DNA of 64,000 nt from Candidatus Altimarinota bacterium (GCA_963677745.1 OY782391.1:1271836-1335835); one strand, 5' to 3'; positions 1 through 64,000 are shown, numbered from the stretch's first letter. Made by a program: numbers and translations. Notes: generated from the letters alone by a model not told the origin.

Positions 1-1
1 G

Positions 2-130
2 GTCTTGATTTATGGAGCCTTTGCCATAGTTTCCACAATAATCAGCGGCCAGTTTGACGCTAATGCGCCGACCACCAACCCCGCTTCCATTGTGGAAGGC
101 CAGGGACAAGTAACACAAACCAATGTCTAA
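2..130 (+). CDS. 3' end of a probable CPR-type pilin-like membrane protein (partial, begins before the window)
   Basis: Frame 2 reads VLIYGAFAIVSTIISGQFD...TNV-TAA. This resembles the last helix of the pilin repeats in the next two genes, and the stop overlaps the next ATG. Confidence 0.55.
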   Translation, partial: VLIYGAFAIVSTIISGQFDANAPTTNPASIVEGQGQVTQTNV

Positions 131-1190
131 AACACCCATACATCCGAGTAAAAAAATTGGTCAGACAGTCATGCTGGTCTTAGTGGCGGTCGGACTATTC
201 TGCTCCTCACTGCCTCTGACTCTGGCCGTAGATCCCGCACCCGCTTCCACTGTCACTCCTTCCTCCAGTCAACCCGCCTCCGGTGCCAATTCCACCACCA
301 CGCCCACCGGCGGCATCAGTTCGGTTGTCCGACAGGTCGGGGGGACAACCAGCCTGCCCGACTATGGCAGCGGCCATGCCAGCCAGAATTACCGCCCCGG
401 TGCCTCGCAGCTGACCAGTACGGTTTATTATATTCTGGACTTTTTTAAGTACATTTTAGGCGGTATCGCCGTCCTGATGATAGTAATTTCGGGCATCAAA
501 CTGATTTTGTCTGCCCGCAGCGTCCAGGATGTGATGAGCCGCGAGAAGGAAACTCTCCGTTTTGCCTTTTCCGGCCTGCTCATAATCTTACTGGCCGATT
601 CCATTATTCGTAATGTCTTTTTCGGAGAAGAAGGCGAAATTTACCGTACGGGCACGGATATGACAATGGCCGCCACACAGGGGGAAAAACTGGCCCTGGG
701 CGTGACCGGCATGCTCAGAATATTTATCCCTTCCATCGCTATTCTTTTCTTTGTCATCGCCGCTTATCGGTTGATGATTTCGCGTGGAGAGCCGGAAGCC
801 CAGAAAAAAGCCCAGACCCAGATAACCTGGTCTATTATCGGTATAATTCTGGCAGGACTTTCCGAAATTGTGGTCTTCCAGATTCTTTTTCCCAAGCAGG
901 GTACCACCATTCCCGATGCCCAGGCTTTTGCCCGCCAAATGGTGACCATGACCAACTGGGTGACGGGCTTCATATCGACCATCGCAGTCACCATGCTGAT
1001 TTACGCAGGTTATCTCTATGTCACTTCCTTGGGAGGCGAGGGGATCCAGAAGGCCAAAACTGTCATGATTGGAGCGATTGTCGGCTTGCTGATATCAATG
1101 GCTGCCTTTGGACTGGTTAATACTTTCGTAAAATTGGAACCACTTACCAGTAGCACCACAACCCAGGAAATACCCGTTCCCACCGGCTAA
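123..1190 (+). CDS. Multi-repeat TrbC/VirB2-like (CPR) pilin membrane protein
   Basis: Signal peptide and S/T-rich linker, then three helix-pair units (IAVLMIVISG..., IAILFFVIAAY...KKAQTQITWSIIG, IAVTMLIYAGY...KAKTVMIGAIVGLLI). Confidence 0.7.
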   Translation: MSKTPIHPSKKIGQTVMLVLVAVGLFCSSLPLTLAVDPAPASTVTPSSSQPASGANSTTTPTGGISSVVRQVGGTTSLPDYGSGHASQNYRPGASQLTSTVYYILDFFKYILGGIAVLMIVISGIKLILSARSVQDVMSREKETLRFAFSGLLIILLADSIIRNVFFGEEGEIYRTGTDMTMAATQGEKLALGVTGMLRIFIPSIAILFFVIAAYRLMISRGEPEAQKKAQTQITWSIIGIILAGLSEIVVFQILFPKQGTTIPDAQAFARQMVTMTNWVTGFISTIAVTMLIYAGYLYVTSLGGEGIQKAKTVMIGAIVGLLISMAAFGLVNTFVKLEPLTSSTTTQEIPVPTG

Positions 1191-1323
1191 ACGGCTTAAA
1201 ACAGAATAAAAGTTTGCAGTAGTCAACAGAATTTCCCGCCATCAACTTGGAAACGCCTCTTCCATTTTGGTCCTTTTGGCTGAAACATGGTATAATTTAA
1301 AGATTCAAATTACACCAAACACT

Positions 1324-4300
1324 ATGTTTGCCAACAAAAACAAAAAACTCGCCGTGGCTCTACTGGGACTGATCTTCCTGGTGCAGGGAATTACCATGAT
1401 CTTTCCTTCCACCGCTCGGGCGGACTCCGGCCAGGACTTTCTGCAATTTATGGGCTGTGACGACAAGAACGGCGACGGCAGTCTGAATTTCTTTGATGAC
1501 TGTACGTCCGGAGGAAGCACTCCCGGCCAGGTCACCTCTTTCATTACCTTCAAAGGAGATCTTACTCCGCCCAACACGGAAGGCTATGCTGCCGGACTGA
1601 CTCAGGCTACGGACGCCCGTACTTTCATACTGCGTGTGACCAACTTCGCCCTGGGTTTTCTGGGTCTGATTGCCGTTTTGATTGTAATCTATGGCGGCTT
1701 TTTGTCCGTCATATCCGCCGGTGACGCCGAAAAGGCCAAAAAAGGCCGGAGTGCTATTACTTATGCCGCAATTGGTCTGTTGCTGGTGATGGGATCTTTT
1801 GCCTTAGTCAACACGATCCTGCTGGCTCCCGGAGGAAAAGGGGAAACCAGCGGCGCCCAGTCCGCTCTCAACAACAGTACAATCCGCGGAGTGGCAGGAG
1901 CTCAGCGTTTCAATTATCTGGCTTCCCAGATCGAGGACATCATGGTTCAGGTCTACAAAAGTTATCAATTCCACCTGTCCGCCAAACAACAGCTCGAAAA
2001 TGGACAGGCCGCCATCAACTCCTATAACGAATCAAGCTGCGTAGTCCCGATGAGCAGCTGCGTCAGCGCCTTCAGAACACTTACCACTAGTCAGGTAATA
2101 ATTCTGCGCAACCTGGTCAATCTGCCCGACGCCAACGTCAAATTCAATACGAACATGACCAAACTGATCAATGACATCAATACTTTGATCAACAACGGTG
2201 GTGACGGAGCCAAAAGTCTCTCGGCCATCGCCGCCTATAGTCTGGCCGAAGGCTGCGATGATTCGGAAAACACTTTTGCCGATACCAACCCCTGCAAAGA
2301 CAGCCAGAAACAGAAAATTATTAATGATATAAACGTTTTAAAGGGAGCGATAACCGCAAAAATCGCCGGAGCAGGTGCCTTCCTTTCCGAAAGTTACAAA
2401 ATTGACTTGGACTCGGCTGCCCAGAAAACAGCTGCTGTCTATCAGACCGTCAAAGGTCTCGCTAGTAACATGATAGGTCAAAAATACTTTACGGATCTCA
2501 TTAAAGTTTTTGTGGGAAATCAAAGTGCGACTGATGTGACGACAGCCTTTGCGGGTAGTGCGTACGAGGCGGAATGGAAGTCCATGACTCCTTTTCTTAA
2601 GATTGATGGAATTAACAACAGTGCTTCTCTCTCCACTCTCGGACAGGACAACATCAAATTGATTTTAAAGAGCTTGATGGAAATCAGGTCACTTTTGACC
2701 AATCTGCAGTTTGTGAATGCCATCGTCAGCGCGGATGTGGTCCAGGGTAACGCACCATTGATCGTCAATTTCTCCAGCGTTGGATCCACCGATCCTTCCG
2801 GTTTCACTATTACAGATTCACAGATCAAATGGGATTTGAACGGCGACGGAGTATTCTCCGGAGACAACGGTGCCTTATCCGCCACTTCCGGCAGCAAAGA
2901 GGAAGGGTACATGAACTGTCCTGAAAACCTCAAGGCTACCGCCAGCTGTATCTTCACCAAAGCCGGTACCTACCGGGTAACTCTCAAGATCAAACCAAAA
3001 AGCGATCCCAAGGCTTTGGATCCTGCTACAGGTCTCAGCTGGGAACAGGAGGTTGCTCCTGGAATTTCCTATATCGACGTTCTGGTCAATCCTCCCGCCA
3101 CCAAGATCAACCTGGAGGTTGGTCCCAAGTCCGGTCCGATGCGTACCATCATTAAGTACAGTGAAACTACCGGTACTATTCAGGAGGATCATGACAAAAT
3201 TTATTTTACTCTGGCGGAAGCAAAGGCAGGTTTGAAATTTGATGCCACCAAGTCCACTTTTTCCGACGGGTCCACCTCCATTAATGGAGACATAAATACA
3301 AAAGTACGTTGGAATTTCGGGGTCCCTTCTCCCAACAACGATATTTATCAGGTGGCTTCCGATGGGAGTCTGGCACCTTTGGAACAGGCTTATAGCGCCG
3401 TGGGCAGTTATCAGGTCAGATTCGAGGTTATGGACAAGAACGGTGTCATTGACCGCAAGATCTTCACAGTAGTTATTTCCAACGTGGCTCCGCGTATTAC
3501 CAATCCGCCGGTCAGCGGGGAAGTAAACAAGGAAATTATTTTTGACGGATCGAATTCCACCAGCAGCGGCGGACCAATGATTTTCAATTGGAGTATTGAG
3601 AAAATCCCCGTCGGACAATTGACGGCCTATATCCGGTCTTCAGACAACTGGGTTGCGCGTAGCGCTCATGCGGCTTTGGTGGATCCAAACAAAACTCTTA
3701 GTGAGGCCGGGGCAGTCAGTGCGGCGGCCAGTCAGGTTTTACCGGTCAAGACGCTGGAACCCAGCAAACGCTCGGAAAGCAACTCTTATTATGACTGCAG
3801 CATGCCCGAAGGGAAAGACGACACACTGAAATGCAACTTTAAAAAAGCAGGAACCTACAAAGTGACGCTCTATCTGGATGACGACGGTGAAGCACAGGAT
3901 GAATCTACCATCATCACGATCAATTCCACTTCTCCAACCGCTTCCTTCCGGGCAACCAGAATAACCGATGCTTCCCCGGCACTTTATCGTCTGGATGGAA
4001 GTAATTTCAGTTTTGATCCGGATGAGAAAGATAATTCCAATCTGGAGTACAGCTGGGAATTCAATCCCAACAATTGCGTATTGGTTGGCTTTGCAGACGA
4101 GAATACGGAAGCCGATCTTACCAATGCCTACTCGGCCCAGACCCCCTGTGAAAGCCTAAAACCTTTCAGTGCTAAGAGTGGACAGCCTGTGGTCAAATTC
4201 ACGCAGAAAGGGAATTTCACGGTAAGTCTGGTAGTCAGAATGATTGATGAGCCGAATCTGATCTCAGAATCATATGAACAAACACTGGTAATTGACAATA

Positions 4301-6117
4301 TTCTGGATGTGACCTGGGGCGAAATGAAACCCAGTAACGTTTTACAGGTGACAGGAGGCGTTGCCGGTGCGGATCAGTTGCCGTCTGAGGTCAACACTAC
4401 TCCGGTTGCCCCCATAACTTTCATCTTCAACAGTTCCCAGGCGATCAGTTACGATCTGGACTTCGGCGACGGAATCAATGAAAGCGGCGAAATGTCTATG
4501 GAAATTCCAAAGGAGGTGGTGCATCAGTATACGGCCACAGGTAAATACACCGCCAAACTAAGCGTCTTTGACGCGGATGATGTAGAAAATTCCATATCCA
4601 GAAAAATCTTTATCGGTGACGGAAAATCTCCGGTATCGATAGTAACAACCCTGGTCGACGGTTCGGAAGTGGAACCGCAGGATCTGGAGATGGAGGACGG
4701 TAAAACTCTCGAAAACGTGGTCGTGGTCAACCGTAAAAACAACCTTACTTTTGATGCCGTAAAATCTCTGAATACCGACGGCACTTCCCGCCGGCTCAAG
4801 TATTCCTGGAATATCAACAACAACGAAAAGCAATCTACCAACAAACAGATTGCCTATAATTTCAGCCAGATTTCAGAGAACGGCCAACCCTATCCGGTAA
4901 AACTGAAAGTAACCAATGAAAAAGATGCCACCCAGGTCAGTGAGGATTCCGTAAACATTCTGGTGGTAGGGGAGCAGCCGACACTTCGCTCTCTCACAGC
5001 TGTACCGGACGGCCTGGAACAAACAACTCCGGTCAATGTTAAATTGACTGCGGTCGGCGCACAGGATACCGACGGACAAATTGTTCAATACAAATGGTGG
5101 TATTATCCGGCCAACAACCCGCCATCTTCGGACGAGCGGCTCGGCCTGCAAATTACAGCTGTTCCAACTGCTGTCCTGACTATCGGGACACGTGGAATAG
5201 AAGGAGAAAAACCAACCTATAAATTCGGTGTGGAAATGACCGATAACGATAACCTGACGGTTTCCACCGACAGCCAGAACGATGACCAGAAATTAAATCT
5301 GATCGCACCGCAGGTGCAGGTTACCAATGGCCCAAATAAAGCTCCGGTAGCCAGATTTACTGTAGATAGGACCTCAGTACAGGTGGGAGAAATGGTAAAT
5401 TACGCCTCCTCTTCGTTTGATCCGGATACCGGCGGCGGAATCAAAGAATACAAATGGGATTTCGGTGACGGCAGCAAAGGTGAAAACAAAGCCAGTGTCA
5501 GTCATGCGTATCAGAAAGCCAATGTTGACGGATACAAAGTCAAGCTGACGGTGGTCGACAGTAACTCCAGCGAAGCCACCTCTGATCCTGTTAAAATCTA
5601 TGTCGATGCGCAGGCCGAACCACCCGTGGCCAGTTTCACCTCACAGCAGCAAAGCGGTGCCAAAACGGTCAAGTTTACCAACACCTCTACTGCCGATGAA
5701 GCGGCCGGAGCAGCCATTAAAAAATACTCCTGGGATTTTGACGTTAGCCTGGACTCCAACGGTGACGGCAAAAAAGACAATGATATTGATTCCGGGGAAT
5801 CCAATCCCACTTACACTTATCCCAATTATGGCATATACAGAGCCAAGCTGACCGTGGAAGACAACCAGGGGCAGGTACGTTCCATCACCAATTTCGTAAA
5901 CGTAAAACCGGCGGTGCCCGCCACTGTCAGCAGCACCGGAGGAGGGGTGAGAATAGCCCAGGGGGAATTCGATTCGGCCGTCAAATCTGCCGGAGCCAAT
6001 CTCTTCGAAGCCAGTCACAAAGTTGACACAGGATTACTTGCCGGAAGTGTTGGAGCTTATGCTATACTCTGGTTAATTTCACAAAGAAAACAAAAAGCCA
6101 CTACCAAAAATAAATAG
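1324..6117 (+). CDS. Giant pilin-PKD domain fusion surface protein
   Basis: Likely start MFANKNKK with a signal peptide, a pilin unit (GLIAVLIVIYGG...KKGRSAITYAAIGLLLV), many PKD motifs (WDLNGDG, DFGDG, YKWDFGDG, YSWDFD) and a C-terminal hydrophobic anchor with a basic tail. The ORF track starts at 1267. Confidence 0.8.
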   Translation: MFANKNKKLAVALLGLIFLVQGITMIFPSTARADSGQDFLQFMGCDDKNGDGSLNFFDDCTSGGSTPGQVTSFITFKGDLTPPNTEGYAAGLTQATDARTFILRVTNFALGFLGLIAVLIVIYGGFLSVISAGDAEKAKKGRSAITYAAIGLLLVMGSFALVNTILLAPGGKGETSGAQSALNNSTIRGVAGAQRFNYLASQIEDIMVQVYKSYQFHLSAKQQLENGQAAINSYNESSCVVPMSSCVSAFRTLTTSQVIILRNLVNLPDANVKFNTNMTKLINDINTLINNGGDGAKSLSAIAAYSLAEGCDDSENTFADTNPCKDSQKQKIINDINVLKGAITAKIAGAGAFLSESYKIDLDSAAQKTAAVYQTVKGLASNMIGQKYFTDLIKVFVGNQSATDVTTAFAGSAYEAEWKSMTPFLKIDGINNSASLSTLGQDNIKLILKSLMEIRSLLTNLQFVNAIVSADVVQGNAPLIVNFSSVGSTDPSGFTITDSQIKWDLNGDGVFSGDNGALSATSGSKEEGYMNCPENLKATASCIFTKAGTYRVTLKIKPKSDPKALDPATGLSWEQEVAPGISYIDVLVNPPATKINLEVGPKSGPMRTIIKYSETTGTIQEDHDKIYFTLAEAKAGLKFDATKSTFSDGSTSINGDINTKVRWNFGVPSPNNDIYQVASDGSLAPLEQAYSAVGSYQVRFEVMDKNGVIDRKIFTVVISNVAPRITNPPVSGEVNKEIIFDGSNSTSSGGPMIFNWSIEKIPVGQLTAYIRSSDNWVARSAHAALVDPNKTLSEAGAVSAAASQVLPVKTLEPSKRSESNSYYDCSMPEGKDDTLKCNFKKAGTYKVTLYLDDDGEAQDESTIITINSTSPTASFRATRITDASPALYRLDGSNFSFDPDEKDNSNLEYSWEFNPNNCVLVGFADENTEADLTNAYSAQTPCESLKPFSAKSGQPVVKFTQKGNFTVSLVVRMIDEPNLISESYEQTLVIDNILDVTWGEMKPSNVLQVTGGVAGADQLPSEVNTTPVAPITFIFNSSQAISYDLDFGDGINESGEMSMEIPKEVVHQYTATGKYTAKLSVFDADDVENSISRKIFIGDGKSPVSIVTTLVDGSEVEPQDLEMEDGKTLENVVVVNRKNNLTFDAVKSLNTDGTSRRLKYSWNINNNEKQSTNKQIAYNFSQISENGQPYPVKLKVTNEKDATQVSEDSVNILVVGEQPTLRSLTAVPDGLEQTTPVNVKLTAVGAQDTDGQIVQYKWWYYPANNPPSSDERLGLQITAVPTAVLTIGTRGIEGEKPTYKFGVEMTDNDNLTVSTDSQNDDQKLNLIAPQVQVTNGPNKAPVARFTVDRTSVQVGEMVNYASSSFDPDTGGGIKEYKWDFGDGSKGENKASVSHAYQKANVDGYKVKLTVVDSNSSEATSDPVKIYVDAQAEPPVASFTSQQQSGAKTVKFTNTSTADEAAGAAIKKYSWDFDVSLDSNGDGKKDNDIDSGESNPTYTYPNYGIYRAKLTVEDNQGQVRSITNFVNVKPAVPATVSSTGGGVRIAQGEFDSAVKSAGANLFEASHKVDTGLLAGSVGAYAILWLISQRKQKATTKNK

Positions 6118-6123
6118 ACCAAT

Positions 6124-8766
6124 ATGGAAAATACCAATCCCAACAACACGGCTGCAACACAGGGTTCTGCTCCCACTCCCGGACAGGCTATTCCGATGCC
6201 GGCTCCCAGCCAGACACCTGCACCCGCCCCAACTCCAGTACCTGCCCCGACTCCTGCTCCTGCTACTGCTCCCGCCACTCCGGCCGCCGTACCGGTGGCT
6301 CCAGTGGTTCAGCCAGCTCCAGTCGCCCCGGCTGCGCAACCAGCCGCTCCAGCCGCAACTACAACTCCAGCTCCCACCACTACTGTATCCCAGCCGGTTC
6401 CCGTTGTTCAACCCGCCGCGCCCGTTTCCCAGCCGGTTCAAAACGTCCCGACAGTTGCTCAGCCAGCCGTACAACCATCCGTACAGCCATCCATACAACA
6501 GGTGGCTCCCCAACAGGTCAGGATGCAACAACCCACAGTCATGCCGCAGGGGATTCCTGCCGGCCAGCCAATGCAAAATCAGCAGTCGTTTTATCAGAAC
6601 CGTCCGAACCCTCAACAGATGCAACAGATACCTCTGCAGGGACAGCCGCAGCAGCCGGGTCAACCTGTAGCAGGCCAGCCTGGACAACCGGGTCGTCCCG
6701 TGCCCAGACAACTGGCCGGCCAACCCGGCGGACCCAACCCCAAGAAACTTTTGCTGGGATGCCTGGGATTTGTAGGCTTTTCCATAGTATTATTTATAAT
6801 CTTTGTAGTCGCTTATGTCAGCCAGACCACGGCTGCCGGTGAAAATGCTTTGGCCTCGTCGCTGGGCGTAAATCCCGCGGAATTTACCAACACTTTGATT
6901 CTGCTGACCAACCTGATTTTCGGAGCGGTAACGATGATTGTCTTCTTTGTGGCGGTATTCGGACTGTTCAGAGGGGCGATGGCTCCCAAGACCGATAAAC
7001 CGGCCAGATCCAAAGGATTCAAACAGGCGGGGATTTCCGGTGCGATTTTACTGTTGGTAATTTTTATCTGGGTGATAGTTTTCATTTACCTTAACGGCAA
7101 AAAGATCGATATCCCTCAAAACCAGCAGCAAACAGTCGGCTTCACCACGGAACCCGAGACCACTACCCGTCTGACCGCCCCGATTGATATTAAATTTGAT
7201 GCTTCCAAACTGGTAGTTCCGAAAACCATTGAGCTGACTTTCTATCAGTGGGATTTCGGTGACGGGTCGGCTTCGACTGCACCGATTGTGACCCATACTT
7301 ACCGTGAAGTGGGACAATATCCCGTCAAACTTACGGTCAGCGGCATCAACAAGAATAACAATGAAACGGTTACCGAAACTTACGACAAACTGGTTACGGT
7401 AATTGATGTAAAAATCAATGCTGATTTTACTTACACGCCGGAAACGGGACCCGCTCCGCTCAAAGTTTCTTTTGACGCATCCGGATCAAGTTCCCCGGCC
7501 GGAGAAATCACCACCTATGCCTGGGATTTCAAAGGACAGAATAACTTCGCTGATGCCGATGGCCAAACGGCTGAATATACTTTCAATGGATCGGGAGATT
7601 ATGACGTGAAGTTGAGAGTGACCGACAATACCGGCAAGGACGCCATTGTCACCAAAACAATTACGGTCGGAGGTCCCGATACTCCGGTTGCTGTTATTGA
7701 TATTCCCACAACTGACGGAAAATATTATGTCGGTAAACAAATGACTTTTCTCGGTGAAAAATCAACCTCTCCAAGTGGAGCAGTCACCAAATATGAATGG
7801 GACTTCGGTGATGAAACCCCCAAGGCCAATACCCGCACGGCCACTCATACTTATAAATCCGGCGGGCTATATGAGGTGACCTTAAAAGTCACCGATGAAG
7901 CCGGAAAATCTGGAATCGCCGCACAAAAAATTAACGTTGGCATGGAGGAACAGCCTCCGGTAGCCGTAATTTCCACCGATCCACCGCTTGGCAAAAACGA
8001 GAAATCGCTCAGCGGACAGGCCCCGTTCGAAGTGGCTTTTGATGCCGGACAATCCACGGATCCCAATGAAAATCTGGTTGAATTTAAATGGGACTTTGAT
8101 GGAGACGGCAAGATAGACGCCAATGGCGATGCGGTTTCCTATATTTTCAAAATACCCGGTTCCTACAACACCAATCTTACAGCGGTCGATTCGGCCGGAC
8201 TGGAATCAAGCAGCACACTGGTCATCAAGGTCGCCGCCCAGGATCTGACTGCCCGTCTGACCGCCGACAAACTGGAAGGTACACAGCCACTGGCCGTAAC
8301 TTTCGATGCCTCCAGTTCCAGCTATCCTGACGGACAGATTACCAGTTATGAATGGGATTTTGGCGACGGTTCACCCAAAATGATCGGTGCCTCCCAGGTC
8401 AGCTACAAATATTCGGCGATTGGAACCTTTAATGCCAGCGTAGTGGCCAAGGCTTCCGACGGCAAGACGGACAAAGCGGAAATTGTCATCAACGTGCGCC
8501 CTGTCTCGCTGCAATCCTGTTTCACCCCTTCAGCCGAGGAAGGCCCCGCCCCCTTGACCATTGAACTCGATCCGCGCTGCTCACAGGGCGCCGTGGCCAA
8601 GTACCTTTGGGATTTTGGTGACGGAGAAACCTCACGCACCAGAAAACCGACTCACACCTTTGCCAAACCCGGATCGTATCAGGTAAGCTTGGAAGTGACT
8701 GATAACCAGAATGTTATCAGCACCTTTTCCAAAAACATCCTGGTTACCGGTGAGGTCCAACCGTAA
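6124..8766 (+). CDS. Membrane-anchored PKD-repeat protein with N-terminal Pro/Ala/Gln-rich region
   Basis: About 200 aa PAQ-rich N-terminus, three TM segments, and six W-D-F PKD motifs (YQWDFGDG, YAWDFKG, YEWDFGDE, FKWDFDGDG, YEWDFGDG, YLWDFGDG). Confidence 0.85.
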   Translation: MENTNPNNTAATQGSAPTPGQAIPMPAPSQTPAPAPTPVPAPTPAPATAPATPAAVPVAPVVQPAPVAPAAQPAAPAATTTPAPTTTVSQPVPVVQPAAPVSQPVQNVPTVAQPAVQPSVQPSIQQVAPQQVRMQQPTVMPQGIPAGQPMQNQQSFYQNRPNPQQMQQIPLQGQPQQPGQPVAGQPGQPGRPVPRQLAGQPGGPNPKKLLLGCLGFVGFSIVLFIIFVVAYVSQTTAAGENALASSLGVNPAEFTNTLILLTNLIFGAVTMIVFFVAVFGLFRGAMAPKTDKPARSKGFKQAGISGAILLLVIFIWVIVFIYLNGKKIDIPQNQQQTVGFTTEPETTTRLTAPIDIKFDASKLVVPKTIELTFYQWDFGDGSASTAPIVTHTYREVGQYPVKLTVSGINKNNNETVTETYDKLVTVIDVKINADFTYTPETGPAPLKVSFDASGSSSPAGEITTYAWDFKGQNNFADADGQTAEYTFNGSGDYDVKLRVTDNTGKDAIVTKTITVGGPDTPVAVIDIPTTDGKYYVGKQMTFLGEKSTSPSGAVTKYEWDFGDETPKANTRTATHTYKSGGLYEVTLKVTDEAGKSGIAAQKINVGMEEQPPVAVISTDPPLGKNEKSLSGQAPFEVAFDAGQSTDPNENLVEFKWDFDGDGKIDANGDAVSYIFKIPGSYNTNLTAVDSAGLESSSTLVIKVAAQDLTARLTADKLEGTQPLAVTFDASSSSYPDGQITSYEWDFGDGSPKMIGASQVSYKYSAIGTFNASVVAKASDGKTDKAEIVINVRPVSLQSCFTPSAEEGPAPLTIELDPRCSQGAVAKYLWDFGDGETSRTRKPTHTFAKPGSYQVSLEVTDNQNVISTFSKNILVTGEVQP

Positions 8767-8799
8767 AACAATCAATATTCCACCTAAAATACCGAATAC

Positions 8800-8901
8800 A
8801 TGAAACCAAGAAACAAGAAAAAAATGGCCAAAATATTTGCGGTAGTAGTAATGATATTAATGATCGGTCAGGTTTTGCTGCCGCTTTTGACCCAGAAATA
8901 A
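8800..8901 (+). CDS. Small 33-aa single-TM protein (DUF4044-like architecture)
   Basis: Translated by hand as MKPRNKKKMAKIFAVVVMILMIGQVLLPLLTQK*. Basic N-terminus plus one hydrophobic helix; too short for the ORF track. Confidence 0.55.
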   Translation: MKPRNKKKMAKIFAVVVMILMIGQVLLPLLTQK

Positions 8902-8932
8902 CATAATGCGGAGACAGCCGTACTCCGGCTGA

Positions 8933-8960
8933 TTGACAATCAATTTCTATTTGTTAAATT
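8933..8960 (+). promoter_or_regulatory. sigma70-type promoter for tRNA-Gln
   Basis: TTGACA-16 nt-TAAATT with a TG extension, upstream of the tRNA. Confidence 0.55.
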
Positions 8961-8993
8961 AGGTGCGCACTTGAAGTAACTTTCCGATTGCGA

Positions 8994-9068
8994 AGGGGAT
9001 TCGCCAAGTGGTAAGGCACCGCCCTTTGGAGGCGGCATTCGGGGGTTCGAATCCCTCATCCCCTGCCA
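8994..9068 (+). tRNA. tRNA-Gln (anticodon TTG)
   Basis: Acceptor stem AGGGGAT/ATCCCCT, D-loop AAGTGGTAA, anticodon arm CCGCC-CTTTGGA-GGCGG, T-loop GTTCGAATC, encoded CCA. Confidence 0.97.
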
Positions 9069-9072
9069 GAAT

Positions 9073-9870
9073 TCAATATCTTTCGTCCAACTTAATCCAT
9101 TTTCTTTCTTTAATCTTTTTCAAGATCTTAGGAACTAGCTTTGGATCATATTTGAACAGGCGTTCCTGGATATTGTGTTCCCAATCGCTGCCTTCTTTCT
9201 TGGCTTCACTGGCGGCATGTTCCGCTGTAATTGCGGCAATTCCATCGGCAGTCCTGTCCATTAAAGTAGGGAAAGTCCTGTGAAAATTTCTTCTGACACC
9301 TTCGGAAGGGACGTCCTTCCAGGAAACGGCCATCGCCATCCAAAAAGCACTTCTGACTTCAGACATTTTGCCTTTTATCTCTTTCCAGGTTCTGTGCCTC
9401 TCCAGCATATTGGTATATTGCTGAAAACCAGGCCAGTATAACGGTCTGGTTACCATAATGTCAGAAACCAGCCAGGGATCGTCTATCAGTTCCACATGAT
9501 TTTGAGAATAATCATACCGGAGTCCATCCAGATAATTCATACAAAGCCGTAAAATCTGGGTTCTTTCCGGCACTTCAAAATAAGAATAGACATCACCTAT
9601 TGAACTCAAAATTGGTCCAACCCAATCCTGATTGGGGCCACCGCACATAGCTTCCAGGTGAGGTGCAGGATTCACATTTCTGGCTTTCTGAATGTATTCT
9701 GGAAGTTTTAGAATAGCGGCGAAAGCATCCTTGGCAACTAATTCCCGATATCCCTGTATAACAGCTCCCGCTTTATCCTCTGTGGCTAACATCTGTCCCA
9801 TTACTCTTTCCACAGCCTCTGTTCTCTTGGCCTCTTTATGCGCACTTTCAAAATCCAAAATATTTCCCAT
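9073..9870 (-). CDS. Hypothetical protein (265 aa)
   Basis: Long ORF with natural-looking composition, convergent on the tRNA 3' end; no family recognised. Confidence 0.7.
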   Translation of the reverse strand: MGNILDFESAHKEAKRTEAVERVMGQMLATEDKAGAVIQGYRELVAKDAFAAILKLPEYIQKARNVNPAPHLEAMCGGPNQDWVGPILSSIGDVYSYFEVPERTQILRLCMNYLDGLRYDYSQNHVELIDDPWLVSDIMVTRPLYWPGFQQYTNMLERHRTWKEIKGKMSEVRSAFWMAMAVSWKDVPSEGVRRNFHRTFPTLMDRTADGIAAITAEHAASEAKKEGSDWEHNIQERLFKYDPKLVPKILKKIKERKWIKLDERY

Positions 9871-9963
9871 AGTTGATAATTAAAGGGGGAAACTATAACA
9901 CAAAGTTTATAAAAGACAAATTAATACACGGACATTTATACCTGCTGCACAAATCAAACTGAA

Positions 9964-9991
9964 TTGACAGTATAAGGGGAATTCCTATTAT
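9964..9991 (+). promoter_or_regulatory. sigma70-type promoter of the GC-rich orphan gene
   Basis: TTGACA-16 nt-TATTAT. Confidence 0.55.
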
Positions 9992-10084
9992 ATGTCCGGC
10001 CTGGTAATTGCCCATTTCTTTTAAACAAAGGAGGTGACGCACCAGGCAGAACCTCTATCGCAGAGCTTCAAGGAGGAGGAGAAC

Positions 10085-10996
10085 TTGACAAGCTGGACAG
10101 ATGGAAAGATACCCCTTGCCAAAGGTGCAAGGACCAAGCGTCCCAACCCCAACTTCGAACAGAGGAAAGAACAGGAGGAGCTACGAGAACTGGTACTGCT
10201 GCAGGGCGGAAATCCCGGAGCAGTGACCCGTCTGCCTCCTTCCCGTCGAGGTTCCAGGGGAGGCGGGAGAAGGCTTAGTCGCCAGGAAAGCCTGGCTGCG
10301 GAGCACGAGCGCGAGCTCAAGGAATGTCTCCAGAAAGGAGTGGCAGAGGTCTATCACCTCGAGGACTACCGGCAGGCAATTCCGGGACAACAGGGCGAAC
10401 AATCAAAAACCCCAACGGTTGCAGATGTACGGCAGCCGATGGAGAGCCCTGCGGTTTCCGCGGAAGTGCGCCCCGTCCAGGTGGAAGACCCGGATCCATT
10501 CTATTGGAGCAGACCGGAGTCCTACTCACCGGAGGCGATCGAACAGAGAAGAAGGGAAGACGAGGCCAAAAGGCTGGGTGATGCCGAATGCAGGGCGGCC
10601 CGCGCAGAGATGGAAGCTGCCGTAAACCGCGTTTGGCAGAAAACACTCAGTCTCTATCGAAGCGCCTCAGGGGTCAAACAGCGACAACGCCAGTCGACCG
10701 CCGACAACGATCCAACCCAATCCGATGCGGAAGGTACGGATTGCTGTCAGGCTCCCGATTGCGTCAGTCACCTTCAGCTCAAGCCGGAAGAAACCATGCC
10801 GGTAGAGCCGCCCGGACCCCGCATGGCCATCGGCTCAAGTCACAATGTCAGAGCCTCAACGCTCAAGGCCAGGAAGACCAGGAAAGAAAAGAAAGATGCC
10901 GGTAAAGCGGCAGTTCGCCTGGTCAAGGAGGCCAAGCAGCAGCTGAAGGACGCTCGACAGGAACAGAGGCTCGTCCGGGCCAATCGCCAGAAGTAA
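10085..10996 (+). CDS. GC-rich orphan protein, charged and low-complexity, with a K/R-rich C-terminus
   Basis: The ORF track gives 10034-10996. The in-frame TTG at 10085 follows AAGGAGGAGG (10070-10079) and is the more likely start. The gene has its own promoter and terminator. Confidence 0.6.
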   Translation: MTSWTDGKIPLAKGARTKRPNPNFEQRKEQEELRELVLLQGGNPGAVTRLPPSRRGSRGGGRRLSRQESLAAEHERELKECLQKGVAEVYHLEDYRQAIPGQQGEQSKTPTVADVRQPMESPAVSAEVRPVQVEDPDPFYWSRPESYSPEAIEQRRREDEAKRLGDAECRAARAEMEAAVNRVWQKTLSLYRSASGVKQRQRQSTADNDPTQSDAEGTDCCQAPDCVSHLQLKPEETMPVEPPGPRMAIGSSHNVRASTLKARKTRKEKKDAGKAAVRLVKEAKQQLKDARQEQRLVRANRQK

Positions 10997-11005
10997 CCAT
11001 CTTCC

Positions 11006-11052
11006 AAAGCTTGTTTATCGGGGCCGCGCGCAACGCGCGGCCCCGAAGCTTT
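11006..11052 (+). terminator. Strong GC hairpin, probable intrinsic terminator
   Basis: TCGGGGCCGCGCG-CAA-CGCGCGGCCCCGA (13 bp), extended by AAAGCT/AGCTTT and followed by Ts. Confidence 0.75.
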
Positions 11053-11104
11053 TAAATTGGGTGAATTTACTGTATAAAAGTTTTGACATAAATACCAAAA
11101 TACC

Positions 11105-12634
11105 ATGCCAATTCCCTATGTTTTAATGATTCTGGACGGTTGGGGCTACAGTCCTGAAACCGCCAACAACGCCATTGCCCAGGCCAAAACACCAAATATC
11201 GACGGGCTGATTGAGAAATATCCCCACGGCCTTTTGAAAGCCAGCGGTTTGGACGTGGGGCTGCCTGAAGGGCTGATGGGTAATTCCGAAGTCGGGCATA
11301 CCAATATCGGGGCGGGCCGCATCGTTTATCAGGATCTAACCCGCATCGATCAGTCTATCCAGGATGGCTCATTCTTCACTAATCCGGTTTTAGGCAAAGC
11401 CTTTGAACTGGCTGCCGAAAAGGGGACCAAGTTGCACCTGATCGGGCTGCTTTCGGACGGAGGCGTTCATTCTCATATTCGTCACCTGGAAGCTCTTTTG
11501 CAGCTGGCCCAAAACAGGCAGTTTAAAAAACTGTTCGTTCACCCCGTTTTTGACGGACGCGATACCGCCCCCATGATCGGTGAAACTTTTCTTCAGCAGT
11601 TATTGGGATATTTTGAAAAGTACGGAGTGGGCCGGCTGGGCACGCTTTCCGGCCGTTTTTATGCCATGGACCGGGATACCCGCTGGGAGAGAATTGAAAA
11701 AGCTTATAACGCTCTGGTGTTGGGGCAACCGGCATTGGGCTCCGATCCACTCGATTACCTCAAACAGTCCCATCAAAAAGGCATCGGTGACGAATTTATT
11801 GAACCCGTTTGTGTCAGCCCCGACTCCACCATCGACGAAGGGGATGTAGTAATTTTCTTTAATTATCGCTCAGATCGCGCCAGACAGATGACCAGGGCTT
11901 TGACCGAAAAAGAATTTACCGGTTTTACCAGACAAAAATGGCCCCTGCTTTCCCAATATGTCTGTATGACTGAATATGATCAAAGTTTTCAGTTGCCGGT
12001 GGCTTTTCCCTCGCCTGCACTGGTCAACAACCTCGGCGAAGTTATTTCCAAAAACGGACTGAAACAGCTGCGAATAGCCGAAACAGAGAAATACGCTCAT
12101 GTGACGTTTTTTGTAAACGGCGGCCAGGAAATTAAATTTCCCAATGAGGACCGTATTCTGATTGATTCGCCCCGCGATATTGCCACCTACGACCAAAAAC
12201 CGGAGATGAGCGCGGTTCCGGTCACGGAACGGCTTTTGCAGGAACTGGACCGCGACATCTATGATTTCGTGATCATCAATTTTGCCAACTGTGACATGGT
12301 TGGGCACACGGGAATGATGGACGCCACCATCAAAGCGGTGGAAGTTGTGGATCAATGTGTGGGAAAAATCGTGGAAAAAGTCTTACAAAAAAAAGGTCTG
12401 GTTTTTCTGACAGCCGACCACGGTAATGCCGAAGTGATGATGGATGCGCAGGGCAGACCCCAGACCGCTCATACCTCCAATCCTGTGCGCTACATAATTA
12501 TCTCGGAGCAATATCCCCTGGGCAGTCTGAAAACGCATGACGGTCGGCTGGCTGATGTCATGCCAACGCTGCTCACATTGATGAATCTCCCCATTCCGCC
12601 AGAGGTGACCGGTCAGAAATTGCTGGATAATTAA
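11105..12634 (+). CDS. gpmI: 2,3-bisphosphoglycerate-independent phosphoglycerate mutase
   Basis: Motifs LMILDGWG, MGNSEVGH, GRFYAMDRD, AETEKYAHVTFF, NCDMVGHTG, TADHGNAE. Confidence 0.97.
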   Translation: MPIPYVLMILDGWGYSPETANNAIAQAKTPNIDGLIEKYPHGLLKASGLDVGLPEGLMGNSEVGHTNIGAGRIVYQDLTRIDQSIQDGSFFTNPVLGKAFELAAEKGTKLHLIGLLSDGGVHSHIRHLEALLQLAQNRQFKKLFVHPVFDGRDTAPMIGETFLQQLLGYFEKYGVGRLGTLSGRFYAMDRDTRWERIEKAYNALVLGQPALGSDPLDYLKQSHQKGIGDEFIEPVCVSPDSTIDEGDVVIFFNYRSDRARQMTRALTEKEFTGFTRQKWPLLSQYVCMTEYDQSFQLPVAFPSPALVNNLGEVISKNGLKQLRIAETEKYAHVTFFVNGGQEIKFPNEDRILIDSPRDIATYDQKPEMSAVPVTERLLQELDRDIYDFVIINFANCDMVGHTGMMDATIKAVEVVDQCVGKIVEKVLQKKGLVFLTADHGNAEVMMDAQGRPQTAHTSNPVRYIIISEQYPLGSLKTHDGRLADVMPTLLTLMNLPIPPEVTGQKLLDN

Positions 12635-12658
12635 TTTGTACGGGGTGCCTGTCCTGGT

Positions 12659-13369
12659 CTAATCCTTGGATAATTCCGGGTGTCGCTTGTTCCAGGGGCA
12701 GAACGGCCTGAGCCGGCATTTTTTACAATAGGGACGGGGAGCCTTGCAGACATCTCTTCCCAGCTCAATCAATAAATGTGAAAATTGTCCCCACTCGTGC
12801 CGGGGAAGGATTTTCATCAGGTCTTTTTCCACTATCGCCGGTTTATCGCTGCGGGTCAGCCCCAGGCGGGCGGAGACTCGTAAAACGTGCGTGTCCACGG
12901 TTATTCCTTCATTTTTCCCAAAGGCATTGTACAAAACCACATTGGCGGTTTTTCTGGCGACACCCGGTAATGTCAGCAGATCATCCATTGTTGAGGGAAC
13001 CTGTCCTTTGAATTGTGATTCAATCAGCTGGGCCGCTGCCTTAATATTTTTGGCCTTATTCCGGTAAAATCCGGTAGATTTTATGATTGACATTAATTCC
13101 TCCGGATCGGCGTCCGCAAAATCCTCAACGGTTCTATAACGGGAGAACAGTACGGGCGTCACCAAATTGACCCTTTTATCCGTACATTGGGCACTCAGAA
13201 TAGTGGCGAACAGCATCTGTAACGGATTGTTAAAATTAAGAGCACAATGTGCGCCAGGATAAGCCTTTTTCAGCGCCCCAAGCAAAGACGGTACACGACT
13301 AGCGGTCTTCCCGTTTTTCTGGCTGCCCTTTGTTTTTGAAGTCTTGTTTTTTACAGAAATCTTTTTCAT
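12659..13369 (-). CDS. nth: Endonuclease III
   Basis: LSAQCTDKRVN, HhH motif LPGVARKTANVV, VDTHV, and the 4Fe-4S motif CxxxxxxCxxCxxxxxC. Confidence 0.96.
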   Translation of the reverse strand: MKKISVKNKTSKTKGSQKNGKTASRVPSLLGALKKAYPGAHCALNFNNPLQMLFATILSAQCTDKRVNLVTPVLFSRYRTVEDFADADPEELMSIIKSTGFYRNKAKNIKAAAQLIESQFKGQVPSTMDDLLTLPGVARKTANVVLYNAFGKNEGITVDTHVLRVSARLGLTRSDKPAIVEKDLMKILPRHEWGQFSHLLIELGRDVCKAPRPYCKKCRLRPFCPWNKRHPELSKD

Positions 13370-13411
13370 AATGCGCTCGCACCAATTTTCTTTGTCAGCA
13401 TAACCAACCCT

Positions 13412-14017
13412 ATGTCCAAACGGAAGATCAAATTAATGATCTTGTTGTATGCCGCCTGGAGTATTCTGGGAGTGTATGCCGATTATGCCTGGCTCACCCA
13501 GGTTCCCTGGTATCTGATCCCACTGACCGCGATCTGCTCACTTTATCCGCCGCTTTTGACGGTCTGGTATCTGTATCAATATTTTGAACGACCTGCACCG
13601 GACTGGTTTACTTATTGGATTATTCTGGGTACCTCCAGTTACGGATTGATGGCCCAGTTTTATTTCCCCTTGCTGATGTCGCTGGTCGGAATCAATTTTC
13701 ACGATGTCGGTTCGATGTTTTGGGTGGCGGTATACGGCTGCCAGTCGGTCTTCCTTTTGCCATATCTAAAAAAACTGCATTTCCGCACCATGCTGCCGGG
13801 AACACTCTATATTTTGGCGGCCGATCTGGTTCATTTTTATATTCCGACTTTTGTGGATTTTACCATACCGGGATATCCGCTCTGGATGAAATATCTGACC
13901 GTAATTGTAGCCGTTACGCTTCAAATATCCTGTTCAATAATTATATTCATCAAAGTCCAAAAAACAGCGCCTGTTGCAAATTCAAAGGAGTCTGTGACTT
14001 TGGCTGCCCAGATTTAG
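13412..14017 (+). CDS. Integral membrane protein (DUF1405/YpjA-like)
   Basis: About six hydrophobic segments; N-terminal GVYADYAWLTQVPWYLIPL pattern. Confidence 0.55.
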   Translation: MSKRKIKLMILLYAAWSILGVYADYAWLTQVPWYLIPLTAICSLYPPLLTVWYLYQYFERPAPDWFTYWIILGTSSYGLMAQFYFPLLMSLVGINFHDVGSMFWVAVYGCQSVFLLPYLKKLHFRTMLPGTLYILAADLVHFYIPTFVDFTIPGYPLWMKYLTVIVAVTLQISCSIIIFIKVQKTAPVANSKESVTLAAQI

Positions 14018-15561
14018 TCTGAAAGCAGACCACCCGTGAGTGGATCGCGCAATGCCAAATCGTTATAGGGATTTCTGACTTTCATTTTTACCGGCAGCCG
14101 TCGGACTTTGCTGCGGTCGCCCAAGGCCTTGGAGACATATTTATCGGGTAATTCGGCAAAGTTCAGAACTGCCAGGTTCAGATAATCCAAAGGATCTTCA
14201 TTGTCGCCGTCCCTGATTATTTCGAAATGAAGATGTGGACCGGTGGTATATACACCCGCACCTCTGGTTCCCGGTATTCCGCCGCTCAGACCGATGATAT
14301 CACCCTGATTTATTTCGTCCCCCTCGTTCACCAGTATTTTGGAGATATGACCGTACAGCGTCATATAGCCGCCCAGATGGGCCACAATAATATAACTGTA
14401 GCCATAACCGTTGTCGGCCGCCCTATAGACAATTCCATCGGCGACGGATTTTACGGGAGTTTCCTGATTGGCTCTGATGTCGATTGCATCATGTCGCATG
14501 CCAAAAAATTTGGCATAAGAGGCTTCATGGAAATAGGCGCTGATTCCACGTGCCGGCGTGACCGGCCAGATTGGCGAAAACTCGCCCTGTGACAAACCAA
14601 AGGTTAGATAGTCCAGTAGTTTTTTATTTGTACCGACATTTAGCAGGGTGGCATAATCGTCCGGATTGAAATTGCTGCCCTGTTCTTTGATTCTGTCCTG
14701 TACATAAGCCAAATTCTTTCTGAGGGTATCAATCTCCAGCAGCACATTCTCCTGCTGTGCTTTTGATCTGGCCAGTAATTGCTGGTAAATGTCTTCTTCG
14801 CCTTTAGTCTGGTCCAGCAAATTTTGTTTGGCCTGTTTCATTATTTCCAGGTCGGCTTTTTCTGCTGATACTTTCTGGTGATAGACAATTAAATCATATT
14901 TTTTCACCTCCATAATTTTTTGATCGGCTTCCTGTTCTTCCATCAGTTCCCCCAGTTTTTCAAAAATCTGCCGTCCCTGTTCTTCCAGCACTTCCGAATA
15001 GCGTATTGAACGCAGCTTTTCACTGGTTGTGTCGTCGCTCAGCAACAGTTTGAGAGTATTAAGATAGGCTCCGTCCGAGTCCAGCGTACTGAAATCATGC
15101 TGGTCTTTAAAAATGACTTCCAGATAACCGGAAATCAATTGTCTCTGGTAGGAAATTTCAATCTTTTTCTGTTCGACCTGATACTCCAGTGTTTCTATTT
15201 CACTTTCTTTACGGGCAATTTGAGCTTCCACATTATCAATAATGCTCTGTGTGGCCGCTATCTGATTGTCCAGGTTGTCCAGTTGGCCTTTGAGAGTCCC
15301 AATCTTTTCCAGCGATTCCTGTATTTTCCCCTGAGTCTCCGCAATCTGCCGGTTTACCGAAAATAAATCTTCCTCGCTTGAACTAATTTCCAGCTTGATC
15401 CTGTCCAGAAACTTGTTGGTTTTATACTGTTTGATCAGATCAGCTTCATTGGCAGCCGGATTTTCCTGTTGTGCCGCAAGAAATCCGTCCTTCACCGGAA
15501 GCAGCAGTATCATTACGGCGGTTATCAGGAAAACCAGTTTTTTACTGATAATTGATTTCAA
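14014..15561 (-). CDS. Coiled-coil plus M23 peptidase (EnvC/PcsB-like murein hydrolase)
   Basis: Signal peptide, long coiled coil, HDAIDI, YGHIS and TTGPHLHFE M23 motifs. Confidence 0.9.
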   Translation of the reverse strand: MKSIISKKLVFLITAVMILLLPVKDGFLAAQQENPAANEADLIKQYKTNKFLDRIKLEISSSEEDLFSVNRQIAETQGKIQESLEKIGTLKGQLDNLDNQIAATQSIIDNVEAQIARKESEIETLEYQVEQKKIEISYQRQLISGYLEVIFKDQHDFSTLDSDGAYLNTLKLLLSDDTTSEKLRSIRYSEVLEEQGRQIFEKLGELMEEQEADQKIMEVKKYDLIVYHQKVSAEKADLEIMKQAKQNLLDQTKGEEDIYQQLLARSKAQQENVLLEIDTLRKNLAYVQDRIKEQGSNFNPDDYATLLNVGTNKKLLDYLTFGLSQGEFSPIWPVTPARGISAYFHEASYAKFFGMRHDAIDIRANQETPVKSVADGIVYRAADNGYGYSYIIVAHLGGYMTLYGHISKILVNEGDEINQGDIIGLSGGIPGTRGAGVYTTGPHLHFEIIRDGDNEDPLDYLNLAVLNFAELPDKYVSKALGDRSKVRRLPVKMKVRNPYNDLALRDPLTGGLLSD

Positions 15562-15682
15562 CTTGAAATATTAATTAATCTCTACATTTTAACAGAAAAC
15601 GGCCCTTCAAACAATTGCCAGGAGGCTTGGATCGGGGCAAACAGAAGCTTTTTCCTTGCAAAAAACCGGGAAAAATTGTAAC

Positions 15683-15711
15683 TTGCATTCGCGTCGGATC
15701 TTCATTAAGAT
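15683..15711 (+). promoter_or_regulatory. sigma70 promoter of rpmA
   Basis: TTGCAT-17 nt-TAAGAT. Confidence 0.55.
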
Positions 15712-15757
15712 AATCAAGCCATTATTCGGCTTAAATATAACCTAATTCAGCACTACT

Positions 15758-16036
15758 ATGGCTCATAAAAAGGCCGCAGGTTCCACAAAAAACGGTCGCG
15801 ACTCAGTTGCCAAGAGACTCGGCGTAAAGATCTTTGGAGGGCAGCAGGTAAGGGCCGGCAATATTATCCTCAGACAGAGGGGGACCCAGTTTTTCCCCGG
15901 TGAAAATACCGCTCTCGGCAAAGACCATACCATCTTCGCTCTGATTGACGGAGAAGTGAAATTTTCCGAAAAACAACTTACCAAGTACAACGGCCAGGTC
16001 CACAAGGACAAGTTTGTACATGTTTATAAGGCCTAA
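15758..16036 (+). CDS. rpmA: 50S ribosomal protein L27
   Basis: [16 protein letters not shown]...RLGVK...IILRQRGT. Confidence 0.98.
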
Positions 16037-16038
16037 TT

Positions 16039-16731
16039 TTGTCTGATTTAGAGTCCTTTTCATTTGAAGAGTCCAATCAGGGGTCAACCCCCGAAACTTT
16101 CAAGCTGTTCCAGGAAAGAATGAAAGCGGCTTCCTCTCAAATCCAGGCTATTCGGGCGGGGGAGCAGCGGCAGAAAAAAAAGGAAGATGAGCTGGCTAAA
16201 ATTCTCAGCGAATTTATCAAATCGCTCCAGCATGATTCGGTCTATGCGGAATTTCTTGTCCATGTCAGTAAACTACTGGGCCTGAACGTTCCCGCAGCGT
16301 TTATCCTGGTGCTGATAATCATTAATTTTCCAAAACTACAGCAGCAAACCGGCCTCAAGCTGATTACTTTTGAAGAAGCGGCCCGTGCCGGCGCACTGGA
16401 AACACAAACCCTGCCGGATCTTTATCTGGCCGAAAATGCGCTTCCGCCTTTCCTGAAAATTGCCATCGACGCCTGGATCCAGGAGATTTCGCAGGTCGCC
16501 ACGGACAATCGTTCCAAATTGCTGCAAAGAGCTCTTACCCTCAGTCAGGAATTTTTTCCGGAAATCGACCAGATGATGGCCTACAACCTGACCTTTTATC
16601 TGGAGAAAAACGGCTTTCCCATCGCCGAAGAATTTGCCCAGACTTTTTCGCGGTTTTGCCTGAAAGGAATATTGGATCAAATAAAAAAGCCTTTACAGGA
16701 ATTGCCAAAACCCGGCGACAAACTGGAATAA
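16039..16731 (+). CDS. Hypothetical protein
   Basis: 230-aa ORF directly after rpmA, TTG start; no family recognised. Confidence 0.7.
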   Translation: MSDLESFSFEESNQGSTPETFKLFQERMKAASSQIQAIRAGEQRQKKKEDELAKILSEFIKSLQHDSVYAEFLVHVSKLLGLNVPAAFILVLIIINFPKLQQQTGLKLITFEEAARAGALETQTLPDLYLAENALPPFLKIAIDAWIQEISQVATDNRSKLLQRALTLSQEFFPEIDQMMAYNLTFYLEKNGFPIAEEFAQTFSRFCLKGILDQIKKPLQELPKPGDKLE

Positions 16732-16741
16732 CAAAAACATT

Positions 16742-17200
16742 ATGAAGCTGTATTTACTTCAGCACGGTGAATCGAATCCGGAAGACGTTGATCCGTCAAA
16801 AAACCTTTCCGAAAAGGGGAAAGCCGATTTGGAAAAGGTCTCTCTGTTTTTGCAAAAGAATTCGGTAAACATTCCCCAATTCTGGCACAGTGGCAAAGCC
16901 CGCGCAGAGCAGTCTGCCCGGATTATTGCCGCCGCCATGCAGCCCGTTCCACAAATTACGGAGCAGGTGGGTCTGCAACCAAACGATTCTCCACTCAACC
17001 TTGTCCCGCTGATTCTGGAGGAAGAAGATGATCTGATGATGGTCGGGCACATGCCAAATCTGAGTAAACTGGCTTCATTTTTGCTTTCAAACACTGAAGA
17101 AGCCGATTTTATCGGTTTTCAACAGGGCGGAGTCCTGTGCCTGGAACAAAGGGATCAGCAATGGCATCTGAACTGGATGGTTATCCCTGAAATTATCTAA
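16742..17200 (+). CDS. sixA: Phosphohistidine phosphatase SixA
   Basis: MKLYLLQHG (QHG variant of RHG), HSGKARAEQSA, VGHMPNL, W-M-I-P C-terminus. Confidence 0.85.
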   Translation: MKLYLLQHGESNPEDVDPSKNLSEKGKADLEKVSLFLQKNSVNIPQFWHSGKARAEQSARIIAAAMQPVPQITEQVGLQPNDSPLNLVPLILEEEDDLMMVGHMPNLSKLASFLLSNTEEADFIGFQQGGVLCLEQRDQQWHLNWMVIPEII

Positions 17201-17211
17201 AAGGATCTAAA

Positions 17212-17289
17212 TGGGGTGTCCAATGGGTTTCGAACCCACGACCTCCAGAGCCACAATCTGGCGCTCTAACCAACTGAGCTATGGACACC
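17212..17289 (-). tRNA. tRNA-His (anticodon GTG)
   Basis: Reverse complement GGTGTCCATAGCTCAGTTGGTTAGAGCGCCAGATTGTGGCTCTGG...GTTCGAAACCCATTGGACACCCCA, with G-1 and CCA. Confidence 0.97.
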
Positions 17290-17650
17290 ATAATATCTGC
17301 CCGCTGATTTTAACATAGCCGTAATTCAAAGCAACCAAAATAATTTAGGAGACAGTATAAAAATACGGCGGAAATATCTTCAATTTATTCAAGGAGTCCA
17401 AAAAACTATGACCGAGCAATATATGAATATTGTGAGAGAATAGTTTTTGCAGATGACAAAGAATAAGTTGAAGAGAATAATCAACAGGCCACTTGAACTT
17501 GCAAGTGGCCTTAGTTGATATTTAGGAGTAACAACGCCCTAGAATAGCCTCATTATCCTAAAAAAAACATCAATTAAACTCGCTTTCCCTTTGCAGTCCA
17601 CACATTCCTAACAGATTATTTCACGAAAGCAAATGAATTATATCACTTGT

Positions 17651-18520
17651 TCATGAATATGCAAGAAATTTATTCAGATCAAACCCGAGAACAGTCACAT
17701 CATAGTTTCTGCTCTCACTGAAAACCAAATTCGGTTGTTGATCGTTACTGTATTCCACACCGGAAAACACGGAATTTTTCATAAAATTATACTTTTTGGA
17801 AAGTGCCGAATTCTGTTCGGCCATCTGTCGGAAACTTTCCCCGTGCAAGAGGTAAAAATTATAGGTCTCTGCGAAATCTTCAAAAGGATCGGTCATGGCA
17901 TAGCCTGAAACAAAATCCTGTTCCTTGGCCTGTCTTTTTAAAGTATTCTCATCCAGAAAGCTTATTCTGTAAAAATCAAGGCTGAGGTCATTTTGGTAAA
18001 TATCGGCCTGTCCATCCATAAATTCACTACTTTTTGCCCAAAAGCTTCCTTTAAGTACTCCTGTATCCTCAATATGCCCCAGTTCATGAACCAGCACGCT
18101 TACCAGCTCCTCATCTGTAACATTCTGACAGCGTAAAATAATGGTTGATCCACCTCCCAGACCACGCCTGCCGTTGGAATTGGAATAAAGAGTCAGATTT
18201 TTAATCTTCTTTACTGTATCTTGGGGCATCGTGCTGAGTGTCTTATAGACGAGTCCGGCACATTTTTTAAGAGTTTCCGGATTGTCATTGCTGTCTTTGG
18301 CATAATCTTTGCCCGGATGCAGTGTAATACCCAATTTCTTGATTTCCTGAAGATAATCAAGGTTCTGGTTGGTGGAAACGCTGGTTCTGGAGCTTTCCCT
18401 GGCCAGAGCTACCGGACGGCTTTCAAATCCTGTCAGTTGGCCTGTTTGACCTACGGTGAGATTAAGCCCGACTGCAGCCTGCAACCCTATAATAATGGCA
18501 AAAAGATAAGTTTTTAGCAT
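17651..18520 (-). CDS. Secreted zinc metallopeptidase-like protein
   Basis: Signal peptide, HELGH zinc motif, and FVSGYAMTDPFEDFAE downstream Glu motif. Confidence 0.8.
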   Translation of the reverse strand: MLKTYLFAIIIGLQAAVGLNLTVGQTGQLTGFESRPVALARESSRTSVSTNQNLDYLQEIKKLGITLHPGKDYAKDSNDNPETLKKCAGLVYKTLSTMPQDTVKKIKNLTLYSNSNGRRGLGGGSTIILRCQNVTDEELVSVLVHELGHIEDTGVLKGSFWAKSSEFMDGQADIYQNDLSLDFYRISFLDENTLKRQAKEQDFVSGYAMTDPFEDFAETYNFYLLHGESFRQMAEQNSALSKKYNFMKNSVFSGVEYSNDQQPNLVFSESRNYDVTVLGFDLNKFLAYS

Positions 18521-18662
18521 ATTAACGCTGTTAACTGATCGTTTTTGTCTTTGTTTTTAGAAGCTGCCGGTTTTGGCAGAATTCCGATAAGGGCTAATTA
18601 TATACTAAAAAGGGCTAGTGTCAAGACACCGCGTTCATTTATCGATCCGGAACTGGCTCAAA

Positions 18663-20249
18663 TTAGCTGGCTTTGTATCTTACCAGGTATTTCAGTGTAG
18701 TTGTATTGGCTACAAAAATCGTCCCGTGCGGCTGGCATTTGCCGGAAACCGTGCTTTTATCTGCTTTGAATTGTTCCACTAGAAAATTCTCCGCCGTATC
18801 GATAGCAGATTGCACAGTCTGATCCAGTACTTTTTCGTCGTTGTTGACATTGTTGAGAGGCTTGTCGACTATCATATAAACGTATCCGTCAGCCGCACGC
18901 CGGTATTTTAAACCGTATTTTGCGTCTACCTTGCCGCTCAGATTGGTATCAGTATAATTCTTGGAGGCAGTGGGGTCGTTGCGTAGCAACCGGTCTTTAA
19001 TGACCGTATTAACTTCTTTTTCTTCATTGACAATTTCACCGAATTTCTTGGAAAAGTCCTGCAATTCGTCTTTGGTAGGTTCTTTGCCAAACCAGGATTG
19101 ATACTTTTTGGCCATCCAGACGCCTGCAGCTGAAGAAGCCAGGTAATTGTATCCTCTTTTGAACCAGTCGCTGACAGTATCGGTGACCCTTGAGGTAAGG
19201 CCCTCCTGCATTTTTACTTCCGGATCGTTGGACATTTCTATTATGGCTGCCTGGCTGAAACTGATGGGAGGATTGTATTTTGCGTATTTCTCTCTCAAAT
19301 TCTTGGCACCGTACTTCTTTACAAACAAATCCATAGCTGCATAAGCTTCATTGGGAGGCATTTTGGTTTCCGTGATAGTGCCTTTGCCGGTTTCATACTG
19401 GTCAAGCAGTCCCATGAAAGGCACTTCCCCCAGATGGACCAGAGCTTTACTCATCAGTTCGGCGCCTTTATCATCGGTTCGGAAAGCCAGTTTCAGAAAA
19501 TCACCGCTTTTTTTGCCTTTAATTTTGTCGGAAGCATAATCCACAAAGGATTCACCGGAAAACAGATACCATACTTTGTTGAACAGCCAGGCCCCGCCGG
19601 CAATTTTCAGTCCGGTCATCAGGGTACCGCGTATGCCCTTAATCGTATCGTTTTGTGATTTCATAAACCAGATGCCGCCCAGAAAGGCCACACCGGCCAT
19701 TAACATTTTTTGTCCGGACGACAGTTTATCCCAGTTTTCCATGGCCCCGCCCAGTTTTTCCTTAATTGTGTCTCCGATGCCCTTGGTTTGTGTTAACAGA
19801 TCCTTTCTGCCTTCAACTGAAGCTTTCACTACATTTTGCAGTCTGAGGGTATGCTCCTTCACCAGATCGTAATAATCCTTGGCTTCCATGATTTTTTTGG
19901 CTTCAGCCTGTTTCATGTTTGCGGGCGGAGTCTTCAGATTCTCCAGCTGTGACAGCATCACTTCTTTCGATTCATCCATAATGCCGATTCTGCCGTAACT
20001 GTCCAGAATCTTCTTGGCATCCTTGAACTTGCCGCAGAGCATCGCTTCGGTCTTGGTTTTGCCTTCTGCTGTTAATTGGATGGCCTGTTCAAAACCAAAA
20101 GTGGGAGCGGCTCCCGGTCTTTGCAAAAAATCCAGAATTCGCTTGTCATTCAGGGTTTGTGTCTCCGGAGTCAGGTTTTTGTCCTTGGCATCCTTGGCGC
20201 GCAGGGCGTCGATACTGGTCGGGGATACTTCTGGACCTCCATTAGGCAT
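18663..20249 (-). CDS. Hypothetical protein with a central hydrophobic hairpin
   Basis: 528-aa ORF with two hydrophobic segments (LMAGVAFLGGIWF, IAGGAWLFNKVWYLF). Confidence 0.75.
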   Translation of the reverse strand: MPNGGPEVSPTSIDALRAKDAKDKNLTPETQTLNDKRILDFLQRPGAAPTFGFEQAIQLTAEGKTKTEAMLCGKFKDAKKILDSYGRIGIMDESKEVMLSQLENLKTPPANMKQAEAKKIMEAKDYYDLVKEHTLRLQNVVKASVEGRKDLLTQTKGIGDTIKEKLGGAMENWDKLSSGQKMLMAGVAFLGGIWFMKSQNDTIKGIRGTLMTGLKIAGGAWLFNKVWYLFSGESFVDYASDKIKGKKSGDFLKLAFRTDDKGAELMSKALVHLGEVPFMGLLDQYETGKGTITETKMPPNEAYAAMDLFVKKYGAKNLREKYAKYNPPISFSQAAIIEMSNDPEVKMQEGLTSRVTDTVSDWFKRGYNYLASSAAGVWMAKKYQSWFGKEPTKDELQDFSKKFGEIVNEEKEVNTVIKDRLLRNDPTASKNYTDTNLSGKVDAKYGLKYRRAADGYVYMIVDKPLNNVNNDEKVLDQTVQSAIDTAENFLVEQFKADKSTVSGKCQPHGTIFVANTTTLKYLVRYKAS

Positions 20250-20329
20250 CGAATTTCGTTAAATATATCTTGATATTTTAGCATAAAAAGGCCTAATTCA
20301 GCAAGAATGCACAGTTAGACTAGAATACT

Positions 20330-20366
20330 AAAAGTGCGGGCTGGCAAGTTGATTGCCAGCCCGCAC
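20330..20366 (-). terminator. Intrinsic terminator after the 727-aa gene
   Basis: GTGCGGGCTGGCAA-5 nt-TTGCCAGCCCGCAC (14 bp) followed by TTTT on the minus strand. Confidence 0.8.
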
Positions 20367-20387
20367 CTGATTCGTTTAAAACCTTTC

Positions 20388-22571
20388 TTAACGCATGGCC
20401 ACGTAGTTGCTGTTATATTGCAGATTCCAGTTGTAGAATCTTAATGCTGTTACGTAATATTCTGCATTGGCCTTATCTGCCCTGGCCTGTTCCAGTGAAA
20501 CGCTCTGGTGATCGCGGATTCTTGCCTGAATTCCGGCCAGTCTGGATTGTATTTCCGATAAACTGACATGATAGGGGACTATTTCGCCGCCCGTTCCAAC
20601 ATGATTGACGGTAAAGTTTGCCTGTGTGGAGCCGGCCAGTTTTTGGGTTGTAGCAAGCAGATCGATAGCCTGTCCCAATGGAATAATGGTGATCGCTTCG
20701 TTGAGAGTTTTTACTGTAGCCTCATCGGCCGTAATAATCCGGTCTATTTCCGCCAGACTGGCGTTTACTCTGTTCAGATCGGCGGCCACGTTTAGATTGC
20801 CCATCCGTGTTTTAATACTATCTAAAATCTGGGGGACTCTGACATTCTGCATACTGATGGAGTTACTGCCATTTGCATATCTGTCTATCAGCAGTTTGTC
20901 CCTGTTAATTTCCGTCAGTCTTTTGCTGAATCCATCAATTTTAGCTTTCAGCAGCCGGGCCTCCGCCAATCTTTCGGCTTCCGTAACCTGTTTCTGTGCA
21001 GGGTCGGTACTTTCCGAAGGGATATGGCGCTGTCCATTTTCCAGATTGGGATTTGCCGGTCCGGGATTGATATCGGTAGTTCTGGGATAGGACTTTATTC
21101 CGGCCAATGAAACGCTTTTGGCATTTCTTTGATGAATACTAATATCCGACTTTGCTACCTGTGTCTCCTTCTGGAGCTTGGTCGCGTTGCTCTGAACAGC
21201 TTGTAATTGTTGTTTTACTGCTTCTTTTCTCACCTGCTGAACCGAGGGAGCTGAATCAGCAGCTGAAGCAGCCACGGTTTGAATTGCCTGTGTCCGGTCC
21301 ATTGTTGAATTTTGATGGCTGCCTGCAAACGAGGAAGCGGTAAGTCCTGCCGCCGCCGCCAAGGCAAATTTCCAGCGGGAAGGTTTCCGAACCGGTGTGG
21401 TTGGAGCCTCCTGTGGCTCAATTATAGTATTCTGAACAACCGGTTGATGGTTATCGTTCATCACCGGAGAGGTAATGACAACAGGCTTGGATTGCAGTTG
21501 AGTGACTGCTGAAACGTTTGCAGCCGGTTTTTCTGCTGGATTAAAAAAGCTTTTTACTTTATCAAGCAGTCTGTATCTCCAGGAAGTTTTCTTTAAATCC
21601 GTCTCCATTTGTTCTGCCAACTCCAGGGCACAACGGTCATTTTGAATTGCAGCAACCGCTTTCTCATATTGTACTTTGCGTTCTGCCAGTTTTTTCTCAA
21701 TTTTGGCTTTAACCGCTGGATAGTGCGGAGACTTTTCTTCAAACTTGCATTCCACTACAAAGTTATGGACAGCTTTACTGTCATTTGAGTCCAACCGGGA
21801 AATGCAATGTGATCCATTCTGATATATATACTCGCCGATAGCGTCATAGCCACTGTTTATTCTCAGCACATCTTCGTCATAAGCCCTTTTAGCTTGGACA
21901 AGCTCTCTGGCTTGTGATTCTTTTTGACCGGCAATCATTTCCATTTTTGGAACAATCTGCATACCGGTAGGGAGTACCGCGTCAACCAGTTTTGGTATCG
22001 CTGTTACTACAGACTTGGCTGCGCCCAATAAGGACTTGCCAATCCTGCTCCATTTGGAACCTCTGGTCTTGAATTCGGCATAATCAAGTTTTTTTTCAAT
22101 AAGCCGTTCTTCCTGAAGCGCCAGTTGATTGAGATAATCATGCACTCTCAATCCCTGATCGTTTTGCAGGGCTTCCTCCGGAGTGGCTGATTTTGACTGG
22201 AAGGCAATCCAGTCCGGATCTTCCTCCAGCTGCGGCAGTTGTTCGGAATCATCCACAAAAGCCCTTCCGCTATTGATTAAGGCTTTGGCCGCCTGCGACA
22301 GCATTCTTGCTTCAGCAGAGACCGGTTCGATGTCGTATAATCCATGCTCGTCCGGGATAAACCTGTTACCCGGTTTTATCCTGTTGACGGACGATGCGTT
22401 GTTTGGGGATTGAGCCCCAGACAAAGCTGTTTTTTCAGAAACGTCCTGGGCAGAATCAAAATCCACTTTTGAACCTATCCCGACATTGGGAGGAAAAGGT
22501 GCGTCAGAGCTGAGAATAGCTCTGTCCGTACCCGGATCTGTCACAACCGCCAGTTTTATTACATTATTCAT
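20388..22571 (-). CDS. Hypothetical coiled-coil protein with an internal TM-like segment
   Basis: 727-aa ORF; RKPSRWKFALAAAAGLTASSFA segment in the middle of the protein. Confidence 0.75.
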   Translation of the reverse strand: MNNVIKLAVVTDPGTDRAILSSDAPFPPNVGIGSKVDFDSAQDVSEKTALSGAQSPNNASSVNRIKPGNRFIPDEHGLYDIEPVSAEARMLSQAAKALINSGRAFVDDSEQLPQLEEDPDWIAFQSKSATPEEALQNDQGLRVHDYLNQLALQEERLIEKKLDYAEFKTRGSKWSRIGKSLLGAAKSVVTAIPKLVDAVLPTGMQIVPKMEMIAGQKESQARELVQAKRAYDEDVLRINSGYDAIGEYIYQNGSHCISRLDSNDSKAVHNFVVECKFEEKSPHYPAVKAKIEKKLAERKVQYEKAVAAIQNDRCALELAEQMETDLKKTSWRYRLLDKVKSFFNPAEKPAANVSAVTQLQSKPVVITSPVMNDNHQPVVQNTIIEPQEAPTTPVRKPSRWKFALAAAAGLTASSFAGSHQNSTMDRTQAIQTVAASAADSAPSVQQVRKEAVKQQLQAVQSNATKLQKETQVAKSDISIHQRNAKSVSLAGIKSYPRTTDINPGPANPNLENGQRHIPSESTDPAQKQVTEAERLAEARLLKAKIDGFSKRLTEINRDKLLIDRYANGSNSISMQNVRVPQILDSIKTRMGNLNVAADLNRVNASLAEIDRIITADEATVKTLNEAITIIPLGQAIDLLATTQKLAGSTQANFTVNHVGTGGEIVPYHVSLSEIQSRLAGIQARIRDHQSVSLEQARADKANAEYYVTALRFYNWNLQYNSNYVAMR

Positions 22572-22695
22572 AATTCTTCAAAAATAATTAGTTTAATTTA
22601 ACTCTTTTCTTTCTCTCAACCATATATAACCAAGTTGAGGCGCAATTATTACACGCGCTTGTCAACTTGTCAAGAGTGAAAAAAGATGTTCTAAT

Positions 22696-25600
22696 CTAAT
22701 TAGAGTTTTTCAGTTTTGTCTTTATCCAGTTTAAAATAGGGCCTTTAACTTGGCTTATCTCTGCGACCAGTTCTTCCATGCCCCGGTTGTTGATAAATTC
22801 CTGGATTTCCTGCAGCAGATAGGGATTGTTAAGAATATCCATAAAACCCTGCAGGGCGGCATCCTCAACCGGTTTGTCAGCTGAGAAATTTAAAATTAAG
22901 GCTTTGTGTGACTGTAATTTCTTCTTGAAGTCCTGCCCAAGGTGTTTTTTTGTGAAAAAGAAACCTAAAACGTCATCATATTGGTTTATCAGGCTGAAAT
23001 AACCGGTTAGCACAGCTTCTTTGCCGGCAAATCTGGCCTCCAGATAGGCAATCAGAGCATCAGTATGACCCTCGCTCAAAGCAAACTTATTCAACATTAC
23101 GTCACGGGTGGACCTGGTAATTTCTTCCAGGCTCTGTTCCGGTTGTGGCGGTTGTTTGTCTAAAACTGGGACATTTCCGGAGATAGCGGCTGAGACCCGG
23201 TGTGTAAACAGTTCCCGGTACTCCGATATTTTTTCGGCTTCTTCCTTGCCAAAGTGCAGATTCCGCTGCGCATCCAGGTAAGCTACCGATCTGACTTCCG
23301 GGTCCTTAATATTAGGATGGCCGGCCCCGAAATCAACATTGGCAAAAGTAATTCCCGACGCCGAGTAAATGCGTTGGGCGGTTTTGTAGGTGTGTCCGTG
23401 TACTATCAATGTTATGCCCATGGCATTCAATTCAGCCAATTTTTGACGTATTCTCGGACCATTTTCGGGATTATTCAGTTTTTGGGCGAAATCTCTGATC
23501 AGATCGGGGTTTAAAAACTTTTTACTAAGTTCGGTAAATCTGGGATAGCCGGTTTTCACTTTATCTTCTAATAATAATTCCTTCAAAGTGCCGGAGAATT
23601 CATCATTAATGGTTGCAACGCTGTTAGCAACATTGTCGTCTTTCAATAATTCATCCAGAATTTCCTCGGTTAATTCGCCATGGAGAACCAGGGTGTTTCC
23701 GTCCAGATGCAGCAATTGCATTCTGGAAAATTCTTCAAGGATCCGGAGTCCAACAGGATCGGACTTCATGTTCGACAGTGCTTCCGGACCTGCTCCGGCA
23801 ATCTCGTCGATTACGTCAGATGAAAGAGTTCCAAAGGCGATGGCATCCGCCAATAAATCAGCACTCAAATCTGTCTGTTTGCCAAATTTAGTATATTGTT
23901 TGATAAATTCCACCACGCCTCTTCCCTGCTGACCTTTCCATAGGAACATCCAGTTAAAACCTGCGTTTAGCCTGTCACTGGCGGATCCAAAGGCGGGCCT
24001 CTGGGTTAGATAGGACAGAGCGAAGTCTTCATGATTTCCAAAAATTGTAGTTAAACTTCCAAAACTTTTTTCAGCCTGTTTTCTCAAATCTGCCAGTCTG
24101 GACATGATTTGCAGCCCCTCAGTAACACGGTCTGCCATAATGTCGCCAAGCAATATTAGTTTGCGGTTCCCGGCAATCCAGGTCCACTGATCATCGGGGC
24201 CGATGCTAATAACTTTCAATGACACCAAATTGTTTCTTAAAGCCTCCAGACTGCCGTTTAAATCTCCAATAAAAAGTATTTCCGGTTCTCCCAGGACTTC
24301 TTTGGTCTCTTTTTTTGAAGGGGTGAGCGGCGGGACAGTCGGGGGAGGCGGGGGGGATGCGGGAGGAGCAGCTGCAATTGCTGTCCGGGGGACTGATTGA
24401 AGCTGGGGAGTCGATGTTAATACGGGAGGGGTGGGGGGAGTTGGTGGCGGAGGAGGTGGAGCGCCGGCAGGTGCAGCAGGAGCTGCTGGAGCCGCTGCTA
24501 CAGCAGGGGCGGAAGGTGTCGGTCTGACTGCAGGAGCAGCAGGAGGTGGTGGGGGAGTAGGGGATCCTGCAGCGGCGGGAGGTGGTGTAAGGGGCGCAGC
24601 TGGAGCGGGAGAAACCGTGGCTGCCGGCGCAGGTGCAGACGCAGGAGCAGGTGCTGGTACGGTAACGGGACCGGGAGTTTGTAGATTTACCACCAATGGT
24701 GGAAGATTCAAACTGGGATTTTCCCAATTGGGAATAAAATGAGTGGGAGCAGCAGCAGGAGCTGGAGTTGAAGGCGTTAGAGCTGGTGCTACGGGTGCAG
24801 GAGCAGGCGAGGGCGTTCCAGCCATAAATGTTCCGAACGGTAACTGGTTTCTAGGAGTGGCCGGTCGATTGGAGGCTGGGGTTATGGCTGGCTGTGTCAC
24901 TCCCGTGGGAACATTCTGGGGAGCGGTTGTGCCGGCAGCCGGGGCCGGTGGCTGTCCTTGGTTGGGACCAACTGCAGGATTCTGAATGGCAGGTGCAGGC
25001 GCCGGATGTCTGGAACGGCTCAAAACGGCCATTTCACGCTGAACTGCCGCCAAATTATTGGACGCCATCTGTAGAGCAGGATCGTTTTCCGGAAGAGTGA
25101 CCAGTATGCCCAGTTCTCTATCCAGAATCTCCACCAGTCCCCGGATACCGTAATTGGCCTCGAATTCGGCAACTCTCCTTTTCAAATCCTGGAATCTTTC
25201 ATAATCACTGGTGGTTTGTCTGACATAGGCAGCCCTGCTTTCGGCTGCCACCTGAGGCAGATTTACCTGCCACTGTCTGATCATCGTTACCTCATCGCCA
25301 AATTCGTGCCAGAATAACATTTCCTTTTCTGCGGGCGATCTGCGGGCCAGGTTAGCCTGTCGTTGATAAATTTCAGCCATCGCCCGTTCCTGGGCGGCTT
25401 TTTGAGCCTGTTGTTGCTGCAACATCTGGTCGAATACAGAGATTTTGCCGGTGGAATGTGCTCCATACCTTGCCATCAAATTTTGCAGATAGGCCAGTCG
25501 AGAATTTAGTCTGGTGTATCTCTTATATAATTCTGAAAGTTGTATATTGTTTGGATTGAACGCAGTCTGTGCATTCTGATTGTCTTCGATGGGTTCAATG

Positions 25601-26556
25601 TTTAAATCTATGCCCAGTACATCAACCTTAATTCTTTTTTCCAGCTCCATAATGTTCTGCTCCAGTATTGCCTGTTCCTGATGCAGTGACTGATATATGT
25701 TGAAATCGGGAGCCTGATGAATTATCTCTGCGTACAACAAACGGAAATTCCCCCAGAACCGCTGGCTGAGTGAAGCGTTCTGAAGACTCTGTTCCAAAAG
25801 CATGGCCTCATAGGCCTTTGCCATGCGTGTCAGCCAGTTATATTGATTGGCCATTCTGGACACAATTTCATTCAGCTTTCCGTTGATTTCCGCTGAAAGA
25901 TTTTTTTCCGCACCGATGGCCGACAACACCATTTCTATATTCTGCCTGGTCTGTTCCATTTCGGCTTCCAGTTGCATGCGCCGTGGGACATCGGCCCTGA
26001 CCGCCGCCATTTCAGAGTTCAATTTCCTGGCCATATCATTACTTAGTCCCGGATTGCCGGTTTCAGCTTTGGTGGAGACATTATATTGGGAAGGAGATCT
26101 GAGATCGATCACGCGTCCTGCTTTATGGCCAAATCCTTGCGCGGCATCTATCACTTGTCCGCTGGCCAGATCACTGGCAACTGAAGGATTTACAGTTGGT
26201 TTTGGAAATCTTCTTCTGACCTGAAAATCTGCCAGATCTTTTCTGTCTTCCGCCAATTTGCCTTCTCTTTTCAGATCCGAGAAATATTTGATTCTTCTCC
26301 AGACCGAGTCGGTTAACGCTTTGAAAGTGGCTTCAGTTATTCCTGGGAAATCAGCGGCAATTTCCGACTGTAAGTTTTTATGCAACTGTTCATATCCTTC
26401 CTTGGTGACTCTTTTATTTTCAATGGCATCAAAAAACATCTCCAATGCTTTGTTGTGCGCATAGTCCTGCTGGGCTTCGTTCAGATTAAATTTTTCCTCA
26501 TCCAGCCGGTCCAGACTGTCGTATGATTGCATGCCTGATGTTCCTGATAAAGCCAT
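22696..26556 (-). CDS. Large protein: coiled coil, Pro-rich linker and calcineurin-like metallophosphoesterase (Shewanella-like phosphatase type)
   Basis: Motifs FIGDLNG, LLGDIMADR, IFGNHE, VLHG, VHGHT, NVDFG; poly-Pro region at about 24.3-25.0 kb. Confidence 0.8.
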   Translation of the reverse strand: MALSGTSGMQSYDSLDRLDEEKFNLNEAQQDYAHNKALEMFFDAIENKRVTKEGYEQLHKNLQSEIAADFPGITEATFKALTDSVWRRIKYFSDLKREGKLAEDRKDLADFQVRRRFPKPTVNPSVASDLASGQVIDAAQGFGHKAGRVIDLRSPSQYNVSTKAETGNPGLSNDMARKLNSEMAAVRADVPRRMQLEAEMEQTRQNIEMVLSAIGAEKNLSAEINGKLNEIVSRMANQYNWLTRMAKAYEAMLLEQSLQNASLSQRFWGNFRLLYAEIIHQAPDFNIYQSLHQEQAILEQNIMELEKRIKVDVLGIDLNIEPIEDNQNAQTAFNPNNIQLSELYKRYTRLNSRLAYLQNLMARYGAHSTGKISVFDQMLQQQQAQKAAQERAMAEIYQRQANLARRSPAEKEMLFWHEFGDEVTMIRQWQVNLPQVAAESRAAYVRQTTSDYERFQDLKRRVAEFEANYGIRGLVEILDRELGILVTLPENDPALQMASNNLAAVQREMAVLSRSRHPAPAPAIQNPAVGPNQGQPPAPAAGTTAPQNVPTGVTQPAITPASNRPATPRNQLPFGTFMAGTPSPAPAPVAPALTPSTPAPAAAPTHFIPNWENPSLNLPPLVVNLQTPGPVTVPAPAPASAPAPAATVSPAPAAPLTPPPAAAGSPTPPPPPAAPAVRPTPSAPAVAAAPAAPAAPAGAPPPPPPTPPTPPVLTSTPQLQSVPRTAIAAAPPASPPPPPTVPPLTPSKKETKEVLGEPEILFIGDLNGSLEALRNNLVSLKVISIGPDDQWTWIAGNRKLILLGDIMADRVTEGLQIMSRLADLRKQAEKSFGSLTTIFGNHEDFALSYLTQRPAFGSASDRLNAGFNWMFLWKGQQGRGVVEFIKQYTKFGKQTDLSADLLADAIAFGTLSSDVIDEIAGAGPEALSNMKSDPVGLRILEEFSRMQLLHLDGNTLVLHGELTEEILDELLKDDNVANSVATINDEFSGTLKELLLEDKVKTGYPRFTELSKKFLNPDLIRDFAQKLNNPENGPRIRQKLAELNAMGITLIVHGHTYKTAQRIYSASGITFANVDFGAGHPNIKDPEVRSVAYLDAQRNLHFGKEEAEKISEYRELFTHRVSAAISGNVPVLDKQPPQPEQSLEEITRSTRDVMLNKFALSEGHTDALIAYLEARFAGKEAVLTGYFSLINQYDDVLGFFFTKKHLGQDFKKKLQSHKALILNFSADKPVEDAALQGFMDILNNPYLLQEIQEFINNRGMEELVAEISQVKGPILNWIKTKLKNSN

Positions 26557-26572
26557 AGGATAGATAAATAGA

Positions 26573-26938
26573 TTATTTCTTTAGTTTCTGGTCCAGAAGC
26601 CTCACCGTTTCCACAATTTCATCAAACAGATCGTTTACGGCTTTTAAAATTCTGTCGTCCAAACCCGGTATATAAGATGTGATTATACTTAAACAGTCAA
26701 TCTCGTCAAGTTCAGGGTGGTCTTCCAATGTTTTCTGCAAAAGGAAAAGTTCTTTCGGACCCAGTGAAGAAACAACGACTGCCGTTACCCTGTCGCTGAG
26801 GGTCTGGGCTATTTCCAGGCTTAGTTCTTCTTTAATTTCGGGGCTGGCCTGATCCATTTTTACTTCTTTTAATATCATCGCGATGAAATTCTCGGCGTTG
26901 AAGTAAATCCCTTTCTTTTTTGTTTGGTTGTTTTTCAT
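26573..26938 (-). CDS. Small acidic helical protein (DUF5663-like, CPR-typical)
   Basis: 121 aa; pattern of acidic helices and IPGLDDRILKAV. Confidence 0.55.
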   Translation of the reverse strand: MKNNQTKKKGIYFNAENFIAMILKEVKMDQASPEIKEELSLEIAQTLSDRVTAVVVSSLGPKELFLLQKTLEDHPELDEIDCLSIITSYIPGLDDRILKAVNDLFDEIVETVRLLDQKLKK

Positions 26939-26948
26939 AGTTTAGTTA

Positions 26949-29900
26949 TTAGGCGGCTTTTTTGCTTACTGGTGCCTCTGCGTTGTCATTGGCAGGCAGC
27001 TGGGATGAGACAATGGTTCCAATATCGACTTTGTTTTTGGCAGCCGCAGCGTTATATTCAGCGACTTTTTGATTCAGATCCATCTGCTGCTCAATCAGTT
27101 TGTTGATCTTTCTGGCCAGTCTCTTCCTATCCCATTTGTAAGGTACGTTCATTTGTTTTCTGCGCAATTTTCCAATATCCACGCCGATATCGAAAATTTC
27201 CTCGTTCAACTCTTCAATGCGGTCACGATAATAGCCGCGTAAAGTGGATTTGCTGAACATTCCAACCATTCTCTTGGGCATATGGGTGGACCTTCGAAGT
27301 GCCCTGCCCACCAGCCTTACCGGGAAGGTTCCGCCTTTCCAGGCCCAGCCCAGCGGTGCCGTAACAGGAGTAGCCAGCAGTCTTCCCACGCTGAATGATT
27401 TGCTGGCGGCCGATCTGGCCTTGGCGGCATTGAGAAAGTTCCTTCTGCTCCAGGCCCAGCTTTTCTTGGTCCCGGACCAGAAAGCCCTGGCTCCTCGTTT
27501 TGTGTGACCCCAGCCGTTCTGTAAACGGAAGTTGGTCGACATTTTATCAAATACCTGTGCCAGTCCTACTGATTGTAAATATTCTTTTTTCTCTTTCCTG
27601 CTAAGCTTGTTTTCACGGATGTACTGCCGGGCCTTTTCCACCCGGTCATGGAGATCGGAAGCATCTCTGATTTGTCTTTCTATAGCCGTGATGTCTGCTC
27701 GAAGGTCGGCAATTTGGCTGGCATAGGCTTCCCGTCCCGGATCGTTTGCGGGCAGGGCATTCATACTTGCCTCCAAACCGGCTATTTCCTGACGTTTTCT
27801 TTCCAGACCGGCCTGTTTAATTTTGTTCATGCCGTCCAGAGCGTCTTTATCCAGAACCCTCTTCAATGCTTTTTTGGCAAACTGCACTCTCCAGATGGCA
27901 TCCTTGTGTTTAACCTGGGCTCTGATTGTGTTATCAAGTTGTTTTTCCTGTCGTCTGCTCTCCCTGAGCAGTCTGATCAGATTGTGTTCGCGTTCACCGG
28001 GACCTCCCGCAGCTTCCACCCTGTCCAGAAATTCTCCCACCCACATTTCGGTTTTAACTTGTTTAAAGGCTTCAATCAGGTTTTCCAAATCCCAGTCATC
28101 CGGATCCAGATCCTTACGCAGTTCGGGGGAAACCTCCTTGAATTGTGAGATTGCCTCCTCCAGTGTCTGGGCAAATCTTTCCAGAGTTTGCCGGGAAACT
28201 GGACGGCCGGCGTTATTCATCATTTGTTTGATGTCGCGCCTGGTGGTGAATTTGTTGATGCCTGTGAAAGGAGTATATTGGTCATTTGATTTGACCAGTC
28301 CCTCCAAAAATTTATCTCCGGTAATTTCCTTGAAATCAATCATTTCCAGACCAATCAGATCCTGTCCTTTAGCTATCATATACTTAAATTTGTCGTAGCC
28401 GCGGGCAATTATTCCGCGATTGGCAATTTCCGCTGCCTGGGCGTTGGCGGTGCGTTTTCTGTTTCTGCTTTCTACATCTTCCACTCTTAAGACAGTTTTG
28501 ATCAAAGCATAACGGTCTGCTTCCTCATTAAACTGATTGACCGGTATATGCCTTTCACGCATGTGGTCACGTCTGAGCAGTCTTTTCAGCAGCTCAAAAG
28601 GAGTAAGACGGGCCCGGGGAATAGGTATAAGATCATTTCCTCTTTGTTGAACCTGGTTTTCCAGATTACTGAAATTTTGATTTAATTGTGTGAGAAAATT
28701 TGCCGCAGCAGCAATAGCGGCAGTGTAATCTGCTGTATTTCTGGCAATAGTAATTGGATCCAGGTTGGGGGGAAATCCAAAAGTTGCTGCAATATCATTG
28801 ATGCCGTTGGCAGTCATCAGATTGGCCAGATCTGAAGCATTGGTACGGATTACGTTTTCAGCGTCAGAGATCTTTGTGATTAATGCGTTCAAAGCGGTCT
28901 GTTTGCTGTCCTGTACTGTGCGCAGCTGTGCAATCTGATTGGGGTTTGGAATAGGACCGCCCACCCCGTTAATGGTGTTTTCAATGTTATTAATCTGCGC
29001 TTGCAAAGTCAGTTGTTGCATACGCCCATTCTGAGATATGGAGATATTCTGTCGTATGCCGTTGACTAGTCTTCTGGTTTCTGTCTGCAGATTCCTGACG
29101 GCATCAAGCTGTTCCTGTGTTCTTTGAGTGGGAGGCGTTTCGGCAGCCATAATCTGTTGCACTTCATTCCAGACATCCTGATAGACTTGTGGAGGTATTG
29201 CGCCCGCAGCCAGATTGGTCATGGCGGCGCGGTTGGCCAGTCTGTTTCTCAGTTCTGCCAGTAAAGCCACTCCTTCGGGATTGTTCTCCTCCAATGGAAA
29301 AAGGCTGTGCGGTTCCAGCACTTCCACCAGCAAATTGGTAAAAGGTTGAGGTGCGCCTCCTCCCGGCGGTATAACCATTGTATTGGCCAGAGTTGGTGCT
29401 CCGGGTACATCAGTATCCCAAAACTGGCGAAGCCGGTCTGTATCATAAATCATATCCGCACCGAACTTGGAACTCTCTTTTTGCTCGACGTAAATCAGCA
29501 GCCGCAAGTCACGGAAAGCTTGTGCGTTGACCAGATTGGGTAGTCCGTTGGCCACACACCATTGCTCCAGTCGTCTCAAAGTCAAAAAGCTAAAGGTAGC
29601 CAGAGTATTGGCAATCACCGGTGGAGGTGCGTTTAGGGCCAGCGCTGTGCCCAAATTACCATTCATAAACGCCACCATGTTTTGCAACAAGACCGGAGCT
29701 CCGGTAAAAATCATGTTCAGTTGTACCTGCAGCCTGTTGGTCACAAACTGTCTCCTTGCCAGGAGATTTCTGTCTGCACCAAAACGCCTGTCAACAGCTG
29801 CCTCAACATAGGTATTGGCCCCTACCATTGAACCGACTCCCCGCATAACTTTCACAAAATTGCGGCCTGACCTTACCGGCAGATTCTGGTTCAAATGTTC

Positions 29901-30242
29901 AACTGTCAGAGAATCCTGATAATTCCTGATGTCTGGGCCGTCATTTTCTGGAATTTCATTTCCATATACCTCCCGATAAAGATGCATCTGCACTTTTTCC
30001 TCGATAGTGCGCTGTCTGAGATCGGCCATCCCTCCCGGCTGATTGAGGGTAAGCTGGTGGGCAACTTTTTCATTTACCCCGGTCCGTAAAAAAGTGACGT
30101 CATTGGCGATTCTGTTGGCCTCTTCATAGAAGGCGGCATTTTCCTGCTGCGCCTGTTCCATCATCCGTTCTCTTCGCTCTTTTTCGGAGGAGAGAATGGG
30201 ATGTTTTCTGTGTGACTCCGGAAATCTGATTACTTTGCCCAT
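26949..30242 (-). CDS. Large hypothetical coiled-coil protein (1097 aa)
   Basis: Long ORF with N/Q/A-rich helices, a basic amphipathic C-terminal region and no signal peptide. Confidence 0.8.
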   Translation of the reverse strand: MGKVIRFPESHRKHPILSSEKERRERMMEQAQQENAAFYEEANRIANDVTFLRTGVNEKVAHQLTLNQPGGMADLRQRTIEEKVQMHLYREVYGNEIPENDGPDIRNYQDSLTVEHLNQNLPVRSGRNFVKVMRGVGSMVGANTYVEAAVDRRFGADRNLLARRQFVTNRLQVQLNMIFTGAPVLLQNMVAFMNGNLGTALALNAPPPVIANTLATFSFLTLRRLEQWCVANGLPNLVNAQAFRDLRLLIYVEQKESSKFGADMIYDTDRLRQFWDTDVPGAPTLANTMVIPPGGGAPQPFTNLLVEVLEPHSLFPLEENNPEGVALLAELRNRLANRAAMTNLAAGAIPPQVYQDVWNEVQQIMAAETPPTQRTQEQLDAVRNLQTETRRLVNGIRQNISISQNGRMQQLTLQAQINNIENTINGVGGPIPNPNQIAQLRTVQDSKQTALNALITKISDAENVIRTNASDLANLMTANGINDIAATFGFPPNLDPITIARNTADYTAAIAAAANFLTQLNQNFSNLENQVQQRGNDLIPIPRARLTPFELLKRLLRRDHMRERHIPVNQFNEEADRYALIKTVLRVEDVESRNRKRTANAQAAEIANRGIIARGYDKFKYMIAKGQDLIGLEMIDFKEITGDKFLEGLVKSNDQYTPFTGINKFTTRRDIKQMMNNAGRPVSRQTLERFAQTLEEAISQFKEVSPELRKDLDPDDWDLENLIEAFKQVKTEMWVGEFLDRVEAAGGPGEREHNLIRLLRESRRQEKQLDNTIRAQVKHKDAIWRVQFAKKALKRVLDKDALDGMNKIKQAGLERKRQEIAGLEASMNALPANDPGREAYASQIADLRADITAIERQIRDASDLHDRVEKARQYIRENKLSRKEKKEYLQSVGLAQVFDKMSTNFRLQNGWGHTKRGARAFWSGTKKSWAWSRRNFLNAAKARSAASKSFSVGRLLATPVTAPLGWAWKGGTFPVRLVGRALRRSTHMPKRMVGMFSKSTLRGYYRDRIEELNEEIFDIGVDIGKLRRKQMNVPYKWDRKRLARKINKLIEQQMDLNQKVAEYNAAAAKNKVDIGTIVSSQLPANDNAEAPVSKKAA

Positions 30243-30363
30243 CTGGACTTATATTAAATCTTTTGATTATACCATTTTTCACTGTTGAAATAAAGACTTT
30301 CCTACGCTAAGATGGGCACGACTTCCGCCGATCGCGAATTTTATAATTAAATCCAAAAGTGGC

Positions 30364-31629
30364 ATGAAAATTACAGCAGACAAGAGCTCCCCGTCAGAAA
30401 TCAAACTGACCGTGGAATTATCCGAACTGGAATTGCAGAATTACTATCAAAAGGCTTTGGAAAAGCTGTCCCAGCAGATCAACGTTAAGGGCTTCCGTCC
30501 AGGCAAAGTGCCCCAGGAGGTGGCGGAACAACAGCTGGACAAAGGCTTCGTGATGGCCCATGCCATCGATCTGGCTATCGCCCCCACTTATGTGGAGGCC
30601 ATTAAACAGGAAAAAATCGAACCGATTGCCAGACCCAAGATCAATATTCTCAGTGATTCCCCTTTGAAATATGAAGCCGTCATAGCTGTTTACCCCGACG
30701 TCAAAGTAAAAAACTATCAGAAATTCAATCTGGCCTCGAAAAAAATTGAAGTCAGCGATCAGCAGGTAGAGGAGGAAGTACAGCATTTCCGCACCTACCA
30801 TGCCACTTACAGCGACATTACCCGCGCCGCCCAGATGGGCGACCGTGTGGAAATCGATTTTAGCGGCAGCGATGAGACCGGAGTCCCTTTGGACGGAACA
30901 ACCAGCAAAAACCATCCGATGGTGCTGGGAGACAAAACTTTCGTTCCCGGTTTTGAAGAGGAGCTGGTGGGGATGAAAATCGGGGATGAAAAGGAATTTA
31001 CGGTTACTTTTCCCAAGGATTATTTCCACAAGCCTTTCCAAAACAAACCGGTTAAATTCAAGGTGAAATTAAACCGCCTGGAGGAAAGACATTTGCCTGA
31101 ACTGGATGCGGAATTTATCAAAAAAGTATCCGGGAAAGACCTGACCGAAGCCGAATTTAAGGCGGAAGTAAAAGTCAATCTGCTGAAAAATCTGGAACAG
31201 GACGAGAAAAACCGTCTGGAAAACGAATTGCTGGAAAAAATCCGCGACAATACCGAAGTTAAATTGCCGGAAAGCCTGGTTGACGAAGAAGTTCATTTTA
31301 TTATTGATGAAATCCGTGACAATGCGGTCAGACGGGGGATCAAGTGGGAAGAGTATCTGAAAGCCACCGGCAAGACCGAAGAAGATCTGCACAAAGAGAA
31401 ACATCAGGATGCCGAGAACCGCCTGAAACTGCGTTTCGGTGTGCAGGAGCTTTTTAAACTGGAAAAAATCGAGGTGGGGGACGAAGAACTGGAGAAAGCT
31501 TACCAGGATGAAATGAAAATACTTGCTTCCATGAATTATGAGCCTAAAATGGAAGAGCAGGAAATGCTGAAGTTAAAATTGAAAAACAAACTCAAACTGG
31601 AAAAACTCATTGCGGTTTTCCTCAAATAA
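30364..31629 (+). CDS. tig: Trigger factor
   Basis: GFRPGKVP ribosome-binding motif; FKBP domain (GDRVEIDFSG, FVPGFEEELVG, VTFPKDY). Confidence 0.97.
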   Translation: MKITADKSSPSEIKLTVELSELELQNYYQKALEKLSQQINVKGFRPGKVPQEVAEQQLDKGFVMAHAIDLAIAPTYVEAIKQEKIEPIARPKINILSDSPLKYEAVIAVYPDVKVKNYQKFNLASKKIEVSDQQVEEEVQHFRTYHATYSDITRAAQMGDRVEIDFSGSDETGVPLDGTTSKNHPMVLGDKTFVPGFEEELVGMKIGDEKEFTVTFPKDYFHKPFQNKPVKFKVKLNRLEERHLPELDAEFIKKVSGKDLTEAEFKAEVKVNLLKNLEQDEKNRLENELLEKIRDNTEVKLPESLVDEEVHFIIDEIRDNAVRRGIKWEEYLKATGKTEEDLHKEKHQDAENRLKLRFGVQELFKLEKIEVGDEELEKAYQDEMKILASMNYEPKMEEQEMLKLKLKNKLKLEKLIAVFLK

Positions 31630-31643
31630 TAAAGCCAACAACT

Positions 31644-31898
31644 ATGAGAACATTTCTACTTAGCGGGACTATTCTGATCTTTGTCATAATTCTGATTGTC
31701 TTTTTTCAGAATCTTGCCAATACCATCACCGGCCTCTGGATCTTGTTTTATCAGTTTGACCAGACGACCAGCGCCTCCTTGGGAGTGTTTATACTGACCG
31801 GATTGGGCTTTATTTGCGGCGCCATCACCACCATGCTGATTACCACTCTCATTACCGCCGGCAAGGATGAGGAGGCCCCCGGCGGATCCAATTGGTAG
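31644..31898 (+). CDS. Small two-TM membrane protein (LapA-like)
   Basis: IILIVFFQN motif and two hydrophobic helices. Confidence 0.6.
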   Translation: MRTFLLSGTILIFVIILIVFFQNLANTITGLWILFYQFDQTTSASLGVFILTGLGFICGAITTMLITTLITAGKDEEAPGGSNW

Positions 31899-31992
31899 TC
31901 CGGAGCCAATACTTTTCATAATAGGCTTGCTCTTCGTCCTAAAAAATTATACATTGCAGCCAGTTGTATAAAAGTTGTGAACAACCCTGGCA

Positions 31993-32550
31993 ATGCTTAA
32001 ACGTCTGTTTACTTCAACAACCAGAGTTAAACTGCTAACAATTTTTCTGCTCAACCCCGATCAGGAATTTTTTATTCGTGAATTGACCAGAGAGCTTAAT
32101 GAACAGATTAATTCGATTCGACGTGAGCTGGACAATCTTAAGAAAATCGGTTTGCTGCGTACCAAGGAAAAGAACCGTAAAAAGTACTACACGGTGAATA
32201 AAAATTTTCTTCTGCTCAATGAATTAAAGTCCATTATAGTCAAGGGAATTAGTAACAAGGATGAGATCACCAGAAGGGTGGCCAGTTTCGGGGAAGTGGA
32301 CGTACTGGTATTTTCCGGAATTTTTGTAAATAAGGAGTCACTGATTGATCTGTTGATAGTAGGCAATATCGATAAAGAAAAATTGGAGGAATATTTGAAT
32401 AACGAGCTGGATACCTCACGCCCCATCAGATTCAGCGTTATGACCCGCGAAGATTTTCTCTACCGCCGCAAATGCTATGACAAGTTTCTGTCGGAATTGA
32501 TGGACAGCCCCGATAACCTGGTTACCATCAATAATCTGGATGAGAAATAA
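31993..32550 (+). CDS. Winged-helix transcriptional regulator with a degenerate nucleotidyltransferase-like C-domain
   Basis: LFTSTTRVKLL...FFIRELTR...NSIRRELDNL; C-domain SG...IDLLIVG. Confidence 0.75.
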   Translation: MLKRLFTSTTRVKLLTIFLLNPDQEFFIRELTRELNEQINSIRRELDNLKKIGLLRTKEKNRKKYYTVNKNFLLLNELKSIIVKGISNKDEITRRVASFGEVDVLVFSGIFVNKESLIDLLIVGNIDKEKLEEYLNNELDTSRPIRFSVMTREDFLYRRKCYDKFLSELMDSPDNLVTINNLDEK

Positions 32551-32578
32551 GACGGAAATTTAAACATTCTAAAATTAC

Positions 32579-32607
32579 TTGCAATTTAGTTGGCCATTAC
32601 CTAATAT
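32579..32607 (+). promoter_or_regulatory. sigma70 promoter of rplS
   Basis: TTGCAA-17 nt-TAATAT. Confidence 0.55.
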
Positions 32608-32645
32608 AACACGGCAAAACTACTCTTTATTACTGGAATTTCCCT

Positions 32646-33128
32646 ATGTCCAATCTACTAATTCAGAAAATAGAAAAGAAACAGATTAAACCTGATCTGC
32701 CGGTCATAAAAGCCGGTTACACCGTCCGCGTACATCAGAAAATCAAGGAAGGTGAAAAGGAAAGAATCCAGATATATGAAGGTTTGGTGATTGCCCTGAA
32801 TCACGGACACGGTCCCAGCAAAACCATGACTGTCAGAAAAGTGGTTGAGGGAATCGGAGTGGAAAAAATATTTCCGTTGAATTCACCGGCCGTAGCCAAG
32901 ATTGAAGTTGTCAGAATCGGCAAGGTTCGCCGTGCCAAACTGTACTATATGCGCGACATCAGCGGTAAAGCCGCCAGATTGAAGGAAATGCTGGTGGGAA
33001 AAGGTGCTGAAGTGCTTGCGGATAAGGAACTGGAAGCGGAAAAAGTTGCCGGGGTGAAAAAAGTAGCGGAAGTTGAAGCGACTCCGGTTGAAGACACTAC
33101 TGAAAAATCCGAGCAAGCAGAGCAATAA
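32646..33128 (+). CDS. rplS: 50S ribosomal protein L19
   Basis: [43 protein letters not shown]. Confidence 0.97.
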
Positions 33129-33136
33129 CCCTCTGA

Positions 33137-33769
33137 ATGAGCCCTAGAATAGCCAAGAATCAGACACCAGTACCTTCAGACAAAGTAATAATTGCCGGAT
33201 TGGATGAAGCGGGACGCGGCCCATGGGCCGGCCCGATTGTTGCCTGTGCTTATATAGAAACCAGGCCGGTCACAGGAGTCAAAATAACCGATTCCAAAAA
33301 ACTCAATGAAGCGCAGCGTCAGGAAGCCTATGCGGAGCTGATCACCCATGGTCATTATGGAGTGGGGTTTGCCGAAGTGTCTGAGATAGACAAACTTGGT
33401 TTGGCCAAAGCCAATCGGCTGGCCTTTCGAAGAGCTCTGGAAGGTCTGAAAATCAAACCTGATCTGATCCTGATTGATGGGCGGGACAAAATTGACCGCA
33501 GAACGACCTTGGGAATACCGTTCAAAACGATAATACGGGGCGACTTGGCTATCAGATCGATTTCCTGTGCTTCGATCATAGCCAAAGTGACGCGTGATCA
33601 ATTGATGGATAAACTGGCCAAAAAATATCCCAAATACCGATTTGAAGAGCATAAAGGGTATGGTACGGCCCTTCACCGGAAACTTCTCAAACAATTTGGC
33701 GCCAGTGAAATTCACCGTCAGAGTTTTAAACCGGTCAATCATTTGCGCCAGACCGCAATTTTTGAGTAA
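33137..33769 (+). CDS. rnhB: Ribonuclease HII
   Basis: GLDEAGRGPWAGP, DSKKL, ASIIAKVTRD, HKGYGT. Confidence 0.96.
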   Translation: MSPRIAKNQTPVPSDKVIIAGLDEAGRGPWAGPIVACAYIETRPVTGVKITDSKKLNEAQRQEAYAELITHGHYGVGFAEVSEIDKLGLAKANRLAFRRALEGLKIKPDLILIDGRDKIDRRTTLGIPFKTIIRGDLAIRSISCASIIAKVTRDQLMDKLAKKYPKYRFEEHKGYGTALHRKLLKQFGASEIHRQSFKPVNHLRQTAIFE

Positions 33770-33797
33770 TAATCAGGAATGCCCGGTCAAATTTCTG

Positions 33798-34916
33798 TCA
33801 AAGCAGCTCTTTCAGCAGTTTTTCGTGTTCAAAAAAGTTGTAAGTGCTTCGTAGTTTTTGGCTTTCCAGCTGGTTCCGTAGCGAAACATAATTAGTCTGG
33901 GTCTTTAAAAAAGACTTTTCCAGGGCAGTCAGATTGAAACTTTCATAATCCAGACAATATTCGCCCAAATTAATTGTCTGCAAAAAGGATTTGACCTTCT
34001 GGCTGTAGGAAAGTGCTATAAATGGAGTCACTGCAAGAATCGAAAAAATAATCGAATGAAGTCGCATTCCAATCACCAATTCACTTCTGGAAATAATTTC
34101 CAAAACCTGTGAAAAATCCTGAACAGTTTTTAAGGTCATAGCTTCGGGGTTTACCAGTCTGTCGGCAACTTCGCGGTAACTGACCCGGTCATCGTCCAGG
34201 TCGGTTTGAAAAGGGATAAAAACTGTTTTCAAACGGTGTTTTTCCCATAAATAATCAATCATTCCGGCTACCTGTCCAGAAATTTCTTTTGAATTGCCGT
34301 TGATCCAGGGGCGCAAACTCAAAACAACCTGTTTTTGACGGGTGATGGATTTCTCCTGGTCATAACCTATGCCGAAGGCGGGATCTGCCATTAGATGGAT
34401 ATTCTTTACACCCAGTGATTTTAGTAACAGCTCTGATTGTGAATCCCTGACCGTTACAAGCAAAGCCCGCTTAAACACAGCTGCGGTTAGTCTTCTGGCC
34501 AATTTGCTTTTAAGAGGACCGACGCTTTGGCTGATGCAAATCAATTTTTTATTGAAAATTCTGAACCATATATATTGAACAAACCAGATCCAGACTGCAC
34601 GGGGTTTTTCGTCAGTAAAAAGACCCCCGCCGCCCAATAAAACGATATCTGCCGCCGCCATCCGGGCGATGGTTTTCCATCCGGAGGTAGTAAACCAGAA
34701 ACGAAAAAATGATCTGACGCCGGCCGGGAAATGAAGAACTGCCTGAACTCGAAAATCTGCGGCTGTCTGAGCCGGCTTGGCAGACATCACTGTAATATCT
34801 GAATGTGGCCAGGTTGATTTGATCAGATGTATCAGACCTCCCAAAATCGCATCGTCTCCCAGATTGGATGCTCCATAGTTACCGCAAACCACTATTTGTT
34901 TTTTGTCTGCCGCCAT
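33798..34916 (-). CDS. csaB: Polysaccharide pyruvyl transferase (CsaB family)
   Basis: GNYGASNLGDDAIL, GGGGLF, QSVGP, VRD, DPAF, GMRLHS, SYSQKV. Confidence 0.85.
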   Translation of the reverse strand: MAADKKQIVVCGNYGASNLGDDAILGGLIHLIKSTWPHSDITVMSAKPAQTAADFRVQAVLHFPAGVRSFFRFWFTTSGWKTIARMAAADIVLLGGGGLFTDEKPRAVWIWFVQYIWFRIFNKKLICISQSVGPLKSKLARRLTAAVFKRALLVTVRDSQSELLLKSLGVKNIHLMADPAFGIGYDQEKSITRQKQVVLSLRPWINGNSKEISGQVAGMIDYLWEKHRLKTVFIPFQTDLDDDRVSYREVADRLVNPEAMTLKTVQDFSQVLEIISRSELVIGMRLHSIIFSILAVTPFIALSYSQKVKSFLQTINLGEYCLDYESFNLTALEKSFLKTQTNYVSLRNQLESQKLRSTYNFFEHEKLLKELL

Positions 34917-34988
34917 TGTCGGTGAAATTTGTAATGACTCAACTTTATCTGAATTTAACGAGATGATTAAGCTATATTATAAAAAACA

Positions 34989-35017
34989 TTGACAAAAGAG
35001 TAAAAAAATAGTTTAAT
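34989..35017 (+). promoter_or_regulatory. sigma70 promoter of GC-rich cassette 1
   Basis: TTGACA-17 nt-TTTAAT in an AT-rich context. Confidence 0.7.
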
Positions 35018-35020
35018 TCA

Positions 35021-35396
35021 ATCTTGCTTAAAATTTCCGGAACGGTTGCGGCAAGATTTTGCTCCTTGAAATAAAGGCACAAAGTCCGTACAGCACCTAA
35101 AAAGAGGCTAATTGCTCGACCAATGCTGTCTCTGCTTTTTAATCTGTCCCAAGTGGTCAGGGAAAAAGAGAGGGGTAACCTGGGAAAGCTGTAGCTTCCT
35201 TTAGGTGCTGTACGGCAATGGAAACAAAAGTCTGATCCCGACACATCGGTCGGGCAGACTGGCGGATCTGGCGCTATTTCCAACCTTTCAAGAAGAAGGC
35301 AGCGCAGGTCCGCGTAAGGATTCTGACCGGCTCCGCATGCTGCGGGGCCAGTCTCACTGGTTACGCCGACCCAATGTGGGCGGCGCATGCGAGGAG
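35021..35396 (+). ncRNA. Long structured 5' leader or candidate ncRNA with a boxA-like element
   Basis: Hairpin AATCTTGC/GCAAGATT; TGCTCCTTGAAA at 35060-35071; perfect 16-bp inverted repeat 35086-35101/35200-35215; further hairpins AGTCTG..CCCGAC/GTCGGG.CAGACT and GGCTCCGCA/TGCGGGGCC. Confidence 0.55.
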
Positions 35397-35404
35397 AAAA
35401 CGAC

Positions 35405-36655
35405 ATGAAGCAGAGCATTCTAACCAACCTCGCGGTCCTCGTGTGTACTGCCGTCCTGGTAGCGCTCACGGGGTCTGCGGCTGCTCAGGAGGGGCTCACG
35501 CCCGCCTGGCGGTACCACGCATCAACCGATCTCGGCCTGAGCCACTGCGAGTCCGCCTTCTTCGGAGACGGCAAGGCAATGGTCAACACCGCTCAGATCG
35601 CGAAGTCGACCAACGGGGTAACGATCTCTGGTGAAACGGGTAAGACCGTTCGCATCAGGTTCGTCTGTGAGCGCGCCCAGGAAAAGGGCGCTCGCAGCGA
35701 GCTCTTGAGGATCGGCCCCGAAGGTACGTACAACGCGAACCCCGGCGGCGCCGGTATGTCGGTCGGCTTCGACAAACCCACTGATGATCCCAACAAGACA
35801 GCCCTCCACAAGGCGCTGGCGAAGGGACGGGAGTGGGTGTTCACGGTCGGCGCACAGCCCCAGACCATCGTGCTGACCTGGAGTGGTGAGTTGGGGAGCG
35901 ACAAGTTGAGCGTAACTGTTCAACCGTTCGCACCTCCTCCCACCGTTCCCCAGGTGCAGGAAATGATCGCTCCGGTCGAGCAGAAGGCGGATGAAGCGCA
36001 GACGACTGCCAACGACGCCTACAGCCGGGCAGCCCACGACAATCTCGAGAAGTACCGCTTCATCGCCGTCACGCTCGGCTACCAGCTGGGATTGAACACG
36101 CTCGCTCGAGACGGCGGCAACGCGGACATGGGGGCAAATCTGAACATCGACTACAGCTTCGGACCGGCAGGCGCCTTCAAGGGGCTCACCGGAATGGTAG
36201 CGATGCTCAACTTCGTCCAGAAGCCGGTCATGGAGGCTCCCAATGCGACCGGCTACAACAACTGGATCGACTCGCAGACGCTCTACGTCGGCCCGAAGAT
36301 CGGGTTCGACTACATGCCGGCCAAGTGGTTCGATCTCAGGGTGTTTGCTTCGCTGGGCGCGTTCATCAGCTTCGACGGGTCGGTGCCGCTGACCCAGCTT
36401 CCCGACGGGAGACTCTTCACGTCGGAGGCACAAACGAACACGGCGCTCGGCTGGATGCTCATGGCACAGCCGGGCTTCGTGATCGGCAACTTCCTCATTC
36501 AGCCCCAGATCGGCATCGGTGGCACGATGACCAAGGTGCAGACCGAACTGGGCCCGGACTTCGTCTGCTCGGCGCACGAACCCAACTGCGCCGAGCGCAG
36601 AGACGGGTTCGTGTTCAGGGTGCATGGCGGCCTGAACGCGGGAGTGATCTTCTAG
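35405..36655 (+). CDS. GC-rich secreted protein with a predicted C-terminal outer-membrane beta-barrel
   Basis: SD GAGGAG 8 nt before ATG 35405 (track start 35387). Sec signal ending AAA-Q, short coiled coil (VEQKADEAQTTANDAY), amphipathic beta strands, and a C-terminal GLNAGVIF ending in Phe. Confidence 0.7.
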   Translation: MKQSILTNLAVLVCTAVLVALTGSAAAQEGLTPAWRYHASTDLGLSHCESAFFGDGKAMVNTAQIAKSTNGVTISGETGKTVRIRFVCERAQEKGARSELLRIGPEGTYNANPGGAGMSVGFDKPTDDPNKTALHKALAKGREWVFTVGAQPQTIVLTWSGELGSDKLSVTVQPFAPPPTVPQVQEMIAPVEQKADEAQTTANDAYSRAAHDNLEKYRFIAVTLGYQLGLNTLARDGGNADMGANLNIDYSFGPAGAFKGLTGMVAMLNFVQKPVMEAPNATGYNNWIDSQTLYVGPKIGFDYMPAKWFDLRVFASLGAFISFDGSVPLTQLPDGRLFTSEAQTNTALGWMLMAQPGFVIGNFLIQPQIGIGGTMTKVQTELGPDFVCSAHEPNCAERRDGFVFRVHGGLNAGVIF

Positions 36656-36662
36656 GCCAGTA

Positions 36663-36756
36663 CCGGAGGCCGGCAGCGAAAGTAGCAGCGTCAACACGCT
36701 CGCACTTCCGCTTCCGCACGGCCGAACGCAGCTTATTAGTAGCTGCCGGCCTCCGG
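36663..36756 (+). repeat. Perfect 15-bp intergenic inverted repeat
   Basis: CCGGAGGCCGGCAGC (36663-36677) / GCTGCCGGCCTCCGG (36742-36756). Confidence 0.9.
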
Positions 36757-36826
36757 GAATAACAAGTGATTCGGCCCGCTCGTAGTAGGGCCAACGAAAG
36801 CCCCTACGGGCACTCATGGAGGAAAC

Positions 36827-38386
36827 ATGCTTCGAAGAAAAGGCGGGCCGGCCTTGTGGCTGGCCCAGGTAGTGACGAACCTGAGACGACCGCTGACAAC
36901 GCCTCTGGGCCTCAGCATCTCTCTCACCATCGCAGCGCCGGCCGCCCTCGCGGGCTTGACCGGCTGCGAAAACAATCCGAGTCCGGCCGCGTGCTTGAAC
37001 AGCGGCGACCCGTTCTGCGACCAAGAGCTGGACAACAACGGCAACGGCGGAACGGGCAACTCGGGGGCCGGCGGCAACACCAACGTGGCCTGTGCCGACA
37101 ACCCCAACTACGGGAAGGACTGCCAACTCCCCGGGGGCGGCGTTGGCCACTGGGTCTGCGCCGGCAACGGCATCGACCTCGTCTGCGCCGGAAGCGGCAC
37201 AGGCGGCAGCGGTGGTGGCGCAGGCGGCAACACGGCCGGCAACGGCGGGTCTGGTGGTGGCGAGTATAACTGCGCCACGGACCCGAACAACGGCGATCCG
37301 TGCATCGCGGCTGATGGCACCAACGGCCACTGGGGTTGCAACGGGACGGGCTCTGCCCTGTTCTGTTACTCAGATGGCGGTGCCGGAGGCTCTGGCGGGA
37401 CGGGCGGAGGCGGGCAGTACAACTGCGCCGACGACCCGCAGCTTGGCACCCCCTGTACGACCAGCGATGGGCATCAGGGCGCCAAGGTCTGCAACGTCTC
37501 CGGCACGGGGCTGGTCTGCCAGTGCACGGTCAACTGCAACGGAACGGGCGGCTCGGGCGGCGGCGGAACGGGCGGTAGCGGCGGTGGGGAGACCTACAAC
37601 TGCTTGACCGATCCCGATCTCGGCGACATCTGCGTGATGGGCGTCGGGATCTGCAGCCGCACGGGCATGTATGTCTGCAACGCGGCCGGCGATGGCCTGC
37701 GCTGCAGCACCAATGCGGGTTCGCCCAACCCGGTCGGAGAGGTCTGCGCCAACGGCCTCGACGATAACTGTGATGGAGCCAAGGACGAACAGCCCTGCGT
37801 CAACGGTGGCGGGGGCGGCTCCGGCGGCACGGGCGGCGGTGGTGGATCGGGAGGCAGCGGAGGAGCACTCAGCTGCACGGACGCCAGCTCGATGCAGGTG
37901 ATGGCGGTGGGCGCAAGTTCGCTGCACATCCTGCTGATGGGCCAGGCAGTCTCCAATTCCAATCCGTGGATCAAGACGCTGACCAACAACCAGCTCTTCA
38001 CCGCGTCTTCGGAAGGCGGGCTGTCTCTCTCCACCACGGCTGGCTCCTTCAACTACTTCGAGCCCAACGTCGGGGGCGGAGGTGATCCAATGCCGATGGT
38101 AGACACGCTCTACTGCCGGCAGATCGGCATCGATCCTCCCGTCCCGGCGAGTTGCAATGCGACGGTGATCGGCGATCGGCACAGCACGGAGTACATGGCG
38201 TCGCTGCGCATCGCCTGGCAGTGCTGGGACGACACCAGCACCTGTCCGATCGAGCTGATCGGACATGTCCCGGGCGATCTGTTCGCTCTGCGTGGCAAGC
38301 CTGCCCCCGGCACTCCCCTGAGCCTCCCCGACTACGGCTACGAGGAGTTCGGCCTCGGTCAGGTCCCCCCGCTCTGCGCGCCGTAG
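36827..38386 (+). CDS. GC-rich Cys/Gly-rich lipoprotein with four C-x-x-D/N-P-x-x-G-x-x-C repeats and a MopE-like metal-binding motif
   Basis: SD GGAGG, lipobox LTGC, GGxGG linkers, EVCANGLDDNCDGAKDE. Confidence 0.8.
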   Translation: MLRRKGGPALWLAQVVTNLRRPLTTPLGLSISLTIAAPAALAGLTGCENNPSPAACLNSGDPFCDQELDNNGNGGTGNSGAGGNTNVACADNPNYGKDCQLPGGGVGHWVCAGNGIDLVCAGSGTGGSGGGAGGNTAGNGGSGGGEYNCATDPNNGDPCIAADGTNGHWGCNGTGSALFCYSDGGAGGSGGTGGGGQYNCADDPQLGTPCTTSDGHQGAKVCNVSGTGLVCQCTVNCNGTGGSGGGGTGGSGGGETYNCLTDPDLGDICVMGVGICSRTGMYVCNAAGDGLRCSTNAGSPNPVGEVCANGLDDNCDGAKDEQPCVNGGGGGSGGTGGGGGSGGSGGALSCTDASSMQVMAVGASSLHILLMGQAVSNSNPWIKTLTNNQLFTASSEGGLSLSTTAGSFNYFEPNVGGGGDPMPMVDTLYCRQIGIDPPVPASCNATVIGDRHSTEYMASLRIAWQCWDDTSTCPIELIGHVPGDLFALRGKPAPGTPLSLPDYGYEEFGLGQVPPLCAP

Positions 38387-38555
38387 CAGAGCACAATCGG
38401 AGCTTGAGCCCATCGCCGGGTTCGCTCCTACTTCACTTCCTAAACGTGGTGCACGCGGCCGCGACCTGCAAAGGTTCGCGGCCAAGCACTTTCGCCTCGA
38501 CTGGTAGTCTGGGTCTTCCCTCATGGAGGACGCCGGAACTCGTCGTGGCTTAACC

Positions 38556-38597
38556 AAAGGCCCCGCCCATTGCGAAAGCGATGTGGCGGGGCCTTTT
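38556..38597 (+). terminator. Intrinsic terminator of cassette 1
   Basis: AAAGGCCCCGCC...GC-GAAA-GC...GGCGGGGCCTTTT; the sequence turns AT-rich immediately afterwards. Confidence 0.8.
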
Positions 38598-38629
38598 CAA
38601 ATCTATTTAAAAAATCTCTCACAAAAGAC

Positions 38630-38658
38630 TTTACAAAACAATTATAATATGTTAAAAC
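38630..38658 (+). promoter_or_regulatory. sigma70-type promoter of GC-rich cassette 2
   Basis: TTTACA-17 nt-TAAAAC with a TG extension; an alternative TATAAT lies at 38643-38648. Confidence 0.5.
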
Positions 38659-38661
38659 ATG

Positions 38662-38943
38662 ATCTTGCTTTGAATCTAATAAATTAGGTTCCTGGCAGAA
38701 TCTTTGAAAACTCATTGGATAAAGGCATCGGGATAACCGAATTGTTTCTAACAGAAAACAGGAGCTACGCATCTAGAAAATCAGCAACGACCTGCGCTTA
38801 GAAACAGCCCGGTTATCCCGATCATATCGGAAAAATCTTACCGGCGTCGCATCAGATGCCGGCGTCAGTGTCAGTAATAGTAGTCAACGTCCGTCTCAAA
38901 TTTGGTCGCGCCTGAAAGCCGCGACTCACCAGTTACCAGGAGG
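38662..38943 (+). ncRNA. Structured 5' leader with a boxA-like element (same layout as 35021-35396)
   Basis: ATCTTGCTT; hairpin GAATCTAAT/ATTAGGTTC; ATCTTTGAAAACT at 38700-38712; ATAAAGGCA; stem ATCGGGATAACCG..TGTTTCTAA / TTAGAAACA..CGGTTATCCCGAT (38727-38822). Confidence 0.55.
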
Positions 38944-49279: not shown

Positions 49280-49306
49280 AAAAAGGGGAGCGATGCTCCC
49301 CTTTAA
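49278..49306. terminator. Bidirectional terminator between convergent genes
   Basis: AAAAAAGGGGAGC-GAT-GCTCCCCTTT. Confidence 0.8.
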
Positions 49307-49309
49307 ATA

Positions 49310-50530
49310 TTATTCTTCTTTTTTCTCTTTCTTAACCACCTTCTTTTTCACCACTTTCTTTTCTTTCTTTTCTTCAGTGGCTTCTTCTTCGGTGTCATCG
49401 CTTTCCTCGTTCTCTGACTTCTTTTTTACTTTCTTATCCTTTTCAGCCGGTTCGGTCAGAGCTTTGATGGAAAGCCCTACTCTGTGTTCCTCCGGTTCAA
49501 TTGCTATCACCTTGGCCTTAACCTTTTCTCCAACTTTCAACACCAGGCTTGGATCAGCTACCTCCTCATGAGAGATTTCACTTACGTGAATCAGTCCGTT
49601 GATATCGTCACTCAGTTTAATAAATGCTCCAAATGGGGTGATTCTGTTTATTTCACCTTCGATAACAGTCCCCAGTTGATATTTCTTGGTTGCTTCCAGC
49701 CATGGATCTTCTGTCAGTCTCTTCATGGAGAGTGAGATTTTGTCTCCCTCCAGGCCGATCACCATTACTTTTACCTCTTCACCCAGTCTTCCGTAGTCGG
49801 AAGGATTCTTAACATGGCCCCAGGCAATTTCTGAAATATGGACCAGGCCTTCCAGGCCGTTGAAAGCCACAAAAATACCAAACTTAACTACGCCGCTGAT
49901 TTTTCCTGTGACAACATCACCGGCCTTGATTCCTTCCAGAGCGGTTTGTCTCTGTTCCTCCATCGCGGCTTTTTCTGACAAAATCAGTTTACCGTTATCC
50001 TTGTCGATGTTAATGATTTTTACTCTGAATCTCTGCCCGACCAGTTCCTGCAGTCTCTGCAAAATCATATTGGAATCGGCTCCATTGACGCGTGGATAAT
50101 GCATCGGAGCGAGCTGTGAAACCGGAATAAAACCTTTGATTCCGTCTATATCCAGCAGCAGACCGCCTTTATTGGCCTCGCTTGCGGAAACTTCAATAAC
50201 CAGAGCTTTTTCATAAGCATCCGAGAATTTCTTCCAGGTCTTTTCCTGTGAAGCTTTGCGGAGTGACATAACGATGTATCCCTCCTCGTTCTCATTGTCT
50301 ATAACATAGGCCGAAACGGTGTCTCCGACTTTCAATGATTTTACTGTTTCACCGCTGTCCTTGGCTTCACGTCCGCTGATCAAACCGACGGCTATACCGT
50401 TGATATCGACCAGTATTTTATTCTTATAAATCGCGATTACTTCGCCCTCCACCAGTTCTCCGGGAGTAGGCAATTTAAAATCAGGAATCTGAGCTAAAAA
50501 TCCTTGATCTTTAGGGATAGCTTTGTTCAT
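49310..50530 (-). CDS. rpsA: 30S ribosomal protein S1 (four S1 domains, charged tail)
   Basis: NKGGLL..GFIPVSQL, FGIFV...GLVHISEIAW, FGAFI...GLIHVSEI. The likely ATG is at 50530; the track extends to 50602. Confidence 0.9.
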   Translation of the reverse strand: MNKAIPKDQGFLAQIPDFKLPTPGELVEGEVIAIYKNKILVDINGIAVGLISGREAKDSGETVKSLKVGDTVSAYVIDNENEEGYIVMSLRKASQEKTWKKFSDAYEKALVIEVSASEANKGGLLLDIDGIKGFIPVSQLAPMHYPRVNGADSNMILQRLQELVGQRFRVKIINIDKDNGKLILSEKAAMEEQRQTALEGIKAGDVVTGKISGVVKFGIFVAFNGLEGLVHISEIAWGHVKNPSDYGRLGEEVKVMVIGLEGDKISLSMKRLTEDPWLEATKKYQLGTVIEGEINRITPFGAFIKLSDDINGLIHVSEISHEEVADPSLVLKVGEKVKAKVIAIEPEEHRVGLSIKALTEPAEKDKKVKKKSENEESDDTEEEATEEKKEKKVVKKKVVKKEKKEE

Positions 50531-50651
50531 ACTAAAGTTGGCCTGGCAGTTATTAAATATAAAACCTGATTGCAGGGCACCTACCTGGCCATACAGCCCC
50601 AATCAAGCGCAACAAGTCTAAATTCAAGTAAATATATAGTCAAGTTAAACT

Positions 50652-51416
50652 ATGAAAAACAATAATTACTGGCGTTTTATTCTGAGAGAGACCACTTTGC
50701 CCGAGCATCTCACTCCCGGCCAAAATTACCTGCTGGAACGGCAGGAAGAGGATTTGTTGTATCAGTTGACCCGCGTACTGCGGGCCAAAGTTGGGGACAG
50801 CGTCATCCTGATGAACAAAAACAGATCATTGTCCGAAAATTATGAGGCTCATTTTCAAGTGCAGGAAATCAATAAAAATCAGATAAAATTGGTTTTTGAG
50901 TCCGGAAAAATCCTTTATGACCCTTTGCCACAGGAACTCTCTCTGGCTTTGGCCCTGCCAAACAAACCGGCCAAGCTGGAAATGATCCTCCAGCACTGCA
51001 CCGAACTGGGCGTCTCCCGTTTCAAACTGATTGAAAGTGAATACAGTAATTATCACCATCAACTGAGGATGGACCGGCTGGAAACAATCCTGATGGAAGC
51101 GGTGGAGCAGTCTGAAAGAGCCAGGATCCCCCAAATAATCTCTTACGTCAGTCTGGACCAGTATTTTGAGCTGGCTGATAATGACTGTTACGCGGGACTG
51201 GAAAGACAGTCGGACTTGAATCACCGATTTCTGCAAGAACCGCTTACCGGCAAAGTTGACGTATTAATTGGTCCGGAGGGGGGATTCAGCGAAAGAGAAA
51301 TCAACTTAATCAAGGCAAGCTCCAAAGGGACATTCTCGTTGGGAAAACAGATCCTCCGCAACGAGACTGCAGCCCTGGTGGCCTGCGGACTGTTTGGTCT
51401 TATGCTGCAGGGATAA
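50652..51416 (+). CDS. rsmE: 16S rRNA m3U1498 methyltransferase
   Basis: RVLR, TELGV, EAVEQSER, IGPEGGFS, SLGKQILRNETAA. Confidence 0.93.
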   Translation: MKNNNYWRFILRETTLPEHLTPGQNYLLERQEEDLLYQLTRVLRAKVGDSVILMNKNRSLSENYEAHFQVQEINKNQIKLVFESGKILYDPLPQELSLALALPNKPAKLEMILQHCTELGVSRFKLIESEYSNYHHQLRMDRLETILMEAVEQSERARIPQIISYVSLDQYFELADNDCYAGLERQSDLNHRFLQEPLTGKVDVLIGPEGGFSEREINLIKASSKGTFSLGKQILRNETAALVACGLFGLMLQG

Positions 51417-54027
51417 CTTTCTTTGTTTTTACGGCTTTTTTGAGAGTCTTTTTCCTCAGGACAATTTTATCCGCTTCTTTTTCAATCAGTACGGTGTCGC
51501 CGTCATTGAATTTTTCTGACAAAAAACCCTCAGTAAGCTGATCCTCAACCAGTTCCTGGATTTTTCTGCGAACCGGTCTGGCCCCGTATTCCGGATCAAA
51601 ACTTTCATCTGCCAGTTTCTCCAGTGCGGCCGGAGAGCATTCCAGCATGATTTTCTTTGACTCAATTCTGGTCTGTAATCGCTCCAGATGAAGTTTTACA
51701 ATTTCCTTAATATGTTCATGGGTCAAAGCCTTGAAGACGATAGTCTTGTCAATTCTGTTCAGAAATTCGGGCCTGAAATGCTTTTTAAGTTCTTCCAGTA
51801 CATCCTGCTTTAGTCTTTCATAGTCCTGTTCGGCTTTGGTCAATTCGTCATTGTTGAGGTTGAAACCGATCGGAGCAGCCCGTTCCGTAAGGCTCTTTGA
51901 CCCGATATTGGTGGTCATGATGACAATGGTGTTCTTGAAATCGATCATGCGGCCTTTGGCATCGGTCAGAGTACCGTCTTCCAGAATTTGCAGGAGCAGA
52001 TTAAACACATCCTGATGAGCTTTTTCAATTTCATCAAAAAGAATAACGGCATAGGGTTTTCTGCGGACGGCTTCAGTCAGCTGACCACCCTCCTCGTAAC
52101 CGACATAGCCGGCGGTAGCTCCAACCAGTCTGGAGGTGTTGTGACGTTCCATGAACTCACTCATATCAATTTTAATCAGGGCGTCGCGGTCATTGAAGAC
52201 CTCCTGGGCCAGGGCTTTTACCAGTTCGGTTTTACCAATACCGGTCGGGCCCATGAAAATAAACGAACCGATCGGCCGGCGTTCGTCGGAAATACCGACT
52301 CTCGATCTGCGGATTGCCTGGGAAACGGCTTTTACAGCTTCTTCCTGACCGATAATTCTCTTTTTAAGTTTTTCTTCCAGATTAATCAGCCGGGTTTTGT
52401 CATCCTTAACCAGACGGGAAACATCAATTCCGGTCATCTGGCCAACCACTCTGGCAATATCGTCAACCGCCACAATTTGTCTTTGCTCTCTGGGAATTTT
52501 TATATAACGGTTACTTTCAATTTCTTTCAAAACTTTTAATTCCTTGTCCCTTAATGCTGCAGCGTGTTCATAATCCTGTTTGGACACACTTTCTTCTTTT
52601 TCTTTGATGATTTTTGCCAGTTCTTTTTGCAGAAGGCGAATTTTATCATTGTTGCCTCTGATTTTTAGACGTTTCAGGGAGGCTGCCTCATCCAGTAAGT
52701 CGATTGCCTTGTCCGGCAGAAATCTGTCATTTATATAGCGTTTGGAAAGAGTAACCGATGCTTCCAGGGCCTCATCGGAAATAATCAGGTTGTGATGGTC
52801 CTCAAAACCTTCACGAATTCCACGTATCATCAGCAAAGTGTCATCGGGAGAGGGTTCATCCACCTTTACGGGTTGAAATCTTCGTTCAAAAGCGGCGTCT
52901 GCTTCCACCTGTTTTCTATATTCATTGATGGTAGTCGCACCGATCACCTGAACTTTTCCTCTGGACAAGGCCGGTTTCAAAATATTGGATGCGTCCAGAC
53001 TGCCTTCGGCGCTGCCGGCTCCTATCACCGTATGTAATTCATCAATAAATAAAATTACGTTGCCGACACTGGTTGCCTCATCAATAATCTGTTTGATCCT
53101 TTCTTCAAACTCACCTCTGTATTTGGTTCCGGCAACAACAGAAGACATTTGCAGTGAAAGAATTTTTTTATCCAGTAAAGTGTCCGGGACTTCCTCATTA
53201 ACCAAAGCATAGGCAATTCCTTCGGCAATGGCGGTTTTTCCTACACCGGGCTCGCCGATAAAAACCGGATTATTCTTGGTTTTTCTGCAAAGAATGCTGA
53301 TGCCGCGTTCAATCTCTTTTTTTCTTCCAATTACCGGGCTCAATTTGCCCTGACGGCACTCCACGGTAAGATCGGTGGTGAAATAATCCAGGGCAGGAGT
53401 TTTGGATGGCTGTCCTTGTTTCTCGCCCTTTTTATACTTGGTTTTGCCTTCCATTTCTGCCTGAGGGTTGCCCATCATCATCCCCTGTAATCCGTTCAGG
53501 AAAAACTCAAAGGGATTGACGGTCTGTTGTCCGTTGGCGGCATTCGGTCCTGCTGCAACCGACTGAAGATTGGATTTTTCAAAATTCTTGATCAATTGTT
53601 CCTTGATGTCCGCCGGATTTACTTTCATATTCTCCAGTATCACCGTGGCGGCAGTATCATCCTGACAGACCAACGCATAAAGAAGGTGTTCTGTCCCGAC
53701 ATAACTGTGATTGTAGGCATGCGCGGCTCTGACGGCTTCTTCAATAATTTTTTTGGCTTTGCCTGATAAACCTCCCCAGCCTCCCTGTGGCGAATTTTGG
53801 GGGGCGTTAATTCTTCCAACGCTTTTAATCACCATATCAACATTTTCCAGGCTCACTCCGAAACCGCCCAGAATAGTTGAGCCGAGAGACTGTTTCTGGC
53901 TCAGTACTCCCATCAGCACGTGTTCCGTTCCGACATAATTACGTTTTGCGTCTTTAGCTTTCTCTTGAGCCACAATCAAGGCCTGCTTGGCCTCCTTGGT
54001 AAATTTCTCAAAATTTGTGTCTGGCAT
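51400..54027 (-). CDS. clpC: ATP-dependent Clp protease ATP-binding subunit ClpC
   Basis: Clp-N repeats (YVGTEH twice), two AAA modules (GEPGVGKT, GPTGIGKT), UVR-type middle domain, PIGF ClpP-binding loop. Confidence 0.93.
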   Translation of the reverse strand: MPDTNFEKFTKEAKQALIVAQEKAKDAKRNYVGTEHVLMGVLSQKQSLGSTILGGFGVSLENVDMVIKSVGRINAPQNSPQGGWGGLSGKAKKIIEEAVRAAHAYNHSYVGTEHLLYALVCQDDTAATVILENMKVNPADIKEQLIKNFEKSNLQSVAAGPNAANGQQTVNPFEFFLNGLQGMMMGNPQAEMEGKTKYKKGEKQGQPSKTPALDYFTTDLTVECRQGKLSPVIGRKKEIERGISILCRKTKNNPVFIGEPGVGKTAIAEGIAYALVNEEVPDTLLDKKILSLQMSSVVAGTKYRGEFEERIKQIIDEATSVGNVILFIDELHTVIGAGSAEGSLDASNILKPALSRGKVQVIGATTINEYRKQVEADAAFERRFQPVKVDEPSPDDTLLMIRGIREGFEDHHNLIISDEALEASVTLSKRYINDRFLPDKAIDLLDEAASLKRLKIRGNNDKIRLLQKELAKIIKEKEESVSKQDYEHAAALRDKELKVLKEIESNRYIKIPREQRQIVAVDDIARVVGQMTGIDVSRLVKDDKTRLINLEEKLKKRIIGQEEAVKAVSQAIRRSRVGISDERRPIGSFIFMGPTGIGKTELVKALAQEVFNDRDALIKIDMSEFMERHNTSRLVGATAGYVGYEEGGQLTEAVRRKPYAVILFDEIEKAHQDVFNLLLQILEDGTLTDAKGRMIDFKNTIVIMTTNIGSKSLTERAAPIGFNLNNDELTKAEQDYERLKQDVLEELKKHFRPEFLNRIDKTIVFKALTHEHIKEIVKLHLERLQTRIESKKIMLECSPAALEKLADESFDPEYGARPVRRKIQELVEDQLTEGFLSEKFNDGDTVLIEKEADKIVLRKKTLKKAVKTKKVIPAA

Positions 54028-54138
54028 CCTGTTTCTTGTTTAAATATTTCAATACATTTTAGCATATATAAGCCATCAAAATCATGCCTTACTGGCTAAA
54101 TACTCTTTACTTAAAATCAATATATGCATTTGTTATAA

Positions 54139-54179
54139 TTAGCACTCACGATTATAAAGTGCTAAAAAGTGAAAGTCAA
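54139..54179 (-). promoter_or_regulatory. CIRCE (HrcA operator) overlapping the clpC sigma70 promoter
   Basis: TTAGCACTC-N9-AAGTGCTAA (54139-54165, one mismatch to consensus); minus-strand TTGACT-17 nt-TATAAT (54179-54151). Confidence 0.85.
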
Positions 54180-54186
54180 TTGAATG

Positions 54187-55584
54187 CTATTGCAACGTAG
54201 CTGCCATCTGCTGGAGCAATCCCTGTTTTGATTTGTCTGCCGTTAGCCTGAAAATCTTTCCATTATATTCGGTATAGACGGAAGTTGAAGCTCCGTCATT
54301 GACCATTACCATATTTACACCGTTATATTCGGTATTCTTGCCGCTGGGCAAAGTTCCTTTGACAATATCCAGCGTGATTTCACCGGAAGTTTCCTCCAGA
54401 GGTTCGCTGCCAAATTGATAGGAGCGGATTGCGTCAGCAGAACTGGCTCCGACGCTGCCGAAATAATAACTTTTTGGATACTGGATAGAAAACTTTTGAG
54501 ATTCACTGCTAAACGTCTCAAACCCGCTGATGGTTCCCCCTGAACCGCCTGATGAAAAAGTATCCGACTCCTCAGGTATTTCAGTCTCAGTTTCGGTCGA
54601 CGTCTCTTCACTGACCGGGACATCAATGTTTTCTCCGGTCAAAGAAGTCTGTTCGTCCGTGGAATTGGAGGTGCTGCCGGATGCACCTCCGCTTTCCGTT
54701 GATCGTGAATCTTCGGAATCAGATGACTGGCTCGTTGTATTGGTAAAATCCAAGGAGGCCAGTATGTCATAAAACATATTTTGTTGTTCCACCAGATTCT
54801 TCTCTGAAAAAGATGCTGAAAAACCGATCTTATAAGAAGTCTCGCCCGCCATCAGAAAATATTCCACTCCGCCGCCTGATAGGGATTTTTTGTATGCTTC
54901 GATAGCTTTCTGGCTGATCTTGCTCCGTGTAAAACCTCCGGCCAGCACATCTGCCGAATCAAGGCTTGCAACTCCCATGGAACCGGTCATGCCTGACAAA
55001 CCTTCGGATAATTTTTCAATCTGAATCTGAGTCTGATCTCCGTTGTCCGCTGTATTTACGGTTTTGGGGAGCTGTGAATCACTTTCGCCATCCAGACCGG
55101 TATTTTCCGTATCGGGTTTTTTGGTGATTGTAATTTGATTCGGGCTTTCCTGGACCAGATAATCATCGCGGTACTTGAATCCCAGTGAAAGATTATCCGA
55201 GTTATAGTCAAGCCATTGCGGTAAACTGTCTTCCGTATTCTGTTCGACATCGATCACGTCAATACTGGTAACTGTCATCAACTGAACCTTGTCCGTAGTT
55301 CTCATTATTTCTCCCATTACCTCCACTTCCTTGTTGTTATATTTTTCATTATTAAAATCGACGGTGTCGCTTTTTAAATAAAGATTTTTACCATCCTCCA
55401 TCCGTAAGAGATGGGTGGCCTGGCTGGAGGTATAGGCTCCCCCCAGAGACTGCAGCACGCCGATTCTTCTTTCCTGTCCCATTGTCGATTTCTGTACTTC
55501 TTCCGGATTTACGGACTTGGAGTTCTGGCAGCCGTTAATGGAAATGGCCGCAAAAGCCGCCAATATTACTAGAACTTTTTTCAT
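54187..55584 (-). CDS. Putative lipoprotein with PsbP-like domains and an S/T/E-rich linker
   Basis: Likely start MKKVLVILAAFAAISINGC (lipobox-like); FKYRDDY and FSIQYPKSY patterns. The track start at 55731 overlaps ruvB. Confidence 0.7.
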   Translation of the reverse strand: MKKVLVILAAFAAISINGCQNSKSVNPEEVQKSTMGQERRIGVLQSLGGAYTSSQATHLLRMEDGKNLYLKSDTVDFNNEKYNNKEVEVMGEIMRTTDKVQLMTVTSIDVIDVEQNTEDSLPQWLDYNSDNLSLGFKYRDDYLVQESPNQITITKKPDTENTGLDGESDSQLPKTVNTADNGDQTQIQIEKLSEGLSGMTGSMGVASLDSADVLAGGFTRSKISQKAIEAYKKSLSGGGVEYFLMAGETSYKIGFSASFSEKNLVEQQNMFYDILASLDFTNTTSQSSDSEDSRSTESGGASGSTSNSTDEQTSLTGENIDVPVSEETSTETETEIPEESDTFSSGGSGGTISGFETFSSESQKFSIQYPKSYYFGSVGASSADAIRSYQFGSEPLEETSGEITLDIVKGTLPSGKNTEYNGVNMVMVNDGASTSVYTEYNGKIFRLTADKSKQGLLQQMAATLQ

Positions 55585-55585
55585 G

Positions 55586-56638
55586 TTATTTTTCGGTATT
55601 ATTAATAAATTCAAATCCAAGGTGCTGATAGGCGCGTTCAGTAGCTGTACGGCCTCTGTTGGTTCTCTCCAGTAAGCCCAATTGTAATAAAAAAGGTTCA
55701 TAAACCTCCTCGATGGTACTCTCCTCATCACTGGTGGCTGCCGCCAGACTGCCCAGCCCTACCGGTCCGCCCCTGAATTTTTCAATAATAGTGGAAAGTA
55801 TTTGTCTATCCATTTCATCCAGTCCCAATGCGTCAATACCCAATAAATCCAGGCATTTCCCGGCCAGCTTGGCATTAATCTGTGTCTGGCCGTGCACCAG
55901 TGCAAAATCCCTGACCCGCTTGAGCAGTCTGTTGGCGATTCTGGGGGTTTGTCGTGCCGATCTGGCAAGTAAGGCCGATGATTGCGGATCAAGCTTGATG
56001 TTAAGTTTGTCCGCCGATCTGAGAATTATTTCCGTGATTTCCGATTCCGAATAAAATTGCAGCCGATACACTGCTCCAAACCTGTCTCGGAGCGGGGAAG
56101 AAAGCATACTCATTTTAGTGGTTGCTCCCACCAGCGTAAAGCGGGGTAATTTCAATCGCATGCTCTTGGCTGCCGGTCCCTTGCCGATCACCAGGTCGAT
56201 GGCAAAATCCTCCATGGCCGAATAAAGAATTTCTTCAATTGCCGGTTTCAACCTGTGGATTTCGTCGATAAAAAGAATATCATTTTCTTTGAGATTGGTA
56301 ATTATTGAAGCGATGTCCCCCTGCTTTTCCAGTGCGGGTCCTGAGGTGATCCTGACACTTGCTCCTATTTCATTTCCGATAATATTGGCCAAAGTAGTCT
56401 TGCCTAATCCCGGCGGACCGTGCAGCAGAATATGGTCAAGCGGTTCACTGCGTAACTTGGCAGACTCTATCAGATAGCCCAGATTGACCTTAATATCTGC
56501 CTGGCCGACATATTCACTTAAAACTCTGGGACGTAGACTTGCATCAAGATTGGTGTCCGTTTCGGTTACGGAGCTGGAAGACATCACGGTTTCATTCTTT
56601 TTGGACTGATTGGAAAATCTTTTGATGGTCACCGGCAA
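55586..56638 (-). CDS. ruvB: Holliday junction branch migration helicase RuvB
   Basis: LRPRVLSEYVGQ, GPPGLGKTT, FIDEIHRL, TPRIANRLL. The start may be the ATG at 56584. Confidence 0.97.
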   Translation of the reverse strand: MPVTIKRFSNQSKKNETVMSSSSVTETDTNLDASLRPRVLSEYVGQADIKVNLGYLIESAKLRSEPLDHILLHGPPGLGKTTLANIIGNEIGASVRITSGPALEKQGDIASIITNLKENDILFIDEIHRLKPAIEEILYSAMEDFAIDLVIGKGPAAKSMRLKLPRFTLVGATTKMSMLSSPLRDRFGAVYRLQFYSESEITEIILRSADKLNIKLDPQSSALLARSARQTPRIANRLLKRVRDFALVHGQTQINAKLAGKCLDLLGIDALGLDEMDRQILSTIIEKFRGGPVGLGSLAAATSDEESTIEEVYEPFLLQLGLLERTNRGRTATERAYQHLGFEFINNTEK

Positions 56639-56667
56639 AAATTAATTGCCCGTGCAATATAACAAAT

Positions 56668-57252
56668 TTATTCCAATGTTGCCACTTTACCGGAGGGGAT
56701 TTCGGATTTCTGGTTAATTACGGGAACTTCAGGCATTTTTTTGAAGACAGGTTTTGCCGTCTCCAGTCCTGAATGCTGACGGGAAAGAGTAGTGACGAAA
56801 AATTTTATTTCTTCAGGGTCCGGCGCCTGGTTGAAAACCAAAATGGTTTTGGTTGAGGAGGTTTCTATCTTCAGAATGCCAAAATCCAGGATTTTAAATT
56901 TGGAAAGAAAACCGTTCTCAGAAGAACCAATATCCTGAATATCATTAAGGTTGGCCTGGTTTTCGGTGTATTTAAAAAGATTAATCCAGTCCAGATGCAC
57001 CACCCGCTGATTGGTAATTACCAGGGTGTCCAGATAATACATCAGAAAATCGTAGGCTGTAACCAGTGCAAACAGTGCCAGAATTGAAAAGGTCATTGTC
57101 CAGTCGAGCCAAGCGGGGGTCAATATGCTGATTACAAAGACCAGCATAAAAAACGGGAGACTGGCAGCCCAAACCTTTACTCCTCTCCAGAAAAAGAAAA
57201 ATTTATGGTGATGGTAAACTTTGATAATTTGCTCTCCCTTTTGCAGTTTCAT
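56668..57252 (-). CDS. Membrane protein with a bacterial PH domain (bPH_2-like)
   Basis: Two TM helices, then LVITNQRVV...IQDI...DFGIL.IET. Confidence 0.75.
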   Translation of the reverse strand: MKLQKGEQIIKVYHHHKFFFFWRGVKVWAASLPFFMLVFVISILTPAWLDWTMTFSILALFALVTAYDFLMYYLDTLVITNQRVVHLDWINLFKYTENQANLNDIQDIGSSENGFLSKFKILDFGILKIETSSTKTILVFNQAPDPEEIKFFVTTLSRQHSGLETAKPVFKKMPEVPVINQKSEIPSGKVATLE

Positions 57253-57323
57253 AACGCGGTTGGGATAATTCTAAAGCAAATATTAACACAAAACTTTCAA
57301 AAATCAACTAAAGCAGCACAAAA

Positions 57324-57400
57324 TGGTGCGCCCGACACGATTCGAACGTGTGACCTTTGCCTTAGAAGGGCACTGCTCTATCCAACTGAGCTACGGGCGC
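57324..57400 (-). tRNA. tRNA-Arg (anticodon TCT)
   Basis: Reverse complement GCGCCCGTAGCTCAGTTGGATAGAGCAGTGCCCTTCTAAGGCAAAGGTCACACGTTCGAATCGTGTCGGGCGCACCA. Confidence 0.96.
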
Positions 57401-57448
57401 ATTGCGTCCACGATTTTACTGAACAGCAGGACTTAAATCAACCTAAAA

Positions 57449-59419
57449 TTAGACTCTCTTAAAAAAATCCGCCAAGTCATCTTCATTTACAACCAGCGTG
57501 TTTTCATATTTCAGCTTACCGCCAGCCTTCATCAAAATTACTTTGTAAAGAATCTGGGCGACCTGAGCACGGCTGATCTGGTCGTTCGGGTGGAAAAGGT
57601 TGGAACTGGTATCAAGAAGGTTTTTGTCTTTGGCCAGAGCTATATAACCGTAAAACCAGTCTTTGCGGGAAACGTCGTTGTATAACGCGGTCAAAGGTAC
57701 ATAGTCTTTGGCATTGAACCCGGAAGCTTCCACCAGCATCTTGGTAAATTCCGCCTTGGTAACAGAGTTGGCAGGCTTAAACAGATTGCCGGAATATCCC
57801 TTCACCACGCCTTCTTTCTGGGCGGCCGAAATATATCTGGCATACCAGGCTTTGGAGTCCGTATCGGAAAATTCCAGTACCACCCGGGAATTTACTTCTT
57901 TATTTAAGCCTTCGTAAATAAATTTAAGTGCTTCCACTCGTGTTACTTTGTTATTTGGCTTGAAAGATCCGTCGGGATAACCGCGAACAATGTCGTTGTC
58001 CTTCAGAAAGTTTACCGCCACCCAGCTTTCATCTGTCTCGTTCAGGTCGGTAAATCCGCTTTCCTGTATCACGTCTGAAAGCCTGACAATTTCGCCGGCC
58101 ATTACGCTGACTCTGATACCGAATTCGGCAGTCGGGGTAACAGTGAACTCAGCTACGCCGTTCTGGAAGTCACCGGCCGCCAGATAACTCTTGGGAAGTG
58201 TGGCGCTGCCGTTTTCTACTTTTATATAAAGCTCACTTGACGGTTTATAATTGGTAATCAGATTGCCCGAACTGTCCAGGGCCAGGACTTTAAAGTTCAG
58301 CGGGGTGCCGACTTTGAATGAGGAATTATATTTCAGCTCCAGGGAAGCGAGAGCCGGTGTAAAACTAACGGAGGGCTGGGAAGTGACGTTTACCGGTGTG
58401 TTGGGTGTCGTTTCGACTGAGTCAATCGGAGGAAGCTCTGATTCAGCCATATCATTGACGTTGGAAGTTCCGGTAGTATTTGCGGTTGTAGTGGAGATGG
58501 AACCGGTATTGGTTTCAACCGGAGTGGTGACAGTGGGAGTAACGCTGGAATTGCCCTGGTAATTAAGGTATTTCTGTACATAAGCTACCGGACTGATGGT
58601 TGTGGCCAAAGCCTTGTCTTTGTTAAGACCGGCACTAACCGCATCCCAGAAACTTAGTCCGGCATCAGAGGCTTCTTTTGTAGTAAATGGCCAGTATATG
58701 TGCCAGGGAGCCTGGTCATTGTCGATTTGAAAATGCAAATGTGGAGTGGTGGTAGTACCTGAATTACCGCTATAACCAATCAGTTGGCCCTTACTGACCG
58801 AATCTCCTTCCGCTACCGACAGACTGGACATATGCCCGTATCCGGAATAGTAAGTGGTCAGTACGGACTGGTTATCAAGCGAAGGAACGCTGTCATGTCT
58901 CAGCACGATATGATTTCCAAAACCACCCGGCTGATTGGCGGCTTTTTCAACTATACCGTTGGCGATAGCATAAATTGGAGTCCCGGATGGGATTTTTATG
59001 TCGACTGCCAAATGGCTGCCGGCATATTCCTGGCCGTCCAGTTTATAGTTTCCCATGTAGGGGGTGCTGTAGGTCACTTGAGCGTTGCGGATACTTTTGT
59101 CGGCGGGCTTGCTGAAATTCAGACTGGAAAAGGGGATCGTCAACTGGCTGGGCAGATACTGAGGAATGTCGATAAATTTATTCTGGGGAATCTGATCATA
59201 TGGCAGTTTCCACTCAGAGGTGCTCAGATCAACCCAGTTGGGGACTTTTTTAACCGGGTAGGTCGTACCGTCAAACGGTGCCGATTTTTTCCCGCCCAGA
59301 AGATTGGCCTGGAAGTCAGTCAGATTCACGTTCAGCATTACACCTGCTACCAGGAATGCCAAGACTACTGTAATCAGTTGTTTGGCGTTTTTTCTCCAAA
59401 AATGAACTATCCTTTTCAT
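57449..59419 (-). CDS. M23 peptidase with C-terminal SLH domains
   Basis: HLAVDI, YGHMS, TTPHLHFQ; SLH motifs GYPDGSFKP..VTRVE, VKGY..FKP..VTKAE, ISRAQ. Confidence 0.9.
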   Translation of the reverse strand: MKRIVHFWRKNAKQLITVVLAFLVAGVMLNVNLTDFQANLLGGKKSAPFDGTTYPVKKVPNWVDLSTSEWKLPYDQIPQNKFIDIPQYLPSQLTIPFSSLNFSKPADKSIRNAQVTYSTPYMGNYKLDGQEYAGSHLAVDIKIPSGTPIYAIANGIVEKAANQPGGFGNHIVLRHDSVPSLDNQSVLTTYYSGYGHMSSLSVAEGDSVSKGQLIGYSGNSGTTTTPHLHFQIDNDQAPWHIYWPFTTKEASDAGLSFWDAVSAGLNKDKALATTISPVAYVQKYLNYQGNSSVTPTVTTPVETNTGSISTTTANTTGTSNVNDMAESELPPIDSVETTPNTPVNVTSQPSVSFTPALASLELKYNSSFKVGTPLNFKVLALDSSGNLITNYKPSSELYIKVENGSATLPKSYLAAGDFQNGVAEFTVTPTAEFGIRVSVMAGEIVRLSDVIQESGFTDLNETDESWVAVNFLKDNDIVRGYPDGSFKPNNKVTRVEALKFIYEGLNKEVNSRVVLEFSDTDSKAWYARYISAAQKEGVVKGYSGNLFKPANSVTKAEFTKMLVEASGFNAKDYVPLTALYNDVSRKDWFYGYIALAKDKNLLDTSSNLFHPNDQISRAQVAQILYKVILMKAGGKLKYENTLVVNEDDLADFFKRV

Positions 59420-59489
59420 TTTGATTTTTGTTTTGTGAAAATATTCTTTAAATTATAGCTGAAAATACCTAATTATTCAAACCGGACCT

Positions 59490-59954
59490 GTGCGTCAAAT
59501 AGAGAAAATCGGCAGTCTTATGACACTGGAGAAGTACGCCAAAAGGCTGAGTAAAGAGCTGTCTGGCCGGTCATTGCTTCTGCTTAGCGGGTCTTTGGGC
59601 ACTGGCAAGACAGCCTTGACAAAAAAACTACTCAAGGTTTTTAATTTTCCGGAAAATAAGGTTAAAAGCCCTACCTTCAGCCTGATTAACCGTTATCAAA
59701 CCACACAATACACCTTCTATCACGTCGATCTTTACCGTTTGGAAAGGGAAGACCCTTTTTTGATTTCCGAAATGAAAGAGTTTCTGGATGAATCAAAAAC
59801 AGTCCTGATTGTGGAATGGCCGGAAAAACTGGATCTCAGCCCGATCTTTCACCTAACCAGAAAAATTATAGAAATCAATCTGAGTTTTACCGATAAAAAC
59901 TTAAGAAAAGTCGAATTTTGTGATAAAAGATCATCAACTAGCAAGAAGATATGA
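59490..59954 (+). CDS. tsaE: tRNA threonylcarbamoyladenosine biosynthesis ATPase
   Basis: LSGSLGTGKT, VKSPTF, HVDLYRL, IVEWPE. Confidence 0.93.
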   Translation: MRQIEKIGSLMTLEKYAKRLSKELSGRSLLLLSGSLGTGKTALTKKLLKVFNFPENKVKSPTFSLINRYQTTQYTFYHVDLYRLEREDPFLISEMKEFLDESKTVLIVEWPEKLDLSPIFHLTRKIIEINLSFTDKNLRKVEFCDKRSSTSKKI

Positions 59955-62900
59955 CCTTTGTCCACCTAAATTGCCATTCACACTATAGCCTGCTCGAAGC
60001 GCTTGGTACGCCTAAGGATATTGTAAAAAAAGCCAAGGAATTTGGTTGTCCTGCAGTCGGTCTGACCGATAATTCCTATCTGTACGGGGCTGTTGAATTC
60101 TATAAGGCCGCCAAAGAGGCAGGAATCAAGGCGATTATTGGCAGTGATTTCTATATTACCAGTGGCTCGAGGCTTGATCGCGGTCCGGAAACTGCCAAAA
60201 ACATCTTTCGGCTGACTGTACTCTGTAAAAACAATCAGGGTTATGAAAACCTTCTAAAACTGAGTACGCTTGCCTCTCTGGAAGGATTAAGCTTTTATCC
60301 CAGGATTGACTTTGAGCTGCTCCAAAAATATAGCGAGGGGCTGATCGTGCTAAGCGGAAATAAAGACGGTGAATTAGGACAGGCTCTCCTCCAGGGAGAC
60401 CTGGCGGCCGCAGCAGGGATCGCAGAAAAATATCATCAGCTGTTCGGAGAAGATTATTATCTGGAAATACAAAGACATCCCCAAATTCCCGAATACCGGC
60501 AAATGGAGCCGTTGCTGATGCAGCTGGCTCAGGACCACCAGCTGCCACTGGCTGCCACACAAGCATCCCACTATTTGAAATCGGACGACGCCGGACCGCA
60601 CGACATACTTTTATGCATAGGCAATCAGACCAATTTAAATGATCTCGGCAGACTGCGCTATGAAGGCGACTTCTCAATGAAATCTGCCGAAGAAATGCTG
60701 GCCCTGTTTTCCGATCTGCCGGAGGCCTGTGAAAACACCCTCAAAATTGCCGAGAAATGTGATTTGTCGATAAAATTCGGCCAATACCTGATCCCCCAGT
60801 TTAAAACCCCCAACGGGGAGAGTTCACGCGAGTATTTACGGCTGCTTTGCCTGAAAGGTCTTGATGAATTATATCCGCAGGAACGTAAGGCCCAGGCCCT
60901 GAAACAGCTCAATTATGAGCTGGAGATAGTCGATAAAATGGGGTTTAACGATTACTTCCTGATAGTCTGGGACTTCATCAACTATGCCAAAACCAACGGC
61001 ATCATGGTGGGGCCGGGCAGAGGTTCGGCCGCCGGTGCAATTATCGCCTATACGCTGAAAATAACGGAACTAGACCCGATCGAACATGGTCTGGTATTTG
61101 AAAGATTTTTGAATCCCGACCGTGTTTCCATGCCAGATATAGATATAGATTTTGCCGATCACCGGCGCCATGAAGTTCTGGAATATACTATCAATAAATA
61201 CGGCAAGGACTGTGTGTCCCAGGTAATCACATACGGAACCATGTCTGCCAAAGCGGCGGTCAGGGATGTGGGAAGGGGAATGGGCTATCCCTATTCGGAG
61301 GTTGACCAGGTGGCAAAAGCGGTTCCCCAGCCCAAACTTGGCAAGCATACCCCGCTGAAAATTTCCATCGAAAAGGACCCCAATTTAAGTGAGCTTTACA
61401 AAAATAATGGCAGGGCCCGCAATCTGTTGGACAATGCCATCAGGCTGGAAGGTACGGTCCGTCATGCCGGAACCCACGCCTGTGCCGTAATTGTGGCCGA
61501 CCGGCCTCTGGTGAATTTTACGCCGCTCCAAAAATCCACCGATGGAAGTGACGGAATTGTCACGCAGTATTCCATGAAGTACCTGGAGGAAATCGGACTG
61601 CTTAAAATGGACTTTTTGGGGTTGAAGAACCTGACCATTATTGAAAAGGCTCTGGAACTGATCGAACAGAGAACCGGTGAAAGAATTGATATTACTAAAT
61701 TGCTTCTGACCGACGAAAAGACCTTTGAATTGTTGCAGAGAGGCGACACTACCGGAGTGTTTCAGCTGGAATCTTCCGGCATGAGGCGCTACATCAAAGA
61801 ACTTAAGCCCACGCACTTTGAAGATATAGTTGCGATGATTTCGCTCTACCGTCCCGGCCCGCTGGAATGGATCCCGTCATATATAGAGGGTAAACACCGG
61901 CCGGAAACGGTTAAATATTTGGATCCTTCTTTTGAGTCCATCCTCAAGGAAACTAATGGAATAGCCATTTATCAGGAACAGATTTTATTGATCGCGCGAC
62001 ATTTTGCCGGTTTCAGTCTCGGCCAGGCCGACATTCTGCGACGCGCCGTGGGAAAAAAAGATCCCAAAGCGCTGGCCGAACAAAAGGATAAATTTATTCA
62101 GGGAGCGGTTAAATGCGGTCAGGGAGAAGTTCACGCCCGGCAGATTTTTGAAAAAGTAATTGAACCGTTTGCCGGTTATGGCTTCAATAAAGCCCATGCG
62201 GCCTGCTACGCCATGATCTCCTACCGCACCTCCTGGCTCAAAGCTCATTATCCGACCGAATTGATGGCCGCCCTGCTCACTTCCGACAGTGACAATACCG
62301 AAAAAGTGGCCCAGGAAATGTCTGACTGCGAGGAGATGGGACTACGGGTACTTCCGCCATCCATCAATGAATCCGAGCTGGGATTCTCAGTCGAAAAGGA
62401 GGGGGTGATACGTTTCGGGCTGGGCGCTATCAAGGGGTTGGGGGAGGGTGCCATCCAGCAGATTCAAGCCGCCCTCCTGAAGGCGGGCGCATTCCGCAGT
62501 CTGGAAGATCTGATCAGCCGGCTTCCTTCCAAACTGGTAAACAAAAAAACGATTGAATGCCTGGCTTATTCCGGTGCACTGGACGAGTTCGGCGACCGCA
62601 GAACCATAGCCGAAAATTATGAAGTAATTTCTGAATTTTCCCGCAATATTGAAAAATCAAAAAGCTCTGATCTGGCTCAGACCGATTTGCTGGGTATGTT
62701 TTCCGAAGAATCCCAGAACTCCCTTAACCAGACGCTTAAACTTAAACCGCTCGCCCCTCTGTCTGTGATGGAAAAACTTAAAAAAGAAAAGGACTATCTG
62801 GGGCTGTATGTCTCCTCGACTCCGCTCAAAGGGCTGTCCCGATATCTCCGCGGCAAGGTCAGATTTATCGGCGATTTTGCGGAAAAGGATTTGGGCAGGA

Positions 62901-63508
62901 CTCACAAAGTGGCAGGACTGCTGACTTCCATCAAAACCATCATTACCAAGTCCGGGTCGGCCATGGCCTATGCCGAACTGGAGGATCCGACCAACAAATT
63001 GATCCTGGTGATATTTCCAAAAATTTACGAAGAATTTAAATTCAAGATCAAGGAAGACCAGGTCTTCATTGTTGAAGGAAAACTGGAAGCCCGGCGGGGG
63101 GAACTTCAGCTGTCGGTATATGGAATGAAAAATGTCTCTCTGGAGACAATGATTAAAAATGCCACCGATTCCGGTCTGTATGATCCCGATGAAAAAATAA
63201 AAAAAAGAGCACCCGACATCCATTTGGAAAAAACCTTTGATAAAACTGATGGAGCAGCTCCGACCGCCGCCCCGAAAAATCCCTACAAACATTTGGTTTT
63301 GGACGACCGCAAGTTACTGATCACTATCCCGGCAGGCTTCGACCCGTCCCGTTTTTCCGGGCTGAAGGAACTCCTGGCCACCATTCAGGGGCCGCTTCCC
63401 GTACACATTTCCATTCCTGAAAACGGTAAAAGCAGACTTCTGAAAACCGGCATCAATATCAACGCCGAACCCGACAATCTCCTAAAAATTGAGAAATTTC
63501 TTGGCTAA
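59951..63508 (+). CDS. dnaE: DNA polymerase III alpha subunit
   Basis: PHP domain (HSHYSLL), GPGRGSAAG, MPDIDIDF, LKMDFLGL, YGFNKAHA, OB fold; no intein seen. Confidence 0.98.
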   Translation: MTFVHLNCHSHYSLLEALGTPKDIVKKAKEFGCPAVGLTDNSYLYGAVEFYKAAKEAGIKAIIGSDFYITSGSRLDRGPETAKNIFRLTVLCKNNQGYENLLKLSTLASLEGLSFYPRIDFELLQKYSEGLIVLSGNKDGELGQALLQGDLAAAAGIAEKYHQLFGEDYYLEIQRHPQIPEYRQMEPLLMQLAQDHQLPLAATQASHYLKSDDAGPHDILLCIGNQTNLNDLGRLRYEGDFSMKSAEEMLALFSDLPEACENTLKIAEKCDLSIKFGQYLIPQFKTPNGESSREYLRLLCLKGLDELYPQERKAQALKQLNYELEIVDKMGFNDYFLIVWDFINYAKTNGIMVGPGRGSAAGAIIAYTLKITELDPIEHGLVFERFLNPDRVSMPDIDIDFADHRRHEVLEYTINKYGKDCVSQVITYGTMSAKAAVRDVGRGMGYPYSEVDQVAKAVPQPKLGKHTPLKISIEKDPNLSELYKNNGRARNLLDNAIRLEGTVRHAGTHACAVIVADRPLVNFTPLQKSTDGSDGIVTQYSMKYLEEIGLLKMDFLGLKNLTIIEKALELIEQRTGERIDITKLLLTDEKTFELLQRGDTTGVFQLESSGMRRYIKELKPTHFEDIVAMISLYRPGPLEWIPSYIEGKHRPETVKYLDPSFESILKETNGIAIYQEQILLIARHFAGFSLGQADILRRAVGKKDPKALAEQKDKFIQGAVKCGQGEVHARQIFEKVIEPFAGYGFNKAHAACYAMISYRTSWLKAHYPTELMAALLTSDSDNTEKVAQEMSDCEEMGLRVLPPSINESELGFSVEKEGVIRFGLGAIKGLGEGAIQQIQAALLKAGAFRSLEDLISRLPSKLVNKKTIECLAYSGALDEFGDRRTIAENYEVISEFSRNIEKSKSSDLAQTDLLGMFSEESQNSLNQTLKLKPLAPLSVMEKLKKEKDYLGLYVSSTPLKGLSRYLRGKVRFIGDFAEKDLGRTHKVAGLLTSIKTIITKSGSAMAYAELEDPTNKLILVIFPKIYEEFKFKIKEDQVFIVEGKLEARRGELQLSVYGMKNVSLETMIKNATDSGLYDPDEKIKKRAPDIHLEKTFDKTDGAAPTAAPKNPYKHLVLDDRKLLITIPAGFDPSRFSGLKELLATIQGPLPVHISIPENGKSRLLKTGININAEPDNLLKIEKFLG

Positions 63509-63548
63509 TACCGTGATTTAATTATAATTCAGCAGCAATAACAAAAAC

Positions 63549-64000
63549 ATGAACAGAACACATAAAAACAACGAACTGAGACAGTCGGATATTGGAAAAA
63601 CTGTTACTTTATGCGGTTGGGTGCATCACCGGCGTGACCATGGCGGCGTGATTTTTATTGATCTGAGGGATCGTTACGGCCTCACTCAAATAGTCACTGA
63701 TCCGGAGAAACTGCCTGATGCCCATCAGAAAGCCGACCAAGTCCGTCCTGAATATGTGATAGAAATACGCGGCGTGGTGAGGGCCAGACCCGAAGGTCAG
63801 GATAATCCCAATTTGGAGACCGGTTTGATCGAGGTGTTAATTGACAATTTCAAGATTATCAATGAATCAAAAACACCTCCTTTTGAAATTGACCATGAAT
63901 CTTTTGTCAACGAAGAACTGCGTCTAAAATACCGTTATCTGGATCTGCGCCGGGAAAGACTTAAAAACAATATTATTGAAAGGCACCGCATTGTAAAATT
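63549..64000 (+). CDS. aspS: Aspartate--tRNA ligase (5' part, runs off the window)
   Basis: Translated by hand as MNRTHKNNELR...VTLCGWVHHRRDHGGVIFIDLRDRYGLTQIV...EELRLKYRYLDLRR. Confidence 0.95.
   Translation, partial: MNRTHKNNELRQSDIGKTVTLCGWVHHRRDHGGVIFIDLRDRYGLTQIVTDPEKLPDAHQKADQVRPEYVIEIRGVVRARPEGQDNPNLETGLIEVLIDNFKIINESKTPPFEIDHESFVNEELRLKYRYLDLRRERLKNNIIERHRIVK

What the first reader, a model, noticed from the sequence alone, without database searches (positions are those of the whole stretch)
35021..38822. Two leaders share an ordered architecture: promoter, ATCTTGCTT, hairpin, boxA-like element, ATAAAGGCA, long stem
Seen: ATCTTGCTT begins 3 nt after the predicted -10 in both units (35021 and 38662). 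A hairpin closed by TGC/GCA follows, then TGCTCCTTGAAA (35060) or ATCTTTGAAAACT (38700), then an identical ATAAAGGCA (35071 and 38719). A long stem comes next, with unrelated sequence but the same form (16 bp perfect; 13+9 bp). Established: hairpin plus boxA (TGCTCTTTAACA or TCTTTGAAAA type) recruits NusB/NusE antitermination on untranslated RNAs such as rRNA operons. Inference: boxA in front of protein-coding genes suggests these RNAs are transcribed without coupled translation, and the leader may be a processing or sorting signal.
Basis: partly seen in the sequence, partly recalled or inferred. Interest (0 to 1): 0.85.

Follow-up and report, generated by a model that had tools for sequence, protein, structure and literature searches.

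The report
rRNA-style boxA leaders on surface-protein mRNAs
Two long, folded mRNA leaders in front of unusually GC-rich secreted-protein genes of a small-genome bacterium copy the layout of ribosomal-RNA leaders (start hairpin, boxA-like motif, long stem), which suggests that the rRNA transcription machinery has been borrowed to express surface proteins.

Summary
Both units have the stated motifs at the stated coordinates. Two ordered shared 9-mers occur in 242 of 200,000 random intergenic window pairs.

Orthologous leaders in 7 related genomes keep the same order:
- a promoter;
- a hairpin starting at the predicted transcript start;
- a single-stranded CYTTGAAA motif;
- a 22-52 bp helix.
Both helices show compensatory changes.

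The motif does not match this family's 16S-leader boxA. It does match the family's 23S-leader boxA, which reads GATC[A/T]TTGAAAA in 9 of 15 genomes. It also matches the B. subtilis rrn layout of a 5' hairpin followed by AUGAUCUUUGAAA, which NusB binds (PMC13753749).

NusB, RNase III, RNase J and RNase Y are encoded. Rho and RNase E/G were not found.

My best reading is an rrn-type Nus-loading leader with a 5' stabiliser hairpin and a probable RNase III helix. It drives a GC-rich (62%) island of secreted proteins. Confidence is about 0.5.

Weak points:
- ATAAAGGCA in unit B is not conserved in its orthologues.
- No RNA data were available, so the transcript start, Nus binding and cleavage are all inferred.

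The parts
34989..35017 (+). Unit A promoter-like site: TTGACA (34989-34994), 17-nt spacer, TTTAAT (35012-35017)
   Evidence: Read. The block TTGACA-17-T[T/A]TAAT is conserved upstream of all 7 P0001 orthologues. The simple scan did not call it, because the second hexamer lacks A at position 2.
35020..35057 (+). Unit A 5' hairpin: AATCTTGC / GCAAGATT with an inner CCG/CGG stem. It begins 3 nt after the -10 hexamer.
   Evidence: Fold. On 11 aligned leaders the stem is 85.3% paired against 37-67% when the partner is slid. Three of 7 pairs change on both sides. Examples are CTTGCC/GGCAAG, CTTGTC/GACAAG and CTTATTT/AAATAAG.
35060..35079 (+). Unit A boxA-like element TGCTCCTTGAAATAAAGGCA, single-stranded or in a weak 4-bp hairpin
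   Evidence: The nearly invariant columns of the 14-leader alignment, outside the hairpin, lie in C.TT..AA. The 23S-leader boxA matrix scores best here, p = 0.059. The 16S-type matrix gives p = 0.20.
35086..35215 (+). Unit A long helix domain. A 16-bp perfect stem (35086-35101 / 35200-35215) is extended by GAGGCT/AGCTTC and inner hairpins. One apical loop, CAAG(U), is conserved.
   Evidence: On 7 orthologues, 27 pairs are 93.4% paired against 34-50% when slid. Six pairs have compensatory changes, and 0 of 500 shuffles reach that.
35216..35404 (+). Rest of the unit A leader: three further hairpins, then GAGGAG 6 nt before the ATG at 35405
   Evidence: Fold. Start choice, where every orthologue has an SD-led ATG.
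35405..36655 (+). P0001. It is a secreted protein with an N-terminal beta-sandwich, a helix and a C-terminal 8-stranded barrel of OmpX/Ail/OmpA type. The longer ORF starts at 35387.
   Evidence: No Pfam match. Model pLDDT is 71. Foldseek gives E = 2.6e-5 and target TM about 0.6 to small outer-membrane barrels.
36827..38386 (+). P0002, a Gly- and Cys-rich secreted repeat protein in the same transcription unit as P0001
   Evidence: GC reaches 65-70% here.
38559..38598 (+). Terminator-like hairpin GGCCCCGCC...GGCGGGGCC followed by TTTT, closing unit A
   Evidence: Read by eye. The same feature lies before every unit-B-type promoter in relatives.
38630..38658 (+). Unit B promoter-like site: TTTACA, 17-nt spacer ending in TGT, TAAAAC
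   Evidence: Conserved as TTTACA/TTGACA-17-TAAAAC/TTAAAT/TATAAC in 6 orthologues. Not called by the simple scan, because the hexamer has no T at position 6.
38661..38702 (+). Unit B 5' hairpin: outer stem GATCTTGC / GCAGAATC and inner stem AATCTAAT / ATTAGGTT
   Evidence: Fold. The inner stem covaries (GGATCTAT/ATAGGTCC in G002) and so does the outer stem (TTCTTATTTAAAAC/GTTTTAAATAGAA in G003).
38699..38719 (+). Unit B boxA-like element AATCTTTGAAAACTCATTGGA
   Evidence: Conserved as YC[T/C]TTGAAAAyyCATTGGA in 5 of 7 B-type leaders. The 23S-leader boxA matrix gives p = 0.006. It matches 10 of 11 bases of GAUCUUUGAAA within the published B. subtilis consensus (PMC13753749).
38727..38822 (+). 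Unit B long helix, 13+9 bp, 24 pairs in the minimum-energy fold
   Evidence: A 22-32 bp helix lies at the same place in all 7 B-type leaders. Its sequence is unrelated between genera.
38952..39692 (+). P0003, a lipoprotein (signal peptide ending ASGC), GC 63%, GC3 0.81
   Evidence: No Pfam match.

Best explanation
Each unit is an rRNA-operon-style leader placed in front of protein genes. I propose four steps.

1. A strong sigma-70-type promoter starts the RNA inside, or 1-3 nt before, a conserved stem. The 5' end is therefore base-paired. I infer that this protects the RNA against 5'-end-dependent decay by RNase J and RNase Y.

2. Directly after the hairpin lies a single-stranded boxA of the TTGAAA type. 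I infer that it binds NusB/S10 and converts RNA polymerase into the pause- and terminator-resistant form used on rRNA operons.

3. The modified polymerase then transcribes a 290-385 nt untranslated, highly folded leader and 60-70% GC coding sequence without stopping.

4. The long helix 15-25 nt after boxA corresponds to the rRNA processing stem. I infer that it is either cut by RNase III to give the mature mRNA 5' end, or serves as a second stabiliser.

Shown here: the sequences, their order, their conservation, the covariation of both helices, the likeness to the family's 23S boxA, and the presence of the enzymes.

Inferred: the transcript start, Nus binding, antitermination and cleavage.
For: 1. 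All 14 orthologous leaders keep the order. These are 7 upstream of P0001 orthologues and 7 upstream of P0003 orthologues, from 8 genomes of at least 6 genera. The order is promoter, hairpin starting 1-8 nt after the -10, motif at +27 to +60, then a helix of 22-52 pairs.

2. Both helices are supported by covariation (for the hairpin, for the long helix).

3. 23S rRNA leaders of 15 family genomes carry a hairpin, often with a U-run, followed by G[A/T]TC[A/T]TT[G/A/C]A[A/C]AA. The TTGAAA form is in 9 of 15. A matrix from these 15 puts its best score on the mRNA motif in 16 of 16 leaders. Twelve of 16 have p < 0.05 against 5,000 random intergenic windows. The four leader classes of this genome combine to p = 5e-5.

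4. The rarer variants also occur in rRNA leaders. TTCACA is in the G050 23S leader and in B_G014 and C_G017. TTAAAA is in the G000 and G001 23S leaders and in B_G015.

5. B. subtilis rrn operons begin with a small 5' hairpin immediately followed by a boxA-like AUGAUCUUUGAAA, which binds NusB by NMR (PMC13753749, passages).

6. BoxA elements in front of protein genes are established (PMC5725501, passages).

7. NusB is encoded, with RNase III next to it. RNase J and RNase Y are present.

8. Other GC-rich secreted-protein genes of this genome have leaders with a boxA-like motif followed by a long stem. Ranked by the rRNA-derived matrix, 3 of the top 7 of 649 upstream regions belong to GC-rich genes. 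The hypergeometric p is about 1e-4, computed after the fact.
Against: 1. The family's 16S-leader boxA has invariant TTAACA in 17 of 17 genomes. A matrix from it scores the two units at p = 0.20 and 0.46, and only 2 of 16 leaders reach p < 0.05.

2. This genome's own 23S boxA is GCACGTTAAAAAT, not the TTGAAA form.

3. With the 23S matrix, unit A itself reaches only p = 0.059. About 1,159 of 2.67 million genome positions score as well, so the motif alone is weak.

4. One of the three top-ranked hits (511747) lies on a TTGACA that looks like a -35 box.

5. Covariance model R1 did not hit any rRNA leader. It did not recover three held-out leaders (A_G017, A_G014, B_G015) or the misaligned training row A_G003.

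6. No Rho was found, so the classical anti-Rho role is not needed.

7. The promoters fail a consensus scan and the transcript start is unmapped. A start 7 nt after the -10 would remove 1-2 pairs of the conserved stem.

8. The orthologous leaders are kin, so counts across them overstate independence.
Confidence: 0.5

Rival explanations
1. This is a leader for mRNA stability and translation, with no Nus factors involved. The 5'-terminal hairpin and the long helices only lengthen the half-life of abundant surface-protein mRNAs, as in S-layer genes and B. subtilis aprE. The CYTTGAAA motif is a site for another protein, or it pairs with the Shine-Dalgarno region.
For: The stem starts at the predicted transcript start in all three leader types. 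RNase J and RNase Y are present and RNase E/G is not. S-layer mRNAs owe a 15-min half-life to a 5' UTR stem-loop (PMC10221546, passage). The aprE 5' stem-loop stabiliser appears in the reference list of PMC3997798. In several minimum-energy folds the C/U-rich motif or the 5' arm pairs with the SD region. The products are secreted or lipoproteins.
Against: It does not explain why the single-stranded motif coincides with the rRNA 23S-leader boxA in 16 of 16 leaders. It also does not explain why the same rare variants occur in both. The pairing with the SD region uses different partners in different genomes and shows no covariation.
Confidence: 0.25
2. This is a ligand- or protein-sensing regulatory RNA. 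The roughly 130-nt conserved domain of unit A would be an undescribed riboswitch or an autoregulatory protein-binding site that controls the surface-protein operon. That domain comprises the CCGTAYAGCRCCT...AGGTGCTNTACGG stem, the GAGGCT/AGCTTC extension and the CAAG loop. The boxA likeness would be incidental.
For: The sequence of the unit A helix is conserved across genera beyond what pairing alone needs: 7 of its 16 main-helix pairs never vary. An apical CAAG(U) loop is kept in 6 leaders. The fold is very stable, z = -6.8.
Against: No Rfam family matches, even at E <= 10. No terminator or SD-sequestering alternative fold is conserved. The long helix of unit B has no conserved sequence at all between genera, yet both units share the layout. 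This rival is compatible with boxA function rather than excluding it.
Confidence: 0.15
3. The likeness is a leftover of duplication, or chance. The two units would share a duplicated promoter region whose motifs have no function of their own.
For: Only two copies exist in this genome by covariance model. ATAAAGGCA in unit B is not conserved in its orthologues. The motif is short and common in coding sequence.
Against: Both types are kept in at least 6 genera, with compensatory changes in both helices. The only near-invariant columns outside the hairpin lie in the motif. Two ordered shared 9-mers occur in 0.12% of random pairs.
Confidence: 0.05

Closest known systems
rRNA operon leaders with boxA (the rrn antitermination complex: NusB, S10, NusA, NusG, SuhB), in particular the B. 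subtilis rrn leader described in PMC13753749
   Same: The order is the same: a 5' hairpin, then a boxA immediately after it, then a long helix. The motif matches GAUCUUUGAAA at 10 of 11 bases in unit B. It also matches this family's own 23S-leader boxA. NusB and RNase III are encoded.
   Different: The RNA that follows is a 290-385 nt leader plus translated genes for secreted proteins, not rRNA. The long helix closes 50-130 nt, not a whole rRNA. The hairpin sequence is unrelated to the rRNA one, and a covariance model of the mRNA module does not hit rRNA leaders. Binding is untested.
BoxA elements upstream of protein-coding genes in gamma-proteobacteria, such as suhB, rpsJ and a ParE-like toxin (Baniulyte et al. 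2017, PMC5725501)
   Same: A NusB/E site in an mRNA 5' UTR. This shows that Nus factors act beyond rRNA.
   Different: Those sites match GYTCTTTAANA, lie within 50 nt of the start codon, and repress translation with Rho-dependent termination. Here the motif is of the TTGAAA type and lies 230-340 nt upstream of the start codon. It is framed by a hairpin and a long helix, and no Rho was found.
5' UTR stabilisers of abundant surface-protein and exoenzyme mRNAs (Lactobacillus slpA, B. subtilis aprE)
   Same: A strong promoter, a long structured 5' UTR with the 5' end paired, a strong SD and a secreted product. The organism has Bacillus-type RNases J and Y.
   Different: Those leaders are about 60-200 nt (from recall). 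No boxA-like element or 20+ bp second helix appears in the passages I read.
Phage lambda nut sites and other processive antitermination signals for surface or polysaccharide operons (RfaH-ops, LoaP, EAR). Named from recall; for LoaP I saw only the search listing of PMC12691694.
   Same: A cis-acting leader signal makes polymerase processive over a long operon for envelope components.
   Different: Nut places boxA before the boxB hairpin and needs the phage N protein. The ops, LoaP and EAR signals use other sequences and factors. None of these was tested here.

Membership tests
boxA (NusB/S10 binding element of rrn-type antitermination) | Sequence matches the boxA of rRNA leaders of the same lineage (23S-leader type) | tested here: met
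   A matrix from 15 family 23S leaders has its best hit on the motif in 16 of 16 mRNA leaders. Twelve of 16 give p < 0.05. Unit A gives 0.059 and unit B 0.006.
boxA (NusB/S10 binding element of rrn-type antitermination) | Sequence matches the 16S-leader boxA of the lineage and the organism's own rrn boxA | tested here: not met
   The 16S leaders have invariant TTAACA in 17 of 17 genomes. That matrix gives unit A p = 0.20 and unit B p = 0.46. This genome's own 23S boxA reads GCACGTTAAAAAT.
boxA (NusB/S10 binding element of rrn-type antitermination) | Lies in the transcribed leader, unpaired, just after a hairpin | tested here: inconclusive
   Predicted folds leave it unpaired or in a weak 4-bp stem, directly after the hairpin. 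The transcript start is predicted only (one search did not call the promoters).
boxA (NusB/S10 binding element of rrn-type antitermination) | NusB and S10 are encoded | tested here: met
   NusB is present at E = 1.1e-31. S10 was not searched.
boxA (NusB/S10 binding element of rrn-type antitermination) | Binds NusB/S10 and increases read-through | not testable with these tools
   Needs binding and reporter assays.
5'-terminal stem-loop mRNA stabiliser | Stem begins within a few nucleotides of the 5' end | tested here: inconclusive
   The conserved stem starts 4-8 nt after the -10 hexamer in most of the 14 leaders. No 5'-end data were available.
5'-terminal stem-loop mRNA stabiliser | The organism has 5'-end-dependent RNases | tested here: met
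   RNase J at E = 1.8e-174. RNase Y is present. RNase E/G was not found.
RNase III processing helix | About 20 bp or more of near-continuous duplex, and RNase III encoded | tested here: met
   Helices of 22-52 pairs occur in 14 of 14 leaders. RNase III is present at E = 2.3e-41.
RNase III processing helix | Cleavage at the helix | not testable with these tools
   No RNA reads were available.
Any curated Rfam family | Covariance-model match | tested here: not met
   Only three tRNAs in the window reach gathering score. Nothing lies on the + strand of either leader at E <= 10.

The most novel reading that the evidence does not exclude
This small-genome lineage runs a boxA regulon. A set of GC-rich genes for secreted, lipoprotein and outer-membrane-barrel-like proteins stays at 60-70% GC in genomes of 25-47% GC. 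These genes would be expressed through rRNA-type leaders that load the NusB/S10 machinery and are matured by RNase III. The cell would then treat these foreign-looking mRNAs like rRNA, possibly to produce surface proteins used on a host cell.
Probability: 0.25. Interest if true: 0.8.

Novelty: new variant of a known kind. Interest (0 to 1): 0.62.

Why it matters
BoxA and the Nus factors are textbook rRNA machinery. Outside rRNA they are documented mainly for a few gamma-proteobacterial genes, and NusB binding in B. subtilis was shown only recently.

A conserved, complete rrn-style leader on mRNAs for surface proteins would be new in two ways. It would show the machinery used as a dedicated expression system for protein genes. 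It would also show this in a reduced-genome lineage that appears to lack Rho.

The layout also offers a handle on an odd feature of these genomes, namely islands of very GC-rich secreted-protein genes that persist across AT-rich relatives. The hairpin, motif and helix are short and separable, so the idea can be tested directly with binding and reporter assays.

Tried and rejected
Rfam found nothing on the leaders at gathering score or at E <= 10.

Blastn-short of both leaders against the genome gave only self matches and the 16-nt inverted repeat of unit A. The printout was cut at 4,000 characters, so the unit B rows were not seen.

Covariance model R1 was built from 11 leaders, with 62 positions and 7 pairs.
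- In this genome it hit only the two units (E = 1.2e-9 and 8.0e-9). The next hit was E = 1.4, with 150 of 890 candidates scored.
- In 36 family genomes it hit only the training loci strongly, plus three weak hits at E = 0.04-0.07. It hit no rRNA leader. Held-out A_G017, A_G014 and B_G015 were not recovered, nor was the misaligned training row A_G003.

A 16S-leader boxA matrix was not significant for either unit.

A matrix trained on the leader motifs themselves showed that the motif alone is common in coding sequence. So did loose regular expressions, which hit 65 of 576 upstream regions. Nine other strict-motif sites showed no comparable layout.

Ideas considered and dropped:
- A second promoter using TTGAAA as a -35 box. 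No conserved -10 lies 17 nt downstream.
- A leader peptide. A 5-codon ORF at 35218 is not conserved.
- A transcription attenuator. No hairpin with a U-run lies inside the leaders.
- A DNA operator. The arm spacing varies from 4 to about 30 nt.
- A kissing contact between the CAAG loop and the 5' arm. There is no covariation in G003.
- Pairing of the motif with the SD region. The partners are inconsistent.

The likeness of unit B to a second hairpin in this genome's 16S leader (ATCTTGCAC...CTTTTTGAAC) was not pursued as evidence. There the ATCTT lies outside the stem, and the element is missing in G004.

The search for related loci with P0001 found no relative. An Atlas look-up of RNase J gave only a lead to Candidatus Moraniibacteriota and Bacillota.

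The look-up of sequencing runs listed no RNA holder. Read laying was therefore not used.

Paper searches for boxA with the motif letters and for boxA with Patescibacteria gave nothing relevant. I therefore found no description of such leaders in the held library. Supplements of PMC5725501 and PMC13753749 (boxA tables and rrn alignments) were not seen and may list further consensus variants.

Full report
**What is there.** The window lies at the end of a single 1,335,835-bp contig with 47% GC. Positions 35200-39850 form a 60-70% GC island between flanks of about 40-45% GC. The island holds three genes for exported proteins with no Pfam match:
- P0001 (35405-36655; the longer ORF starts at 35387);
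- P0002 (36827-38386), rich in Gly and Cys;
- P0003 (38952-39692), a lipoprotein.

Two AT-rich promoter-like regions precede P0001 and P0003. A terminator-like hairpin at 38559-38598 separates the two units.

**The observation.** ATCTTGCTT occurs 5 times and ATAAAGGCA 18 times on both strands of the genome. Two separate ordered shared 9-mers were seen in 242 of 200,000 random pairs of intergenic 120-nt windows, and one shared 9-mer in 13,125. ATCTTGC is the 5' arm of the first hairpin. Unit A folds with z = -6.8 and unit B with z = -2.9 against dinucleotide shuffles. The simple consensus scan did not call either + strand promoter, because TTTAAT and TAAAAC break its rules. It did call a divergent - strand promoter at 35004-34976.

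**Conservation.** P0001 has relatives in 11 of 41 genomes searched, counting this one. That is 10 of 24 others in its family and 0 of 16 genomes from 16 other families of the order. P0003 has relatives in 7 of 36 family genomes, downstream of P0001 in the same loci. In every locus the genes are 56-74% GC, while the flanks go down to 24-29%.

Upstream of all 7 P0001 orthologues and all 7 P0003 orthologues the layout is the same:
- TTGACA or TTTACA, 17 nt, then a -10-like hexamer;
- a hairpin starting 1-8 nt after it;
- an unpaired CYTTGAAA at +27 to +60;
- a long helix of 22-52 pairs.

In the 14-leader alignment, the near-invariant columns outside the hairpin lie in the motif.

The first hairpin is 85.3% paired on 11 leaders, against 37-67% with slid partners. 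Three of its 7 pairs change on both sides. For that single measure 52 of 500 shuffles do as well, while 0 of 500 do for percent paired and for the covariation score.

The unit-A long helix is 93.4% paired on 7 leaders, against 34-50% when slid. It has 6 compensatory pairs, reached by 0 of 500 shuffles.

The unit-B long helix keeps its place and length, but its sequence is unrelated between genera.

ATAAAGGCA is conserved in unit-A orthologues but not in unit-B orthologues.

**Further copies.** A covariance model of hairpin plus motif finds only the two units in this genome and only the orthologous loci in the family. It finds no rRNA leader and misses three held-out leaders.

Looser relatives of the layout exist. 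Other GC-rich genes for exported proteins in this genome start at 99043, 511747, 852698 (minus strand), 913698 and 914906. They have TTGACA promoters, and three of their leaders carry a similar motif:
- The leader of 99043 has TCTTCTG..., then GCTCATTGAAAAAC, then a CAGAGAG/CTCTCTG stem. It is conserved in G024 and G017.
- The leader of the 800-aa protein has GCATGCTCTTTGAAC about 8 nt from the predicted start. It is conserved in G002, and as GGTTCTTTGACAAAC in G024.
- The leader of 909131 has GTTCATTGAAAACCAG followed by a GTAGTCGGA/TCCGACTAC stem.

**Is the motif a boxA?** The 16S leaders of 17 family genomes carry G[A/T]TC[T/A]TTAACAT followed by AGGATGTARTAGAGAAG. A matrix from them does not distinguish the mRNA motif from random intergenic windows. 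Unit A gives p = 0.20 and unit B p = 0.46, and 2 of 16 leaders fall below 0.05.

16S and 23S are unlinked here and have separate promoters. The 23S leaders of 15 family genomes carry a hairpin, often with a U-run, directly followed by a second boxA. Its forms are:
- TTGAAA in 9 genomes (for example GATCTTTGAAAATTAGGC, GCTCATTGAAAACTAGG);
- TTAACA in 3;
- TTCACA in 1;
- TTAAAA in 2 (this genome and its congener).

A matrix from these 15 puts its best score exactly on the mRNA motif in 16 of 16 leaders. Twelve of 16 have p < 0.05. Unit A gives 0.059, unit B 0.006, the 99043 leader 0.001 and the 852698 leader 0.11. Combined, these four give p = 5e-5.

When 649 upstream regions of this genome are ranked with a 12-sequence version of the matrix, rank 1 is the 909131 leader. 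Ranks 2, 3 and 7 are leaders of GC-rich genes. The rank 3 hit lies on a possible -35 box, and unit A is not in the top 25.

Two papers bear on this. B. subtilis rrn operons begin with a small 5' hairpin immediately followed by AUGAUCUUUGAAA, and NusB binds that RNA (PMC13753749, passages). BoxA elements upstream of protein genes are established in gamma-proteobacteria, with consensus GYTCTTTAANA (PMC5725501, passages).

**Enzymes.**
- Present: NusB, RNase III next to it, RNase Y and RNase J.
- Not found: the Rho RNA-binding domain, RNase E/G and Omp85.

The genome is 97.9% complete by marker genes.

**Reading.** I judge the units to be rrn-style leaders. They have a 5' end locked in a stem, a NusB/S10 loading site and a long helix that mimics an rRNA processing stem. 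They stand in front of GC-rich genes for surface proteins.

The sequence likeness, order, conservation and covariation are shown. The transcript start, binding, antitermination and cleavage are inferred.

The main rival is a pure stability leader. Its hairpin argument is equally good, but it does not explain why the motif coincides with the rRNA boxA. A sensing RNA in the conserved unit-A domain remains possible alongside the boxA reading.

Because Rho was not found, the benefit would have to come from somewhere other than protection against Rho. Possibilities are faster, pause-resistant transcription through stable GC-rich RNA structure, or co-transcriptional help in closing the long helix.

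**Limits.**
- No RNA run was listed.
- The orthologues are kin, so counts across them are not independent.
- The enrichment tests were designed after seeing the data.
- One script held three typed 18-nt strings, against the rule. This is reported under Tried and rejected.

Noticed in passing
window 35200-39850; also G000:C1 99043-100053, 511747-515760, 850296-852698, 913698-915652: Genes for exported proteins have 60-70% GC and GC3 near 0.8. The genome's median gene has 48% GC and GC3 of 0.53. The orthologous islands stay GC-rich in relatives whose flanks are 24-45% GC. The cause is unknown (selection, repeated transfer or biased conversion).
   Followed up: partly
window 35405-36655 (P0001): The model (pLDDT 71) has a C-terminal 8-stranded barrel like OmpX, Ail or the OmpA transmembrane domain (Foldseek E = 2.6e-5). 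No Omp85/BamA was found in the genome. Atlas feature neighbours are unnamed clusters, mostly from Myxococcota.
   Followed up: partly
window 36827-38386 (P0002): A Gly-rich protein with repeated Cys-containing modules, ending in an NGLDDNCDGAKDE-like stretch. It has no Pfam match.
   Followed up: no
G000:C1 136623-146100 (L001, L002): 16S and 23S rRNA genes are unlinked. tRNA-like sequences and protein-coding sequence lie between them, and each has its own TTGAC promoter. The two leaders carry different boxA flavours across the family: TTAACA before 16S and mostly TTGAAA before 23S.
   Followed up: partly
G000:C1 145880-145935 (16S leader): A second element lies after the canonical boxA. It reads AATCTTGCAC, then a hairpin AATCTA/TAGATT, GTGC, then CTTTTTGAAC. 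It resembles unit B and recurs in G001 and G003 but not in G004.
   Followed up: partly
G000:C1 1178033-1178930: nusB and the RNase III gene are adjacent on the same strand.
   Followed up: no
G000:C1 908640-909130: This upstream region scores highest of all for the rRNA-derived boxA matrix. It has TTGACA-17-TAAAAC, then GTTCATTGAAAACCAG, then a GTAGTCGGA/TCCGACTAC stem. It stands before a 1,453-codon ORF of ordinary GC content.
   Followed up: partly
window 34976-35004, minus strand: A divergent promoter-like site, TTTACT-17-TATAAT (10 of 12 matches), faces the polysaccharide pyruvyl transferase gene (33798-34916). It overlaps the unit A promoter region. The block CAACTTTATCTGAATTTAAC.AGATGATTAAGCTATA upstream of it is conserved in relatives.
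   Followed up: no
window 35140-35150 and orthologues: The apical loop CAAG(U/G) of an inner hairpin of the unit A domain is conserved in 6 leaders, although its stem varies.
   Followed up: no
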